A DNA stretch of 63,299 nucleotides, the filler included, from Rhabdomonas costata (lineage: Eukaryota), in assembly GCA_019059605.1 (NCBI GenBank). It is 50 parts of 50 records of this genome, joined end to end, with 100 filler letters (N's around TTAATTAATTAA, not from the genome) between each part and the next. Parts side by side here need not be neighbours in the genome. Positions count along the whole stretch, not along the records: positions 34,246 to 35,413 come from JAHMHO010025315.1; 49 more parts are not named here. One strand, 5' to 3'. The notes under the pieces are model-generated. The model worked only from the letters and a program-made list of their open reading frames with translations, searched no databases and had not been told where the DNA came from. The position numbers and the translations under genes were made by a program. Within the stretch, counting starts at the first letter, position 1. Each line of letters begins with the position of its first letter. Of this stretch, positions 1-63,299 are shown in pieces.

Positions 1-709
1 GCATAATGGAGGAGGACTCAACAATTTGTGGGGGTTGTGGGAGGAAACAAGGACTGATCGATGGAAAGCCCGAAGCCATGTGTGGGTGGAATAGGGCTTC
101 CAGAGAGACGACAGCTGTAGATGTACGAGTGGATCGGAATTCGTAATTCAAGCTTGTGGGTTCACCCGTGTACCTGCCCAATAAGGCGAAACTGCTGGAA
201 AGGGACGGACGTCTTCTGCTCTTTCGTGGAAGTGGACTCATGCAACCATGTCCAGGGAAGGGTTTATTCGTCGTTCATGCTGATTAATCCCAACCACGTC
301 TACAAAATCCAAATAACCATATTAAACTGCATTGAACAACTCGCCAAACTCGTCCACATTTCCCAGTGTCCAAACAAACCACACCACACGAACATACACA
401 CATGCGATGGGTTCACAAAGAGGCGGGGGTGCTCCGCATCCTCCTATTCCACATGAACCAAGTAACAAGTAAAATGCAACTTTTCCCTAAAAGCGAAACC
501 AAGAAGGCGGGGGAACGGCAGGGCAGAAAAAAAGCACCGAAATGGTCCACAAAGGGACACAAACTGGGCGACTTCCGCCCCAACCCGCATCCAGCAGGAG
601 TGCGAGTGCAACGAAGAGTGGTGTGAGCAAGCTCTCCCATCTGTAACGCCCACGAGTAGAAGTGTTTGCACGGCAACCCGGACGCAAAGGGATTCCCCGC
701 TGCGAGGGC

Positions 710-1024
710 TCAGCTATGCTGCAGGGAAGGCGCCTGAGCCAGGGCCTGTGAACTGGCCATCACCAGGTTCTGGAACGGCCGGTGGGCCTTGTCGGCGGCT
801 TTCTCCGCGAACCGGGTGATGTGGGGCAGCTCGGTGTGCAGCGCTGTGATGGCCCGGTGGAGTCTCTGCACGGCCTGGCGGTGGGGCTCGAACTGCTGCT
901 CCACGGCGGCCCGCAGCTCGTCGGCCTCGTCGTGGCGCTGCTGCTCCTCTTCCAGCTCCAGCAGGGCCCGCCACTCCTCCACCATCTCTTCCCAAATGTA
1001 GCTGAGGTAGTTCTCCTCCAGAGC
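710..1024 (-). CDS. Exon of hypothetical coiled-coil protein
   Basis: Acceptor ctcgcag| then GC3-rich codons, ALEENYLSYIWEEMVEEWRALLELEEEQQRHDEADELRAAVEQQF. The 3' end is uncertain (stop at 710, or an earlier GC donor). Confidence 0.6.
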   Translation of the reverse strand, partial: ALEENYLSYIWEEMVEEWRALLELEEEQQRHDEADELRAAVEQQFEPHRQAVQRLHRAITALHTELPHITRFAEKAADKAHRPFQNLVMASSQALAQAPSLQHS

Positions 1025-1168
1025 CTGCGAGAGTGCGGACCGTCGAACTTTCATATCAACATACACATACACAGCATACAGAGGCATTGCTGTTGTAGCC
1101 TCTAACGGATGACAATGAGCGAATTTCCTCCCACTTCCTGACTTCTTATCGGTGTGCAGTTAACCCCC

Positions 1169-1268
1169 NNNNNNNNNNNNNNNNNNNNNNNNNNNNNNNN
1201 NNNNNNNNNNNNTTAATTAATTAANNNNNNNNNNNNNNNNNNNNNNNNNNNNNNNNNNNNNNNNNNNN
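1169..1268. other. Artificial contig spacer N44-TTAATTAATTAA-N44 (first of 49, recurring about every 1.27 kb)
   Basis: An identical linker with stops in all six frames, flanked by N runs, recurs through the window. Flanking contigs are all about 1165-1175 bp. Confidence 0.99.
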
Positions 1269-1501
1269 TGTGTTTGTGTAATAGGAATCGAGTGTTTTCT
1301 GTTTGATAGCTGACTCAGCTGCTCATCTTCATTCATGCTCTCTTTCCTGTTTGATTGAGGTTTAACCAGATTGTTATCAGGTAAGTGTTATTTGCCAACG
1401 TTTTGGTTCCGTTCTCTTCAATTTGTGTTCTGAAAGCTGCTCTTCCTATTACACAAAGAGCACCAGCCCACCGGTGCAAGTCCCAAAAATAGCGGAGCAT
1501 C

Positions 1502-2266
1502 CTACTCACAAGAAAAACTTCCACCAAAAGTTGAAGTCAGCTCAGCCTCCCCCTGTGTGGTCAGCGGGGCTTTGTCCATAAAAAGACTAAGGGTGCAGCG
1601 GGAAGACAGCCCCGCTAGGGAGCACAGCTGTGGGACTGCGCGATACCCCAACTCGCACCCCCTCAAGTCCAACCGCAGTGTTTCCAGGGCGGTGCACCGG
1701 GTCAGGAGGACAAGCCCGCATGCCCCTGCTTCCCCTATCCAGTCCGCCAGAGTGACACTAAGCCGGCGAAGAGAGGTGCAGCCTCGGCTCAACACTTCCA
1801 AGCCATCCGCGGTGACGGCATTCCGGCGCAGGTCCAGAGAGAGCGTCCTGAGGGAGGGGGCCTGAAGGACGGCAGCCAGCGCCCGAAGGCCAATGTCTCC
1901 GATCTGGTTGTGAGCCAGCCTTAAGGTCAGTGTGGACAAAAAAGTCATCCCGCGAAGCTGCGCCAAGCTGGCTGCGCCCTCGCCAGAGAGCTTGCTGCCC
2001 TCCAGAACAAGGGTAAGGCAGGTCAGAGTGACACTTCTGGATAAAGGCATCAGGACCTCCGCAGCATTGGAAGTCCAAGCAGAGGGCTCGAGCAGCTCGA
2101 TTGTTAATGCGGTGAGACTACTCGAGCAGGCCAGCGCCTGCACGGAGGAGCTCTGCAGCGTGGGACATCGAAGAGTCAGTGAGAAAGTCCGCAGTCTTGT
2201 ACCTAACCGCAATAGATTATCCCCAGCAACCACACCGTGGAGCGCAAAGCCGGCGTCGAAATTCAT
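1502..2266 (-). CDS. Leucine-rich repeat protein (RNI-like), partial
   Basis: Repeated LxxLxLxL units: LSTLTLRLAHNQIGDIGLRALA, LRTLSLDLRRNAVTADGLEVL, LETLRLDLRGCELG. Confidence 0.85.
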   Translation of the reverse strand: MNFDAGFALHGVVAGDNLLRLGTRLRTFSLTLRCPTLQSSSVQALACSSSLTALTIELLEPSAWTSNAAEVLMPLSRSVTLTCLTLVLEGSKLSGEGAASLAQLRGMTFLSTLTLRLAHNQIGDIGLRALAAVLQAPSLRTLSLDLRRNAVTADGLEVLSRGCTSLRRLSVTLADWIGEAGACGLVLLTRCTALETLRLDLRGCELGYRAVPQLCSLAGLSSRCTLSLFMDKAPLTTQGEAELTSTFGGSFSCE

Positions 2267-2901
2267 CTGGTTTGAAAAAAGAAGCAAACAAACAGAAAGT
2301 AACCCTGGAGGTATTCGTCCCAACGGAAAAGCTACCGCGAAATCGTTTGAGGCATGAACAAAAATAGAAAAACACGACTCCTGCTAATTCTCCATTTGCA
2401 ATATACTCAGTTACGTTGCAGCAGGCTGCAGATATTGNNNNNNNNNNNNNNNNNNNNNNNNNNNNNNNNNNNNNNNNNNNNTTAATTAATTAANNNNNNN
2501 NNNNNNNNNNNNNNNNNNNNNNNNNNNNNNNNNNNNNTGTGGGGGGGGCGGGGCGCAACCCGCATTCCTGCAGGTTTGGAATGAAACAGAAAGCAGAAAA
2601 TAACTCTGGAATAGAAGAGGTCAAACAGAAGGAGAAGCAGCATGGTGAGGAATTAAAGAAGAGAGGCTGTGCTGTTTCTCAGTAAGTGGCTGAAACAAGA
2701 CAGGAATGCGCACACTGAACGCGATATGGAAGTGGTTGGCCAGAGGCGGGGGGTGAACATGCGACGAATAGTGTGATGCCGCCGTCAGATCGGAGTTGAC
2801 CCTGGTGACAGCTGCTGGTTCTGGTTCCTCAGAAGAACCAAGACGAAATTAACTTGCCAATCCTAACACCCACTCCATGCAAAGAAGTGCTGAGGCGACA
2901 C

Positions 2902-3286
2902 CGGGAGGTATGGAAGGTGTACGTAGCAGCTTGTGAGGCAGAAGATGGAGCGCAGTCCGGAGGTGGTCTACGAAAGGTCTCCGCCATGGGGCGAGCAGCT
3001 GCAGAGTCCGGGGTGAACGCTGCTGCTGCTGTGCAGGAGGCTCCAAAGCGTGTGCTAAAGGACCCCACATTCGTGATGGGTCCGCCGTCAGTCGAGGCAG
3101 CAGACCTTGAGCAATGGGAGGAGCGGAAGGCTGGGCTGGCAGGATGCTCCGAGCAGGAGTGAGGCAGGTCGGAATCATAGGCCCTCCGCAGCGCGGGGTC
3201 GGAGAGGGTGGCAAAGGCGCTCTGGACTCGCTTAAAGGTACGCTCCGCGGTAACCCTCTCCGCCTCAGAAGAGGTAATCCACTTGT
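2902..3286 (-). CDS. J-domain (DnaJ/Hsp40) protein exon, C-terminal half of the J domain
   Basis: Acceptor gccag|AC AAG TGG gives (HP)DKW...AERTFKRVQSAFATLSDPALRRAYD, matching J-domain helices III-IV. The 3' boundary is approximate. Confidence 0.8.
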
Positions 3287-3806
3287 CTGGCGAGAAGACC
3301 ATAAAAAAGAGCTAGCGTCGGGAGCGATACAAAAAGTTGGTCTTGAACATGGCCGATGCGGCACAATCCCTTATTCTTCGTCTGGACCTGAGCAAAACTT
3401 TTGAAAAGCGCCATAGAGTCGTCCCCCTTCCCCCTCTAGTGCAGACAGCCCACCAGTCGAACCATCTGTACGCTTAACCGCACCGACTACCGCTCTTTGC
3501 GTCAAATCACTCACCATCATTACCATTTGTCATCCCTCTGTTTAACTGCAGCAACCCCATCAACGTGGGTTTTGTGTGACCATTTTACCAGAGATCGTTG
3601 CACCGATGCAAGGCACATCTTCAATCTTCAACAAAAAAAGCACGTATGTGCATAGAAACAGACCAGGGTGCCACTGCAAGCAGGCTGCCTTATAGGCCTT
3701 CTTAANNNNNNNNNNNNNNNNNNNNNNNNNNNNNNNNNNNNNNNNNNNNTTAATTAATTAANNNNNNNNNNNNNNNNNNNNNNNNNNNNNNNNNNNNNNN
3801 NNNNNC

Positions 3807-4357
3807 CTGGTTGCCTTCCTGGCGATGTGCGTGCTGACCTTCGGGTCGTTCCTGTCTACGGTCTATGCCATCGGCATGGGCTTTGTCGCCACTGTGGGCC
3901 GCCGCAGGCTTCGCCGAGGTTTTGCCACCTGAACTTCTCCCCTGCACCTCCAGCTTCTCCTCTGCTTTCCGCTCTACTCTCTTCACCTTTCTTTTTTTGT
4001 TTCGTCTGCTCTGCTCTGTTCCGTGTTGCTCTGTACTTTGGAACACCACCCTTTTCGCCCCATGCACACAAACGCAAGACGCAAGAGCATACAGTGACGT
4101 GATGTCCTCGTGCTTTTTTGCCCGACCTCGGAAGCTGCTGATAGGAATTTCGGATATGGATCATCTTGCGATTGACAGTTCTTCGCACAGGCGGGAAGGA
4201 GGATAGGTTTGATTTTGCCGATGCACACCCTGGGCCCGTTCTCTGCGCTCTATACTACGATTGTCTTGCAGGACGCAAGTTTTGGATTGTTCTTCAAGTT
4301 TTGGTCGGCGCTCTTCTTATGACACTGCTGGTGCTTTACATGGGAATGCCTGCCGGG
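3807..4357 (+). CDS. Multi-pass membrane protein, two exons (3807-3918, 4272-~4357)
   Basis: Hydrophobic helices LVAFLAMCVLTFGSFLSTVYAIGMGFVATV and FWIVLQVLVGALLMTLLVLYMG are joined in frame by a phase-1 GT-AG intron. Confidence 0.5.
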
Positions 4358-5119
4358 GTGGCTGATCGCGTGCCCCTTTTCCCGAACGAGACCCTTGCTC
4401 GGGCTTTTTGGGGTGTGCGTGTGCCGCGAAGCCATTTTCTCATGGCGCTTTGCCTGTTGGCATGGAAATTGCTGTTTTCGTCGATTTTGCCATTACTGTT
4501 TTTGTCGGCGCTAGTGTCAATGGTGGGCTCGCTTTTTTCTACGTCTACAAGCGCGCAACTTCGAACAAGCTTCCACGCCGCTGTTACCCTGACTTCTGTT
4601 AGATAAGCGTGAGAGAACCCGTACAGCAAGGCATCTCACTATTCTTCCGCGGTCGAGGCATCATCACCATCATCACCACGCCACCGCCACCGCCACCTAC
4701 CACCATACCTGTTTTATTGCCTCAGTCACTTGCTCTGTCTTCACGCAACTACCCCCACCTTCAAGCTACCCCCACACACCTTTCGGACGCAAGGGCTTCA
4801 CGGAAGGTTGGAGATCCTGTTCTTCTGCTGATCCGAACGGCCAACCTCAATGTACATAGACCTGTAGACGTCTATGTGAGTCGGCGCAGCCAGTGGGGCG
4901 CGAGCCCATTGGTCAAGGCTGTCAACAGCTTACCTGCTGGGAAGTTGTGCTTTTCTGAGACGGAAACAAAAAANNNNNNNNNNNNNNNNNNNNNNNNNNN
5001 NNNNNNNNNNNNNNNNNTTAATTAATTAANNNNNNNNNNNNNNNNNNNNNNNNNNNNNNNNNNNNNNNNNNNNGTGTTTTTTGCAAGTGTACCGTCATCT
5101 TCTTTGACTTAGGGAACAG

Positions 5120-5865
5120 ACGTAGTGAGAGGCCCTCTTCATCTTCGAGGGGTTACTTGTCGGGCCCCTGCCGGGTCCCTCCCAACATGCTGAAGGGTCG
5201 CCCTCAGCGGCCTCCACTTCAGAGCAGGAGCGTAGCGAGTGAGCATGGAATATCAGCATTCTTTTTTTCCATTCAACATTTAGGAGGAACGAGCGCAGTG
5301 AGTAACGACCTGAGGCAGTGAGTAAACTGAGGAACGGAGCGTAGCGGAGTGACGATAACGAGGGGCCCCATGACCAGGAGCGTAGCGAATGGGCATGGGT
5401 ATCAGGCATATTTCTTCTTTCTTCCCCTTCTTGAGACATCACGAGCGTAGCGAGAGCGTCACCCGAAGGGTAGTTTTCTTCTTCAGGGGCCCCATGACCA
5501 TCAGGAAGTGGGGATAGGAGGATGACGCGTAGTGGCATCGACGACGTAAAGATGAAGGTGGAGCGAGGAATGCAGTGACGAGCGACAGGAAAAGTGGACA
5601 TTACGACCGAAGTGAGGAACGCAGTGACGAACGTAGTGAGAGCCGGGCCGGAGGCCTTTTTCATCTTCAAGGGTTACGTGTCGGGCCCCTGCCGGGTCCC
5701 TCCTCCCACTACAACATGATGGTCGCCCTCGGCGGGCTCCACTTCGGCCCTCTGTCTCACCTTGGGTCTCATGCGGCCTCAGCGTGGATGTCTCTTTCAT
5801 CCACCGAGGTGGGAGCGCAGCGACTGAGCGACCATCATACGTTGACACATCCCGAGCGTAGCGAA
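5120..5865 (+). repeat. GA-mismatch hairpin repeat family member with a diverged internal direct repeat (~5120-5220 vs ~5630-5745)
   Basis: Multiple GAGCGTAGCGA, GAACGCAGTGA and GAGCGCAGCGA units. TGTCGGGCCCCTGCCGGGTCCCTCC occurs twice. Blocks are shared with 35351-35403. Confidence 0.8.
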
Positions 5866-6108
5866 AGCGTGGCCGTGGGATTGGTATCTGGGTGTTGGGA
5901 TGTGAACGCGTCAGAATTCCGGGGCTGGGTGTTTGGGTTCATGCTGAGATGTGATGGTGGGTGTCTGGTATGCAGAGATGTTGGCGGGTATTTTGAGAGT
6001 TTCTGGGACCGGGGCTGTGGGTTGGGGTGAATGTAGCGATTGTGACCCACTTTGCGTTGACCTTCCAACTTCCAACAATTCACAAAAAAAGCTTTGTCAG
6101 GAACGCAC

Positions 6109-6206
6109 CACGGGTGTCTGAAAACCTCCTCGAGGGAGTACCGCCGGTCCGGGTCCACCACCAGGAGATGGCTGATGAGGTCTTGCAGCGGCGCAGAGAA
6201 GAACGG
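6109..6206 (-). CDS. Ser/Thr protein kinase exon (subdomain XI, CAMK/SNF1-like)
   Basis: tag|PFFSAPLQDLISHLLVVDPDRRYSLEEVFRHPW|gtgcgt, the typical DLIxxLLxxDPxxR...HPW motif. Confidence 0.85.
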
Positions 6207-9200
6207 CTACCCCCACCCAACCCCCCACCCACACCCAACACNNNNNNNNNNNNNNNNNNNNNNNNNNNNNNNNNNNNNNNNNNNNTTAATTAATTAANNN
6301 NNNNNNNNNNNNNNNNNNNNNNNNNNNNNNNNNNNNNNNNNTTGTTTTTGTCTTCCGTTGATGCCGCTCGAGCCAATGACTCTTTTCATTATTCTCTCTT
6401 TGCTTTCGAGAAGAAATACGGTGTTGCTTCGAGTGTCGGAGAAAGTATCAGACTTACCTCCTCCCTCTTTCTTCTCGCGCCTACCTCTTTTCCGAGATGT
6501 AATAATCCAGTGCAACTGACGCAGCCTGGGAAACATTGGAGAGTCTTGTCGTCTCCACATCCGGCGCAATACGGTGAGCCCTAGGATGCTTTCGGATGCA
6601 CCGCTGCGGATAGTTTGTACTATTTTAAGCGAACCCATTTCAATGTCCGTTGTAATGTCACATATCTGATTCAGTCTTTTGTACAACTTTGTTTGACAAA
6701 ATGCTGAACTTTGATTGACTCTTTTTACTCTACTTTCGTCATGGCGTGCTGCGGAGCGTTGTGGTTATGGGCTGGCAATTCCTTTTTCTTTAAATGTCTG
6801 CTCGAGGGTGTGGGTTCCTTGTGCTCGAGGGTGAGGGTTCCTTGTGTTTTAGGTGACTGTGATTTCTCCGGAACACCCCAGGTGGGTACCTCTGCCTCCT
6901 TTCTCGGCGAGTAAGTGGCTTCCATTCTTATTTGTTGCGCCTTTCTCAATTTGGATGAAGCTATTTTATATTTCTATTTCACTTGCCTTCTCCTGCAACA
7001 GCTTCCTGGGTTAGATAGAACAGCATGCCCTTTTTTGTGGTATTTGAGTTGTAAATTGGCATGGGGTGGAAGAAAATAGGGAACGTTTTGTCATTAATGA
7101 GGATTGCTTTTTGTTATTATGGGTTCTCTTGGAACCCATACATTGCATTCCACGTGGTTTTTGTTGTGCGATGTTCTGATCGTTCTTGCAATAAGAAGAT
7201 TCACGGCGAGACATGCATGCAACCGGGAAGGAGTCAAATTCTCCTTTTTCTTGTGTACCGCTGTAGAGTTTTGTATTCTTTCACAGCGGCTCCACAAAGC
7301 GCCCAAAGCTGTACACGGCGACGCAGGTCTTTAAGCTTCGGGCTCGTTTCTTTGTTTTCTGATTTTCCTCACTGTGTTGTTCCGGAAAACATGGAAATAG
7401 ACTACGCGGCGTCTTGTGGGAGCAGAAAGTCCCTATTTTCGTGCCCCCTAGCCCCAAACGGAAATCCGGACCGTGTATCGCCCTCTATTAAAGCCACTGA
7501 AACACACCCNNNNNNNNNNNNNNNNNNNNNNNNNNNNNNNNNNNNNNNNNNNNTTAATTAATTAANNNNNNNNNNNNNNNNNNNNNNNNNNNNNNNNNNN
7601 NNNNNNNNNGTGTTGGGGGTGTTTGGTGGGTGGGTGGACGGAGCTGAGTTGAGCTAGGCCAGCCGAGGGACGTGCGGGGAGGGGAACGCCTGCTCCGTAC
7701 AAGCGAGCAAAAATTGACTATCTGCATAATGGGAAGCAACTGTGGGACACGGGAGGCCTTCACATAGGGGTTCCGGTGAGAGGGGATTTGCGAAGATCCC
7801 ATCCCACGGGTCCGAATGCATTACCACCCCTCGCTACGTTACGCTCGCTTCGCTCAGCTCCGTTCTTCCACCCCCTCTCCTTCCCAAGAAAAAATCATAC
7901 TGACCCACTGCCCACACGAACATCACCCCCTGACCCACACATCAGACCACGAGCTGTAAACCAACTAACCCCATCAACCCCCAAAAATCAGATGCAGCCC
8001 ACAACCCAACCCCACTACCGACAGACCAACAGTTGTAGCACCAACAACCCGATGACGAATAGACGTAGTAACAACAGCACCACAAACCCCTCTACCAGCA
8101 GCCACACCAGATGCAAACACAGCCCGATGACCAAATCACGGACTGCGCACCCAGCGTACTAGACTTCCCCCTTCCCCCCAAGAGGTCGTCCCCGCCAATA
8201 ATAGTAATGTCATCAACGGTGGTTTCCATAGAATCTCCTCCCAGCAGAGGGGTGATCAACACCCCGAGAAACCAGGTTTAGGAGAACATTCGATAGCTCG
8301 CTAGAGGCGGAAAAAACGTCCACTAAAGCAATGCAGGTGCAGTGTTGTGGATGCGAGTGTGTGTTCGTTCGCTCCTAGCCGCTGGGAGAGTTCTGCTGTG
8401 ATCCTGCGTGATTATACAATTATGCAGTAGCTCCTCTTTTTACTGTAGAGAGTCTCACTCCAGTTCACGCACAAGAAGAGACCACAAAACCAGCGTCAGT
8501 GCGACCGAACCTGACCATGACTGAAGCACACATAGTATCAAACAAGCAACGAGGGTCATCCCAATTTTCCGACCATCCTCCTTCTCCTCAAAGTCGCCAC
8601 CTGAAGGCGGGAGACACCTCCTTCCCCATACCGGGGGTATCAATGTTGGACCCGATCTCATTGCAGCTTTCCAGCGTTGCTTGACCGGGGCTTTGTGCAC
8701 ACATCCGTGATGAGAGAGTCTATAAAACGTGATAGCCGATGCCTTGGCATGCACGAGTCTCTTGCCAACAACAAACANNNNNNNNNNNNNNNNNNNNNNN
8801 NNNNNNNNNNNNNNNNNNNNNTTAATTAATTAANNNNNNNNNNNNNNNNNNNNNNNNNNNNNNNNNNNNNNNNNNNNGGTGGTTTGTGGTGCATTCACCT
8901 ATTTACAAGAAAAAATAGCCCTCATGAAAGAACACAGCTGGGGCCCTGTGACAGGGCCTCGTTCGGGGTATTTTTTCTTGTAAATAGGTGAATGCACCAC
9001 GCACCAGCCACGCAGCGTTTCGGGAGGCCCGCTGCATAGATAGAACACCCCAATATAAACAGCAGATCTGATACGTGTTTGATTATTCGGTAGAGCTCTG
9101 ACATCCCGTGTTCTGCCCAACCCTCCTCAGGCAGGAACATTTCCCGACAAAGCAGCTGCATATTTAAACAATCGGAAATCACATGGAGCGCCTCTTCTTT

Positions 9201-9405
9201 CACTGTATGCGAACATAAGTCGCATCACCTGTCGGTAAAGCAATTATTGAGTCGTTTTGGACATCGTGGTGTTCCAAGTGTGTGCGAGGACTAAGCTGAA
9301 GGAGGGCCGTGATCTTTTATATAAGCAGCAGTTTTGGAAGTGTATGATGAACAGAAAAGGATGGTTCCGACGCCCGGGAGGGGGAGGGGCTTCTCTTGAG
9401 CATAC

Positions 9406-9925
9406 GCTGTCCTGAGTCTTTCTCAGCATCCGCTGCCCGTACTGCATCCCAAAACTCATCATCATGTGGTTGGTCACGCTGGAGGGGTCCATAAATAGAC
9501 CCGCGGGATGGCCCTCTCCGGCTGAGTGGACGTTGGCGGTGATGAAGGCAAGGCCGGTTTCATCAAATTGTTTATGTATTATTCGCTTCCACTTGAACCG
9601 CTTGTGAACCTCTCGAACCAATGTGTGCAAAACCAGCACAGACCAGCCCAGAGGCGACTAGTGTCACGAAAGCAACAGAAGAGACGCAATGGCGCAATGG
9701 CGTGCTCGATACCAGAGGACTCCGGCGATCTGAAGGAGAGGACAATTTTTTTTGCTTCTTTCAATGGTCGGGGATAAAAGGAATCCAACGCGGGCAAAGC
9801 AGATGAACCCATACCCCGTGGAGGGGTGGTCATTGCAGGTAGTGGGGCAGCGGGGTAGCCGGTGGGGCTCATGTAGGGCATGCTGTTTCCCATGAAGGAG
9901 GATGAAAACCCTCCCTCGGGATACC
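9406..9925 (-). CDS. YIF1: YIF1-family ER-Golgi membrane protein, N-terminal exons (9925-9815, 9521-9406)
   Basis: Pro/Gly/Met-rich N-terminus spliced in frame (GT-AG) to LFMDPSSVTNHMMMSFGMQYGQRMLRK, resembling the YIF1 DPxxxxAMxYG segment. Confidence 0.6.
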
Positions 9926-11418
9926 CTGTTTGTGTTTCCAAGACGCACATCAAGAAGAACTGTGCCGCGACGCAGTACATAGACACTCTTAGCCCTCGGT
10001 GTCCATTCACTGAGATTCCAAGGTAAAAAAAAAAAGGAACCCCCANNNNNNNNNNNNNNNNNNNNNNNNNNNNNNNNNNNNNNNNNNNNTTAATTAATTA
10101 ANNNNNNNNNNNNNNNNNNNNNNNNNNNNNNNNNNNNNNNNNNNNTTTTTGTGGTTTGCATTCCGAAAGGTGCATGATCCATTCTGGGGAGGTCCGCTCT
10201 CTGGGATTCACATGTGCGTGTGCAGGGCTTCACTAAGATGGTGCATGGGAGAGTGCAGGGTTCACAGAAAACGGCGAGTGGGGGGTTGAAAAGGGTTGAA
10301 GGGTTGAAAATACCTGCGCTGCTGTCCTGTGGCGTAGTAGCCACCTGTGAAAAACAGAAAAGACGCAAAAAGAGAGGGAAACCAGACACCAGATGAAATT
10401 GAGCTGTGTTGTGGGGCTCCCCAAATTTCCTTTGCCTTTTCTTCGTCGTGGCAAATGCACTGGACTAACTGTAGACCCCCCATTGGCGCGCTTTCGGCGG
10501 AGGAAACATCATGGAACCAGTCTCAGACGAAAAAAAAATGGGGGTTCACGTTGCACAACGAGAAAGCAGAAGCCCGATGTCAGTCGCTCAAAAATAAGAG
10601 TATCAAAAGCAACCAGGAGTGCACACAGACAGCGACGGAAGGATCTACGCAACGCCGCAACGCCGGCCCACCACTCATTTCATGCCTGAGGCCTGCGTAG
10701 AGCTGGTGGTGCTCGTGGCGCTGTACGAGACTGAAGAAAGGAATACACACACAGACAAGACAAAGGAAAGCCCTCTGAGGACGTGAATACGGCTGTTGTT
10801 TCGCGTTGCTGAGTGGAGTGTGCGTGCGTGTGTGTATGCGTGTCTGCGTGGCAGGGTAACGGCAAGCCGGAGCCTCGCAGAGGCAGTCCAGCATATCACT
10901 ATGGCACATGATATGCTGGACTGCCTTTGGTGGATCTGACCTCTAGCTTCAAGGCAAGATACCCATGCGTTATGTCCTCCGCTCCGGCTCAGTGGACCGA
11001 TGGAAAGGGAAGAGACGGGAGCTGAGCCGAAGCCAGTGGTCCTGCCCCTCCCCCCCATCTCACCCTTCCATTTCCAGGATGAACCCTGAAAATTGGTGAG
11101 CCGGCAAAGAAGCTGCGCTCCAATGGACTTTGCCATACTACAAACCAGGAACTGATGTAACACGTAGACGGGCGAGCGGTTGCGGTACACTCTCACGCGG
11201 AGAAAGCGCAAATACTGGCCGATTACACAAGTGATTATTGCTACTTTTATGCATGTACCATGTACCCCATGTGAATTTTGTGGTCTCGGCGAAAGCTCGG
11301 TTCCCCACCCAACNNNNNNNNNNNNNNNNNNNNNNNNNNNNNNNNNNNNNNNNNNNNTTAATTAATTAANNNNNNNNNNNNNNNNNNNNNNNNNNNNNNN
11401 NNNNNNNNNNNNNGTTGG

Positions 11419-11507
11419 TGTGCGTTCTCTACTTTTTAGAATTTCCACACGGTGGTGCTCGTCTCCGGCACCACCGTGTGGAAATTCTAAAAAGTAGAGA
11501 ACGCACA
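11419..11507. repeat. Perfect 40-bp inverted repeat with 9-nt loop at contig start
   Basis: TGTGCGTTCTCTACTTTTTAGAATTTCCACACGGTGGTGC is followed by its reverse complement. Confidence 0.95.
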
Positions 11508-13949
11508 GCAACCCTCGGGCATGGCAACACACTAAAATTCTAAATTCAAGATGATCGGTCGACTACGATGGTGGTTGCGGAAAGTCCAAGGAAAAAGAAG
11601 GGCGCCAATCTCTACGATGCAGATCATTACTTTACCGGTGCATGAACTTTTGCAACCTTTGCATGAACTTGTATTCGGGTCAGTCTTTGGCAAGGGACAA
11701 CCATACGATGGAAGCTACACGCCCCAGAAAGAATCCAAAAAGCAAAGTCCAAAAAAAGAGAATCCAAAAAGCATTTTAAAAGTCCCAACACCCTCAATAA
11801 GAACTTAAGCCCGAGGAACATTCTTTTAAAACCCCCAAGAACAAAAATTAATAGACCCGAAAAAGTGAATCTTCCCTTGTCAATGTTTCCCGACCGATGA
11901 TCTAGGCGATCACAATCACTCCGTGCCTTAGCAAATATGACTCTGGTCTGGTCTCTGCTGTGATGTTCGGGGTGAGCCGTAAGCAGCCTGTCCGGAGACA
12001 CAGACATGCCTTGTTCATAGCTTCCAGGCGGCTCGCCAAGTTGACTCCGTCCCCTGTTGAAGCAACCGGGGTAGACCGAGAAGTAATGATCGCGTCTGGC
12101 TCGGAAAAATGTCTTGCTGTATGCTAGCAACCATTGTCTACAAACGCCCAAGACGGTCCAGGCCCTAACCAAGCGGAATTAGACTAACAGAAGCATGAAA
12201 CCCTCTCTTCAATGCACCTTCTCAGACAAGACCCTCAGTCCAACCGCTTTCACACACCTCCATTGGAAAAATAGAGGCAAACGCAAGGAAATAACATCAA
12301 AACCATCAAAAACATAGAGATTTCATTTCTGTCGAATATCTCTCAGGGGATGAATCCTTGGGGTTAAGCACCACTTTTCTACACATTAAAAAATCCTGAA
12401 GTGCCACAGGACGTGCAGAAGGCTAATGTGTGCACTCACAGGCACACACAAAGGTCCATTAAAATCGCAGTCCCTGCATACTATTTCCGAGGGAATGAAG
12501 GTGAAGTGGCGCTAAAGGGGCACTGTTTATTGAAAAACCTCTGGGGACACATGGAATCTTCGTATCTAAATAAACCATCAANNNNNNNNNNNNNNNNNNN
12601 NNNNNNNNNNNNNNNNNNNNNNNNNTTAATTAATTAANNNNNNNNNNNNNNNNNNNNNNNNNNNNNNNNNNNNNNNNNNNNTAGTTATCCGCTTCAAAAC
12701 GTTGCGAAATAACGCCTTACGAATAAAAAATAGGCCCAACAATACGCCGCAAAGACCAGGCTGACGGAGTTCAAAGCCGGGGCAAAATAAATGATATATT
12801 GTATAAATTTGAAGGGCTCTGGAGGGAACACATCTTCCTGCCCTGAATGATTTTGGATGGGGGACATTGTGCAGCACTTGGATTGCCGTGCACATAATGG
12901 CGGGAGGTCTCCCTCACCATCCGCCCAGCCCAACCAGCCTTGAATTTTTGACGATTCCGATTCTATCGAAACCGAATGGGCCAAAAACACCAAATAGCCA
13001 CCAGCGGCTCAAAAGGCACTCCCTGCAAAAGGGTAGCAACCTTGCACACCAAAGCAATGTTGCGCGGGGCACGGGGCTTCACACACCTCCTCGCCAGCCT
13101 CTCGCTGAGGGGGCCATGGAAGATATACGCGGGGGAGTGAAGTAGAAGCGGACCATTTGGGTGCAGTACTGAATCACTCAACACACTGACAGTTCGTCAT
13201 GGACAGTTTGGATACACTGCATCGCAGGTCAAGGGAGAAGGGAGATGGTAACAGTTACACCCCAGTATGACAACATGATCACAAAAACCGAGAAATGGAA
13301 AAGAAGACGAAACCTGCAACTACTGTAGTCTCCTAAAAATGGGAAAAGGGAACGTAAAAGCAGAACAAGAGAATAAACCACTGAGCAAGGACTACCACTC
13401 CAAAAAGCCAAACTCCGCGTGGCAAGCCACCGATGCGAAAGCAAGGCACGGCTCCAGCACAATTCGAGGAGCGCAACCAAGCAACGTAGATAAAAATAAG
13501 GCCAGCAGGAGACTCTCCTGACCTCCTTTTCTGATCCTTACCTCACCTCATGGAAATAGGCAGATGACATTTCCACCCCCTTGGACCTGCTGCGCCATCC
13601 GCTATTGCAGCAAATCAAAGTCTGAGGGGACTCCGATGAGCCTCCGCTCCGGCCGGAGACGAGGTTTCGGGTGGCAAGCTTGCGGAGAGGAGAGGTGCGT
13701 GGGGCTGGAAACTGCGGCGCAGGACACGGAAAGCCCTCCTCGAGACCCCCGAGCAGAGGACAACTCAGCTGAAGCCATCCTAGAGCCTGGTCCCGAGCAA
13801 AAACCCCGAAGAGCTTGTGCAAAAACCCCCACTAAACACACCTAACACANNNNNNNNNNNNNNNNNNNNNNNNNNNNNNNNNNNNNNNNNNNNTTAATTA
13901 ATTAANNNNNNNNNNNNNNNNNNNNNNNNNNNNNNNNNNNNNNNNNNNN

Positions 13950-14501
13950 GTACGGCATTCTCCGACATGAAGAACGCTCAACTCGGTCAGCCCCGAGGCC
14001 ATCTTACAGCAAGCCCATCTGCACGTGCCTGCACTGTATCCTTGGGCGCGGTGGTCACTGACGACCCATAGCTGGTTGTTTTGTCGCAATGTCGTCCTGC
14101 GGGGAGAGTGTGGCGTTCATCAGGGGAGCCCGCTTGGCCCGCTGCTCTTCTCCCTAGCCTTGCACAAGGGAATCACCGAGGTTGAAAGAGCGCTCGATGG
14201 TGAACCGCAAACCTGGATGGCTTGGTACCTGGATGACGGTACCATCTTTGGTTTACCGCTTTCAGTTCTCATCCGGTTGCTGCCCCTCCTCGAGATAGCA
14301 CTTTCACGATTGGGCCTCCAGCTGAACAAGCAGAAAACGCGTGTGGCTTCGGCGTGCACAGTGCGCGGATTGAGCGCCGTGAGGGTCGTCCAGATGCAGG
14401 AACCCGGTGCGGGCTTCAAAGTGCTTGGCGTGCCATTCGGATCTACAGAATTCATTCGCAACGAGCTCAGCAGGGTGCAAACCCGCGTCAACCGTTTTTG
14501 C
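13950..14501 (+). mobile_element. Non-LTR retrotransposon reverse transcriptase fragment, CRE/SLACS-like
   Basis: GVHQGSPLGPLLFSLAL, AWYLDDGTIFG, LGLQLNKQKT and FKVLGVPFGSTEFI correspond to RT motifs 4-7, in a form typical of the CRE clade. Confidence 0.9.
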
Positions 14502-14900
14502 AATCCCTCTCTCTCCCCTCCGCCGTCCGCGGTGCATTGACTCTTCAATCTCCTCTTGGAATACTCTGGCTGGACCTGGTCTCCTCTCCTTGCTCACTCA
14601 TACATTCAGTCTCTCCTTGAAACTCTCCAACGCATTCTCCCGACTATCTTTCGGTACATTAGCGACCTTCTTCTCTCACACGCTGATCCCTGCTTCCTTT
14701 TGCCCACACACTATGCTGCACTATGCTGCGCACCTCCTCCAGAGCGCTGGCTTCTTGCTGAACGAAAAGAGTTCTTTCACTCCCTCTACCAATATCATCT
14801 GGCTAGGCAAACTGATCGAATCCTCTCCCCTCCCTCTAATTTCCGATCCCTCTTCCACTCTCTCGAAACTGTTCTCTTCGCTGACAGCCCATTTTTCTCC
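14500..14900 (+). mobile_element. Decayed DIRS/TATE-like (tyrosine-recombinase retroelement) RT fragment, frameshifted
   Basis: Across frames: SWNTL/GWTWSPLLAH (LPFGWxWSP-like), FRYISDLLL (degenerate YIDD), LLQSAGFLLNEKSSFTPSTNIIWLGK. Confidence 0.7.
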
Positions 14901-15231
14901 GCCCTGTATCGCGTCTGCGCCTTCTCCGTGTTCTCGGCCTCTGTCAATGGCTCTCCCGTCCATCTTCTGAAGTGGCCAACTTTCTTGCCCCTCTTGATCA
15001 CCTTGTAAAGAGGAAAACGCTTCCTCGTTGCTTTCCTTTTCAACTTTGGCCTCCCTTGCTCAAGTGCTTTATCCTCGTGCACCTCCCTGCGTTGTTTACT
15101 TCTCCTCCACACACCACNNNNNNNNNNNNNNNNNNNNNNNNNNNNNNNNNNNNNNNNNNNNTTAATTAATTAANNNNNNNNNNNNNNNNNNNNNNNNNNN
15201 NNNNNNNNNNNNNNNNNGGGGGGGGGTTGGG

Positions 15232-15303
15232 TTAGGGTTAGGGTTAGGGTTAGGGTTAGGGTTAGGGTTAGGGTTAGGGTTAGGGTTAGGGTTAGGGTTA
15301 GGG
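15232..15303 (+). repeat. Telomeric repeat (TTAGGG)12
   Basis: 12 perfect TTAGGG units at the contig 5' end. Confidence 0.97.
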
Positions 15304-15863
15304 CCTCCGGTCCCACTTGAGTGGGGAGGTTCATCTTTCGACAAAACTGTTTCCACCGCAAGTATGGAGTAGGGTTATGCAAAAAGTGCAGCTGAAACGA
15401 TGATCATGCCAAAGCCCGGAACCTCAAACACAGATTTCACTGCAACTTCGTAGTTTGAGCGTCCAAAACTGGCCTATAACGGGCATCATCTCCCCAACAG
15501 TGCATCCCCACAACAGCATGATGCTACCACTGCACACAGCAACGCCGCGGGGCGGGGGGACCCTCACATGCTGCGGACCTGGAAGCCGTGAGGCTGATGG
15601 GATCTTAGTCAACGCAGGCATGGAAGCAGAAGTCGTGATCGCAGAATGAGAGAGCAGCTCCAACAGCTCCTTTGCGCGCACAGACCGGCTCATAACACAT
15701 TGTGCACTTGACCAGGGTGACTTTTTTCTGGGGAAGACTCGCGTTTCTCTTCCCCCCTGGGGCTCCCCATCCTCAATGGGGCATGGCCCATCGGGCCTCA
15801 CCCCCTTCCCTTATCCTCCTTCATGCCTTACTGCCTCACTTTGCTCTGGCGCATAACCACCGA

Positions 15864-15866
<3 letters not shown>

Positions 15867-15900
<34 letters not shown>
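15867..15900. repeat. (AC)17 microsatellite
   Basis: Direct reading. Confidence 0.95.
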
Positions 15901-15902
<2 letters not shown>

Positions 15903-16564
15903 CGGAAACAAAGCCCAAACCGTCTGTAACCGAGTGAAGCTAAGCGGCGCACTTTTGTAAAGCACCAGCCTTCCGAGACCAGAACAAAACCAACCGAAGG
16001 AACAAACGAAGGGGTGGACGCATACATTCATTGGGAACACTCCCACGGAGAGCGGGAAGGAGGGCTGCTCTGCCTCGATCAGCTTCAACTCCGACTCCGC
16101 CGCCACGACCATGCTGCTGGACCGGCAGCGGGGAGAAGAGCCCGTCGGGCCGCGGGGGGCCTCTCGCCGGGCATCCCGGAGCTTCTTTCGCAGGGGGAAG
16201 ACCGTGTCCTGCCAAGCCTGGTGCCGCTTCAGAAAATGCTCCCTGAAAACGCGAAACAGAATAGGGCAATATCCCACACCCCAAACCCAAACCGAAACCC
16301 ATACCCATACCCAAACGAACATCTCCCCACCACCACCAGCCGTCAAACACAACATTATCCTGTGTGGTCTCTATCCACATGGCAACAACCACNNNNNNNN
16401 NNNNNNNNNNNNNNNNNNNNNNNNNNNNNNNNNNNNTTAATTAATTAANNNNNNNNNNNNNNNNNNNNNNNNNNNNNNNNNNNNNNNNNNNNTTGTTTTG
16501 TTTTCAAACGGAAGGTCTGACCTCCTCTTATTATCGTATATCCTTTGCCTTGGTGTTTTTGCAG

Positions 16565-17333
16565 AACAGCACCGTCTCTCTGGGGATGAGTCCGGTGCTG
16601 GTGAGCATCATGTTCATTGACATCGTGGACTTCACGAAGCTGTGCGAGGGCATCGCACCGGCGCGCCTGGTGGAGCTGATGAACGAGTACCTGCAGATGA
16701 TCTGCGGGGTGGTGCACGGGTCGGGCGGTGTGCGGCATTACTCGCGTGTCTTGTCGCCCTTTTCGTCGTTTCTGAGGTACCCGTTGCAGTGTTGCAGTGC
16801 TAGTTGCGAATGTGGTCGAGGAATAGGGTGCTCTCCCCAATATCTTTGCCATTTTCTTGCCTTATTCGTTCTTGTCTCCTTTCCGCATTTCTGGCAACGC
16901 GCTCTTTTGCTAGTTTGGTGTCTTTTTTGCTTGCACCTTGCCTGTCTTTTTGTGTAAATTTGCCATGAAAAATGCGGTTCGGCTGCCTGCGTGTGTTGCT
17001 TGGCACATCGTTTGCACTTTTGTTTTATTTGGGGGGCGGAGTGCCGCGTTGCGATTTCCACATTTTTGGTCCCTTTTGCTTTTCTCGGAGGATGGGGGGA
17101 GGTCTCTTCCCATTGGGGGAGGGCTCTCCATTGGTGGCAGCGTTGCGATGCTCCTTTCATCGCCTCGCTCACCGAAGTGGAGCGTTCCCTCTCTGCAAAT
17201 TTCAGAGGGAAAATATCCGTCTCAGTTCTGCGGGGGCTTTACCTTCAGCCTTCCAATTGGCTGTGCACTCTCACTCGCGCTCACCCTCAGGCACCGTGGA
17301 TAAGTTCATTGGTGACGCTGTGATGAGCTTTTG
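16565..17333 (+). CDS. Class III adenylate/guanylate cyclase, exons 16565-16727 and 17291-17333
   Basis: VSIMFIDIVDFTKLCEGIAPARLVELMNEYL...GSG|GTVDKFIGDAVMSFW is joined by a phase-1 GT-AG intron. Both metal-binding Asp and the ATP-specifying Lys are present. Confidence 0.93.
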
Positions 17334-20300
17334 GTATGAAGCACCGCTGTGCCTGTCACTACTCTTCTGCCTGAGCGCACCATTTCAGACCCAGTGCCGT
17401 TCTGTTTTCTTCTTTTCACACGAGAGTTCAAATGCGACTCGGCCGGGGCCGCGAAAAGAACGCACTCACGCATTCGTACAGATCTAAGGCCGCTTGCTCA
17501 TGCCCACTCGTAGATGTTGCTCCGTGTGGCATAGAAAAGACTGCACAGAACAGGAGTGAAGAGAGGAAGGGAAGGGAATAGGGGTAGAAGAATAGAAGAC
17601 GAGAGGAGAGGAGGAGGGGAGGGATGAGGAAGGAGTGCTGAGCACTAGTACACCACCACCNNNNNNNNNNNNNNNNNNNNNNNNNNNNNNNNNNNNNNNN
17701 NNNNTTAATTAATTAANNNNNNNNNNNNNNNNNNNNNNNNNNNNNNNNNNNNNNNNNNNNTGGGGGGTTGGGGACCTCGAGGTCGGCGAGAGGATACCTT
17801 GGGTTTGCCAGGAAGAACCTGGCTCCAGCAGCGTGAGAGAACATCGCGCAGGCAGTCTCGATTGAGGATGTCAAGGAAATAAATTCCTCGCTCTTTGTGC
17901 AACAGAGCGTGTGTTCCCCGTATGGGGCATTTGGAAGGAGCTCCAGGGAAAGATGAGGAGACGCTGCCACTAGTAAGGGTCCTGCGTGTTCCAGCGGAGG
18001 CGAGCGGGCTGACCCGAAGAAAGATACCAGAGTGCGCCCTGCCTTTATTTGCCCTCTCCCGGTTCTCTGGTCACTCAAACCAAACACTCATGGCCGAGTT
18101 CGCTGAGGATACCGAGCATGACCTTCGCTCCACCCTGGAATGCGTTTCTTGAACTTGCCTTCCCGACGCTGCTTGGCAAATGGTCCATACAGGTCCATGG
18201 AGGCATTCGAATTCAGAACGCAACGCAAACGTACAGTGCTAGGTACTTTTCAACCAGCCAGGCTAAAGACTTTCCCTTTCTGGGCTTTGGCAAATGGAAA
18301 GATTTTTTCGAAGGACGAGGGGAACCTCCTCAGCGGCGAGGTCGGTGCACAGAGCGGGAGGGACGTTGCCTTTTTGTCCTGGCTCCTTCCATTTCCTCGG
18401 TCGCCTTTGCCGAGTTTCCACCGTTGTACGTCTCACTGTATTTTTTGTCTTGTTTCAAAAATAGAGACAAAACAATGCAACTGCATCCCCCTTCCTGCAT
18501 TTTTCCCAGCTGATTCTGCCTCACGGTTTCTTTTTCCGCCGCGTGGTGACCACACACAAGCAGAGGAACAATTTGTTCTCATCCTTTTTTTTTGAAGACA
18601 AAGTTTCCAGTTTTTCTGCAAATCATTGCCTTTTCCTTTCCCACAAACTGTGAACATTGCGTCATTGAGGAACCTCATGGTATCTTTGTCATGGATTTGC
18701 CCTGAAAGACGATAACGAATGCTCTCACCAGGAGGGTGGGGGTGGACTTACCCCAGTGCCAGTGCAGCAGACCACCCTGACCAACTCCAAGGGCTTGACG
18801 AAGGCGACCACGACCACGAAGCCTGTCAACGGCAGAATTCTGGTCAGAGTCAGCGTATGGTCGGTTCCCCAGAGCGGCAAGAGATTGGTGAACTGGGTGA
18901 AACCACATCAACTTGACACCAACAAACNNNNNNNNNNNNNNNNNNNNNNNNNNNNNNNNNNNNNNNNNNNNTTAATTAATTAANNNNNNNNNNNNNNNNN
19001 NNNNNNNNNNNNNNNNNNNNNNNNNNNGGTTGGGTGGTGTGCGTGCCATGCCAGCGATACTTGCGATACTGCAGCCCAGGACGTTTGAGCCCAGAGGACC
19101 GACGTTTCGAAACCCATCCGTGTTCCGGAGACCCACGTGCATTTCACACTTTTGCGGATGATCTTTTTTGTGGGGTTTGTTTATTCCAAATTGGCTTGGT
19201 AAAGGCCAGTTGCCGCCGCCGCCACATTTAAGAAATGCGACGTTCGGGGAAAGAGGCCGCATAGCGACCCCGGATGAGTAGGGAAACAAAGCCAAGGAAC
19301 CTTGGGAAGTAGAAGCGGCGCCTACCTCGGCAGTCAAGGTCGGGATAAAGGCAGAAGGCACCACTTAAGTGTGGCGGCAATATCGTTGGTCAAATATTTC
19401 ATGGGACGTTTGATTCCATAATTCAATTCTTGGCCACCGCAGGGTAAAAAGGAACAAATGTGGCATTTATTGACTTGTTTATGCCGCCGGAATCTTGTCT
19501 GGGGTAAACGGTCTTTGCTAGGGACAGAGATAACAAATAGTAGCAACGTGGTTGAGGAACTTGCCGGAGAACGTCACCGGTAACTTATTTTGATATTTTT
19601 CATTCTCCACAAAAAACGGGATTAGTCGCCATGGCCTCGTTCATCTAAACCCGAAACCTAAATCAGAAAATGCCTCAAACTACATCAATTTTCGTTATAA
19701 CTGTTTCTTCAAAAGCAGCACGTTACCACGATAACGGCATCGTTTCTTCACAAAAAAACTCTTCTCGACTGGTACGGCTGAAATCAATCGAATCGTTGTG
19801 TGGCGGAAACGGGAACCCAGATAACAGGAGTGCGGTGCGGTGGGGAAAGCTCAGAATGGCTGGCTACACACGTGTAAGCAAACATCTGCAGATGGATTTT
19901 GGATCAAAAGGCGCATACATAACGGCTTCAAAGAAGTCACGCTCTTTGGTTCCATGCAGGGAAAAATACGATGATCCAGAAAACACTTTGTGATGATTTA
20001 GTTCGAGTGTGCATGAAGAATTGCCTCGTTAACAGAAAGGAACAGTTCTCAAGAAATCAGATCACACCACAAATGCATAGTACGTTGCTGCGGAGTGAAA
20101 AACGGCAGGAACTGGAGTAATCCACAGAAGTTCACAGATTCTCTCTTTCTCACACAACAAAGGGGGAGCGACTAACAAAATGCGGCAAAACCACANNNNN
20201 NNNNNNNNNNNNNNNNNNNNNNNNNNNNNNNNNNNNNNNTTAATTAATTAANNNNNNNNNNNNNNNNNNNNNNNNNNNNNNNNNNNNNNNNNNNNGGTGT

Positions 20301-23169
20301 GGGGGGGTCCATAAATGCACTTATGCCAGTATTTAGCGAATAAACGTCTAAAATGCAAAGCAGATCGTAAGAAATTTCGAACCAAAAACGCAAAACTCTG
20401 TCTGACCCTGATAGCGAGGCTTTTCCGAATGTGGTTTGGTAATGATTCTTGATTCCGCGTGGTAAAGTTCAGCGTTTCCTCGTTCGAGAGGACACCTTGC
20501 CCACTCCCACACGCCAATTCTCCCCATGTACTGCATTGACCTGCTGTTACACTTGCTTGCAACTGCCCTTTCCACTTTGCGCCTGATGTGTTGCTGAAGC
20601 TGCCCCCATCCCTTCCCTTTTAAACTTGGTAAGGCAGGGGATCTTTTTGTCCACATTTGCTGTCGGTTCTCCTAGGTTGCGTGTTTGTGTGCGCGGAGCG
20701 TCCTTTCTCCTTTTGCGCGTTGTTGGTGTACCAGCATGGGGCAGACTCAGCCCCACTCCTCTGAATATGCACTGACCTTCTCCGTCCTCCCTCCATCCGT
20801 GCCTTGAACCGCGCTGCAGCGCAGCTGCCTCTGCTTTCTTATTTTACGTGCCGTCTTGGATGGTATCCCTCTCTTGGAATCGGAAGAAGTGAGCAAGGAC
20901 GAAGACGTTCCTCCCCAGCCGGCTGAGCCAAAACCCGAAGTTCGGAACCTGAGTGAGTCCTAAATCGCATCCTTGAATTGGGTTGCTTTTCTGCCGCTGG
21001 AATGTGCCACTTCTGAAAGCTCGTCTTGCTTCGGAGAGAAGCAGATGTGCCGTGCAGCGAGATGACTGCATACCCTTTCCCTTGCGGTTGGTGTTCATTT
21101 TCGGGGCTACGCAGGATAAGGAGGCACACGGCCAGCTGCATTGCAGGGTGAGCTCGCAACCCCTAACCCCTCTGGTCCTTGCCAACTTTGTCACTCGCTT
21201 ATCCATCAGAATTCAGCATCGGGATGACCCTCAGTTTCGCTGCAGTATCGGGGCACTCTCCGTGACTTGTGATCGTGCAAATGCTCTCTTGGCTCTCCGG
21301 CACCGCTCAACGAGCAAAAAGGAAAACTAAAAGCCTTCGATGCCCTGCAGTGCTTTCTGAAGTGTCTTTTTGTTACAGTTTTTCCCCTGCTTGTTGTCCT
21401 GTTGCTCTGCACGTGCTGGTGGTTGTGTTGCCGGGCTTCTTTTTGTGCAATGGAAAACAACCCNNNNNNNNNNNNNNNNNNNNNNNNNNNNNNNNNNNNN
21501 NNNNNNNTTAATTAATTAANNNNNNNNNNNNNNNNNNNNNNNNNNNNNNNNNNNNNNNNNNNNGTGTGGTGGGGTCCCCGCTCAGTGTTCGCCACCCCAG
21601 ATGCGATTGCAAGCCTTCTCACCGTCGTACGGCGCGCACTCCCCTCCCTCTTTCTGCCTCCCTTCCCTTCTGCAAGGAACCCTGCTCTACTGCAAAAAAA
21701 AAATCTTCGGGACTCATTTTTTGGGCTTGGCGACTATTGATCCGTATGCTGCGAGAGTTTTTCTGTATCCGATTAACTCCACTGGTGTCGCATTTTCCAC
21801 TTCGTTTCAATGCTGTTATTGACCTGACTTTTTGAATTTTAGCACGCTACACCGTAGATTGAGAGTTTCGAGAGTTTGCACCTTACGCATTCATAAAGGC
21901 ATTGCAAATCCTACCAAAGCCCAGCGGCATAAGGCTAAAAAAAAAGGCTTCAGTTCGAAACGTTCGGACTACTTTCTCGATTTCGGGGTGTTGCTAGGCT
22001 TATTATGCCATTGTTTCCATGATTTCCATGATTTCCTCCATGATTTTTTTGTAGGATTCTATTTTGTTTTTAATGCGGTGCTTTCGAGGTGTCTCCTCTC
22101 ACTCGTGTTTTACCCAAGCAGGATATTGCGCGTGCACAACACCACAGAAAAAGATTGCAGTGGTTGCAATATTTTTATGAACATATGGGCCATTCTTCTC
22201 CAGGCGCTATTTTCTTTACTGCTCTTTGTTGTGTTGGCAGTGGACTCGCCAGATTGCTGAGGGCTTTGCTGAGGTCGAGCTGAGCCTCCACGGTTTTCTG
22301 CGAACCGTTTTGCTCGAGTACTTGTTTTTCATGCTTGCCGTGCAGCTTCCTCTTTGAAAACTTCCGAACCTTCCTTGCTCGTCTGTTTATATTTATCATG
22401 TCTGCTTTCATTGATGTGAGACTTTGCGCTCTTTGGAACCCTTTTGCGTTCCTCGGTTCAAATGCGTCGGGCACGTTGGTGCTGGGACTCACACCCATCG
22501 GCGATGGGCTATTTTCTAAAGTACAGTTACCTGCAGTTTCTCCTGCATCACCGTGTTTTCTCAACTGCTAGTCTTTCTATATTCCTTTCCCACCTTTTTG
22601 GCCCATCAATTCTTCTCTCTGTCTCTCTGTCTCTTTATCTCAATCTCTCCCTACCTAAACCTGCAGCTTCGAACTGTCACGGCAACAATGCTGTACACAA
22701 TCCTATTGGGTTGTGCAAGTACCAAAAAACCNNNNNNNNNNNNNNNNNNNNNNNNNNNNNNNNNNNNNNNNNNNNTTAATTAATTAANNNNNNNNNNNNN
22801 NNNNNNNNNNNNNNNNNNNNNNNNNNNNNNNGTTGTGTGGGTAGAGTTTGCCCGTAATTTACAAACGTAAATTACCCTACACGTGTTCTCACTCTTTTTC
22901 GTTACATTTTCCCCCTGATTGTCTGACCACCACGCATTCTCCATATGCTTTCATGCCCACCAGTGTACTCTCTCTCTTACTCTTACTCTCTCTTACTCTT
23001 ATAGACAAATTACCCATTACGGAAAAATTTCTGCTCCAAAGTGAAAGAAGGAATGTAATTCACTTCCCCGAGGTTGCTTGGTTGGCCATCCTTTTCTTCT
23101 TGTTTTTGTCCAGGCTCACTTTTCTGGACAGCTCTTCTTGGTCTAAAATCTTTCCATACGACCACTCAC

Positions 23170-23837
23170 CACCGGGGATCACTACACCGTGGTGAGAACG
23201 GCTGTGGGCTCTAGCAAAGAGGCAGAAACGTAACACAGGGTACACACGTGGGCGTGGACGTTGTGGCCAGCAATCCAGGCAAGGGGCTTCAGGCCCAGCT
23301 CCTGGAGCTTGTTCTCCGAGACCAAGATCACCGCTGCAGCACCTGAAACCCACCCAGAACACGGAGAGCCACACGACAATTGGTGTTACTCTCCAAAACG
23401 CTCACTTCGCACGCAGCATACATGAAACAAGGACCCAACCAGCAAGCCCTAGACTACGAAGCCAACTGTACGGTTGTGCCATCAACACATTTGTCTGAAA
23501 CATAAAACTTCTCATTACCACTGAAGGCCCCGTGTTGTAGGAAGATGTGAATGTAGACCTCACCTTTGCTGGAAGGTACTTTACCGGGCTTTCTTCCCTG
23601 CTTCGAAAAAAGCCTGTGGCCCGCGGGCTTTCTTCTTCCCAAAAGCAGCAGCGGCAGCACACCATCGTTGATACTGCTGGCATTGGCCGCCGTGATGGTG
23701 CCGTTCTTCTGAAAGGCGGGCTTGAGCTGCGGGATCTTCTCCACCTTCAGCAGGCCAGGGCCCTCATCGGTGTCCACCACAACCTCCTTTCCCTTGATGC
23801 TCACCTTGACAGGGATGATCTCCTCCTTGAAAAGACC
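23170..23837 (-). CDS. Thiolase (acetyl-CoA C-acetyltransferase), exons 23837-23663 and 23342-23248, plus a possibly decayed exon 23210-23170
   Basis: FKEEIIPV...VDTDEGP...LKPAFQKNGTITAANASSINDG|AAAVILVSE...LGLKPLAWI, joined by a GT-AG intron. Confidence 0.92.
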
Positions 23838-24611
23838 CTGAGCAAAGAGCGCCACCGTGCCACCCACCCACCCTTTTCCCAGCTGTTGCGCTTCCTGGCA
23901 GCTAATTCATGTCAAATCGGCACTCTGCAGTGCTCCGTGTCCACTTCCATGCGCATCCTTTCACGGTGCCATGCAACAACCCCCCAAACACACCAACACN
24001 NNNNNNNNNNNNNNNNNNNNNNNNNNNNNNNNNNNNNNNNNNNTTAATTAATTAANNNNNNNNNNNNNNNNNNNNNNNNNNNNNNNNNNNNNNNNNNNNG
24101 GTGTTGTGTGATAAGACGCCCACAAGGACCCCAGAATGAGCGCTTTCCATTGTGTGCAGTGACCTATCCCGCCGGGCGATAATGACGGTTGACAGACACA
24201 CCCAACAAAGGGGGGTCGGTACGACATCTCGTGCGATAGCATCCACCTCATGTGCAATTTGAGATGGACGCGGTGGCACTTTTTGCTGCGCAGGACGGCC
24301 CATTTCATGTCAAACGTCAGAGCTGCAAAAGGGCAGCTGTTTTTAAAAACTTGACGTGCAGCGTAATTCATAAACCCTATGCAAGTCCAAGGCATGACTT
24401 TTTGCCTCATCACCTTTGGCATAGCTCCGTTTTCTGTTTTGGTGGCTCTGTTACTCCCATTTTTCTAATGAAACGTTGAATCTTTTTTTTCGTCGTTCGG
24501 CAATTGTTGACGAATACAGCACCCCCCCACCCGGTGTGATGCAGACACCCTTTGGCGATAGGGTTCGCATCTCCCGTGTCTCCTTGGACAGTTCTTTGTC
24601 CTTTGTCTTTG

Positions 24612-25267
24612 ATGTTTCGAACTTTGCCACTGTGGGTGTGTTTTGTGGTGGTGGTGGTGGCCTTCACGGGTGCCTTCACGGGAAGCTTGTGGGTAACCTT
24701 AAACTCCTCTGCCGTGTCCTCCATCGACGACCTCTCCGGTGTGATCCAGAGCACGGTGGTGAACGACCTCGAGCACCGGCTGCAGAGCGTGCTGGATGGA
24801 ATGATCCTTCTTCTGAACAGTTGGCGGGCCATTCCCGGGGTCGAGCACAGCACCCCCGCTGAAGTTTTCTCGTACACCTTCAATGTGATGAGCCTGACGC
24901 CTTCAGTGAGGGTTATGCTCTATGCGCGTCCTGATGGGGAGACCGTAGGTGGGGGCCGGACGTCCTCAGGGGGACTTTGCGTTAATTACCGTCCATCCTC
25001 CGAGCTGGGAACTCTGATCAACATGACCCTCTATAACTTCAACGGTTCTCTTGGGAATGCGTTCTACTCCACATTGTTTGACCCTCGTGTGCGGCCTTGG
25101 TACCATGAGGCGGTGGCTGCCCAAGGTCCCGTGTTTACTTACATGATTCGATCAGTTGTAGTCACTCAACAGAGCATTACCCTCTCCGCTGCGGTGTACC
25201 ACCCCAACCAGACGCTGGCCGCGGTGCTTGCCGTGCTGTACCCCTTCTCAGCACTTTCCAACCACCC
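24612..25267 (+). CDS. N-terminal TM plus extracellular Cache-like sensor domain, probably of a receptor-type cyclase; truncated by contig end
   Basis: TM helix (LWVCFVVVVVAFTGAFTGSLW), a long amphipathic helix, then the dCache signature FDPRVRPWYHEAVAAQGPVFT...ITLSAAVY...LAAVLAV. Confidence 0.8.
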
Positions 25268-28200
25268 NNNNNNNNNNNNNNNNNNNNNNNNNNNNNNNNN
25301 NNNNNNNNNNNTTAATTAATTAANNNNNNNNNNNNNNNNNNNNNNNNNNNNNNNNNNNNNNNNNNNNTGTGTTAAGTGTCTTTGGGTTGTGGTTGCCGCA
25401 CCACAGCCGCCTCTGTTCCGCGTTGGAACCAACCACCTCACATCGTGTCCTAACCCGAACCAGGCCGAATTGGGGTACCCGGAAACCCGGTACCATCTTG
25501 GGAGTGCAAACCCGAGAGAATGGAAAGAGCGACATGAGAAACGGTTTCTTTTCTTTTTATTATTTATTTATCTTTTTTTGCCTTTTTCGGCTTTTCTAAG
25601 GAACCTTGCACCTGTTCATGTTTATCGCCCTTCCAACGGACACGACTGTCTGACTCTGCTTTGATTCAATCGCTTTGTGGTGATTGATTTGCTTTTGTGT
25701 TGCCTGTTGCTAAAAGCTGGAGTCGCCTCAATTGGCTAGTGTTGTGTGCAACTGTTTATGTCCATCTGTTTTTTGTTCGCTAAATTCAACCCATTTCAAA
25801 AATGTTTCATTTTCAAAATTATGCATTGCAGCACCTCGTTTCTTCGCTGTTCGCTAGAGGCCTACCATCCCCTTACGACTAAGGCAATGGTCTGTGTTGT
25901 CAAAGCCCTTTCATCCTTTCCCCCCTTCATTTCTTTGCTCTTTTTGATGTTTGCTCTTTGCTGCAACAACGAATAATCCCTGTCTGAACTGCAGTGTTCC
26001 TCGCTTTTTTTTTGGGGGGGGGGGGGGTTGGGGTTCAAAATTCAGAAAGAAGCAGGGAGGTTTGAAAGCAGGAAGATAACAGCACTGCAACAACACAAAC
26101 ATTATACAGCTCTGGACCTAACGGATCCGCTCAAGCATAGGCCCGTGGGGAAAACAGACTTTTTCCGTTTCCGGCGCCTGTCCCCGTCCCCCATGGGAGT
26201 TGCAAGGCTCTCCCCATGTGCCCAACCTTGAACCGACGAGACCACAGGGGCATCGAACCGTCTACTTTGCCTGGTCTGGCCGAAAGAGCGTCGACCACAA
26301 ACCAAGCTGCACGGAGGACGTGTGCAGGGTCTGGCAGATGTACGAGAAGTCCTCCCACAACCGATGCGGCTCCCCGCGCAGCCGCAGCCCCCAGAGAGCC
26401 CTGCTCGGCCCGTGGAGCGCAGCCCCTGCCAAGCTCGCTGGAGGGGTTGGCCCATTTACGCCGCCTGCACTTCAATGGGGAGCTACTTCAGCACCGCTGC
26501 AGGCACGGGACTAGCACACGTTCCGCACCACAAACNNNNNNNNNNNNNNNNNNNNNNNNNNNNNNNNNNNNNNNNNNNNTTAATTAATTAANNNNNNNNN
26601 NNNNNNNNNNNNNNNNNNNNNNNNNNNNNNNNNNNGTGTTAGGGGAATATGACACTCACAAGGCTGTAATGAAATAAATGTTTTGCATTATAGATAAAAC
26701 AAGATTCCAACCTAGATGGCATATTGTTTAACTTTTATTTAGGCTAGATTCCAAATTAGTGCGTGACTTAAGTGGTATAATAAATAACTAAATAACTAAA
26801 TAAAACTGAACTTTAATATGCTGTTAATGAAAGAAATTATTATTTTGCAAATTTTGAATACATGAGTTTAGTGCGGACATGTATCATCAACTGTAAATAC
26901 AAAGAATTATCAACAAACTAGTAGTAAATTCAATCTGCTGATATATTTACTCCTATCGCAAGATCTCTCATTGCAAAACTAATCAAGATCAACGCTTAAA
27001 ACTAGGAATGACTTTGAAACTCTATCTAAAAGCTCATAGAAATTTATTTCATGCACGTAGATTGCCGCTCTGACTGCACTTGTTAATACTAGATGCCAAT
27101 CGCCTAACTAATTGTAATTTGTGTCTTCTTAGTACACGCTTTGACTAAACTGTGCACTTTATTGATTTAATGACGCGTTTTCTGAATCAGCAGCAAGGAA
27201 TAATGCAAGAAATAATCAAGCGGTAGACTATATAATAGCGGTTCTTTGCATGCTTAGTGGAATTCCACCTGGAAATAGCGTGAGATGTGTAATAACAAAG
27301 CATCACTTGCACAGCTCAACTCAAAGTGTATTTTGTTCTCACCAAAAACATGCCACATGACCGCGAATACTTAAGTGCATACATTGCTTCTAATTTCGCT
27401 AGAGAAGGTGATATAAAGTACACCCAACATCAAATGTTTATCTGGAAGTTAAGACCAACAGATTCAACGTAAACTATTTCAAAAAAGGAATAGATAACCG
27501 AGATAATCTACAAAAATGCTCACTCACATCACTGTCAAAAAATCAACGTCTTTTTTATCAAATGTTCCACTTCCTTTTCTGCATTTCATGTCTTTCATAC
27601 TTCTTATCCAAATCCAAATCTACAACCAATTAAAGAAGACATCTGCATTTCAGTCAGTCAGTTTTGCCACTGCAATAGTTAAGCGCTTGCGTTTAAAAAC
27701 ATTCACCTAGTAAATCCACTAGAACAGCAACAAAAATCGTATACAGCGCCAGAAAGAAAACAAACTAGAGTTGGTATTTTTTCTGCGCGGAATCCACACA
27801 AAANNNNNNNNNNNNNNNNNNNNNNNNNNNNNNNNNNNNNNNNNNNNTTAATTAATTAANNNNNNNNNNNNNNNNNNNNNNNNNNNNNNNNNNNNNNNNN
27901 NNNCACCCAGATGTGCACCGAGCTGCTGGGACGCGGCCTAGACCAGGTCCCTCGGGGGGGCGAGGGGGGGTCTCGGATGAAATACGAAACGGAAAGAAGA
28001 ATGGGACGGCCCTGCTTCTGGTTCTGCCCACGGACGGATGCTGTAGCTGGAAACTGGGTTTGTGGCCAAAACGAGGTAGGAAATGTCGAAGAAAACATTC
28101 GATTTGGGGGTAGGGGTTCCGCTTCGAATCCTTTTCAACATAGATAATGGATTGCGGCTTTGATTGTAGGTTAAGTGGGCTTGCCCTCGGGCTACCTGCC

Positions 28201-28546
28201 TGTCTCGTTGATGTTGGTTTTTTGTCCGCTTTCTTTCGGTGAAGAGGGAATCAGCTCCAGAACCCAATCACGGTCAAACAGTCGCAGTTTTCATGATCCC
28301 CTCCCCCTTCTACTACTATTGCTACTTCCCCTTCAAATGGGAAGTGCCGACGAAGTTGTTCTTGCCCCCACAAACGTAATCCATGTTCTGTGTTCTGTTG
28401 TCATATGTGGCAATTAGCTCTCTTGTGACGCGCCCCCTCCCCAAATGTATAGTTTTTGTTTTTTTGATGAATTCCTTCCTTCGGCTGCGAGTGGCAGCGG
28501 AAAGGCATGGGCTGGTATTTGTCTGCGAGGTTGGGCGGGTGCCTAG

Positions 28547-28676
28547 CTTGTGGACAACATGATGGATTTCCTGGGCTCCATCCAGAGCACCATGCTAGGA
28601 ACGTACTCCTACTTTACCACCATCGGCGTGGACCTCAACCGTCTGCAGGACCTCCTCAGCCTATCACCTTACCTAC
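28547..28676 (+). CDS. Exon of hypothetical protein
   Basis: ctag|LVDNMMDFLGSIQSTMLGTYSYFTTIGVDLNRLQDLLSLSPYL|gtgagt, with GC3-biased codons. Confidence 0.5.
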
Positions 28677-30025
28677 GTGAGTTGCTGCTCTCACTCCCTC
28701 CGCTCCCCCCCCCCTCCTCTTCTTCTGAGGCTGAGACACTGATTGAAGAGCTCGAACCGAATTTATGGGCGTGATCTGGATTTTTCAAACCACGTCCCGC
28801 AGCAGGTTGTCAATTGTGGGCGCTCACCTCATAAGGTTTCCCAATTATTGGTAATCAGCGTAGACGCCCTCGAACTTGGCTCGCATAGGTGGGCCTACCA
28901 AGATATGTTCGCTCATGTCCGCTTAAGTGGTAATTCTAGACATTCTGGTCGCAAATATGCAAAATGCAACCAAGCGGACAGGGTAAAGAAGGATCATTTT
29001 AGTTCGTTTTTTATCTTTCGACCTTTTTTCGCTACAAGGTCGAAACAAAAAAACTAAACACACCTAACACANNNNNNNNNNNNNNNNNNNNNNNNNNNNN
29101 NNNNNNNNNNNNNNNTTAATTAATTAANNNNNNNNNNNNNNNNNNNNNNNNNNNNNNNNNNNNNNNNNNNNCGCCTGCAGCCCACCAAAATCACCACGTC
29201 GCTGCATCACTGGCACGGGCGAGCCCACTAAACACGAAGAAGCCGTGCAAGGTCAGGCTACCTGCCTGGCCCGCGCCAGCTGCCGCGCCACAGCACGCGC
29301 CAGCGCATCGGCCACAGCACAAAAAATTGAAATATGAAACTTTGGTCCATCTGGGCATACTAGTAAAAGAGTCTGATTGCGGGGGACGTGTAGCATTTTT
29401 GGCGGAGACGGGATTGAAATTCATGTCGAGCAGGGTTTTCTAAAATACTTTGCGTTGGGTTCTATGATCTGAACGTTTCCCCCTTTATTCTTTCAGATGG
29501 ACAAGTTTTGGTGCCTCGAAAGACAGTGGACCCACTTCTGCCGAAACTTCAGCCCATCGAGGACCCCAAAGAGGCAAGGGCCACAGCATCGTCCCATTCA
29601 TGTTCATCGCCCATTCATTCGGTCAACTGGTCGAGTGCTCCCCTCCCCACAGCTGGGGTAAGCGGAAACCACTGAGTGCTGCCAACCGAAGACCAAGTTT
29701 CCCGAAGGGAAATCTATCATTCCGCGTTGGTCTACGGCTGAAACTAGGAAGCAGTGTGAGCCTTGAGCCATTTTCGTTACGGAACGGTGTATTTCTAACT
29801 TCTTCACCCTCTCAGGTTCGTGGAAACTGTGCTAAACCCGGGTGTAAGGGAGCGCCACGCAGAAGGGGGTGCTGGTTCTGGACGTGTTTGCGGGGCAACG
29901 GGAGGCTGAGGTTATGCACAAGTTGGAGCTCGCGCATTGGATCTATGGAATTTAACTCTTATTTGGAAGAACAAGCCATTTCAGCAAAAAAAAAAAATTC
30001 GTTCTTTTTGTTTTTTTGTGTCCAG

Positions 30026-30214
30026 CCCCTTGGTGTCTGCCGCAACCGCAGGGTGAAGGACGCTCTTCGGCAGTTCGTGGTGGTATGCGGAGGAAGTGCA
30101 AAAACTGCCGAAACGAACGCCAATATCGCCGTGGACTTTTCGCTTAGCAACGTGAAGGATGCAAGCCGGGTAATTGCAGCCCAAGGAGGCGGACCGACCA
30201 GAGGAACAAAGGAA
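30026..30214 (+). CDS. Exon of hypothetical protein
   Basis: Polypyrimidine tract plus ccag|, an open frame (RVKDALRQFVVVCGG...), and a |gtgagc donor. Confidence 0.4.
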
Positions 30215-30459
30215 GTGAGCTGGATAACCCCCTTTCCAGTGTGGCTCGTTCCAGGAGACGGCGGTGTTTGCGTACCCCCTCCCCTGGTTCCGTTCTATGA
30301 GCTTGAATTTCGCGGTGTCTTGAAAAATCTATGACACCANNNNNNNNNNNNNNNNNNNNNNNNNNNNNNNNNNNNNNNNNNNNTTAATTAATTAANNNNN
30401 NNNNNNNNNNNNNNNNNNNNNNNNNNNNNNNNNNNNNNNGTGTTGGGTGTGGTTGGTGG

Positions 30460-31351
30460 TTGGTGGACAAGGTGATCGGGGACCGCGTGCTGTGCCTGTG
30501 GAACGTGCCGCGGCGGTGCGCCCGAGCGGAGTACTTCGCGGTGAAGGCGGGTCTGGCGATGGCGGCGCGGTGGCAGGGCCACCTGGAGGCCCTGCGCTCC
30601 CCGGCCGCGGGAGACCGCGTGACTCCGCCGAAGCTTTGTGTGGGCATTGCCAGCTCCATGGTCTTCTTCGGCAACGTGGGGAGTGACACCATGAAGGTAG
30701 GGCGGCTGGGCGATTGATCGTTTGTCTTTGGATGTGTGCTGGATACTTGTACTTCATCTGTCGTACAGAGGATGTCCATCAGGGCATGTGGGGGGCCACC
30801 AGGTGCCATTGTGTGTGTGTGCGCGAGAGTACTCGAGCTTTTTAAGTGATCTGAAGCATCTGGAGTTGTTTGTCTTTGAGCCGAATTTCTTCTCCCTCTT
30901 CTGGATGTCCCGCCTTCTCCGCCTTGACCCAAACTGCACAGGTCTTCACTGTGGTGGGGGAGGCCCTGGAGTACGCCGTGGCCCTGCAGCGGGCGGGCTG
31001 CAAGGCTCACGGAGTGGCTGTGCTTGTGACGGAGGCCGTGGCGAAGCAGGTGCCCTTGCTTTTCTTTCCGATTCTTTCGCTGCAAAACAGGGAAATTGAT
31101 TTGCCTTCTAATTCTTATCGAGATAATGTTCTTTCTCTCATCTCTTGTTTTCTCACGTTGTTCCGTTGTTCCGTCTTCTCTTTCCTCTCGCCGAATTCGT
31201 GTGCACGTGCGCACCTTTAGGTGGATTGCTACATGAAGTGTGTTCCGTGCACGGTGCTCCGGCTGGCCTACCGCAGCCCGGTGAAGGTGCTGCCATGCCT
31301 TCAGCCGCTGGAGGAGTCCGCCGGGGGAATCTCCGAGAACCAAGACATGGA
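30460..31351 (+). CDS. Class III nucleotide cyclase-like domain (degenerate), exons ~30460-30696, 30942-31049, 31221-~31351
   Basis: VDKVIGDRVLCLWN...LCVGIASSMVFFGNVGSDTMK|VFTVVGEALEYAVALQ...VLVTEAVAKQ|V, with two phase-0 GT-AG introns. Confidence 0.85.
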
Positions 31352-32682
31352 GTATGCAAGCTCCCCCTCGCAGCTGCACAAACAACCACCCACACAGCAG
31401 AGTGGTTGAGCATGCCCCCTCCTCACTCCACCTTTGCTGCACCCCGAACCTGTGATGAAACGCGAACCTCAGGAATATTTTTACCCAACTAAAATCGGAC
31501 GTACATGCAACTCCAGCTTTAATTAGTGCGAACGTGAACGTATGAAAGGTAAGTGAAAGGCGGAATGCAAGCTTTTCTGAAACACTGCACACACACACAC
31601 CCACACANNNNNNNNNNNNNNNNNNNNNNNNNNNNNNNNNNNNNNNNNNNNTTAATTAATTAANNNNNNNNNNNNNNNNNNNNNNNNNNNNNNNNNNNNN
31701 NNNNNNNACTCTGGGTGTGCATATGAAGAGCCCCTGCTGGGCATTTCATAAGTCTGCTTGCTTTTTCAAAACCTCGCCACCGCCCATTTAGAATCGCGGC
31801 TGGGGAAATCACTCAGGACATTCGTATCTGAGTGGCTGGGGAATTTTGCACAGGTAGTGGGGTGACGGAAAGATTGAAAGGTCATGTGGGTTCTAAGCAT
31901 TGAATAACGTTAGCGATGGGGCTGGAGCGGTTCCACTGGTTAACCTCGTGCGCGAACACAGACCAATCCCTCCCTATGCTGGCGCTGCCTACTTCCCAAC
32001 CAACACTGGTTTTTGATCTTCGTTCTCGCTCGTTTCAAGGTCAAGAGAAAAAAGGGCATTTATGGGACACTCCGTATCCCTTGTCTGCGAACGCAACCCG
32101 TCTTGTTGTGATTCCCCTGGGACTTGAATAAGAGCTTGGGGAGATTTGAATTGTTCGGTGGTCGGATCGGGAAGGTCGGGCGGGCACCATACCCCTGGGT
32201 GGGTGATTAGTGGTGTGTGGTCTTGCCGCGTTGGCAGATGCGTAACATCGAAATGGACGCAAAAGGATCGATTGGAATTGGATTGGAAGAATCGGAAATG
32301 TACCCAGTCTTCGGCTAGCGGTGGTTGTGTTTGCATGTTTCCATGGGGGGGGGGTGAATGCTCAGGAGTGCCAGTGGGCTAGCCACCACGGCCAGCTCTT
32401 CAGCGGCACCACCTCAGCACAGGTACAACATTTCACACCCTTTCTCTCCAAAACACGGGGATTATCGTCTTTCGCTGTATTCATGAGTGCGCGCCGGGGA
32501 ACCTTTGGAAAGCGCAATCTCTCTCTCTGTAAAAGCGTGCTCGATTTGAATGCGCACCTCTCTTCGCTTGAGGTTTGCGCGAACATTCCCTGTCTGTGCG
32601 TTCTGTCGTTGTCTCTCTTTAAAGTGGAGACCAGCTTACCGACGCTTTTCTCTCGGCGGCCAACGCCATCCATACCATGGGG

Positions 32683-32684
<2 letters not shown>

Positions 32685-32722
<38 letters not shown>
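32685..32722. repeat. (TC)19 microsatellite
   Basis: Direct reading. Confidence 0.95.
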
Positions 32723-32724
<2 letters not shown>

Positions 32725-33552
32725 GAAACACCCTCCTGGGAGGCTGCGTTCTATTATTGTGAAGTGCCTGTGCTTTTGTTTTTGACCTCGCGATCCTTTC
32801 GGGTTGGTGCGACGTTTGCATGCTTGTCTTTTTGCTTTTCGGGTCGCTCGAGTCTACGGGTGGTGCGCAAAACAAAANNNNNNNNNNNNNNNNNNNNNNN
32901 NNNNNNNNNNNNNNNNNNNNNTTAATTAATTAANNNNNNNNNNNNNNNNNNNNNNNNNNNNNNNNNNNNNNNNNNNNGTGTTTTTGTGGGCGGGGTGAGC
33001 ATACCCGTGGGTGTCTTTTTTCCACACGTGCGCGCACTCACTCACGGAGTTGTTGACAAGGGAGCAAGAAGGCACTCTGAGGCCATGGGAACTGGGGCAT
33101 ATTGTGTCATTTCCCGGCGCCGCAACAAAGCAGCGAGTAGAGAACGGTAGCTGCACGATTCTTGGGCTTCTTTCCTGTGCACGCTGTCGAAATTCCACCC
33201 TGGGTCTCTTTGAAAAAATCAAATTCACTAAGAAAATGCCAGAACGCGAAACACTAAATCCCGCCGGGGGCACGTTTTCCGGGCCCTTCATTTTGTTACC
33301 GTGTGTCACTGGACTCCTGAAGATGACGGAGATGACTTCCATTTCGTGTCCATCCAACAGGGAACTTGTTTTTTCCAATCCGAGTTTGTGAATGTGGGTC
33401 TGTGCATCCTCCCCAATGTGGATCGTATGGTTCGAAATGTTTTCTCGCCTGGGGACCATTTTGGCCTCTCTAGAGAAATTGTAATGATTGTCTGAGAAAC
33501 CCTGTACTGGTGTTGGGGGTTTCTCCCTTGTTTTACGCGGTGGGGGTCGCAG

Positions 33553-33969
33553 GGGATGCGGGTGGAGCCCCGGCTCAGCGAGCAGCAGTTCGGTAACTTC
33601 CAGGACTACGACGAGATGCTGCGGTGTAAGAAGGAGCGCGCGGTGTTCGGGCGGTTCTACTACCGCTTCCCGAACGGCGAGTCCGGGGTACACCCCCACA
33701 CACACAGACACACACCTATCCAGCCCCATTCCGCCCCCCTTGGCCCGTACTCGTCTCTTTTTTTTGAAGGACAGTTTTTTCACTTACTCGTTCACTCACT
33801 CACCCACTCACGCACGCATGCACGCACGCATTCAGCTGGACGTCTACAACCGGGTGGATAGCCTGGTCTCCACGATGCGCCGCGACAGCAGCTTCCACGA
33901 CTGCGACAACCTGGTGCTGGTCACCCACGGGCTGCTGATCCGGCTATTCCTGATGCGGTGGTACCAGTG
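33553..33969 (+). CDS. Histidine phosphatase / phosphoglycerate mutase-like (Det1-like), exons 33553-33687 and 33836-33969
   Basis: EPRLSEQQFGNFQD...FGRFYYRFPNGESG|LDVYNRV...LVLVTHGLLIRLFLMRWYQW, with a phase-0 GT-AG intron. Confidence 0.9.
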
Positions 33970-34429
33970 GTCAGTGATCAGGTTGTTGTTTTGGCTGCAT
34001 CCCCGCTCTCCCCTGCTCCCCGCAGACCCCTCTTTTCCTATCCTCGCTCTTATTGGCGATGACTCATCTCCGCCGCCGGGGGTCGAAACGCCGGTCACAT
34101 CAGGAGACCAGCCGGCTGGTCAGCCCAGTGTTCCCCCCCCCCCACNNNNNNNNNNNNNNNNNNNNNNNNNNNNNNNNNNNNNNNNNNNNTTAATTAATTA
34201 ANNNNNNNNNNNNNNNNNNNNNNNNNNNNNNNNNNNNNNNNNNNNTTCATTGTGGGCGGATGTATGGGGGTGTCGATGTCACACAGGGAAGGTGGGACCA
34301 GTGCGGTGACGCGGTGTGGCACATTGACTGGGAACATGATAGAAAGATCTTGGATTAGAGTGATGTAGCATGATCGGTTGTCGGTAGCATGATCAACTGT
34401 CAAGGAGTCGGAGTCTTGCATCTGGGTCA

Positions 34430-35405
34430 CGAAGGGATGTCGAGGCATTGAGGCATCGAGGCATCCCGTAGTAGGAAGGGCATCTGCGATAGGTTTACCC
34501 TTTACCCCTTACACCCATACCTTACACACAGCGCGTAGCGGTGGAGGAGGCAGTATGCCAACACGTATACAACAGGAGGCATTCGAGGGACCGAGAATGC
34601 CGACATGAAGAAGGAACGAACGAGCTGATGCGAGTGAGTGACAGGAGTACAGAATACTCAGTAGCAGGAGGGAACATGAGCGGAGCGATTGTGACCGACA
34701 GAGTGAACAGGAGACATGAACGCAGTGAATGTCGAGTGTGAACCGTGATCGAAAGAACGTATGCAGAGGAGACATGAAACACGAACGCAGTGAGAGTTGA
34801 ATGTCGACGTCAGGAGGAACAAAGCGCAGCGAAGTGACGACCAAGGAGCAAGGAACGAGGAACGCAGTGACAAGTGACGTAGCGACCAAAAGGAACGAAG
34901 ACACGAACGAGCTGATGCGAGTGAGAGTCGGAGTGACAGAATACCCATTATGCAGAGGAACATGAGACATGAACGCAGTGAATGTCGATTGTGACGTCGG
35001 AGGAACATGAGCGAGTGCAACGAGCGATTGTGACGACAAAGGAACGAAGGAGCGTAGCGACTGAGAGACAGAATACCCACTATAAACAAGGAGGAACATG
35101 AGCGTAGCGATTGTGACGACCTAGGAACGAGGAAGGAGCGTAGCGACGACCGAGTGACAGAATACTGAATACTCCCTTGATGTCTTCGAGGTCTCGGAAC
35201 CGGGTAGCGGTGGAGAGACCGAGGCATCACTCGTAGGAGGAAGGATGCGAGGGACCGAGCATCCTGACGACCAGCAGATACTCGTCGTCACTTCACCACC
35301 ATAAGGGACAGGAGCGCAGCATCGACCTACAGCATAAACCCTTCTCTGAGTTCAGCATTTAGGAGGAGATGACGACCGAAGGGAGGCATCGACGACATCA
35401 AAGCA
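34430..35405 (+). repeat. Array of nested GA-mismatch/GNA-triloop hairpin modules (non-coding, purine-skewed)
   Basis: Recurring GAACGCAGTGA, GAGCGTAGCGA, GAACGAGCTGATGCGAGTGA and ACAGAATAC modules with complementary spacers. Confidence 0.85.
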
Positions 35406-35643
35406 TCTTTTACNNNNNNNNNNNNNNNNNNNNNNNNNNNNNNNNNNNNNNNNNNNNTTAATTAATTAANNNNNNNNNNNNNNNNNNNNNNNNNNNNNNN
35501 NNNNNNNNNNNNNTGTTTTGGTTTCATTCTGAGCCCCTCTAAAAACGAAACGAAAAGGAAAACTACTGTACCCTCTCCAGCCACGATACAACCCAGGGTT
35601 GGAAATATAGGAAAGGGGATCAATGGAGGAGAGGGCGGGGTGC

Positions 35644-36363
35644 CTTGTCAATGGCAGCCGCGGTGGCCTCCACGAGGGCTTCGGGGGTGGGCGCCGCGAG
35701 AAGAAGCATGTCGGGGGGCAGAACTTCTGGGACACCCCCAACAGCAGTGCTGACCACAAGAAGCCCGCAGGAGGCTATTAGAGAGTGATGTAATGAAAAA
35801 TTTAAGAGCAGCCACGATTGTGTGTTGGGTACGCACACGCATTTGAACGTAAGTCGAAATGCATGCGAATTTACGACTCATTCACCAACCTTCAACTAAA
35901 ATGTCTGCCTGTTAGTGGGAGGTCAGCCCAGGATATGCTGTAAACCTTCATGTCTCTCATTCTTCACAATTCATTAGTTTTCACAGCCAGATCAATATAC
36001 GACAGACAAAAAAGAAAAAAAATCATCTGGAATGTGTGTCAGTGAAATACGGCAGAGGGAAAAGTGGAAGGGAGACTAGGGAAAAAAGGAAGCAAAAAAG
36101 CTTGGTCGGCGCGGAAGGAGCGTATGTAAGTTTAATTCACTCCACACCATTCACCAGAGAGGATGGGCCTGTGTGCACACGCAGGTGCGGGCTAGTCATA
36201 CACACAGACCTGCCTCGATAATCGCAATGCAAAAGGCGTCGGTAAGGGAGCAGTTCAGGAAGATCTGCCCACGGCGCAGCACCTCCGGAACCTCTCCCTG
36301 GGCAACCTCCCCCAGGACCTCCACTCGGTCGAACAGGGAGTGGCGCTCGACCATCTCCCCAAC
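35644..36363 (-). CDS. PIGA: Phosphatidylinositol N-acetylglucosaminyltransferase subunit A (PIG-A/GPI3), exons ~36363-36210 and 35774-~35644
   Basis: EMVERHSLFDRVEVLG...VLRRGQIFLNCSLTDAFCIAIIEA|ASCGLLVVSTAVGGVPEVLP, with a phase-1 GT-AG intron. Confidence 0.9.
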
Positions 36364-36859
36364 CTTTTTATTCATATCGCCATGGACACGTTTGTTTGGA
36401 ACACCAGAAAACTGAAGCAAAAAATGCTGCAACTCCTAGATAACACGAAAAATATACCCTATTCCAGACAAATTACCTCAATTTTCAGAGTTATTCGGTT
36501 TCAGAATCAGCCCTTCACAACGATAACTACATCGTTTGCTCACAGGAACTTTATTCATCTCGATTTGGTGTGGATGCAACACTTGCCAAGATGGAGAGAC
36601 GAACAACCACAAAGAAAGATGAAAGTCAAGGCAAATCTTTTACCCCCAGAAACTCCAACCAATGTTACCCCCAAAAACCACNNNNNNNNNNNNNNNNNNN
36701 NNNNNNNNNNNNNNNNNNNNNNNNNTTAATTAATTAANNNNNNNNNNNNNNNNNNNNNNNNNNNNNNNNNNNNNNNNNNNNGGTTTGGTGTACATGGCAA
36801 TGAGAGCCAGATAGGTAAAGCTGAAGTGGTTGGATTATTGAACATGTTTAAAAATTCAA

Positions 36860-37035
36860 GTGCAGCTGGATATCAGTAAACATGTTGTATGAGAGAGTGT
36901 GAAAACTAACCATTAGAATATGAAGCGTAGCTACATCGACGACATGGTCAACTTCTTTGTGGCCCCAAGAAACGGAGTGGAGTTGTGGTAGGAGTCTTGG
37001 TGTTATGAGTTCTGGTTTTTGAAATCTAGTATTTG
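36860..37035 (+). mobile_element. Possible heavily decayed non-LTR RT relic
   Basis: One frame, interrupted by stops, reads VQLDISK ... SYIDDM ... KSSIW. The spacing is much shorter than in an intact RT. Confidence 0.3.
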
Positions 37036-38608
37036 GAGTTCTTGCATTTTGATTTCCGGTGGTTCAGTATTGGTATGCATTGTGTATCGGAGCGGTACCT
37101 ATGGATGGCAAATGCGTGAGATGGTTGCGTAGTTGTATGCACGTGTATTTGGTCTTCTGTCTCAGAAGCGGGTATTCTACGGCCTCGGTCTTTGGTAGTT
37201 CATTTGTGTATCTGGTATTTGTGGTGTATTTGTGTTTGTGGTATTGAGTGGCATATCTAGCAGTGGAATTCTAGCCAATACAGGGGACTATGAATGCCTA
37301 AACCAAGAAGAACGCCTCTGGCGAAGCTATCACTTCGTTCCTCCAGCTACTTCTACTTCGTTCGTAATTTTAAACCACTCATCTTATACTCAGCGTGCTT
37401 TGCCGCTTGCCTGCTACGAGACAGTGAAAAGTGGACCGCTGTGCCGACAGTATTGTAACAGAGCAGTAAATTAATAAACAATCTGTGATATGCGCTTAGC
37501 ATCTATATCGGAAAGAACAGTATGAAATACAAAGCGGTCCGGAACTCGAAGAATATCAAGAAGAGATGACAGGTAAATTTTATGAATGCGCTAAACAAAA
37601 TGTGGCCGAAAAACAGGTAATGGCGCATCATAACGAAGATCACTGTCACATGCCGATTGAAAGGAAGTAAAAGTGCACCAAACAAGCACAAATCTGTGAG
37701 GAGGAAGCACAGCATTGATCACTACAGCATGAAAATAATCAAGGAGCACAACCTTCCAAACATCAGTCGCGTTGTAATTATAAGCAGGAGAGTCCAACAC
37801 AGTTGGCGCTAGCATCGGCACGACAGGAGTAACTTAGTTTGCAAATGAATGAACCACGGATAAAGTATTTTCTGCCGTTGCCGAGCTCGATAGTGTATCA
37901 GAGGCAGTGACGCGGTCAACCACACTAAGAGCGAGAACTCAAACCCAACNNNNNNNNNNNNNNNNNNNNNNNNNNNNNNNNNNNNNNNNNNNNTTAATTA
38001 ATTAANNNNNNNNNNNNNNNNNNNNNNNNNNNNNNNNNNNNNNNNNNNNGGGGGTTGGGGTTGAAATGAAAACGCGGTTTTCTCGGAACGGGCGGGATGC
38101 GTGCGTGTATTGTTTAAGAGTGAAGATGTAAAGCGGCTGTGAGAGACACCCGAAACGCTTCGGGGACAGGCAAAACGTCAGTTCTAGACCACCAAAAACT
38201 AAAACGCAAGAGTCTCATAGTCTGGCGAGGCCAAGCAAGCAGTTCCAGGGTTGAAACCTCAGCCGAAAAGATCAGGGGCAGTCACCCCTCCCAGAGACCG
38301 AACGTTAAGCTCAAAACTGGAGTGGTTCGTTTGGCCCCTGCCTCAAGGCTGAGATATAACACTATATAACACCTTACAGTTTTCGACGAAAAACTTGCGG
38401 CCTGGGGTGCACTTTTACCCATTTCAGCCCTGCGCACTGAGCTTTCAACCGGGGCTGCTTACCACACTTAAGGCCTGCCTATATATATAGCTTTCCTTAT
38501 GGGCTTTTTTATTGAAGAAAGAACAAAGAACGCACGCTAGGGTGTCAGCAAGGCTTCCCAACCAAGACCCAACACTAGCCTTTTTCGAATGGGTGGGATT
38601 CGCTTCAG

Positions 38609-38762
38609 ATCGAGGTCAAGGACAAGAAGAAGACCGTGATTGTGGACAAGGACGAGCATTTCCGCCCCGGCCTGACCCCTGATGCCATCGCCAAGCTTCC
38701 TCCCGCCTTCATCCCCGTGGTGGGTACGGTTACTGCTGGGAACTCCTCGGGCATCAACGACG
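38609..38762 (+). CDS. Thiolase (second paralogue), single exon
   Basis: ttcag|[52 protein letters not shown]|gtgcgt. Confidence 0.92.
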
Positions 38763-39319
38763 GTGCGTCCCGCCCAAGAAACCCATGCCACCCAAAGAAG
38801 AGAGTCGGGGGAGGGATTCCGGTGAAAGTCCAGGAAATTCCGATGTGGTGGAGGTGAGACATTGCTGAAAAAGATGTGTTTGCTTAGCGTGAAACAAGCC
38901 GCAAACTGTGAACGGAGTTCTATAGTTTTTGAGGAAGCGGTTGTTCAGGCGACTGAAGCGCTCAAGTCGGATTCCCAAATTGAGTCCCACATTCCAAGAC
39001 AGGCTTGTCAACCATTCAAATTCTGACGCTCCTCCCTGGGGAACGACGTGCGTACGTATGATGAACGGTACACCTCCCCTGCTGGGACGGAGGAGTGCGT
39101 CCAGTCACCCTTACGGCTCAGCTGTGTTAGCTGAAAAAAAACTTTTCGCATACCACTTACCAAAACTCTCCTACTCTTGCGATGGTAACGCATAAATGGA
39201 ATAATACAACCACCAACNNNNNNNNNNNNNNNNNNNNNNNNNNNNNNNNNNNNNNNNNNNNTTAATTAATTAANNNNNNNNNNNNNNNNNNNNNNNNNNN
39301 NNNNNNNNNNNNNNNNNGT

Positions 39320-39815
39320 TGGTTTTTCAGCGGCAGGTGGTCCAGAGAGATTCGGAGCAGGAACGCTCTCCGCATCACCCTTGGGTCTTTTTGTGCTGGA
39401 GGAGGAGGTGGTGGAGGTGTAGCTGCTGCCACTGACCGAAGAGCTTCTGGTACTGGTGCTACTGCTTCTGGTGCTGCCGCTACTACTGCCTCCATCACTG
39501 CTTCCATCCTCAGAGGGCCGGTCGCGGCCGGTCGTGGTGCCCACATGAAGAGGAGCAGCCAGGCCACCCGTGGCGTCCGCGGGAGTCTGTGCGGTGGTGG
39601 GGAGCGATGCTTTGGCTTGGATGGGTGGACAGGCGAGAGCAAGGGCCTGGGCCAGCCATAGCGGCATGGCCGAGGGAAGTGCATCTGCTGAGGAGGGAGG
39701 CCATGGGGGCTGCCCATGATTCCCCGCGAGGAAGGGTGGGGCGGAAAAGGTCGTGGGGTCCATGGCCCGCCCGGAAGTGTCCTGCCAAGACCACACCAAT
39801 GATACCCCTTCAATT
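39320..39815 (-). CDS. Pro/Ser-rich low-complexity hypothetical protein exon
   Basis: Long open frames run to the contig end (SSDGGSSSGSTRSSSTSTRSSSVSGSS). The frame is ambiguous. Confidence 0.35.
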
Positions 39816-40989
39816 TTGCAGATAGGAGGAAAGCAGTGCCGTGGAGAGGGCAGTGACGAGTTGGAGTGAAAAAAAGGGGTGTGACAGCATCCCGTGCGAT
39901 TATAGTGCTCGAGTGCTCAATTTGATCTTCTCTTCAGAAACATCATGCGCCATTCCCATGCACTCCTAAATCAACGACATGATTCAGGGCACTTGGACAC
40001 GTATCACATTTTCGACCACTTTCACCGCTGTCCCTCCTCGCGGAGCTCTGCAGCAATGGAAAACCAAACAGCACGGCCTTCCTCAGACCGAGAAAACTGC
40101 CCCGGTCTAGCAAGCTTCAAAAGATCACAGACCTGCCCATAACCGAGGTCCCGGGAAACCCAAGGGGGCACTGGTGCCGTGCGCGGCTGATCCGCAAACC
40201 GCATATCGCCCGCGTGGCCTTCCGGCTGGGGCTCCCACTGGGATGCCCTCGTCGTGCCGACCGGGCGCCCCGCGGGTCCATCCATGGGGCGCCCACTGTC
40301 CTCATACCTGCCCGTGGGCAGATCACTGCTTGGAGGAACCGCACTTCTCGAAGCAGAGGATGGCCTTTTTGTGCGTAATTACTGATGGAAAACAGACCTC
40401 AACTTCCCGCACCACTTTTCCCAGCATTGGGGTAGGGAATGCCTGTCCGTTTGCTCTGCTTCCGGTGTCTGCCTAACACCAACAANNNNNNNNNNNNNNN
40501 NNNNNNNNNNNNNNNNNNNNNNNNNNNNNTTAATTAATTAANNNNNNNNNNNNNNNNNNNNNNNNNNNNNNNNNNNNNNNNNNNNGGGGTTTGGTGCATT
40601 GGAGCTGCAAAACAGCTGCTGATACATTTCACAAGCAGATTTTTATCATCTGGAACCGAAAATTTATCTGAAGCAGCCTGATGGTTTTCGAGAACGAGAG
40701 AAGTTGACTCAGGCTCCAGAACAAGTTCCTTATCGGCAGGATGGCGTGGGCTCAATGTCATTAAGCTTCCTGTTATGTACACATTCAGAATCTGGAAGAG
40801 ATAGAGGAATGGATGACACTAAACTTCCAGTTGATTCTTCCCAGCCTAGTCTGTACTTTCATATCCACCAAGTTATTCCTTGGTTGAATTGATAAAGGAA
40901 AGTATACAGAACACAATGTTAAGAGGAGTTTAAATCACACGCAAGAAACGCCTTACATGCAACTACCATATACCCCATTGCACAAAATC

Positions 40990-41165
40990 ATAGTACGTCA
41001 CTTTTAGGGTATTCCCATTCGCTACATTCACATAAATCTGTGACTTTAAAGGCAATAATGTGTTGCCTGACTCACACACAAATTCCGCACTGATGAAAGA
41101 GTCATAAGATCCAGATTTCAGCAAAGCAAAGTGTGCAGTCGCTACAAATTTCACTGACAGAAAAA
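40990..41165 (-). mobile_element. Decayed LTR-retrotransposon (Ty3/gypsy-like) aspartic protease
   Basis: ALLKSGSYDSFISAEFV...IYVNVANGNTL resembles retropepsin ALLDSGAxxSFIS...VxVANG, with the catalytic Asp lost. Confidence 0.6.
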
Positions 41166-41859
41166 TCAAAGGCATTTGCTACACGTCACGTGACTGTGGT
41201 GTTGCTGAAGTCAACGAATCTGATGTATGCTTCGATGGTTCCTCCATCTTTACGTACAAAGGGGCTGCAAGCCTTACATAGAAATCGGAGATGTCAATCT
41301 GGAGCATTGGGTTGCTAACTTTGTAGAGGTCAATTCTGACGACCTCGAAGATACCGGAGCTGCCTGTGCGGACGAGGGACATACTGTAGGTGTGTCATAA
41401 GTCAACACTGGAGCGTCCCGTATCGGATCGGCTTTTACATTGTCTCGTACTTGTTGTCATACTGCATCAGCCGCTTGTTCTGGTTTCAGGCCTGTGGGTG
41501 TCCTGGAAATCGATTTTGCTTTGATTTTTATGAAACAAAACTTACATCGGATGTTACGTGAGAACCTAATGTCTCCAGCATCTGATTCTCTCTGCAAGAT
41601 GTCTTGAATTACCAAAACGGACTCCACTCATTGGTGTGCAGGTGAAACGGTGCCGGGCAATAGGAATGATATTCGGGAATGAGATTGCTTTTTAAACTGG
41701 CAAAAAGCTCAATATCATGCTTCCTAATGCATCGGCACCGTTTCACCCCCACANNNNNNNNNNNNNNNNNNNNNNNNNNNNNNNNNNNNNNNNNNNNTTA
41801 ATTAATTAANNNNNNNNNNNNNNNNNNNNNNNNNNNNNNNNNNNNNNNNNNNNGGTTGT

Positions 41860-42642
41860 CAGGGGCTGGGACTGGCCACTCTCTGGGGCGCAGGTGGCGC
41901 TCCAGGAGAGCCGGCGGCCGCCCAGCACGGGAGTGGAGACCGCGGTGAGGGTCTGCATGGGGGACAGCGTGGCCATGGCGAGGTTCTCCGTATGAATGAT
42001 GTTGAAGCCTGCAAAAAAGGGAAGCAAAGTAGAGCAGCGAGAGAGAGCGAGGCAGTCGGGAAGGGGGGACGAGGGGCTTCTGGACAAGGGTAGTAAGCCA
42101 CTCTGGAAAGCACCAAAAGGATGCTCATGCATGGTGAGAGGGAGATGGTATCGCGCCCAACACAATCCAACCATCCCGCCGCCGAGAAAATCGCCTTGGC
42201 ACGAGAGCAGAACATATCCACTATTCACTGGTGAAGGCAGATGGACGATGAGCACTGACAGAACAACTGCAAAGCTTAATTTCAGGCTCCACCACACCTT
42301 GACCCCGCCTCCACGCGGGAGATGGCCAGATAATTATGATGTGCATTCACTATTCTCGGAGGTCGCCGCTCTCTTCAGCAGTCGCCTTTGTCCTGACATG
42401 GACCATGTTTTCACGTTCAGTCGCCAACGCTGTCCTTTATTACTCTCTCTACGCTTTCGTGGGTGTGGCGGGCGGGATCCATTACCCAAAAACTGATTCC
42501 CTCCCTTTGACAGGGGAAGAGGACTACCTGACCAGTGTGTGGAGTCCTCGTCAGCCTCCCCAGCATCTTCCTCGTCAGAAACCTCGTCGCCTTGCGGCAG
42601 CATCATCGGCATCATCAGAGGCAGCGAGGGACTGCCAGTGGC
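41860..42642 (-). CDS. Hypothetical protein, exons 42642-42528 and 42008-~41860
   Basis: Both exons have polypyrimidine+CAG acceptors. The phase-1 donor joins them in frame (DEEDAGEADEDSTHWSG-FNIIHTENLAMATLSP). Confidence 0.5.
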
Positions 42643-43223
42643 CTGCAAACAAAATGGGAACTGGCAACGTGGGCAAAAAAAAAAGGCACCCTCTTTTGTT
42701 TGCCAGCTCAGAAAACGACGCAAATGTGTCATGACGAGCTTCGAGGAGGTGATACGGAGCCAAACACGCACCCCCCGATCTTGCCGAAAACTTGGCTTAC
42801 TTTCAGCAAAAGGTTACTCCACGGCTGAAGCTGCTGCGGACGGACCACACAGTAAGTTAAGGAGCCTGTTGAATTTTTTTTAGGAAGGGGGCTTAAACAC
42901 ATTAACACAACACTGCTAAACGTTTAACGCCCCACTCACAAAAAAAATCATTGTTCCAAGAAAAGGTCTGGTCCCTTCCGTAAGTGCGTAAGCTCTTCTA
43001 AAGTTGACCTTCACCAAAAAANNNNNNNNNNNNNNNNNNNNNNNNNNNNNNNNNNNNNNNNNNNNTTAATTAATTAANNNNNNNNNNNNNNNNNNNNNNN
43101 NNNNNNNNNNNNNNNNNNNNNTTGTTTTGGTCGGAAGGAACGAAGGAACCTCCAGCGCAGCCAAGTACAGTCAATACAATCCGTCCGACCAGAAGTGCCA
43201 AATTCCCATTCCTGCGTCCTTCC

Positions 43224-43334
43224 CTACAAGTTGGCCATGATGTACTGCTCGGCGTCATCCAAGGCCCAGTGGTGCTCCACCAGCTCCAGGTTCTCCGACT
43301 CGCTCTTGAAGGCCTGGTTCATGTCAACCGTTCC
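43224..43334 (-). CDS. EMC3: ER membrane protein complex subunit 3, terminal exon
   Basis: cgcag|GTVDMNQAFKSESENLELVEHHWALDDAEQYIMANL* matches the conserved EMC3 C-terminus (KAFKxExExLxLxxHxWALDD). Confidence 0.85.
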   Translation of the reverse strand, partial: GTVDMNQAFKSESENLELVEHHWALDDAEQYIMANL

Positions 43335-45100
43335 CTGCGATGCAACCGAAAACAGGGGAGACGCACGTGGTGCCACCACTCCATATGTGAAATATTCGAT
43401 GTTCATGTGACGGCCAGAGCCCTCCACACGCTGCTGTGTAAGTGTACCCCGCGAGAATTCACACACACACTCGCTCTCTCTCTCTCGACGCTGGATAGTG
43501 ACCCTGACTACTGCAATAATTTATTCTACACGAACGAGTGTATTTTTTTACAATACAACAGCAGACACATAAACGTGTTCAAGCACATCTGACCATCTGG
43601 TTCCAGAGCTTGTTCCGCGACACAGATTCACAGAAGCACGAAACAACGCCACAGAACCTTGGGAGTGGGAGAAACGGGGGTGTTTCCTTGACAAGGAGAG
43701 TGCGCAAGGAGAAAATACCAAAGTGAGGGGGAGGCAAACACAAGACGTCCCCCCGCCAACCAACTGCTGCCCTCAACGAACGGCCTGAAGAGCTGCCATT
43801 TGGTGCAACACAGAGATGGTGATGGCGCGACAAAAACAGCGGAGAACGAGTGTATGGGCGGAAGGGAAGAGTAAATAAAGGCATTCACTGTGATTAGAGG
43901 ACACTGTCCTGCACGTATGGAGGTGTCACGCAAAGGCTAATGATAATGATGCAGAAAGGGAATCTGAAATGAGGCGGAAGACATCCTTTGCTCTTTTCTC
44001 TCGTGGTACTCACGGGCTCTTCCTTTCTTTTTGCCTTTTTTTATTGAATGTGAGCACACAAAACCTTCTGAAACTAAACCTGCGGAAAACCGGTAACTTT
44101 GGTTAGACCCCTCTCCTTTTCTCCTTTGAGGAGTGTTTCGTTATTCGAAGCCAGAGCCCACCGAAGCCCAAACTGTTCCGTTTCATCTGGGGCACGTGCG
44201 GTCGCTCGGTTCGGTCGGAAGTTGAAGAATACACTCCTCCAGCTGACGTTCCCCCCAAAAAGCAAGACCTGGGTGACCTAAACACCCACNNNNNNNNNNN
44301 NNNNNNNNNNNNNNNNNNNNNNNNNNNNNNNNNTTAATTAATTAANNNNNNNNNNNNNNNNNNNNNNNNNNNNNNNNNNNNNNNNNNNNGGTTGTGCTTA
44401 TGTGCTGGGTGTGTGGGAAGGTGGGTGGATAAGCGGGCGGATGAGTGGGTGGGAGGAAAATAATTCAAAAAATTTAAATGCATAGCTTTTTTTTGGGCCC
44501 ATCATCGAGGTGGTGACTCCTCTCCGGGCCTTTTGTTTTTTTGTCACCAGGTCTGAGCCGAGCAAGAAGAGAGAGAGAGAGGCGTTGCTCCAGCCAAGGC
44601 CACAATGGGAACCCGTACTTCAATATTCCCTTCTCTGAGCAAATGCTAACACCGCATCCGCTTGCCAGGCTCAGTGTTGGCGCAGTTACTGGCTCCGAAC
44701 AGAAGCGTATCTGGAAACATTGAGATTGAGGGTCTCAGCGGACCACCAACTCCCCCACTCCCCCCACTCACCTCCTGCGACCATATCACTCGGGACGAAA
44801 AGGCTTTTAACGCATTTCAGACAAACTTAACGAAGGCGATGCTCTGAGTCGCTTCACATAGTGAATCATTCGAAACGAAGTTTTTTTCACAGTGCACAAC
44901 AGTGTGCGTGATGCCCAAGGGGCTACGGCCGCTGGGGTCGGGTTGAGTCGGTGAGCTCCTGGCAGAGGAAGCCATCGAATGGAAAGGATGTGAAAGGCTG
45001 CTGTTGTTGGTGTTTGCTTGTGCTCAGGATGTGGACAAAAGCTCGAAAACCAAAAACCCTTTATATCCTCACGTGCTTTTATGTGACTTGCGCAGGGCAG

Positions 45101-45251
45101 GTTCTGCGACCGTCGGACTTGTCCACGGTGGTGGGGTTCCTGCGAAGGAACTTTGAAGAGTCCCTGCTGGACTGGCTCTTCGTGGACCCGCTGACGACGG
45201 CCCACACCCCCAGCCTGTTTCAGCATGTCGGGTGGATCAACTCTCATCCCG
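45101..45251 (+). CDS. Exon of hypothetical protein
   Basis: cag|VLRPSDLSTVVGFLRRNFEESLLDWLFVDPLTTAHTPSLFQHVGWINSHP, GC3-rich, with a probable G|gcaag donor. Confidence 0.5.
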
Positions 45252-47009
45252 GCAAGCTTGTGTTAGCCTTAGCCACAACTCGTCGTCGTCGTCGTCATTG
45301 GCCGGTTGCAATGGTGATTATCAGTAGACAAACACAAGACGGTCATGCATATCTCTTTATGCATAGGTTGCGACAGATGTGGTGGATTTGTTGAGACACC
45401 GGCACCCCTTCCCATCTCTGCCATCTGGCGCCATCTCCGCAACTAATAAAAACTCAAACTCAAAGCCCCAGCGATCAACCCAAACTTTTCAAAATTTCCC
45501 CCAGAGAGCAATCTTGATCTAGGGAAACCGAAGGAAAGATGGAGGGAAACTGTTNNNNNNNNNNNNNNNNNNNNNNNNNNNNNNNNNNNNNNNNNNNNTT
45601 AATTAATTAANNNNNNNNNNNNNNNNNNNNNNNNNNNNNNNNNNNNNNNNNNNNGGGGGTTGTGAGACGGGACAAGGTTGGAGGGCTAAGCCGAAGCACG
45701 CCTGGGTCTTTCAGGTCTCCCGAAACACTGCGTGGATGGTCCTTCGGGTCAGAAGTTTCTGACCTGGCCGGTTGTGGTGTTCTTGGGCGGCTCTTTGGTA
45801 TCCTTTTGGTGCTTCTTGCCCTGCGCGGCGGAGGGTTTACGACAGCATTATTTACACAAAAACAAAACCACTCCGAACGGGGCCAGGCAACTGGCTCTTG
45901 GCTGCCTGAAGCCGGCAAGCAACACTGTATTCAGGGCTGGGGCATCCCATCCGGGGAGGGAGCGACGAGCGGCTGTGCCGGGACTGGGCAGCTAAAGAGT
46001 GGGCGAGGCGCTGGTGCTAGCGCAGGGGGTATTGGGTCTCCGGGCGATGGCTGCAGCGCGACCACGTCGGCGAACGGGAGGCCTTCGGCGCGGGCCACAG
46101 GCACTGCCTGCCTTTATCCTTCGGGGGTGGGCTTCTCGGCAGGCACCTCGGCAGGCACACGTCAAAAGAGGAAAACACAACAAAAACAGAGAAAAAGTTC
46201 GCCCTGAGGGAGACCCCCACTTGCCCGCGGAACAAAAGCGGATGGGTGGAGGTCGAAAAAATGATTAAACTCAGTAATGAGTGAACGAAAGAAAAAAGTG
46301 GCCTTGGACACTTCAGAAGTCTTTTCACCTTCCTTCCAAAAGAATAAAGTTTCATATTTCAATTTTATTTTGTCAATTTTTTTTCATTTTTTCGTGGTCT
46401 TAGTTTTTGTCAAGCTTGCTCATCATCATCGAATCAGCGAATTGAATCGCATATGACAACAAACAAATAGCTGCACACCCGAGACTGAAGAAATGTTGTA
46501 CGTCCATCAGTTTCACAAAAGCAGTGCCTACACCGAGTTATGAAAGCTTTCTCTTGAATTAGTCTCCAGCAAATATTGCACCTTAGCGTCATTACGTCGT
46601 ATGTCTGATCTTAGCATGTTGGAAAAGGTATCCGCAGAGAACTTGTGTAAACATACATATAATTGACATTAAAGGTTATTTGCAATGTTTTGGGGCGTTT
46701 TTGGAACGTTTTTTAGGAATTGAACTGACTGAATGATATTTAACTTTTTACCGACACTTGTCGACACTGGCACTGGTACAGCAGTGCAGGGGGAAGAGAG
46801 GCACTGAAAGTAAACCACACACNNNNNNNNNNNNNNNNNNNNNNNNNNNNNNNNNNNNNNNNNNNNTTAATTAATTAANNNNNNNNNNNNNNNNNNNNNN
46901 NNNNNNNNNNNNNNNNNNNNNNGGGTGTGTTTAATCCAGAAGCCAGTGCATTCAGTGAGAAGCGAGTTTCTCTCACAAAATTGTCGCAAAAAGGTGAGGA
47001 ATCTCAAAC

Positions 47010-47966
47010 CCCAGGTCAAAGTTGTACATGGAGTACGTCAGCAGGATGTCATTCAGCGCAACCAGGTTGGGGTTGTCCAGCCCAGTCCCCTTGTTCCCTG
47101 TAGCCCGACCACCCACAATCCCGCCATCCGTGCTGCACGGGGCGTAGAACGGGGTGCACCGGTCGGTGCGGACGACATCCTTGTGGATCCTCCACTTGCG
47201 CTCATGGAACGGCGCAAACCGGGCCTCCTGAGAAAGACGGCGGTACGTGGCTGTGTTCCAAACTGAAGTATTGGTGAAACAGCGTAAAACGAACAAGAAT
47301 TCACCCAAACGAACAAACAAACGCACAACTCTCACACTGGGCTTTGTCCCACTAGGCTTTAGCACGGGGATACTTCGAGGACAGACAAAGGTTGGGAATT
47401 GGACGGCCGGGCTGGGCGGGAAGGAAACGTCGGTGTGTGGCTGAGGAGTGGGGCATTGAGAGATGTGTGGTGTTGCACGTTTGTTGTATCACAGACGAGG
47501 TTTAAACGCAAAGAGGTCCGTGATAGGACGGGACACAGTCGTGAACCGGGAGTGGGGGGGGGGGCGCGAGAGTATTTTTTGTGTGCAGGGTTTCAATCGA
47601 CACTCAGCCGGCAGAAATCCGTGGCACACGAACAATCGAAGCACACTCCACCACAAGACATTCGCCTTCTAGATCCCCAGGAGGCCACGGTTCTCCCATA
47701 AAGGGACACAAATAGCGACATCTCCATTCTAATCTCACAAGTCCTGTACGGGTCCACCTATTGCCCACATCCTCGAAGTGTTCCGCTGCACCACAGCAGG
47801 CGCCCCACCTGCTCCGGGGTTATGCTCTTCCACTGCCCTTTGTACTGGAGGTAGGCCTGGCGCATGGCCTCGCGGTGCTCCACGCAGCGCTTCGCGGACC
47901 ATCCAGGCTGGTAGAACCCCAGAAGGTACCTCCACACCTCGCCCCGCACGGCCTCATCCACGCCCC
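47010..47966 (-). CDS. TBC-domain Rab GTPase-activating protein (TBC1D15/17, Gyp7-like), exons 47966-47809 and 47227-47010
   Basis: GGVDEAVRGEVWRYLLGFY...YKGQWKSITPEQ|EARF...IHKDVVRTDR...LNDILLTYSMYNFDLG. The catalytic IxxDxxR motif is intact. Confidence 0.93.
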
Positions 47967-50900
47967 CTGCCAACAAGCAAAGGAAACAAAAACCCATGGA
48001 CGCCTAGCTCATCACCAAAGCTCGGAAAAAACACTGACCAGCGAGCCAAAGGGTCTTCAGAAGGAGGTAGCGATGCACTCAGTGTCCAAANNNNNNNNNN
48101 NNNNNNNNNNNNNNNNNNNNNNNNNNNNNNNNNNTTAATTAATTAANNNNNNNNNNNNNNNNNNNNNNNNNNNNNNNNNNNNNNNNNNNNTGTGTGTGGG
48201 TGGGCGCTGGTGAGCGATACTCAGATGGGGATGGGATGCCTCAACACCTGTCTCCACTGGACAGCTCTGTTGTCCACTACGGCCAACTTAACGGAACATG
48301 CACAATTGGGAGGGAGTGCTTGCGACATCACACCAGGGCAAAATTACAAACCAGGCGTGGCAGCCTGTGGCCAGAAAATAACCTGAAAATGAACGTGTTA
48401 CAGAGAACTGGGTGGGGTAGAGTGATTACGGTTGAAGAGGTGTGGGCCATTACAGTAACCTACCTTGCTGGACTTGCTGGAGTTTACAATATAGCTGGAA
48501 AATTACTTCATTTGCAAAGTTCAGCATTATGACAGCTGGTTGTGTTTGCGCACGCAACGGTAGCCTTGCTTCTGCATACCGCCAAGGCATTGTGAGGTTA
48601 AGAGCCCGCGGCGGTCCTTTTCATCCACTGACCGCTTCCATGATAACAGGACCGGATCCTATTGCGACAAGACCGACCAAAACTCATTTCTCACGTCGAC
48701 GAAAAAAGCAAAATTCAGGTTCCCCATAAAGCCACTTCCTTGTCACCCCCAAACAGACAAGGCGGAGCCAGAGAAAGAACCTCCCACACCATCGCTCTGT
48801 GCAAACTTCAGCAGGTGCAGCTCAAAGTCCGGGTCCGAGGGGCCACCTCCTGGCACTCTGCAAACCTCAGCTGCACGGGCAAAGGGGGCAGGTCAAAGTA
48901 CTTCACCAACACCCCGACGTCCCGCAGCCGAAGATTTGAGATCACCGCACCACCCCCACCGCTGTCATTTGCTTTGCCCCACTGCTGCTGCTGTGGGGCG
49001 GCATGGGCAGGAACGGGCGAGGGTTCTCTGGGGTAGCAAAGCGTGCCCGTCACCCCGCAGACCTCCACAGTGTCCGCCCGCCGGGAGAACAACAGAGCTC
49101 TGGAGAAGCCCATGGTAAGCGTGGACAGGACCAGGTCCAGAGTGGGCAGGGACCCTAACATGGAACAAGCCATCTTGCAAATTAAGCTATGCATACCAAA
49201 ACAAGCCCCCACATCTCGACACTTCACGGAAAATGTGCAAGTGGTGACAGAAAGGCGGAAGGACAGCCATAGAGCTGCCCATAATGAAAGCAAACAAGAA
49301 ACGGCCATCCAAGCACGCCGCGATAGACGGGCACCCTTCGAAATGCTACACACCACCNNNNNNNNNNNNNNNNNNNNNNNNNNNNNNNNNNNNNNNNNNN
49401 NTTAATTAATTAANNNNNNNNNNNNNNNNNNNNNNNNNNNNNNNNNNNNNNNNNNNNTGTGTTGTGTCCTGGTTATTAGAATGCGCGTGGTAAATAAAGT
49501 GCTAGTCAGATATTCTCTTTCTATCGATGCTCATCGATGAAAAATCTAGTTCATTTTTGTCTCTGTCATTTTTCTTGCTGTGCAGGTCGAGTTATTTTTG
49601 CTTCTTTATCAGGTAGCTTCAGCTGACCCAAACCGCCAGATCCATGGTAAAGAACCTGTGGAAATTGCCTATTATCAATATATCTACCACCACTATCCCA
49701 ACCATCCATGGATGAGACAGAATTCTGTCTCCAAACAGTGTGTTGCCCCCTAACATTGGTCATCCCGCCTACTGGGATTCCCAGTGTCTGAAATTACCAA
49801 AACTCTTTTTTGGGTGGACCTGGTCAAACCATATAAGTGCTCAAGGTGTAAATGGGTGTATCGGTGTGTTTAACATGTGGCCGGATGTCACGGTCGAAGT
49901 TTTTTAAACGACGACACCACGCAAATGCAATAGCCAGAGCATCGCCTCCTAACCGGGTATGTTTTTTGGGGGAAAGACCCACCCCAGTCCACAACCCCCA
50001 TAATCGCTTTCTACCCTAGGCATCGCCTCCTAACCGCCCGCGGTTATACCGCGATTTTAGAGTGGTTCCTTCGTAAAGAAAACTTTCGCTCCTAGGTGTG
50101 TCTTCTGCACACAAATACTGTTGACAAAAGCAAATGCCTGAGCGCGCGGAAAGCTTAAGCTGTTTCGGAGTGTACCTTGGGCGGCGCGGGGAAGGCGCAA
50201 CACCACAAAAAGGGTCCGATTCCGCCACGCCACCAACCCTAGGAGCACAAGTTCGCAACCAAACCCTAGGAGCACAAGTTACCGTTGCAAATGCCGTTGG
50301 TGTTAACTTCTAAATGCCGCCTTTTCGCCTGCAAAGTGTTCTTTTTAACACTCTCAATTTCTTCCCAATCATATCGATATGTCCTCTGTTACGTTGTTGG
50401 TCATATTCACCTCCTCGCCTCCTTTTCCTCTGCTATGCCTGCCTCCATCCTCCATCCATCAGCAAAAGTCTGCCGAAGCTTCTGCGGACTAACACTTACT
50501 TCTTCGAATCGCAATTTACCAGGTAGTTTTCTGTTCCCCTTCCTTCCAGCACATGAATGCCCACCAACCGTAGCTATGAAGCGGGTAGTGCCTTATGCTT
50601 GGTCACACAGTCCCCCTAAAACCCNNNNNNNNNNNNNNNNNNNNNNNNNNNNNNNNNNNNNNNNNNNNTTAATTAATTAANNNNNNNNNNNNNNNNNNNN
50701 NNNNNNNNNNNNNNNNNNNNNNNNGGGTTTGGGCAGGTCCAGTATGTTTATGTGGGGGCAATACGGACAGCACACCGGACGAAAATGAAATTTGTCCAAA
50801 GAAGGGGTCAGGGAGGGGAAGGCAAAGCACTCTCCCGCACACATATCGCTTTATCAGGTGCAAGCGCAACGCCCCCACATAAACATACTGGACCTTCGCA

Positions 50901-52334
50901 AAAAATAATTCATCCCCTCCCCCTCCTTGGACGAGTTTCATTTTTGGGGGATAAACTGCCCTTAATCCAGTGGGGGAATGCTGCAGGCTTTCGCATAAGG
51001 TGGCGCAAGCCCATAGCCCAAAGTCCGAAGCTTCATCGAATGCGAAACGGAGTTAGACACGAACAAAGCAGTCAGCTGCACACACACACACACAAGCTGT
51101 GGCTGTTCACCCAAAGCAACCACAAACCAACGAATGCACGAGCAAGGTCAATGAATAAAATAGGACATCGTCGTTATGCCATAGTAAGGGAAATCTCCCC
51201 TCCCCCAGAACGCCGCAAAAGAGCACCTGAAGACACCGGCGAAAGAAAACGCAGCTCCGCTTGGATGTGCTGTGGGTGGACATCAGCCTCGTAAAGACAT
51301 GGAGGTCGTCCTCTAGGCTGCCACGCAGACGCGGGGCACCGGTAGAAACTGTCCGCTGAGCAGCTCGAGCGCGCATAATAAAAGTAAAGAACAGGAAGAA
51401 ATGGTTCGGGTCACAAGCTGAGGAGGTAAACGCCACCACAGGAGCGAGAAGAGAACCGCGACATTCCAACCACCACAGCAGAGCAAATGCGTGCAGAACG
51501 CGTGCCCTGACAGAGTCGAGCCCTCCCATTTCAAGGCGAGGGGACGAGCGAACAGCAGCAAACACATCGCAGTAGAGAAGAAACAAGAGTGAACACGACA
51601 GGTGGGCACATCAACCATACGCCACACAGGCACAGGCGTAGATACACAGGAAAGGGCCACACTGACGCACTCGCCAAGGGTGCGGCTCTCCGTACCGGGT
51701 GCTAGCTGCACCCGGTTGCACCATCCCCTTCACTGGTTCCCGTGGCGGGGCCTCCATCGCCACTCCCATCCTTCCCACCGCCACTGCTGCTGGCACAACT
51801 ATCACCACTGCCACTGGAAATCGTCTCTTTCGGGGCCGGCACCGCGACGGTCCTATCTGGGCTTCCCACCAACCCCCAAACACACCACACANNNNNNNNN
51901 NNNNNNNNNNNNNNNNNNNNNNNNNNNNNNNNNNNTTAATTAATTAANNNNNNNNNNNNNNNNNNNNNNNNNNNNNNNNNNNNNNNNNNNNCTGGAATGG
52001 ACAAACACCCTGAAATTCCCAGTTCGCCGGTGGCGTGCCTTGGATTTTGTTGGCGAAGGGTGGGGCTCTCCTCCTCTGCGCTGTGTGTGTTTTCGGGTCA
52101 TCAGTGAGACTCAGGCGGCGTCTGTGAAGGGCGGGGTGGTGGGCATGGCGGTGCTCCCCAGTAGGGCCTCCAGCCTGGCCGCGGTCTCCACGGCCGCCGT
52201 GCACGTCCTTCCTGTGGGGGTTTGCCCTTTTCCCGTTCTTAAGACACACCCGCCCGCCCCATTCTCCGAAGATCTTGCCTTACTGACCACAATCACGTCG
52301 AGTTCCACCGGGTTAATGGTGACCCACCCGCCGA

Positions 52335-52335
<1 letters not shown>

Positions 52336-52375
<40 letters not shown>
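52336..52375. repeat. (CA)20 microsatellite
   Basis: Direct reading. Confidence 0.95.
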
Positions 52376-52377
<2 letters not shown>

Positions 52378-55300
52378 ATAGTGATTACTATACAGTGGCC
52401 TGGATTGTATTAGGAGAGAGAGCGGGTCACCAATGAAACAAAACCCGTTTCGTTGCAGGTTGCCGGTGGATGGATTGAATCGGCGCTTTTCACTGCGTCA
52501 CACTCCAAACTTGTGATACACACCACATCACACCCGCAAAAAGGAAACGTGCTTGAAGGTACCGAATGAGTGCACGTTGCCAAATCAGGGGATGCTCGAT
52601 TCGAGCTCTGGACAGGACAATTTCAGAAGCCGCCCAATAATCAAATGTATGGAACCCAAGACGAAATGATGCTGCCTTCTCTCTAGGACAGACTCCGGTG
52701 TGCTGGCCAACTTTGCACTGCGGTGGCATAGTAGCCGAGTCATAATCCAAAACAAAACAATACTAACCTCATTTCCTGCGACCAATCGCAGCTTAACTCC
52801 TAACCAACTTCTCTCTCTTTGCACTGGCACATCCATCCAGAAGTTCGAGGAAGGAAGCAAAACACCCGTTTCAGAAACAACCGCACCAGACAACGTGGCC
52901 TCACCTCTTCGCGATACCAGAGCACTTAGTGTTTCATTCTCTTTCTCACACCTCCTTTTTTCTTTCACATTTTTGAACCCCCCCCCTTCTCGTCCCTCTC
53001 TTTTTTGAAAGTTTCAAGGCGTCCCATTTAAGACTGGCCAATATACTTTTTTTTAATATCAGTACCGAAATCGTCCAAAACAATCCTGTTCCAGTTATCC
53101 GCCAGAGCCCAACAACAACAATTTCTATAGAACACACAAACCACCAAAAACACCAACACANNNNNNNNNNNNNNNNNNNNNNNNNNNNNNNNNNNNNNNN
53201 NNNNTTAATTAATTAANNNNNNNNNNNNNNNNNNNNNNNNNNNNNNNNNNNNNNNNNNNNTTGTTTGGCGATGAAAGAAGAGAAGGGCAGGATGCGGCTG
53301 CGACAGCGGGGCACCTCACTCGGTCGTACGCCTAAAACTGGTTCCCAAGGATACTCGCTCATGAGGATCAACTGTATTCTCCCCAGATGGTGTGTACCCT
53401 AAGGTAATTTCGAGCATTTTATTGGAAACAAAATTGATTTGATGTTTTGACATTTTTTATGCATTTTATGTTCCTCTGCACTCCCTGTCCCTATGTGGCA
53501 TGATAGGTGCATGGGTCTCTTTTCTGTGTGCAATCTCACCCGCAGGCGTTGGGCTGTACTACCGAGGCTCGGGTGGGCAGCCCTTCCAAGTGCGGAGTGA
53601 GAACGGGCGCTACATTCCTTTGGAAACCTTTTGAGACCCTCGTGTCATGTGTGCTGCTGTGTGTGTGCATGTGAGTGTTATGTTGTGAAGCAGACTGGTG
53701 GTGCCTGAAGGCTGTCCTTGAGAGTGACATTTTTTCATGATATCCGCTCATTGGCCCATACGTGCAGAGGTGTGGCGGTTTGTGGGTCAAACATTCCTTT
53801 GTTGAGATTTGCTGTGCAGGCTGTGAGGGCGGCCTACACCGGAAGGTCAATAGAACCTAAGAACCTTCAAGAGCGTATAAATAATTAAAAACGTTGCAAA
53901 TCAGAAAAATCAACGAGTGTTCTCCGCAAACGACATGAGCAGCAGGCAGAATCTTCAGGGGGGGATGATTGCAAACTGAAATGGAAAATAAACGCGAAGT
54001 CTAGAAAGTGTATCTCTGCACAACATATGAAAAAAGAGGGGGCCGGGATATGGAATGGGGAGAGGGAGGGAGACACCCACACCACAATCTCCTGTTTTGC
54101 TTGAATTTGCTTTTTTAATTTTTCAGCACACCTGATCTTTCGTTCCTCGCACCTGCATGGCATACACCTACAGCAACTTTTTTTTTGCAATCCCTTCTCC
54201 CAATGATCGTATTTTATCGGCATCAGGGGGGCTCTTTCCTCACAAGTAAGGAAGTTTTCCCTCCCCCACCCCCATCGCTTTGCAGGGAGTCCTTTTTGTG
54301 GTTATTTTTGGCCTTTTCTCAACCTTCTCCTGGAGTTCGGGCTTTGTGTCTTTTTCTTCTATTTTTTTCCGACGTAGAACTTTGCTGTGGTTGCTGTGGA
54401 AAAAAATAGAAGAAAAACACCCAAAACNNNNNNNNNNNNNNNNNNNNNNNNNNNNNNNNNNNNNNNNNNNNTTAATTAATTAANNNNNNNNNNNNNNNNN
54501 NNNNNNNNNNNNNNNNNNNNNNNNNNNGGGGTGGTGTGGCCGCGGGGCCGCAGTCCGCCGTGTTGTCTGGGCAAAGCTGAGTTGACGGAGCTGCGCGAGG
54601 CGTTCCTCATGAGTCTTGCGGGGGGGCTCCGTGGCCCGCTTGCGGGCGCGAATCTCGGCATTCAGCTGGCCAGCAAGAGGAGCTGAGGAGTGTGGGAAGG
54701 GCACGGTGATGGCTGCACTGGGGCAGTACGTGGAGATGACCATTCCGCGTAATCACATCACACGTGAAAAGACAAGAAAGGGGAACATGGAAGAAGCAAC
54801 CTTCAAAAGTGGCCCCAGCAACCTGCAAAGTGTTCGGACAAAATTCGGACAACTTCAGCAAAGAAAAAACCAGCAAAGGAAAACCAAAAACGAAACAATG
54901 AGTTGGACTCACTGACTCGCGAATTTAGAACAAATTGGGCGACTTTGGACTTTGGAAACCAGCGAACCAAATGCTGATGGATTAATTTCGGTCCAAATTT
55001 CGGCAACTCGGAAATTTCGGACGGGCCTGGTCTGCTTTTTTCACTTCCTCCTCCTCCCAGGTGATAGCGAGGCAAAAAAAAAAAAGAGAAAGTGTTTACT
55101 ACTGTCTACGATCTTTTTTTGACCCACTGTCGACTTTCGAAAGATGCTACTGTAGTCGGGATCCGGTCTTCGGGGGGGGGGGGATCGTTATACGTGACGA
55201 AACCAAAACCTGCGGGCGCCCCACCTAGACACTAGTGCACAACCTTCGGTTTGAGGTGTATCGCCACGTACATGAAACCACGTATATGAAATCTGTCCCC

Positions 55301-55446
55301 AGGAAACGCCGCCTCCGCCCCTAAACTAATCGAATCCCTTTTGTTGGCTAAAGCCCAGCCGAGCCGTGAAAGGCAACGGCAGGACCAAATTCGTTTCTTC
55401 AATTTCCACCAGATGACCGTACAACACCGTTAACACCCTAAAACCG

Positions 55447-55447
<1 letters not shown>

Positions 55448-55480
<33 letters not shown>
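55448..55480. repeat. (CA)n microsatellite
   Basis: Direct reading. Confidence 0.95.
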
Positions 55481-55481
<1 letters not shown>

Positions 55482-55801
55482 ACCCACAAAAAAAGCCCGG
55501 CCCGAATTAGGGTGGTGATTACGGTTGAAACCGATTAACCTTTTCAGGGGATTTCTAGACTTTTCTTTCTGGTTCTTTTGAACACGCACCAACTCGCTTT
55601 GGGTCGTGCACTCCAGGTCCTTAACGTCATGTGGCTCTTCTTCTACTTTTTTTTGCAAACGCCCCGGCGAAAAACAGTAGAAGAAGAGCCACAAAACCNN
55701 NNNNNNNNNNNNNNNNNNNNNNNNNNNNNNNNNNNNNNNNNNTTAATTAATTAANNNNNNNNNNNNNNNNNNNNNNNNNNNNNNNNNNNNNNNNNNNNTG
55801 T

Positions 55802-55989
55802 GTGTGTGGAGATGGTTGGGATTAATCGTCATAGCACAATTAGAAGAAGGGACTGCCAGGCAAGTCTTTCTGTTGTAGACGAGCGGGGTTTTGTGGTCGG
55901 AGAACCACTGATGGGTGGGAACCCCAAATGGCACCACACTTACACAGCACAGCACAGCACAACGATTAATCCCAACCATCTCCACACAC
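55802..55989. repeat. 28-bp inverted repeat with ~130-bp spacer
   Basis: GTGTGTGGAGATGGTTGGGATTAATCGT (55802-55829) and its reverse complement (55962-55989). Confidence 0.9.
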
Positions 55990-58339
55990 GCAGGCCAAAA
56001 ATAAAAGCTGAAGCACGGAGAAAAGTGGGCAGGCTGGCAACGCGCCTGCGTGCATCACCCTCAGAGCGTTTCGGAGATGCAGTAGCATGACCCCTGGGGT
56101 ACTGGGGCGGAGCTGCTGCGGTGGAGCGGTAGCGGTAGCCGCAGAGGTGGCATGAGTCGTAGTACTGAGAAGGAAGCTCGCCGCGGCTGCCCATGCGCAG
56201 GCACAGCCCTGCAGCACTGCCAGCCTCAACCGATCCCCGACGGGCGTTCCCGCGTGGGACCTGTGAAACGGACCCAGGGAAGGAGGAAACTCTGTTCTCG
56301 TCAGACTGCAGTTCGCGGCATGACGGTAGAGGCTTGGATACTTGGCTGGAGATAAGCTGAAGCTGACAAAAAAGCCCACGGTAAGGTAAACGACAAATGC
56401 TGTGTCATTTCATCAAGCAGACAATCCCAATCCAAAGCAATGCCAACCGTACAGCCACCCCAAAAGTCGCGGACGCAGGCCCACCTCAGCACTCTAGCCA
56501 GAGTAAACTGCCAGCCAATGTGCAGGTCTGCCTCCTCCACGGTCACAGGCTCCGCAAGGCTCTCCACGGGGGCCCCATCCCTGGGCCAGCCGCTGGCCAA
56601 CCTCTGGGCACTCCATTGCTGCAGGGAGGTCAGCGTACCCTGGCTGGACAGCTGCTGCACGGCAGTCCACGCACGGCAGCCGTCACTCGGATCTTACAGA
56701 AACAAGCAACCAACTCAGCGGGAGGGGAAGAGGGGCGCCGAAAAAAGTGGCTTCACCATTCGCACAAACCCACAAACCGACCCGCCCACACCCACAAACA
56801 CCTGATCCAAAAAAAGGCACATGCAGCCACACAAAAAAACGAAGGGGCAATTCCACGTCCACCGCAACACAACGAGACTTACACACATGTCTGGCAATGA
56901 CCCCGGAGCAACCTTTCCAACTATACTCGTTTCGTACCTTTGCACGTCCCTCCCCCCCAACCTANNNNNNNNNNNNNNNNNNNNNNNNNNNNNNNNNNNN
57001 NNNNNNNNTTAATTAATTAANNNNNNNNNNNNNNNNNNNNNNNNNNNNNNNNNNNNNNNNNNNNTTGTGTTGTGACTCCGCAGCATTTCGCTTTCCCGCT
57101 ACTGTTCCGTGTGATAACGCTGCTTCATGCGAAGGAAATTTTTGGATAACTCAAGCAATATTGTTTTGCTCGCTTTGCAGAAAAAAAAATAGTCAATGCT
57201 ATATCGAGGGCGAAGGGAACGTAACGAGGGAAGGGTGGGTGTCGAAAAGTTGAGGGAAGTTGCCTCGATGAAGTAGGATGTGCGCAATGTGTTGCAGATC
57301 GGTGGGGAAGTAGCTGGGTTTAGAAAAGGGAGAGGGTGAATGGGTCTCATAGTGTGTAGGCGTAAGATCAATTGGCAGCGTCTGTCGGGAGAACTCCCAG
57401 CATTCCTGGAAGAACGTCAAATCTTCACCATCTGTGTGCCCGCCTTAGGATGTCTCCAGGGGCCCTAGCATCGGAGCTCATTGGCAGCGAGGGTGCCGTT
57501 GCCGGCGTGGCCCTGGCCGTCTCTGCCGCCATTTTTGGTGGTTCGTACCTACCCCTCCCACCCTATTGCAACGAGTCCACTCTGCGAGTGCAAAATCGAA
57601 AGCTCGAATGCAAAGCGCTTTTGAATCTTTCCTTTAAGGTGATCATAGTTTGCTAATAGTAAAGGCTGAAATGGATGCCAAAATGGTCGGCGACGACTCG
57701 TTCAATTCTCACTTTTTAAACGCCGAGTAATTTTAACCGAATTTGACATGTGTACGTTATGTTTTTTCATTCCTCACCGAGAAGTGCATACTAAAATCCA
57801 TGCTGCTTGACATTCCGCTTGAAAACAAATGAAGATCGCTGTGATGAGCCAAAGGGAGCCAGCTCTGTGTTTTGGGAGGACCTCCCTCTTCTCTGTGGCT
57901 CAGCGATGAAGGTCATGCGACTGGGCTTACGGTGCGTCCTGAGCCATCCGCATTGGCTCTCGGAGGCCCAGGGCCACCCCGGAACCACCCGCCGGGGCCT
58001 GCGGGCCACCCTGCTACTCGCCGTGCTGCGGCTTGCCTTCCGTCCCTGGTACACTCCACTGCTGCACAGGTCTGTGTGGGTGAGACGGTCAGCTTAGATG
58101 TAGATGATAAGGAGTGTTGCCTTTGAGAGGTGGTATGGAATGGGCTGCTGTGAACACCGAAAATCACACATCCGCTTCAGCCCACCTTCCCCACCCCAGT
58201 TCACTTTTGCTGTTCTCCCGCCGCAAAAAGTNNNNNNNNNNNNNNNNNNNNNNNNNNNNNNNNNNNNNNNNNNNNTTAATTAATTAANNNNNNNNNNNNN
58301 NNNNNNNNNNNNNNNNNNNNNNNNNNNNNNNGGGGGGTT

Positions 58340-58850
58340 GGCTCCAGTGGTGATGATTCGGGTGGTGAGGAGAACAGTGATCATGACACAGGAAGTGGAG
58401 CCCAATCCGCGACGGAGGAAGTCGACGAGGATGATAAAAATGACGATAAAAGCGAGGGTGATGCCGAAAGTGGCAGCGGAAGCGAAGCGAAGTCTGACTC
58501 CGGCGCCGCGGCGTCGGACTCCGAAGCGAAGCCGGAAGCTGCTTCCGAGGTTTCTTCTGGCTCTTCTGCTTCTGCGGAAAAGGACGATGACGTCGACGTG
58601 GACGCCGCCTGTGAGGAAGACAGGGTGGAGGATAGCAATCAGAGCGAGGGGGACGCTGCCTCGTCTGAAACAGCAGAGGACCGAGCCGGGGTGGACGCTG
58701 CTGAACCCTCAAGAGGCCCGAAGAAGAAAAAGAAGAGCGTTGGGAGGTGCAAGCGAAGGAGGAAGGGCCGGGCGCAGGATGCCGCCCAGGAGGCTGTGGC
58801 GGAGGGAAAGGCCCCAGCTCGCCGTCACGCCACGCGCAGAAAGCGGAGGC
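58340..58850 (+). CDS. Acidic D/E/S-rich low-complexity protein with basic NLS-like tract, partial
   Basis: Open frame GDDSGGEENSDHD...EEVDEDDKNDDKSEGDAES...PKKKKKSVGRCKRRRK. Confidence 0.65.
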
Positions 58851-59282
58851 GCACGTGCCGGGATGGGATATCGAACTAAGCCTGCACATCTTGGCCTTAT
58901 GGTCAGAGCTTTCTGGTTTGACCATTACCTACTTCTCTGGCCTAACAGGAACCAAGCAGGTATTTCGCAGTTGTCTTTCGGATGCGCCGTGGGAAGGTGT
59001 CCTCATATATACCTCTTTTTCTTCCTGGATCCTAGTCCCGCCCGCAACTTCTAGGCACTGCCTTGTCGCTTTCTGCTCCTACCCTCTTCTTGATGGGTGG
59101 TCAATTCTGAACAGTGATGGCAACCCCCCTCAGGAGGTGGTCATTCCGTTCTGAATTCAAGACGGAACACCCCCAAGTCGCTCACTGTTGAAAACACCTT
59201 TGCTGCTCACCGCGAAGGTGAGCGCTATTTTGACTTGACCTTTCTTTCCCACGCAAACGCCAGCGTTTAGGTTCTGTATTTC

Positions 59283-59494
59283 TTTTGTCTTTGCCATTGA
59301 TGATCTCGATTGTTTTGGAAATTGGGAGTACAGCCAATTAGAGCCTCTCATGGCTCCCCTGAATCCGCGCTGCGGTTCCATGGTGCGGGCGGTGGGGAAG
59401 GCCGCTGGGCTGAATCAGGGGAGCCATGAGAGGCTCTAATTGGCTGTACTCCCAATTTCCAAAACAATCGAGATCATCAATGACAAAGACAAAA
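59283..59494. repeat. 80-bp inverted repeat (1 mismatch), 52-bp spacer, at contig end
   Basis: 59283-59362 is the reverse complement of 59415-59494. Confidence 0.93.
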
Positions 59495-61502
59495 CAAANN
59501 NNNNNNNNNNNNNNNNNNNNNNNNNNNNNNNNNNNNNNNNNNTTAATTAATTAANNNNNNNNNNNNNNNNNNNNNNNNNNNNNNNNNNNNNNNNNNNNGT
59601 GGGGGAATAGGCAGCTAAGGCTAAGCACTTGCATTTTAAGTTCGGCGCTAAAAGTGTCCGACCCTATGAACCCCTATAAATACACATTGCAGAAAGGGCG
59701 AGAAGGGGGCGAGCGGGTTACCCGTGGCATGGTGCCGAAGGACTGCTGGGTAGTGATGGTCACCAGATGGAATTGTGATGCTACTTCGGGGCGGCGAATC
59801 CTCTTCTGCATTTCTGTAGGTGCGCTAGTTACGGACTATTGCCTGTTTTTAGTGGGGACGCAGGACTCTGCCCAAGTACCGAAAAGCACCGAAAAGAATT
59901 CAGAAAGGCACGGTGTCGATGGCGAGAACCGCACCTTGGAAGCCGCCTTGGGTGCTGGGGCCTTCTTTGCCTTCGGTTTCGCGTCAGCTTCGGCCGCCGC
60001 AGATCCAAGGGCGGTGTCAGGCTGCGAAAGGCAAAATAAAAAAGAGTAGGCAATCGACCCTGCGCACCGGAATTACAGCAGCATCCTGTGCCGAATCTGT
60101 CCAATAGAAAAAAAAAAGCGTCGTGAAGTGCAATGAAACGGAAAAAGCACTCAGTTGAAAACCGTTCAGATCAAGGACAAAGCTAAATCGAAGGCGGTTG
60201 TTCCGCCATAGGCAAGAAAAGTTATCAAGGGTGGCGAGGTGAGAAACTGGTCAGCTCACGATGCACGTTGAAGAAGACGAAGGCTGCAACAAAGCGCGGA
60301 ACCTGTGGGGGGAGGATGCGTCGGCGCTTCTTAGCAGCTGAGCTGTCAGCGGAGGGAGCAGACGGTGCAGAGGGCGCAGAGGTTGTTGGCACCGCCTCAG
60401 CCGAGGGCGCGCCTGAAGTAGGGTTGGTTGGTTCCAGGGAGGCTTTTGATTTCCGTTTGAGTTGCCCAAGTTTGGAGAGAAGGCCGGCTTATTATGCTCA
60501 CGTGAATGATGAAACAGCAATTTTTTGCCTGGAAAGTGAAGAACTGTCCGTAACCCCCAAGAGCAAGCCCGAGTACGTAAAAACGCGAACGTGTCAGTGC
60601 ACTTGGGGGCAACAGAAAGGTAGGGATTACACGCGACCACTACAATTGAAACGACTCTTCACCTCAAATCGTGCAGAAAGAAGAAACGAAACAGAAGGAG
60701 AGATGTGCGGCGAGCTAAAAGCCTATGATTAAAGCATACCAAAAACAACCAAACACACCCACCACNNNNNNNNNNNNNNNNNNNNNNNNNNNNNNNNNNN
60801 NNNNNNNNNTTAATTAATTAANNNNNNNNNNNNNNNNNNNNNNNNNNNNNNNNNNNNNNNNNNNNTTGTTTTTGGTTCTTAAACTTTTTATATTGGCAAG
60901 TGTTGCATCCGCACCAAGGCAAGAAAAATAAAGGTTCTGTGAGCAAACGATGCAGGTATCGTTGTAAAGCGGTGATTTTTGAAGAACAATAATACCGAAA
61001 AATGAGGTCGTTTGCCTGTGAATTCAATAGGTTGTTTGTTTTCCTGTTATTCTAGTAGGTTTGAGCATGTTTTGCTTCAGGATTCTGGTTGTCCAAATGA
61101 AAATTTCCATGGCGATATGGCAAGATGCTTTCAAGTCAAGTTACCAGGCCCATATAGGCCCTTCCCCTTGTATTCCATCTCCCATTGGAATGGGAGGTGG
61201 AAACAAAGCCGATAAACTTTCAAAATCGACACGCCTCTCAGCCCACCTTTTATGGCTACGGACTTTTGATGCCCTTCCTCTCTATTCAGGCCAACGGATG
61301 AATATTTGTCCCCTTTCCCACGAAAGCCCTTTTCGGTGATGATTATCTTTCCTTTCACTGGGGAACGACCAGGTTCCGAAGGAAACAACAAGTTGCCTTC
61401 GGCACCACACCACAACCCCACAACCCAGAACGATAAGGGGGTTCACCAACTACTTCACGTGACCCACAAGAGTGCACCCAAAGTGCACGTACGACAAAGC
61501 AC

Positions 61503-61735
61503 CTGAGGTTATCCAAAACGAGGACCAGAGGCAGGGCCTCTGGGAGCCCCAGCGGAGGAGGCTCCGCCGCCGGGGCATCCCCCACGGCCACCAGGAACTC
61601 CTCGTCGCGCACTCCCCGAGAGTGCTTCCGCTCAATCGGCAGAGCCAGCACCAGGAAGTGTCGCAGAGGGAAGTCCAGAGTTTTGATTTTCTCGGCCAGC
61701 CGGGACAGCTCCCGCAGCTCGTCATCCCTGTGGTC
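61503..61735 (-). CDS. SpoU/TrmH-family RNA methyltransferase exon
   Basis: GC3-rich exon (tag|...|gtgctt) ending LPLVLVLDNLR, the start of the SPOUT motif VVLDNxRSxxNxG. Confidence 0.65.
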
Positions 61736-62330
61736 CTACGAAGCGATGGAGGGAGGGCAACGCGATGCACATAGCAGAGCTTTGCAATCTGGAAGCCTCG
61801 CAGACCAAGTGCATCTTCTCAGAGTGAGGCTGTCCGTGCTTTTAGCAACAGTTAGCAGTACTCCCCTTTTTCCGTTCTGGAACGAAAAGAATGAAAAGGA
61901 AGCCAACCCAGCGGTTGCTTTCAACATACCCACTGCGAAGACAGGTCAAAATGGTTTTATGTTACAAAACAGAACGTATTTGCTGAAAGACCCATCACAG
62001 GAAAGTTTCCAGTATTGATGAACACACACACCNNNNNNNNNNNNNNNNNNNNNNNNNNNNNNNNNNNNNNNNNNNNTTAATTAATTAANNNNNNNNNNNN
62101 NNNNNNNNNNNNNNNNNNNNNNNNNNNNNNNNGTGGGGGGGGGCACAGAGATGGTGAGAGTGAAAATGCTTCTGCGGTTCTGTTTGACATCGGAAGGGAG
62201 GAAAAGAAGCGAAAAAGCAAGGAAGAACAAGAAGAGAGAGATAAAATGAAACAGAAAAAGAAACACGCTTATTCTGAGTTCAACCTTGGTTCTCCGCCAA
62301 AACACCGTTAGCACCACAAACATCCCACAC

Positions 62331-63268
62331 GCGCCTGTGGCGTCCACTTCGTGCACCAGACCCTGGGCCCTCAGGTACTCCACCACGGGCACAGTCTGCC
62401 TCCGAAACGACTGCACCCTCCGCCGCTGCGTGGCCTCGTTGTCGTCCTCGCGGGGGGAGCCGTGGGCCCCACGAAGCCTCAGGCGCTGCAGCATCACCTC
62501 AATAACAACACACACACACACACACAAGCAAACACAGAACAGTGGCGTCCAAAACAAACGGAAATGGTGGGGGCAGGAGATGAGCATACAACGGTTGTTG
62601 AGCGCGTGCAGCAGATTCAGCGTCAAAATATCAAGCTACAAGCTGACGACAGAGTGCCTGTAGACGGCGGCGGCAAAAAGGCATCTGCATGCACATCGCA
62701 TCGGAATTTGTGACCGTGGCAAGGGCCGACGTGCCGCACACATCCCAACCAAATCGAAGTGAAGCTAGGCGAAAGGAAGATGGTTGTGCTTCCCATGAAT
62801 TCTTTATGTCCTGACAATTCGCGAGGTGCTACACCCTTAGGCTTGCACATGGAATTTTTCTGGTCAAATGCTGTCAGGAAAGGCGCGTGCTGGTTGCCAT
62901 CCACCGGTTGTCCAGGTCGCACAGGATGCCTTGTGCAATAGCTGTCCAATGCAAGCTTTGGATTTGCTTATGACCTCCCTTCTCGCTCTTTTGATTCCTA
63001 GTTGTCATGTGTTCGAGGGGAAATTCAAGCTTAACCACAAAATAAAAACTCCCGCAGAGTGGTATCCCGCCAAATCGCGAAAAAACGTGGTGTACCTCAT
63101 CTGTACAGCGCAGGTACACCACCACCCGTGGCGCGCCCAGCTGGCTCACACAGCCGTGGAGGAAGTGGTTAAGGTCCCGAGGGAAGCCCTCCAACAGCAG
63201 CCACTGGCCGGGCCGCAGCGGGGGAAGCTCCCGCAAGGTCTGCCGCAGGGCGGCAATGCACGGTCCCG
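62331..63268 (-). CDS. Adenylate kinase / UMP-CMP kinase-like protein, exons 63268-63096 and 62497-62331
   Basis: LLLEGFPRD...VVYLRCTDE|VMLQRLRLRG...REDDNEATQRRRVQSFRRQTVPVVEYL...VHEVDAT. Confidence 0.88.
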
Positions 63269-63299
63269 CTGCAAACCCCACCACCCATCACCACAAACA

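Follow-up and report, generated by a model that had tools for sequence, protein, structure and literature searches.

A small, unplaced contig of Rhabdomonas costata (assembly GCA_019059605.1) carries an array of purine-rich hairpins in which Watson-Crick (WC) steps alternate with tandem G.A steps. The pattern is present and above chance, it is specific to one strand and to one sequence family, and its stems are maintained by compensatory changes. The best explanation is that the array forms the core of a single copy of a repeat family that is multi-copy, non-coding and strongly strand-asymmetric, REP-like or satellite-like, and that may be selected for its single-strand fold; the probability of this reading is judged to fall a little short of even. 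The window is the whole stretch of DNA that was analyzed (63,299 nt), in which 50 unrelated contigs of ~1.17 kb each are joined by N linkers, and the finding is based on one 1168-nt contig and one decayed relative.

The stand-alone contig with the array is located at 34246..35413 (+ strand) and is flanked by linkers of 44N + TTAATTAATTAA + 44N. A reading made from the sequence alone had placed the array at 34430-35405. The array is on the + strand within that span, but the structured part covers only 34575-35271, or ~0.7 kb. The eight strings quoted in that reading are exact at 34579-34600, 34614-34641, 34711-34735, 34964-34988, 35003-35033, 35046-35064, 35190-35220 and 35243-35264. GA dinucleotides make up 14.0% of the array contig compared to 3.5-8.8% of the other 49 contigs, and 63% of its bases are purines. 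The CpG o/e of 1.09 is the highest of the 50 contigs (median 0.76), which indicates that the CG-rich cores do not share the background rate of decay. Hints to the organism in the window are an RT, LRR_6, a dCache histidine kinase with 53% identity to EukProt entries, gaps that resemble introns, a contig end with TTAGGG-like sequence and weak indications of protists from the Atlas.

The array is bracketed by two copies of a ~75-nt module, 664-669 nt apart, which consists of the conserved box GTAGCGGTGGAG and a hairpin of type A. The left copy of the box is at 34535..34546 and the right copy at 35204-35215, both on the + strand, and the assignment is based on direct-repeat families D7 and D11 and on alignment. 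All modules described here are also on the + strand. Hairpin A1 (34575..34604) reads G-GA-GGCATTC-GA-G-[GGAC]-C-GA-GAATGCC-GA-C, with 9 WC pairs and 4 G.A positions; its minimum free energy (MFE) in the RNA model is -11.5 kcal/mol, and 2/300 shuffles are equally low. Hairpin B1 (34613..34642), G-GA-AC-GA-AC-GA-GC-[TGAT]-GC-GA-GT-GA-GT-GA-C, has 7 WC pairs and 6 G.A positions. A copy of it with 80% identity and a decayed outer layer, B2, is located at 34904..34925 (repeat family D5). Hairpin C1 (34669..34699) has the mini-hairpin GC-GGA-GC inside the frame GA-ACAT-GA ... GA-TTGT-GA, and C2 (35093..35119), which is 96% identical to C1 (repeat family D8), has GC-GTA-GC within the same type of frame. 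Hairpin D1 (34711..34735) reads GA-GACAT-GA-AC-[GCA]-GT-GA-ATGTC-GA. In D2 (34769..34808) the D hairpin gains an additional layer, AACAC / GAGTT, with one mismatch, and the MFE fold is the three-layer nest; in D3 (34957..34993) the D hairpin is set within a C-type frame (GA-ACAT-GA ... GA-TTGT-GA). A C-type frame also surrounds hairpin E (35003..35033), GA-GC-GA-GT-[GCA]-AC-GA-GC-GA, and is followed by hairpin G (35045..35065), C-GA-AG-GA-GC-[GTA]-GC-GA-CT-GA-G.

Hairpin F (35190..35220), GGTCTC-GGA-ACCG-[GGTAG]-CGGT-GGA-GAGACC, has two WC stems separated by a 3x3 GGA/GGA internal loop. Its MFE is -16.1 kcal/mol with RNA and -7.7 kcal/mol with DNA parameters, and 1/300 shuffles is equally low in each. 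Hairpin A2 (35236..35271) is a copy of A1 with 10 WC pairs and 6 G.A positions. Two solo cores match the core pattern, GAACGCAGTGA at 34860..34870 and GAGCGTAGCGA at 35136..35146, the second of which belongs to repeat family D10. The exact GCGNAGC heptamer is part of the cores GAGCGTAGCGA, GAGCGGAGCGA and GAGCGCAGCGA; the + strand has 7 copies of this heptamer and the - strand has none. The variant cores ACGCAGT and CCGAAGG keep the C-G closing pair, and the GNA triloop is closed by C-G in 9/10 cores of the array contig.

The hairpins are in large excess over chance. A hairpin search without gaps, in which both WC pairs and tandem 5'GA/5'GA steps count as paired, returns 8 hairpins with a score of at least 15 in 34560-35275. 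Dinucleotide shuffles give a mean of 0.50 and 0/500 reach 8. Shuffles in which all 123 GA are kept and only the spacer words between them are permuted average 0.80 hairpins and never exceed 4, and 0/1000 reach 8 or even 5. The modules are related by duplication, so the hairpin counts are not independent, and 5 is about the number of independent hairpin families (there are 11 distinct cores). The symmetric, GA-facing nests of the sequence-only reading are real, with spacer complementarity far above shuffled GA-rich controls. Hairpins made of WC pairs only are not in excess (4-5 observed versus 4.6-7.6 expected) and an ordinary inverted-repeat finder returns 0 pairs, which agrees with the earlier claim that palindrome finders would miss the structure. 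Nests with at least 4 GA positions and at least 4 WC pairs occur 8 times on the + strand of the array contig and twice on the + strand of the contig at 5074-6241, and there are none on the remaining 98 contig-strands of the window.

It is very unlikely that the array has no selected function and is a by-product of GANN tetranucleotide slippage, in which GAGC/GCGA self-nest, or an artefact of amplification or assembly. GA-to-GA spacing does peak at 4 nt (35/122 intervals), and (GAGC)n-type runs, which occur in the tips of a bacterial hairpin B described below, form GA nests intrinsically. However, shuffles that preserve the GA and the spacer words never reach the observed nests, and most arms are not self-complementary (AC faces GT, GACAT faces ATGTC), which one-unit slippage cannot make. 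There is no dominant short period, and TRF (minimum score 30) finds no tandem array in the core; its three small arrays are all outside of it (34365-34512). Compensatory changes between copies also argue against this explanation, as does the occurrence of the same hairpin as a covarying family in ordinary bacterial assemblies.

The artefact side of this explanation draws on the library and on the presence of the array in one contig only. G/T-only tags are found at the start of 28/50 contigs and A/C-only tags at the end of 32/50, and these untrimmed end tags resemble amplification adaptors. Tag-like runs are also internal in window contigs, and a 97-nt foldback ends one contig. Together these suggest an amplified library in which chimeras are probable. 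The array itself is free of tag-like G/T or A/C runs. Because of the adaptor-like tags and likely chimeras in the assembly, some technical contribution to the array is conceivable.

A second, more decayed copy of the family is located at 5216..5870 on the + strand of the unrelated contig at 5074-6241. It has 11 cores and two multilayer nests (5559-5587 and 5612-5632), and it is bracketed by ~95-nt direct repeats that are 521-525 nt apart, so that long-period direct repeats bracket the array in both contigs. This contig shares 12 12-mers with the array contig, all on the + strand, compared to at most 2 for any other contig. Its cores have more G.T and mismatched forms, consistent with decay. 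A possible short solo cluster, with GAGCGAAGCGA followed by GCGTAACG and TAGCGAGG, is found on the - strand of a third contig (7800..7860); its membership is uncertain, with a model match of E = 2 only. The family is thus carried by 2, perhaps 3, of the 50 contigs.

The stems covary, as the sequence-only reading had proposed. The 11-mer GA-NN-GNA-NN-GA was chosen blind to complementarity, and both NN pairs are WC in 10/10 occurrences in the array contig, 7/11 in the contig at 5074 (9/11 when G.T is allowed) and 3/35 elsewhere. Across 21 family copies, 70.8% of cells are paired versus 55.0% in shuffles (0/500), and with the partners slid no more than 45.8% of cells are paired. Pair 7-13 is GC in 10 copies, AU in 6, CG in 1, GU in 1 and other in 2. 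Between the stems of A1 and A2, 3/7 pairs differ, each is changed on both sides and is still WC, and the centre CGAGGGACCGAG is invariant. Inside nests, 23/36 GA steps have the Y-GA-R context, which favours sheared pairs, versus 41/123 of all GA. Invariant non-canonical steps with covarying WC steps between them are the signature that would be expected if the mismatches belong to a functional fold.

With Turner nearest-neighbour parameters for RNA, the nest is the MFE fold in 12/12 modules, all of which (12/12) also fold more stably as the + strand than as the reverse complement. The 716-nt + strand folds at -184.4 kcal/mol (z -1.56, 2/20 shuffles as low) and the - strand at -140.1 kcal/mol (z +2.47). 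The earlier claim that only this strand folds is overstated, since the stems that are purely WC, in A1, A2 and F, can also form on the complement. With standard DNA nearest-neighbour parameters, the 716-nt + strand shows no excess stability (z = +0.63) and the nests are not predicted. These parameters do not model sheared G.A pairs or GNA loops; therefore, a DNA fold is based on published oligonucleotide work and not on the present calculation. Conventional models are reported to fail for GNA mini-hairpins, and GCGNAGC mini-hairpins are described as extraordinarily stable and are found at G4 and ssiA priming sites and at N4 promoters (PMC13037366). C-G-closed triloops are reported as the most stable in DNA (PMC13037366; PMC3201870) and tandem GA-AG steps as having very large stacking (PMC8163305). 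The chemistry that the sequence-only reading had cited is thus in print.

The calculations raise a second explanation, which is judged somewhat unlikely: transcription yields the purine-rich strand as RNA, in which the array would be a structured ncRNA or part of a UTR, with tandem-GA hairpins like those of GA-cis that would act in protein binding, stability or processing at the RNA level. The nests and the strand preference obtained with RNA parameters, including the opposite z-scores of the two 716-nt strands, are what this explanation predicts, and G.T(U) forms are intermediate between the GC and AT forms. The sole curated family that contains the hairpin is also an RNA motif, GA-cis (RF02987), which scores 66.2 bits in L065 and 34.8 bits in L053, and ssDNA and RNA motifs are described by Weinberg et al. 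as hard to separate bioinformatically (PMC5737381). However, no Rfam family matches the array contig at E <= 10, and most of the loops are of the GNA triloop type that is classic for DNA mini-hairpins, and not GNRA tetraloops. Most modules are weak (-2.4 to -7.7 kcal/mol), with z beyond -2 only for A1, A2, D1 and F, and in a crude test the prokaryotic counterpart was not consistently oriented relative to flanking ORFs. DNA is slightly favoured over RNA as the putative folding strand, on account of the GCGNAGC heptamers and the C-G-closed triloops, although the sequence as such does not discriminate between the two.

Searches for coding sequence and known RNA are consistent with a non-coding repeat. 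Two overlapping minus-strand frames of 203 and 209 aa are open because T and C are rare on the + strand; they have no Pfam match and 0 homologues among 1.84 billion representatives, and a coding function was rejected. The array contig has no 3-periodicity (period-3 power 1.48x mean) and the core spacings do not share a common frame. Small + strand ORFs of 8-54 aa follow a recurring AGGAGG-AAC-ATG motif without a shared frame or product and were also rejected. The whole window has 0 Rfam matches at the gathering score, and the only match in the contig at 5074 is a snoRNA at E 9.5, which is chance level. Readings as a K-turn or box C/D RNA do not apply to these hairpins, which have neither a 3-nt bulge nor C/D boxes. 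The hairpin strings were not found in the literature. For GA-cis, the literature gave only Rfam papers and a single unrelated one, and the name is absent from the main text of PMC5737381.

It is also very improbable that these hairpins signal single-strand initiation, mark an origin or promoter, or form the termini of an ssDNA virus, plasmid or transposon, along the lines that the sequence-only reading had proposed. The strand-specific fold would fit such a role, and GCGNAGC and CCGAAGG mini-hairpins are reported at the G4 origin, ssiA and the N4 early promoters (PMC13037366). However, the known signals use one to three hairpins versus 12 or more over 700 nt here, the second, decayed copy lies in a different sequence context, and the contig ends are not hairpin termini. 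The array contig has no match among 50,697 phage and 72,556 plasmid records. It has no Pfam-bearing or otherwise recognisable ORF and no Rep, HUH or primase gene, although its 1168 nt are too short to exclude linkage. The neighbouring ORFs that were to be checked do not exist, the flanks being linkers to unrelated contigs; no HUH domain was found among 79 ORFs scanned in the window, whose contigs are unrelated fragments. No enzyme, target-site duplication or element boundary was found. The structural satellite that had been offered as an alternative fared better, since at least 12 hairpins over 700 nt and a second decayed copy look more like a repeat family.

The hairpin type is also found in prokaryotes. 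The pattern ACATGARCGNAGYGAWTGT, taken from window hairpins, was used to fetch prokaryotic loci and gave 130 matches. The hairpin ACAT-GA-RC-GNA-GY-GA-ATGT forms a covarying intergenic repeat family in many prokaryotes, including Betaproteobacteria, Planctomycetota, Bacteroidota, candidate phyla radiation (CPR) bacteria and archaea. The stem extends outward by at least two WC pairs in 62/130 matches, and the R/Y position is GC in 83, AT in 23, GT in 16 and AC in 8. In this family, 97.0% of cells are paired and 7 pairs are changed on both sides versus 2.0 in shuffles (0/500). There are several copies per genome, and they can be solo or in tandem. The betaproteobacterial unit consists of GGC-GNA-GGC, hairpin A, a GCGAAGC-type hairpin B and GCC-GNA-GCC. 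Neither Rfam nor the plasmid and phage collections contain this family.

The prokaryotic and window hairpins share the same 19-nt architecture, with tandem GA and a GNA triloop with a free middle base, as well as GC<->AT covariation at the same pair. The prokaryotic family also has 3x3 GNA/GNA loops like that of hairpin F, and it has variable tips in constant frames. In both, AGG..AACATGA precedes the hairpin. The outer stem is fully WC in bacteria (A at the W position in 115/130), whereas the C-type frames of the window have T.T or G.G beside the GA step. Hairpin C1 matches a model made from the bacterial copies at E 0.0097, and D1, D3 and C2 match as well; the bacterial loci were fetched with a pattern from window hairpins, which makes this match circular. 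Of model R1, which represents the bacterial unit, only model positions 16-36 (hairpin A, 19-21 nt) are matched in the window, and the single full-length alignment has poorly matched flanks. A match that is circular and limited to the hairpin does not demonstrate that the array and the bacterial family are homologous. For the whole unit, homology is not supported, as the two-hairpin unit was not found in the window.

The contigs resemble separately amplified fragments, so the host of the array contig is uncertain and a mixed source is possible. It is nevertheless unlikely that this contig comes from an associated prokaryote, and not from the dominant eukaryote of the window, and represents a BIME-like cluster of REP-type hairpins. 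The wide occurrence of the hairpin in prokaryotic intergenic repeats, at times in tandem, and the shared AGG..AACATGA would agree with such a source. However, the bacterial model matches the hairpin and not the unit, 1.17 kb without an ORF is unusual for a prokaryote, and the contig at 5074 has polypyrimidine and low-complexity tracts like the surrounding eukaryote-type contigs. Scans of genome contigs never returned the array: one with the conserved box and the hairpin-A centre had no match, and the second returned the 19-mer only.

The array has at least 12 modules, each of them a quasi-palindrome with a GNA triloop or a tetraloop at its tip, and in their arms tandem 5'-GA-3'/5'-GA-3' mismatches, or a 3x3 GGA/GGA loop, are interspersed with WC steps of 2-7 bp. 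Unwinding of the purine-rich strand may allow every module to stack into a compact hairpin, and the pyrimidine-rich complement would retain plain stems only. On the best explanation, the array would be a proliferated REP- or satellite-like repeat and not the origin or terminus of an ssDNA replicon. By analogy to REP/BIME, the hairpin would be the selected unit, read single-stranded by a structure-specific factor. The constant frames with variable tips suggest growth or exchange at the hairpin tip. A broader proposal, which is doubtful at present, is that the G.A-zippered hairpin is an unnamed cross-domain module of repetitive or mobile DNA, read single-stranded by a conserved class of structure-specific enzymes, which has proliferated into arrays in this eukaryote-dominated assembly with tips that grow or are exchanged in constant frames.

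Much work on oligonucleotides has been devoted to sheared G.A pairs and GNA mini-hairpins; to our knowledge, there are few natural cases in which selection for them can be read from the sequence. Such elements go entirely undetected with ordinary palindrome finders and DNA folding parameters, and their number in genomes is therefore probably underestimated. The pattern derived from the window led to a large, covarying and apparently undescribed prokaryotic repeat family; therefore, the module may be general, and the family offers a tractable bacterial system for seeking its binding partner.

Among known systems, the alignment of GA-cis (RF02987) in Rfam accommodates ACAUGA-ACGAAGU-GAAUGU in its first hairpin, and the second hairpin, C-GA-GC-GAAA-GC-GA-G, is a GA nest. 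GA-cis is a defined two-hairpin motif of ~88 nt, whereas the window has an array with no GA-cis match at E <= 10. The cores of the window share GCGNAGC and the C-G-closed GNA loop with the DNA mini-hairpin of Hirao and co-workers, whose natural examples as described are single hairpins at origins or promoters (PMC13037366). In the window, the mini-hairpin is the tip of multilayer stems that are extended by tandem G.A, repeated and covarying.

Purine-rich fold-back satellites share with the array one purine-rich strand, lack of coding, multiple copies and location on an unplaced contig. The G strand of the Drosophila dodeca-satellite is one such satellite. The hairpin centre GGGACCGAG presumably shares 9 nt with it, a likeness with a chance probability of roughly 0.1 that was given no weight. 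Human satellite III, (ATGGA)n, also has a purine-rich strand for which a fold via sheared G.A pairs was proposed (PMC11014236). In these satellites, short head-to-tail units (5-12 nt) self-pair automatically, whereas the window has no short-period array and its arms are distinct complementary words with covarying stems.

The REP family differs from the window in several details. The mismatches of REP are a single bulge and those of the window are periodic tandem G.A steps. The window is without a 5' GTAG guide at a fixed position and without an associated HUH gene, and its context is eukaryote-like; the only GTAG strings lie within certain loops (GCGTAGC) whose T is not constant, since GCA, GGA and GAA are found as well. 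However, REP, BIME and REPIN elements are short, high-copy and often clustered imperfect palindromes with conserved and required mismatches, and the window has a similar arrangement of array and solo elements. REP hairpins are bound as ssDNA by the HUH-type TnpAREP (RAYT) enzymes, and activity is abolished when the mismatches are restored to a regular stem (PMC8266576).

The hairpin array on the target contig (34246-35413) is confirmed, and all of the hairpin strings quoted in the sequence-only reading are present where it placed them; the interpretation given there finds support in part. GA dinucleotides make up 14.0% of this contig compared with 3.5-8.8% in the other contigs, and purines account for 63%. 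Hairpins were scored without gaps, permitting Watson-Crick pairs and tandem 5'GA/5'GA steps. The region 34560-35275 has eight hairpins with a score of at least 15, five of which score at least 20. Dinucleotide shuffles gave means of 0.50 and 0.03, respectively, and 0 of 500 matched the observed counts. In a stricter null all 123 GA stay in place and the spacer words alone are permuted; the mean is 0.80, the maximum is 4, and 0 of 1000 shuffles reach 8, or 5, which is the number of independent hairpin families once duplicates are merged. Spacer complementarity therefore exceeds the shuffled GA-rich control which that reading had named. Multilayer nests, in which Watson-Crick steps alternate with the GA mismatches, occur eight times on the + strand of the target contig and twice on the + strand of contig 5074 (5074-6241), with none on the other 98 contig-strands, which serve as a natural control. 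Watson-Crick-only hairpins are not enriched in 34560-35275 and a standard inverted-repeat search returned 0 pairs; palindrome finders do miss the array, as had been suggested.

The structured part (34575-35271) contains at least 12 modules on the + strand. A1 and A2 have seven-pair stems round an invariant CGAGGGACCGAG centre, itself C-GA-G[GGAC]C-GA-G. B1 and B2 read GA-AC-GA-AC-GA-GC[TGAT]GC-GA-GT-GA-GT-GA, and C1 and C2 have GC-GNA-GC within the frame GA-ACAT-GA ... GA-TTGT-GA. D1, D2 and D3 read GA-GACAT-GA-AC[GCA]GT-GA-ATGTC-GA; D2 has an additional layer and D3 is nested within a C frame. E is GA-GC-GA-GT[GCA]AC-GA-GC-GA within the C frame, F has a 3x3 GGA/GGA loop, and G is a further module. 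Different tips are borne on one common, C-type frame, and solo cores are present besides the multilayer modules. A ~75-nt module consisting of a GTAGCGGTGGAG box and hairpin A is duplicated 664-669 nt apart and flanks the array on both sides. Hairpin groups are separated at four places by a linker motif that includes ACAGAATAC (34637-34664, 34924-34951, 35056-35083 and 35145-35172). GA-to-GA spacing peaks at 4 nt. A simple satellite was rejected since the array core has no short-period tandem repeat. AGGAGG(N)AACATGA recurs directly 5' of the C- and E-type hairpins (34666-34680, 34999-35011, 35086-35102 and similar sites). It resembles a Shine-Dalgarno sequence plus ATG, and the downstream ORFs are 8-54 aa long with no common features. 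A similar AGG..AACATGA lead-in is found 5' of bacterial hairpins.

The GA steps stay constant, unlike the intervening steps, which covary. The core 11-mer, GA-NN-GNA-NN-GA, was chosen blind to complementarity. All 10 cores in the target contig are fully complementary, by way of GC/GC, AC/GT, GT/AC and CC/GG; the figure is 7/11 in contig 5074 (9/11 with G.T allowed) and 3/35 in the rest of the window. In 21 family copies 70.8% of cells are paired; the corresponding values are 55.0% for shuffles (0/500 as high) and 45.8% or less for slid partners. The pair adjoining the loop-closing pair is GC 10, AU 6, CG 1, GU 1 and other 2 times in the family copies, and the pair immediately outside the GA step is CG 7, GC 6, UA 1 and other 6 times. 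A1 and A2 differ in 3 of 7 stem pairs, each change being two-sided and still Watson-Crick, with an identical centre. Since copies are related by duplication, these counts overstate independence, but the direction is clear, and the proposed stem covariation is upheld. The pyrimidine-GA-purine context, which favours sheared pairs, is found for 23/36 GA steps inside nests versus 41/123 of all GA.

Contig 5074 and the target contig have 12 common 12-mers, all on one strand, whereas any other contig has at most 2. Contig 5074 has 11 cores, with more wobble and mismatched forms than the target contig, and ~95-nt direct repeats 521-525 nt apart flank its hairpin-rich part. The family has at least two members among the 50 random small contigs, one more decayed, and the family evidence in the window comes from these two copies. 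With a CpG o/e of 1.09 the target contig ranks above all the others in the window, the median over the 50 contigs being 0.76. An origin or terminus signal, which the sequence-only reading proposed, or a promoter signal is an unlikely reading: nothing positive supports it, and it is a poor fit to the number of hairpins and to a second, decayed copy.

With DNA parameters the + strand folds at -69.9 kcal/mol (z +0.63) and the nests are unpredicted, because these parameters give sheared G.A pairs and GNA loops no credit. A mini-hairpin DNA review puts the 76.5 C melting of GCGAAGC beyond conventional models (PMC13037366). RNA parameters do reward tandem GA. Under them the fold of lowest energy is the nest in 12/12 modules, and the + strand is stabler than its complement in 12/12; the 716-nt strand has a z of -1.56 versus +2.47 for the complement. 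The earlier restriction of the fold to one strand is overstated, as A1, A2 and F, being plain stems, fold on the complement too. The C-G-closed GNA triloops and exact GCGNAGC heptamers lean toward DNA, while the RNA-model energetics and the precedent of the RNA motif GA-cis lean toward RNA. Bioinformatics cannot reliably separate ssDNA from RNA motifs according to Weinberg et al. (PMC5737381).

Protein coding was rejected, since two long minus-strand frames have no Pfam domain and 0 homologues among 1.84 billion representatives. The frames are open solely because T and C are scarce on the + strand, and the target contig has no codon periodicity. A known RNA family was rejected for lack of an Rfam match, and a phage or plasmid relative was rejected because neither collection has a similar record.

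A degenerate pattern from the C and D hairpins, ACATGARCGNAGYGAWTGT, gave at least 130 matches in at least 120 loci of a bacterial and archaeal genome collection. Our own arithmetic puts the chance expectation for that amount of DNA at ~500 matches, which makes the match number uninformative, and some matches are plain coding coincidences (e.g. a MinD start or an NDMSEVN motif of CobW-like type). The majority of the listed matches are non-random. Among the 130 listed, the stem extends outward by at least two Watson-Crick pairs in 62 (~8 expected), 115 have A at the W position and with it a full ACAT/ATGT stem, and the R/Y pair is GC in 83, AT in 23, GT in 16 and AC in 8. A ~70-nt unit is common to a large group including Gallionellaceae, Sideroxydans, Casimicrobiaceae, Rhodocyclales, Thiobacillus and others. 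Its order is GGC-GNA-GGC, TAACAT-GA-GC-GNA-GC-GA-ATGTTA, a GCGAAGC-type second hairpin and GCC-GNA-GCC. The second-hairpin tip is often enlarged into GC-GA-GC...GC-GA-GC nests, and the betaproteobacterial two-hairpin unit has 3x3 GNA/GNA loops. In 33 bacterial copies 97.0% of cells are paired (slid controls at most 35.7%) and 7 pairs changed on both sides versus 2.0 in shuffles (0/500). The bacterial copies lie between genes, with several to a genome and at times in tandem (L004, 60-nt period); a crude ORF test gave no fixed orientation to flanking ORFs. In other phyla the core is unchanged and is enclosed by outer stems that are complementary but differ. Neither the plasmid nor the phage collection yielded a match to the betaproteobacterial form, and literature searches by hairpin sequence strings found no paper.

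Of 8 loci chosen because flanks or an Rfam hit hinted at a tRNA gene, 6 have one adjoining the hairpin (L080:1429-1519, L107:229-319, L034, L064, L045 and L029); this choice precludes any estimate of frequency. In L080 and L107 the hairpin begins at the tRNA's last base. Of the families in Rfam 15, GA-cis (RF02987) alone covers the hairpin, in two Clostridia-type loci (L065:1487-1574, +; L053:1536-1634, -). GA-cis contains an ACAT-GA-RC-GNA-GY-GA-ATGT-type hairpin, followed by a second one that likewise forms a GA nest. The Rfam consensus pairs the two GA steps; the L065 and L053 sequences break these pairs, which are flagged as non-canonical. The ACAT-GA-RC-GNA-GY-GA-ATGT hairpin underlies a widespread covarying intergenic prokaryotic repeat family (L001-L120, e.g. 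L012:1466-1535(-), L004:1466-1629(+), L010, L071 and L115). A covariance model of the bacterial unit matched the 19-21-nt hairpin alone in the window, its top 8 hits all being + strand and within the two family contigs, and did not find the full unit there. There is circularity in this match, since a pattern derived from the window had served to retrieve the loci. The hairpin module is common to the window family and the bacterial element; the matches give no case for whole-element homology.

TTAATTAATTAA occurs 49 times in the window at a spacing of ~1268 nt, with 44 N on either side of each (e.g. 34146-34245 and 35414-35513), and links 50 pieces of 1165-1175 nt ordered by size, one of which bears the array. 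The pieces are unrelated contigs and not one continuous locus, so their adjacency is biologically meaningless and the sequence flanking the target contig belongs to unrelated contigs. The remaining pieces look eukaryotic. They include a reverse-transcriptase fragment (RVT_1, 13971-14540, +), a dCache_1 sensor of a histidine kinase (24661-25265, +, 53% identity to EukProt entries), LRR_6 repeats (1505-2383, -) and an N-terminal thiolase fragment (23457-23906, -), all of eukaryote type, and a histidine-phosphatase exon with an intron-like gap after it. One contig starts with a G run and then GGGTTAGGGTTAGGGTT, a TTAGGG-type telomere-like repeat (15218-15245). G/T-only starts are present in 28/50 contigs and A/C-only ends in 32/50 (median 10 nt; e.g. 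7610-7637, 6209-6241 and 30440-30467). Such runs also occur internally (e.g. 24631-24660, 5926-5939 and 6016-6029), where they look like chimeric joins, and the start of the dCache ORF is the translation of one. These stretches look like degenerate adaptors left over from amplification. The pieces are thus likely to be of amplicon size and in part chimeric, and more than one organism may have contributed them. At 59279-59498 an inverted repeat of 97 nt (94% complementary, 26-nt spacer) reaches the end of contig 58332-59498; either a natural fold-back or a chimera from amplification could explain it. A neutral or technical origin of the hairpin pattern is unlikely since the spacer-word shuffles, the compensatory changes and the bacterial counterpart all oppose it, though the amplified, chimera-prone assembly leaves it some probability.

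The design is family-specific, strand-specific and quasi-palindromic, and in it the GA steps are invariant while the Watson-Crick steps covary. Its simplest reason would be that a single purine-rich strand folds, because a double-stranded dyad site would set TC, not GA, opposite GA. Some factor may read this fold, the nearest worked-out analogy being the REP hairpin. That hairpin is bound as ssDNA by TnpAREP, conserved mismatches are required, and a regularised stem abolishes activity (PMC8266576). Because of this analogy, a REP-like or satellite-like repeat under selection for its single-strand hairpin is tentatively ranked first. The dodeca-satellite has reportedly been the subject of fold-back work. 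Other points of comparison are d(GCA) loops (PMC3201870) and HSat3 (PMC11014236). The array is a variation on known kinds, namely mini-hairpin and sheared-GA folds and hairpin repeat families.
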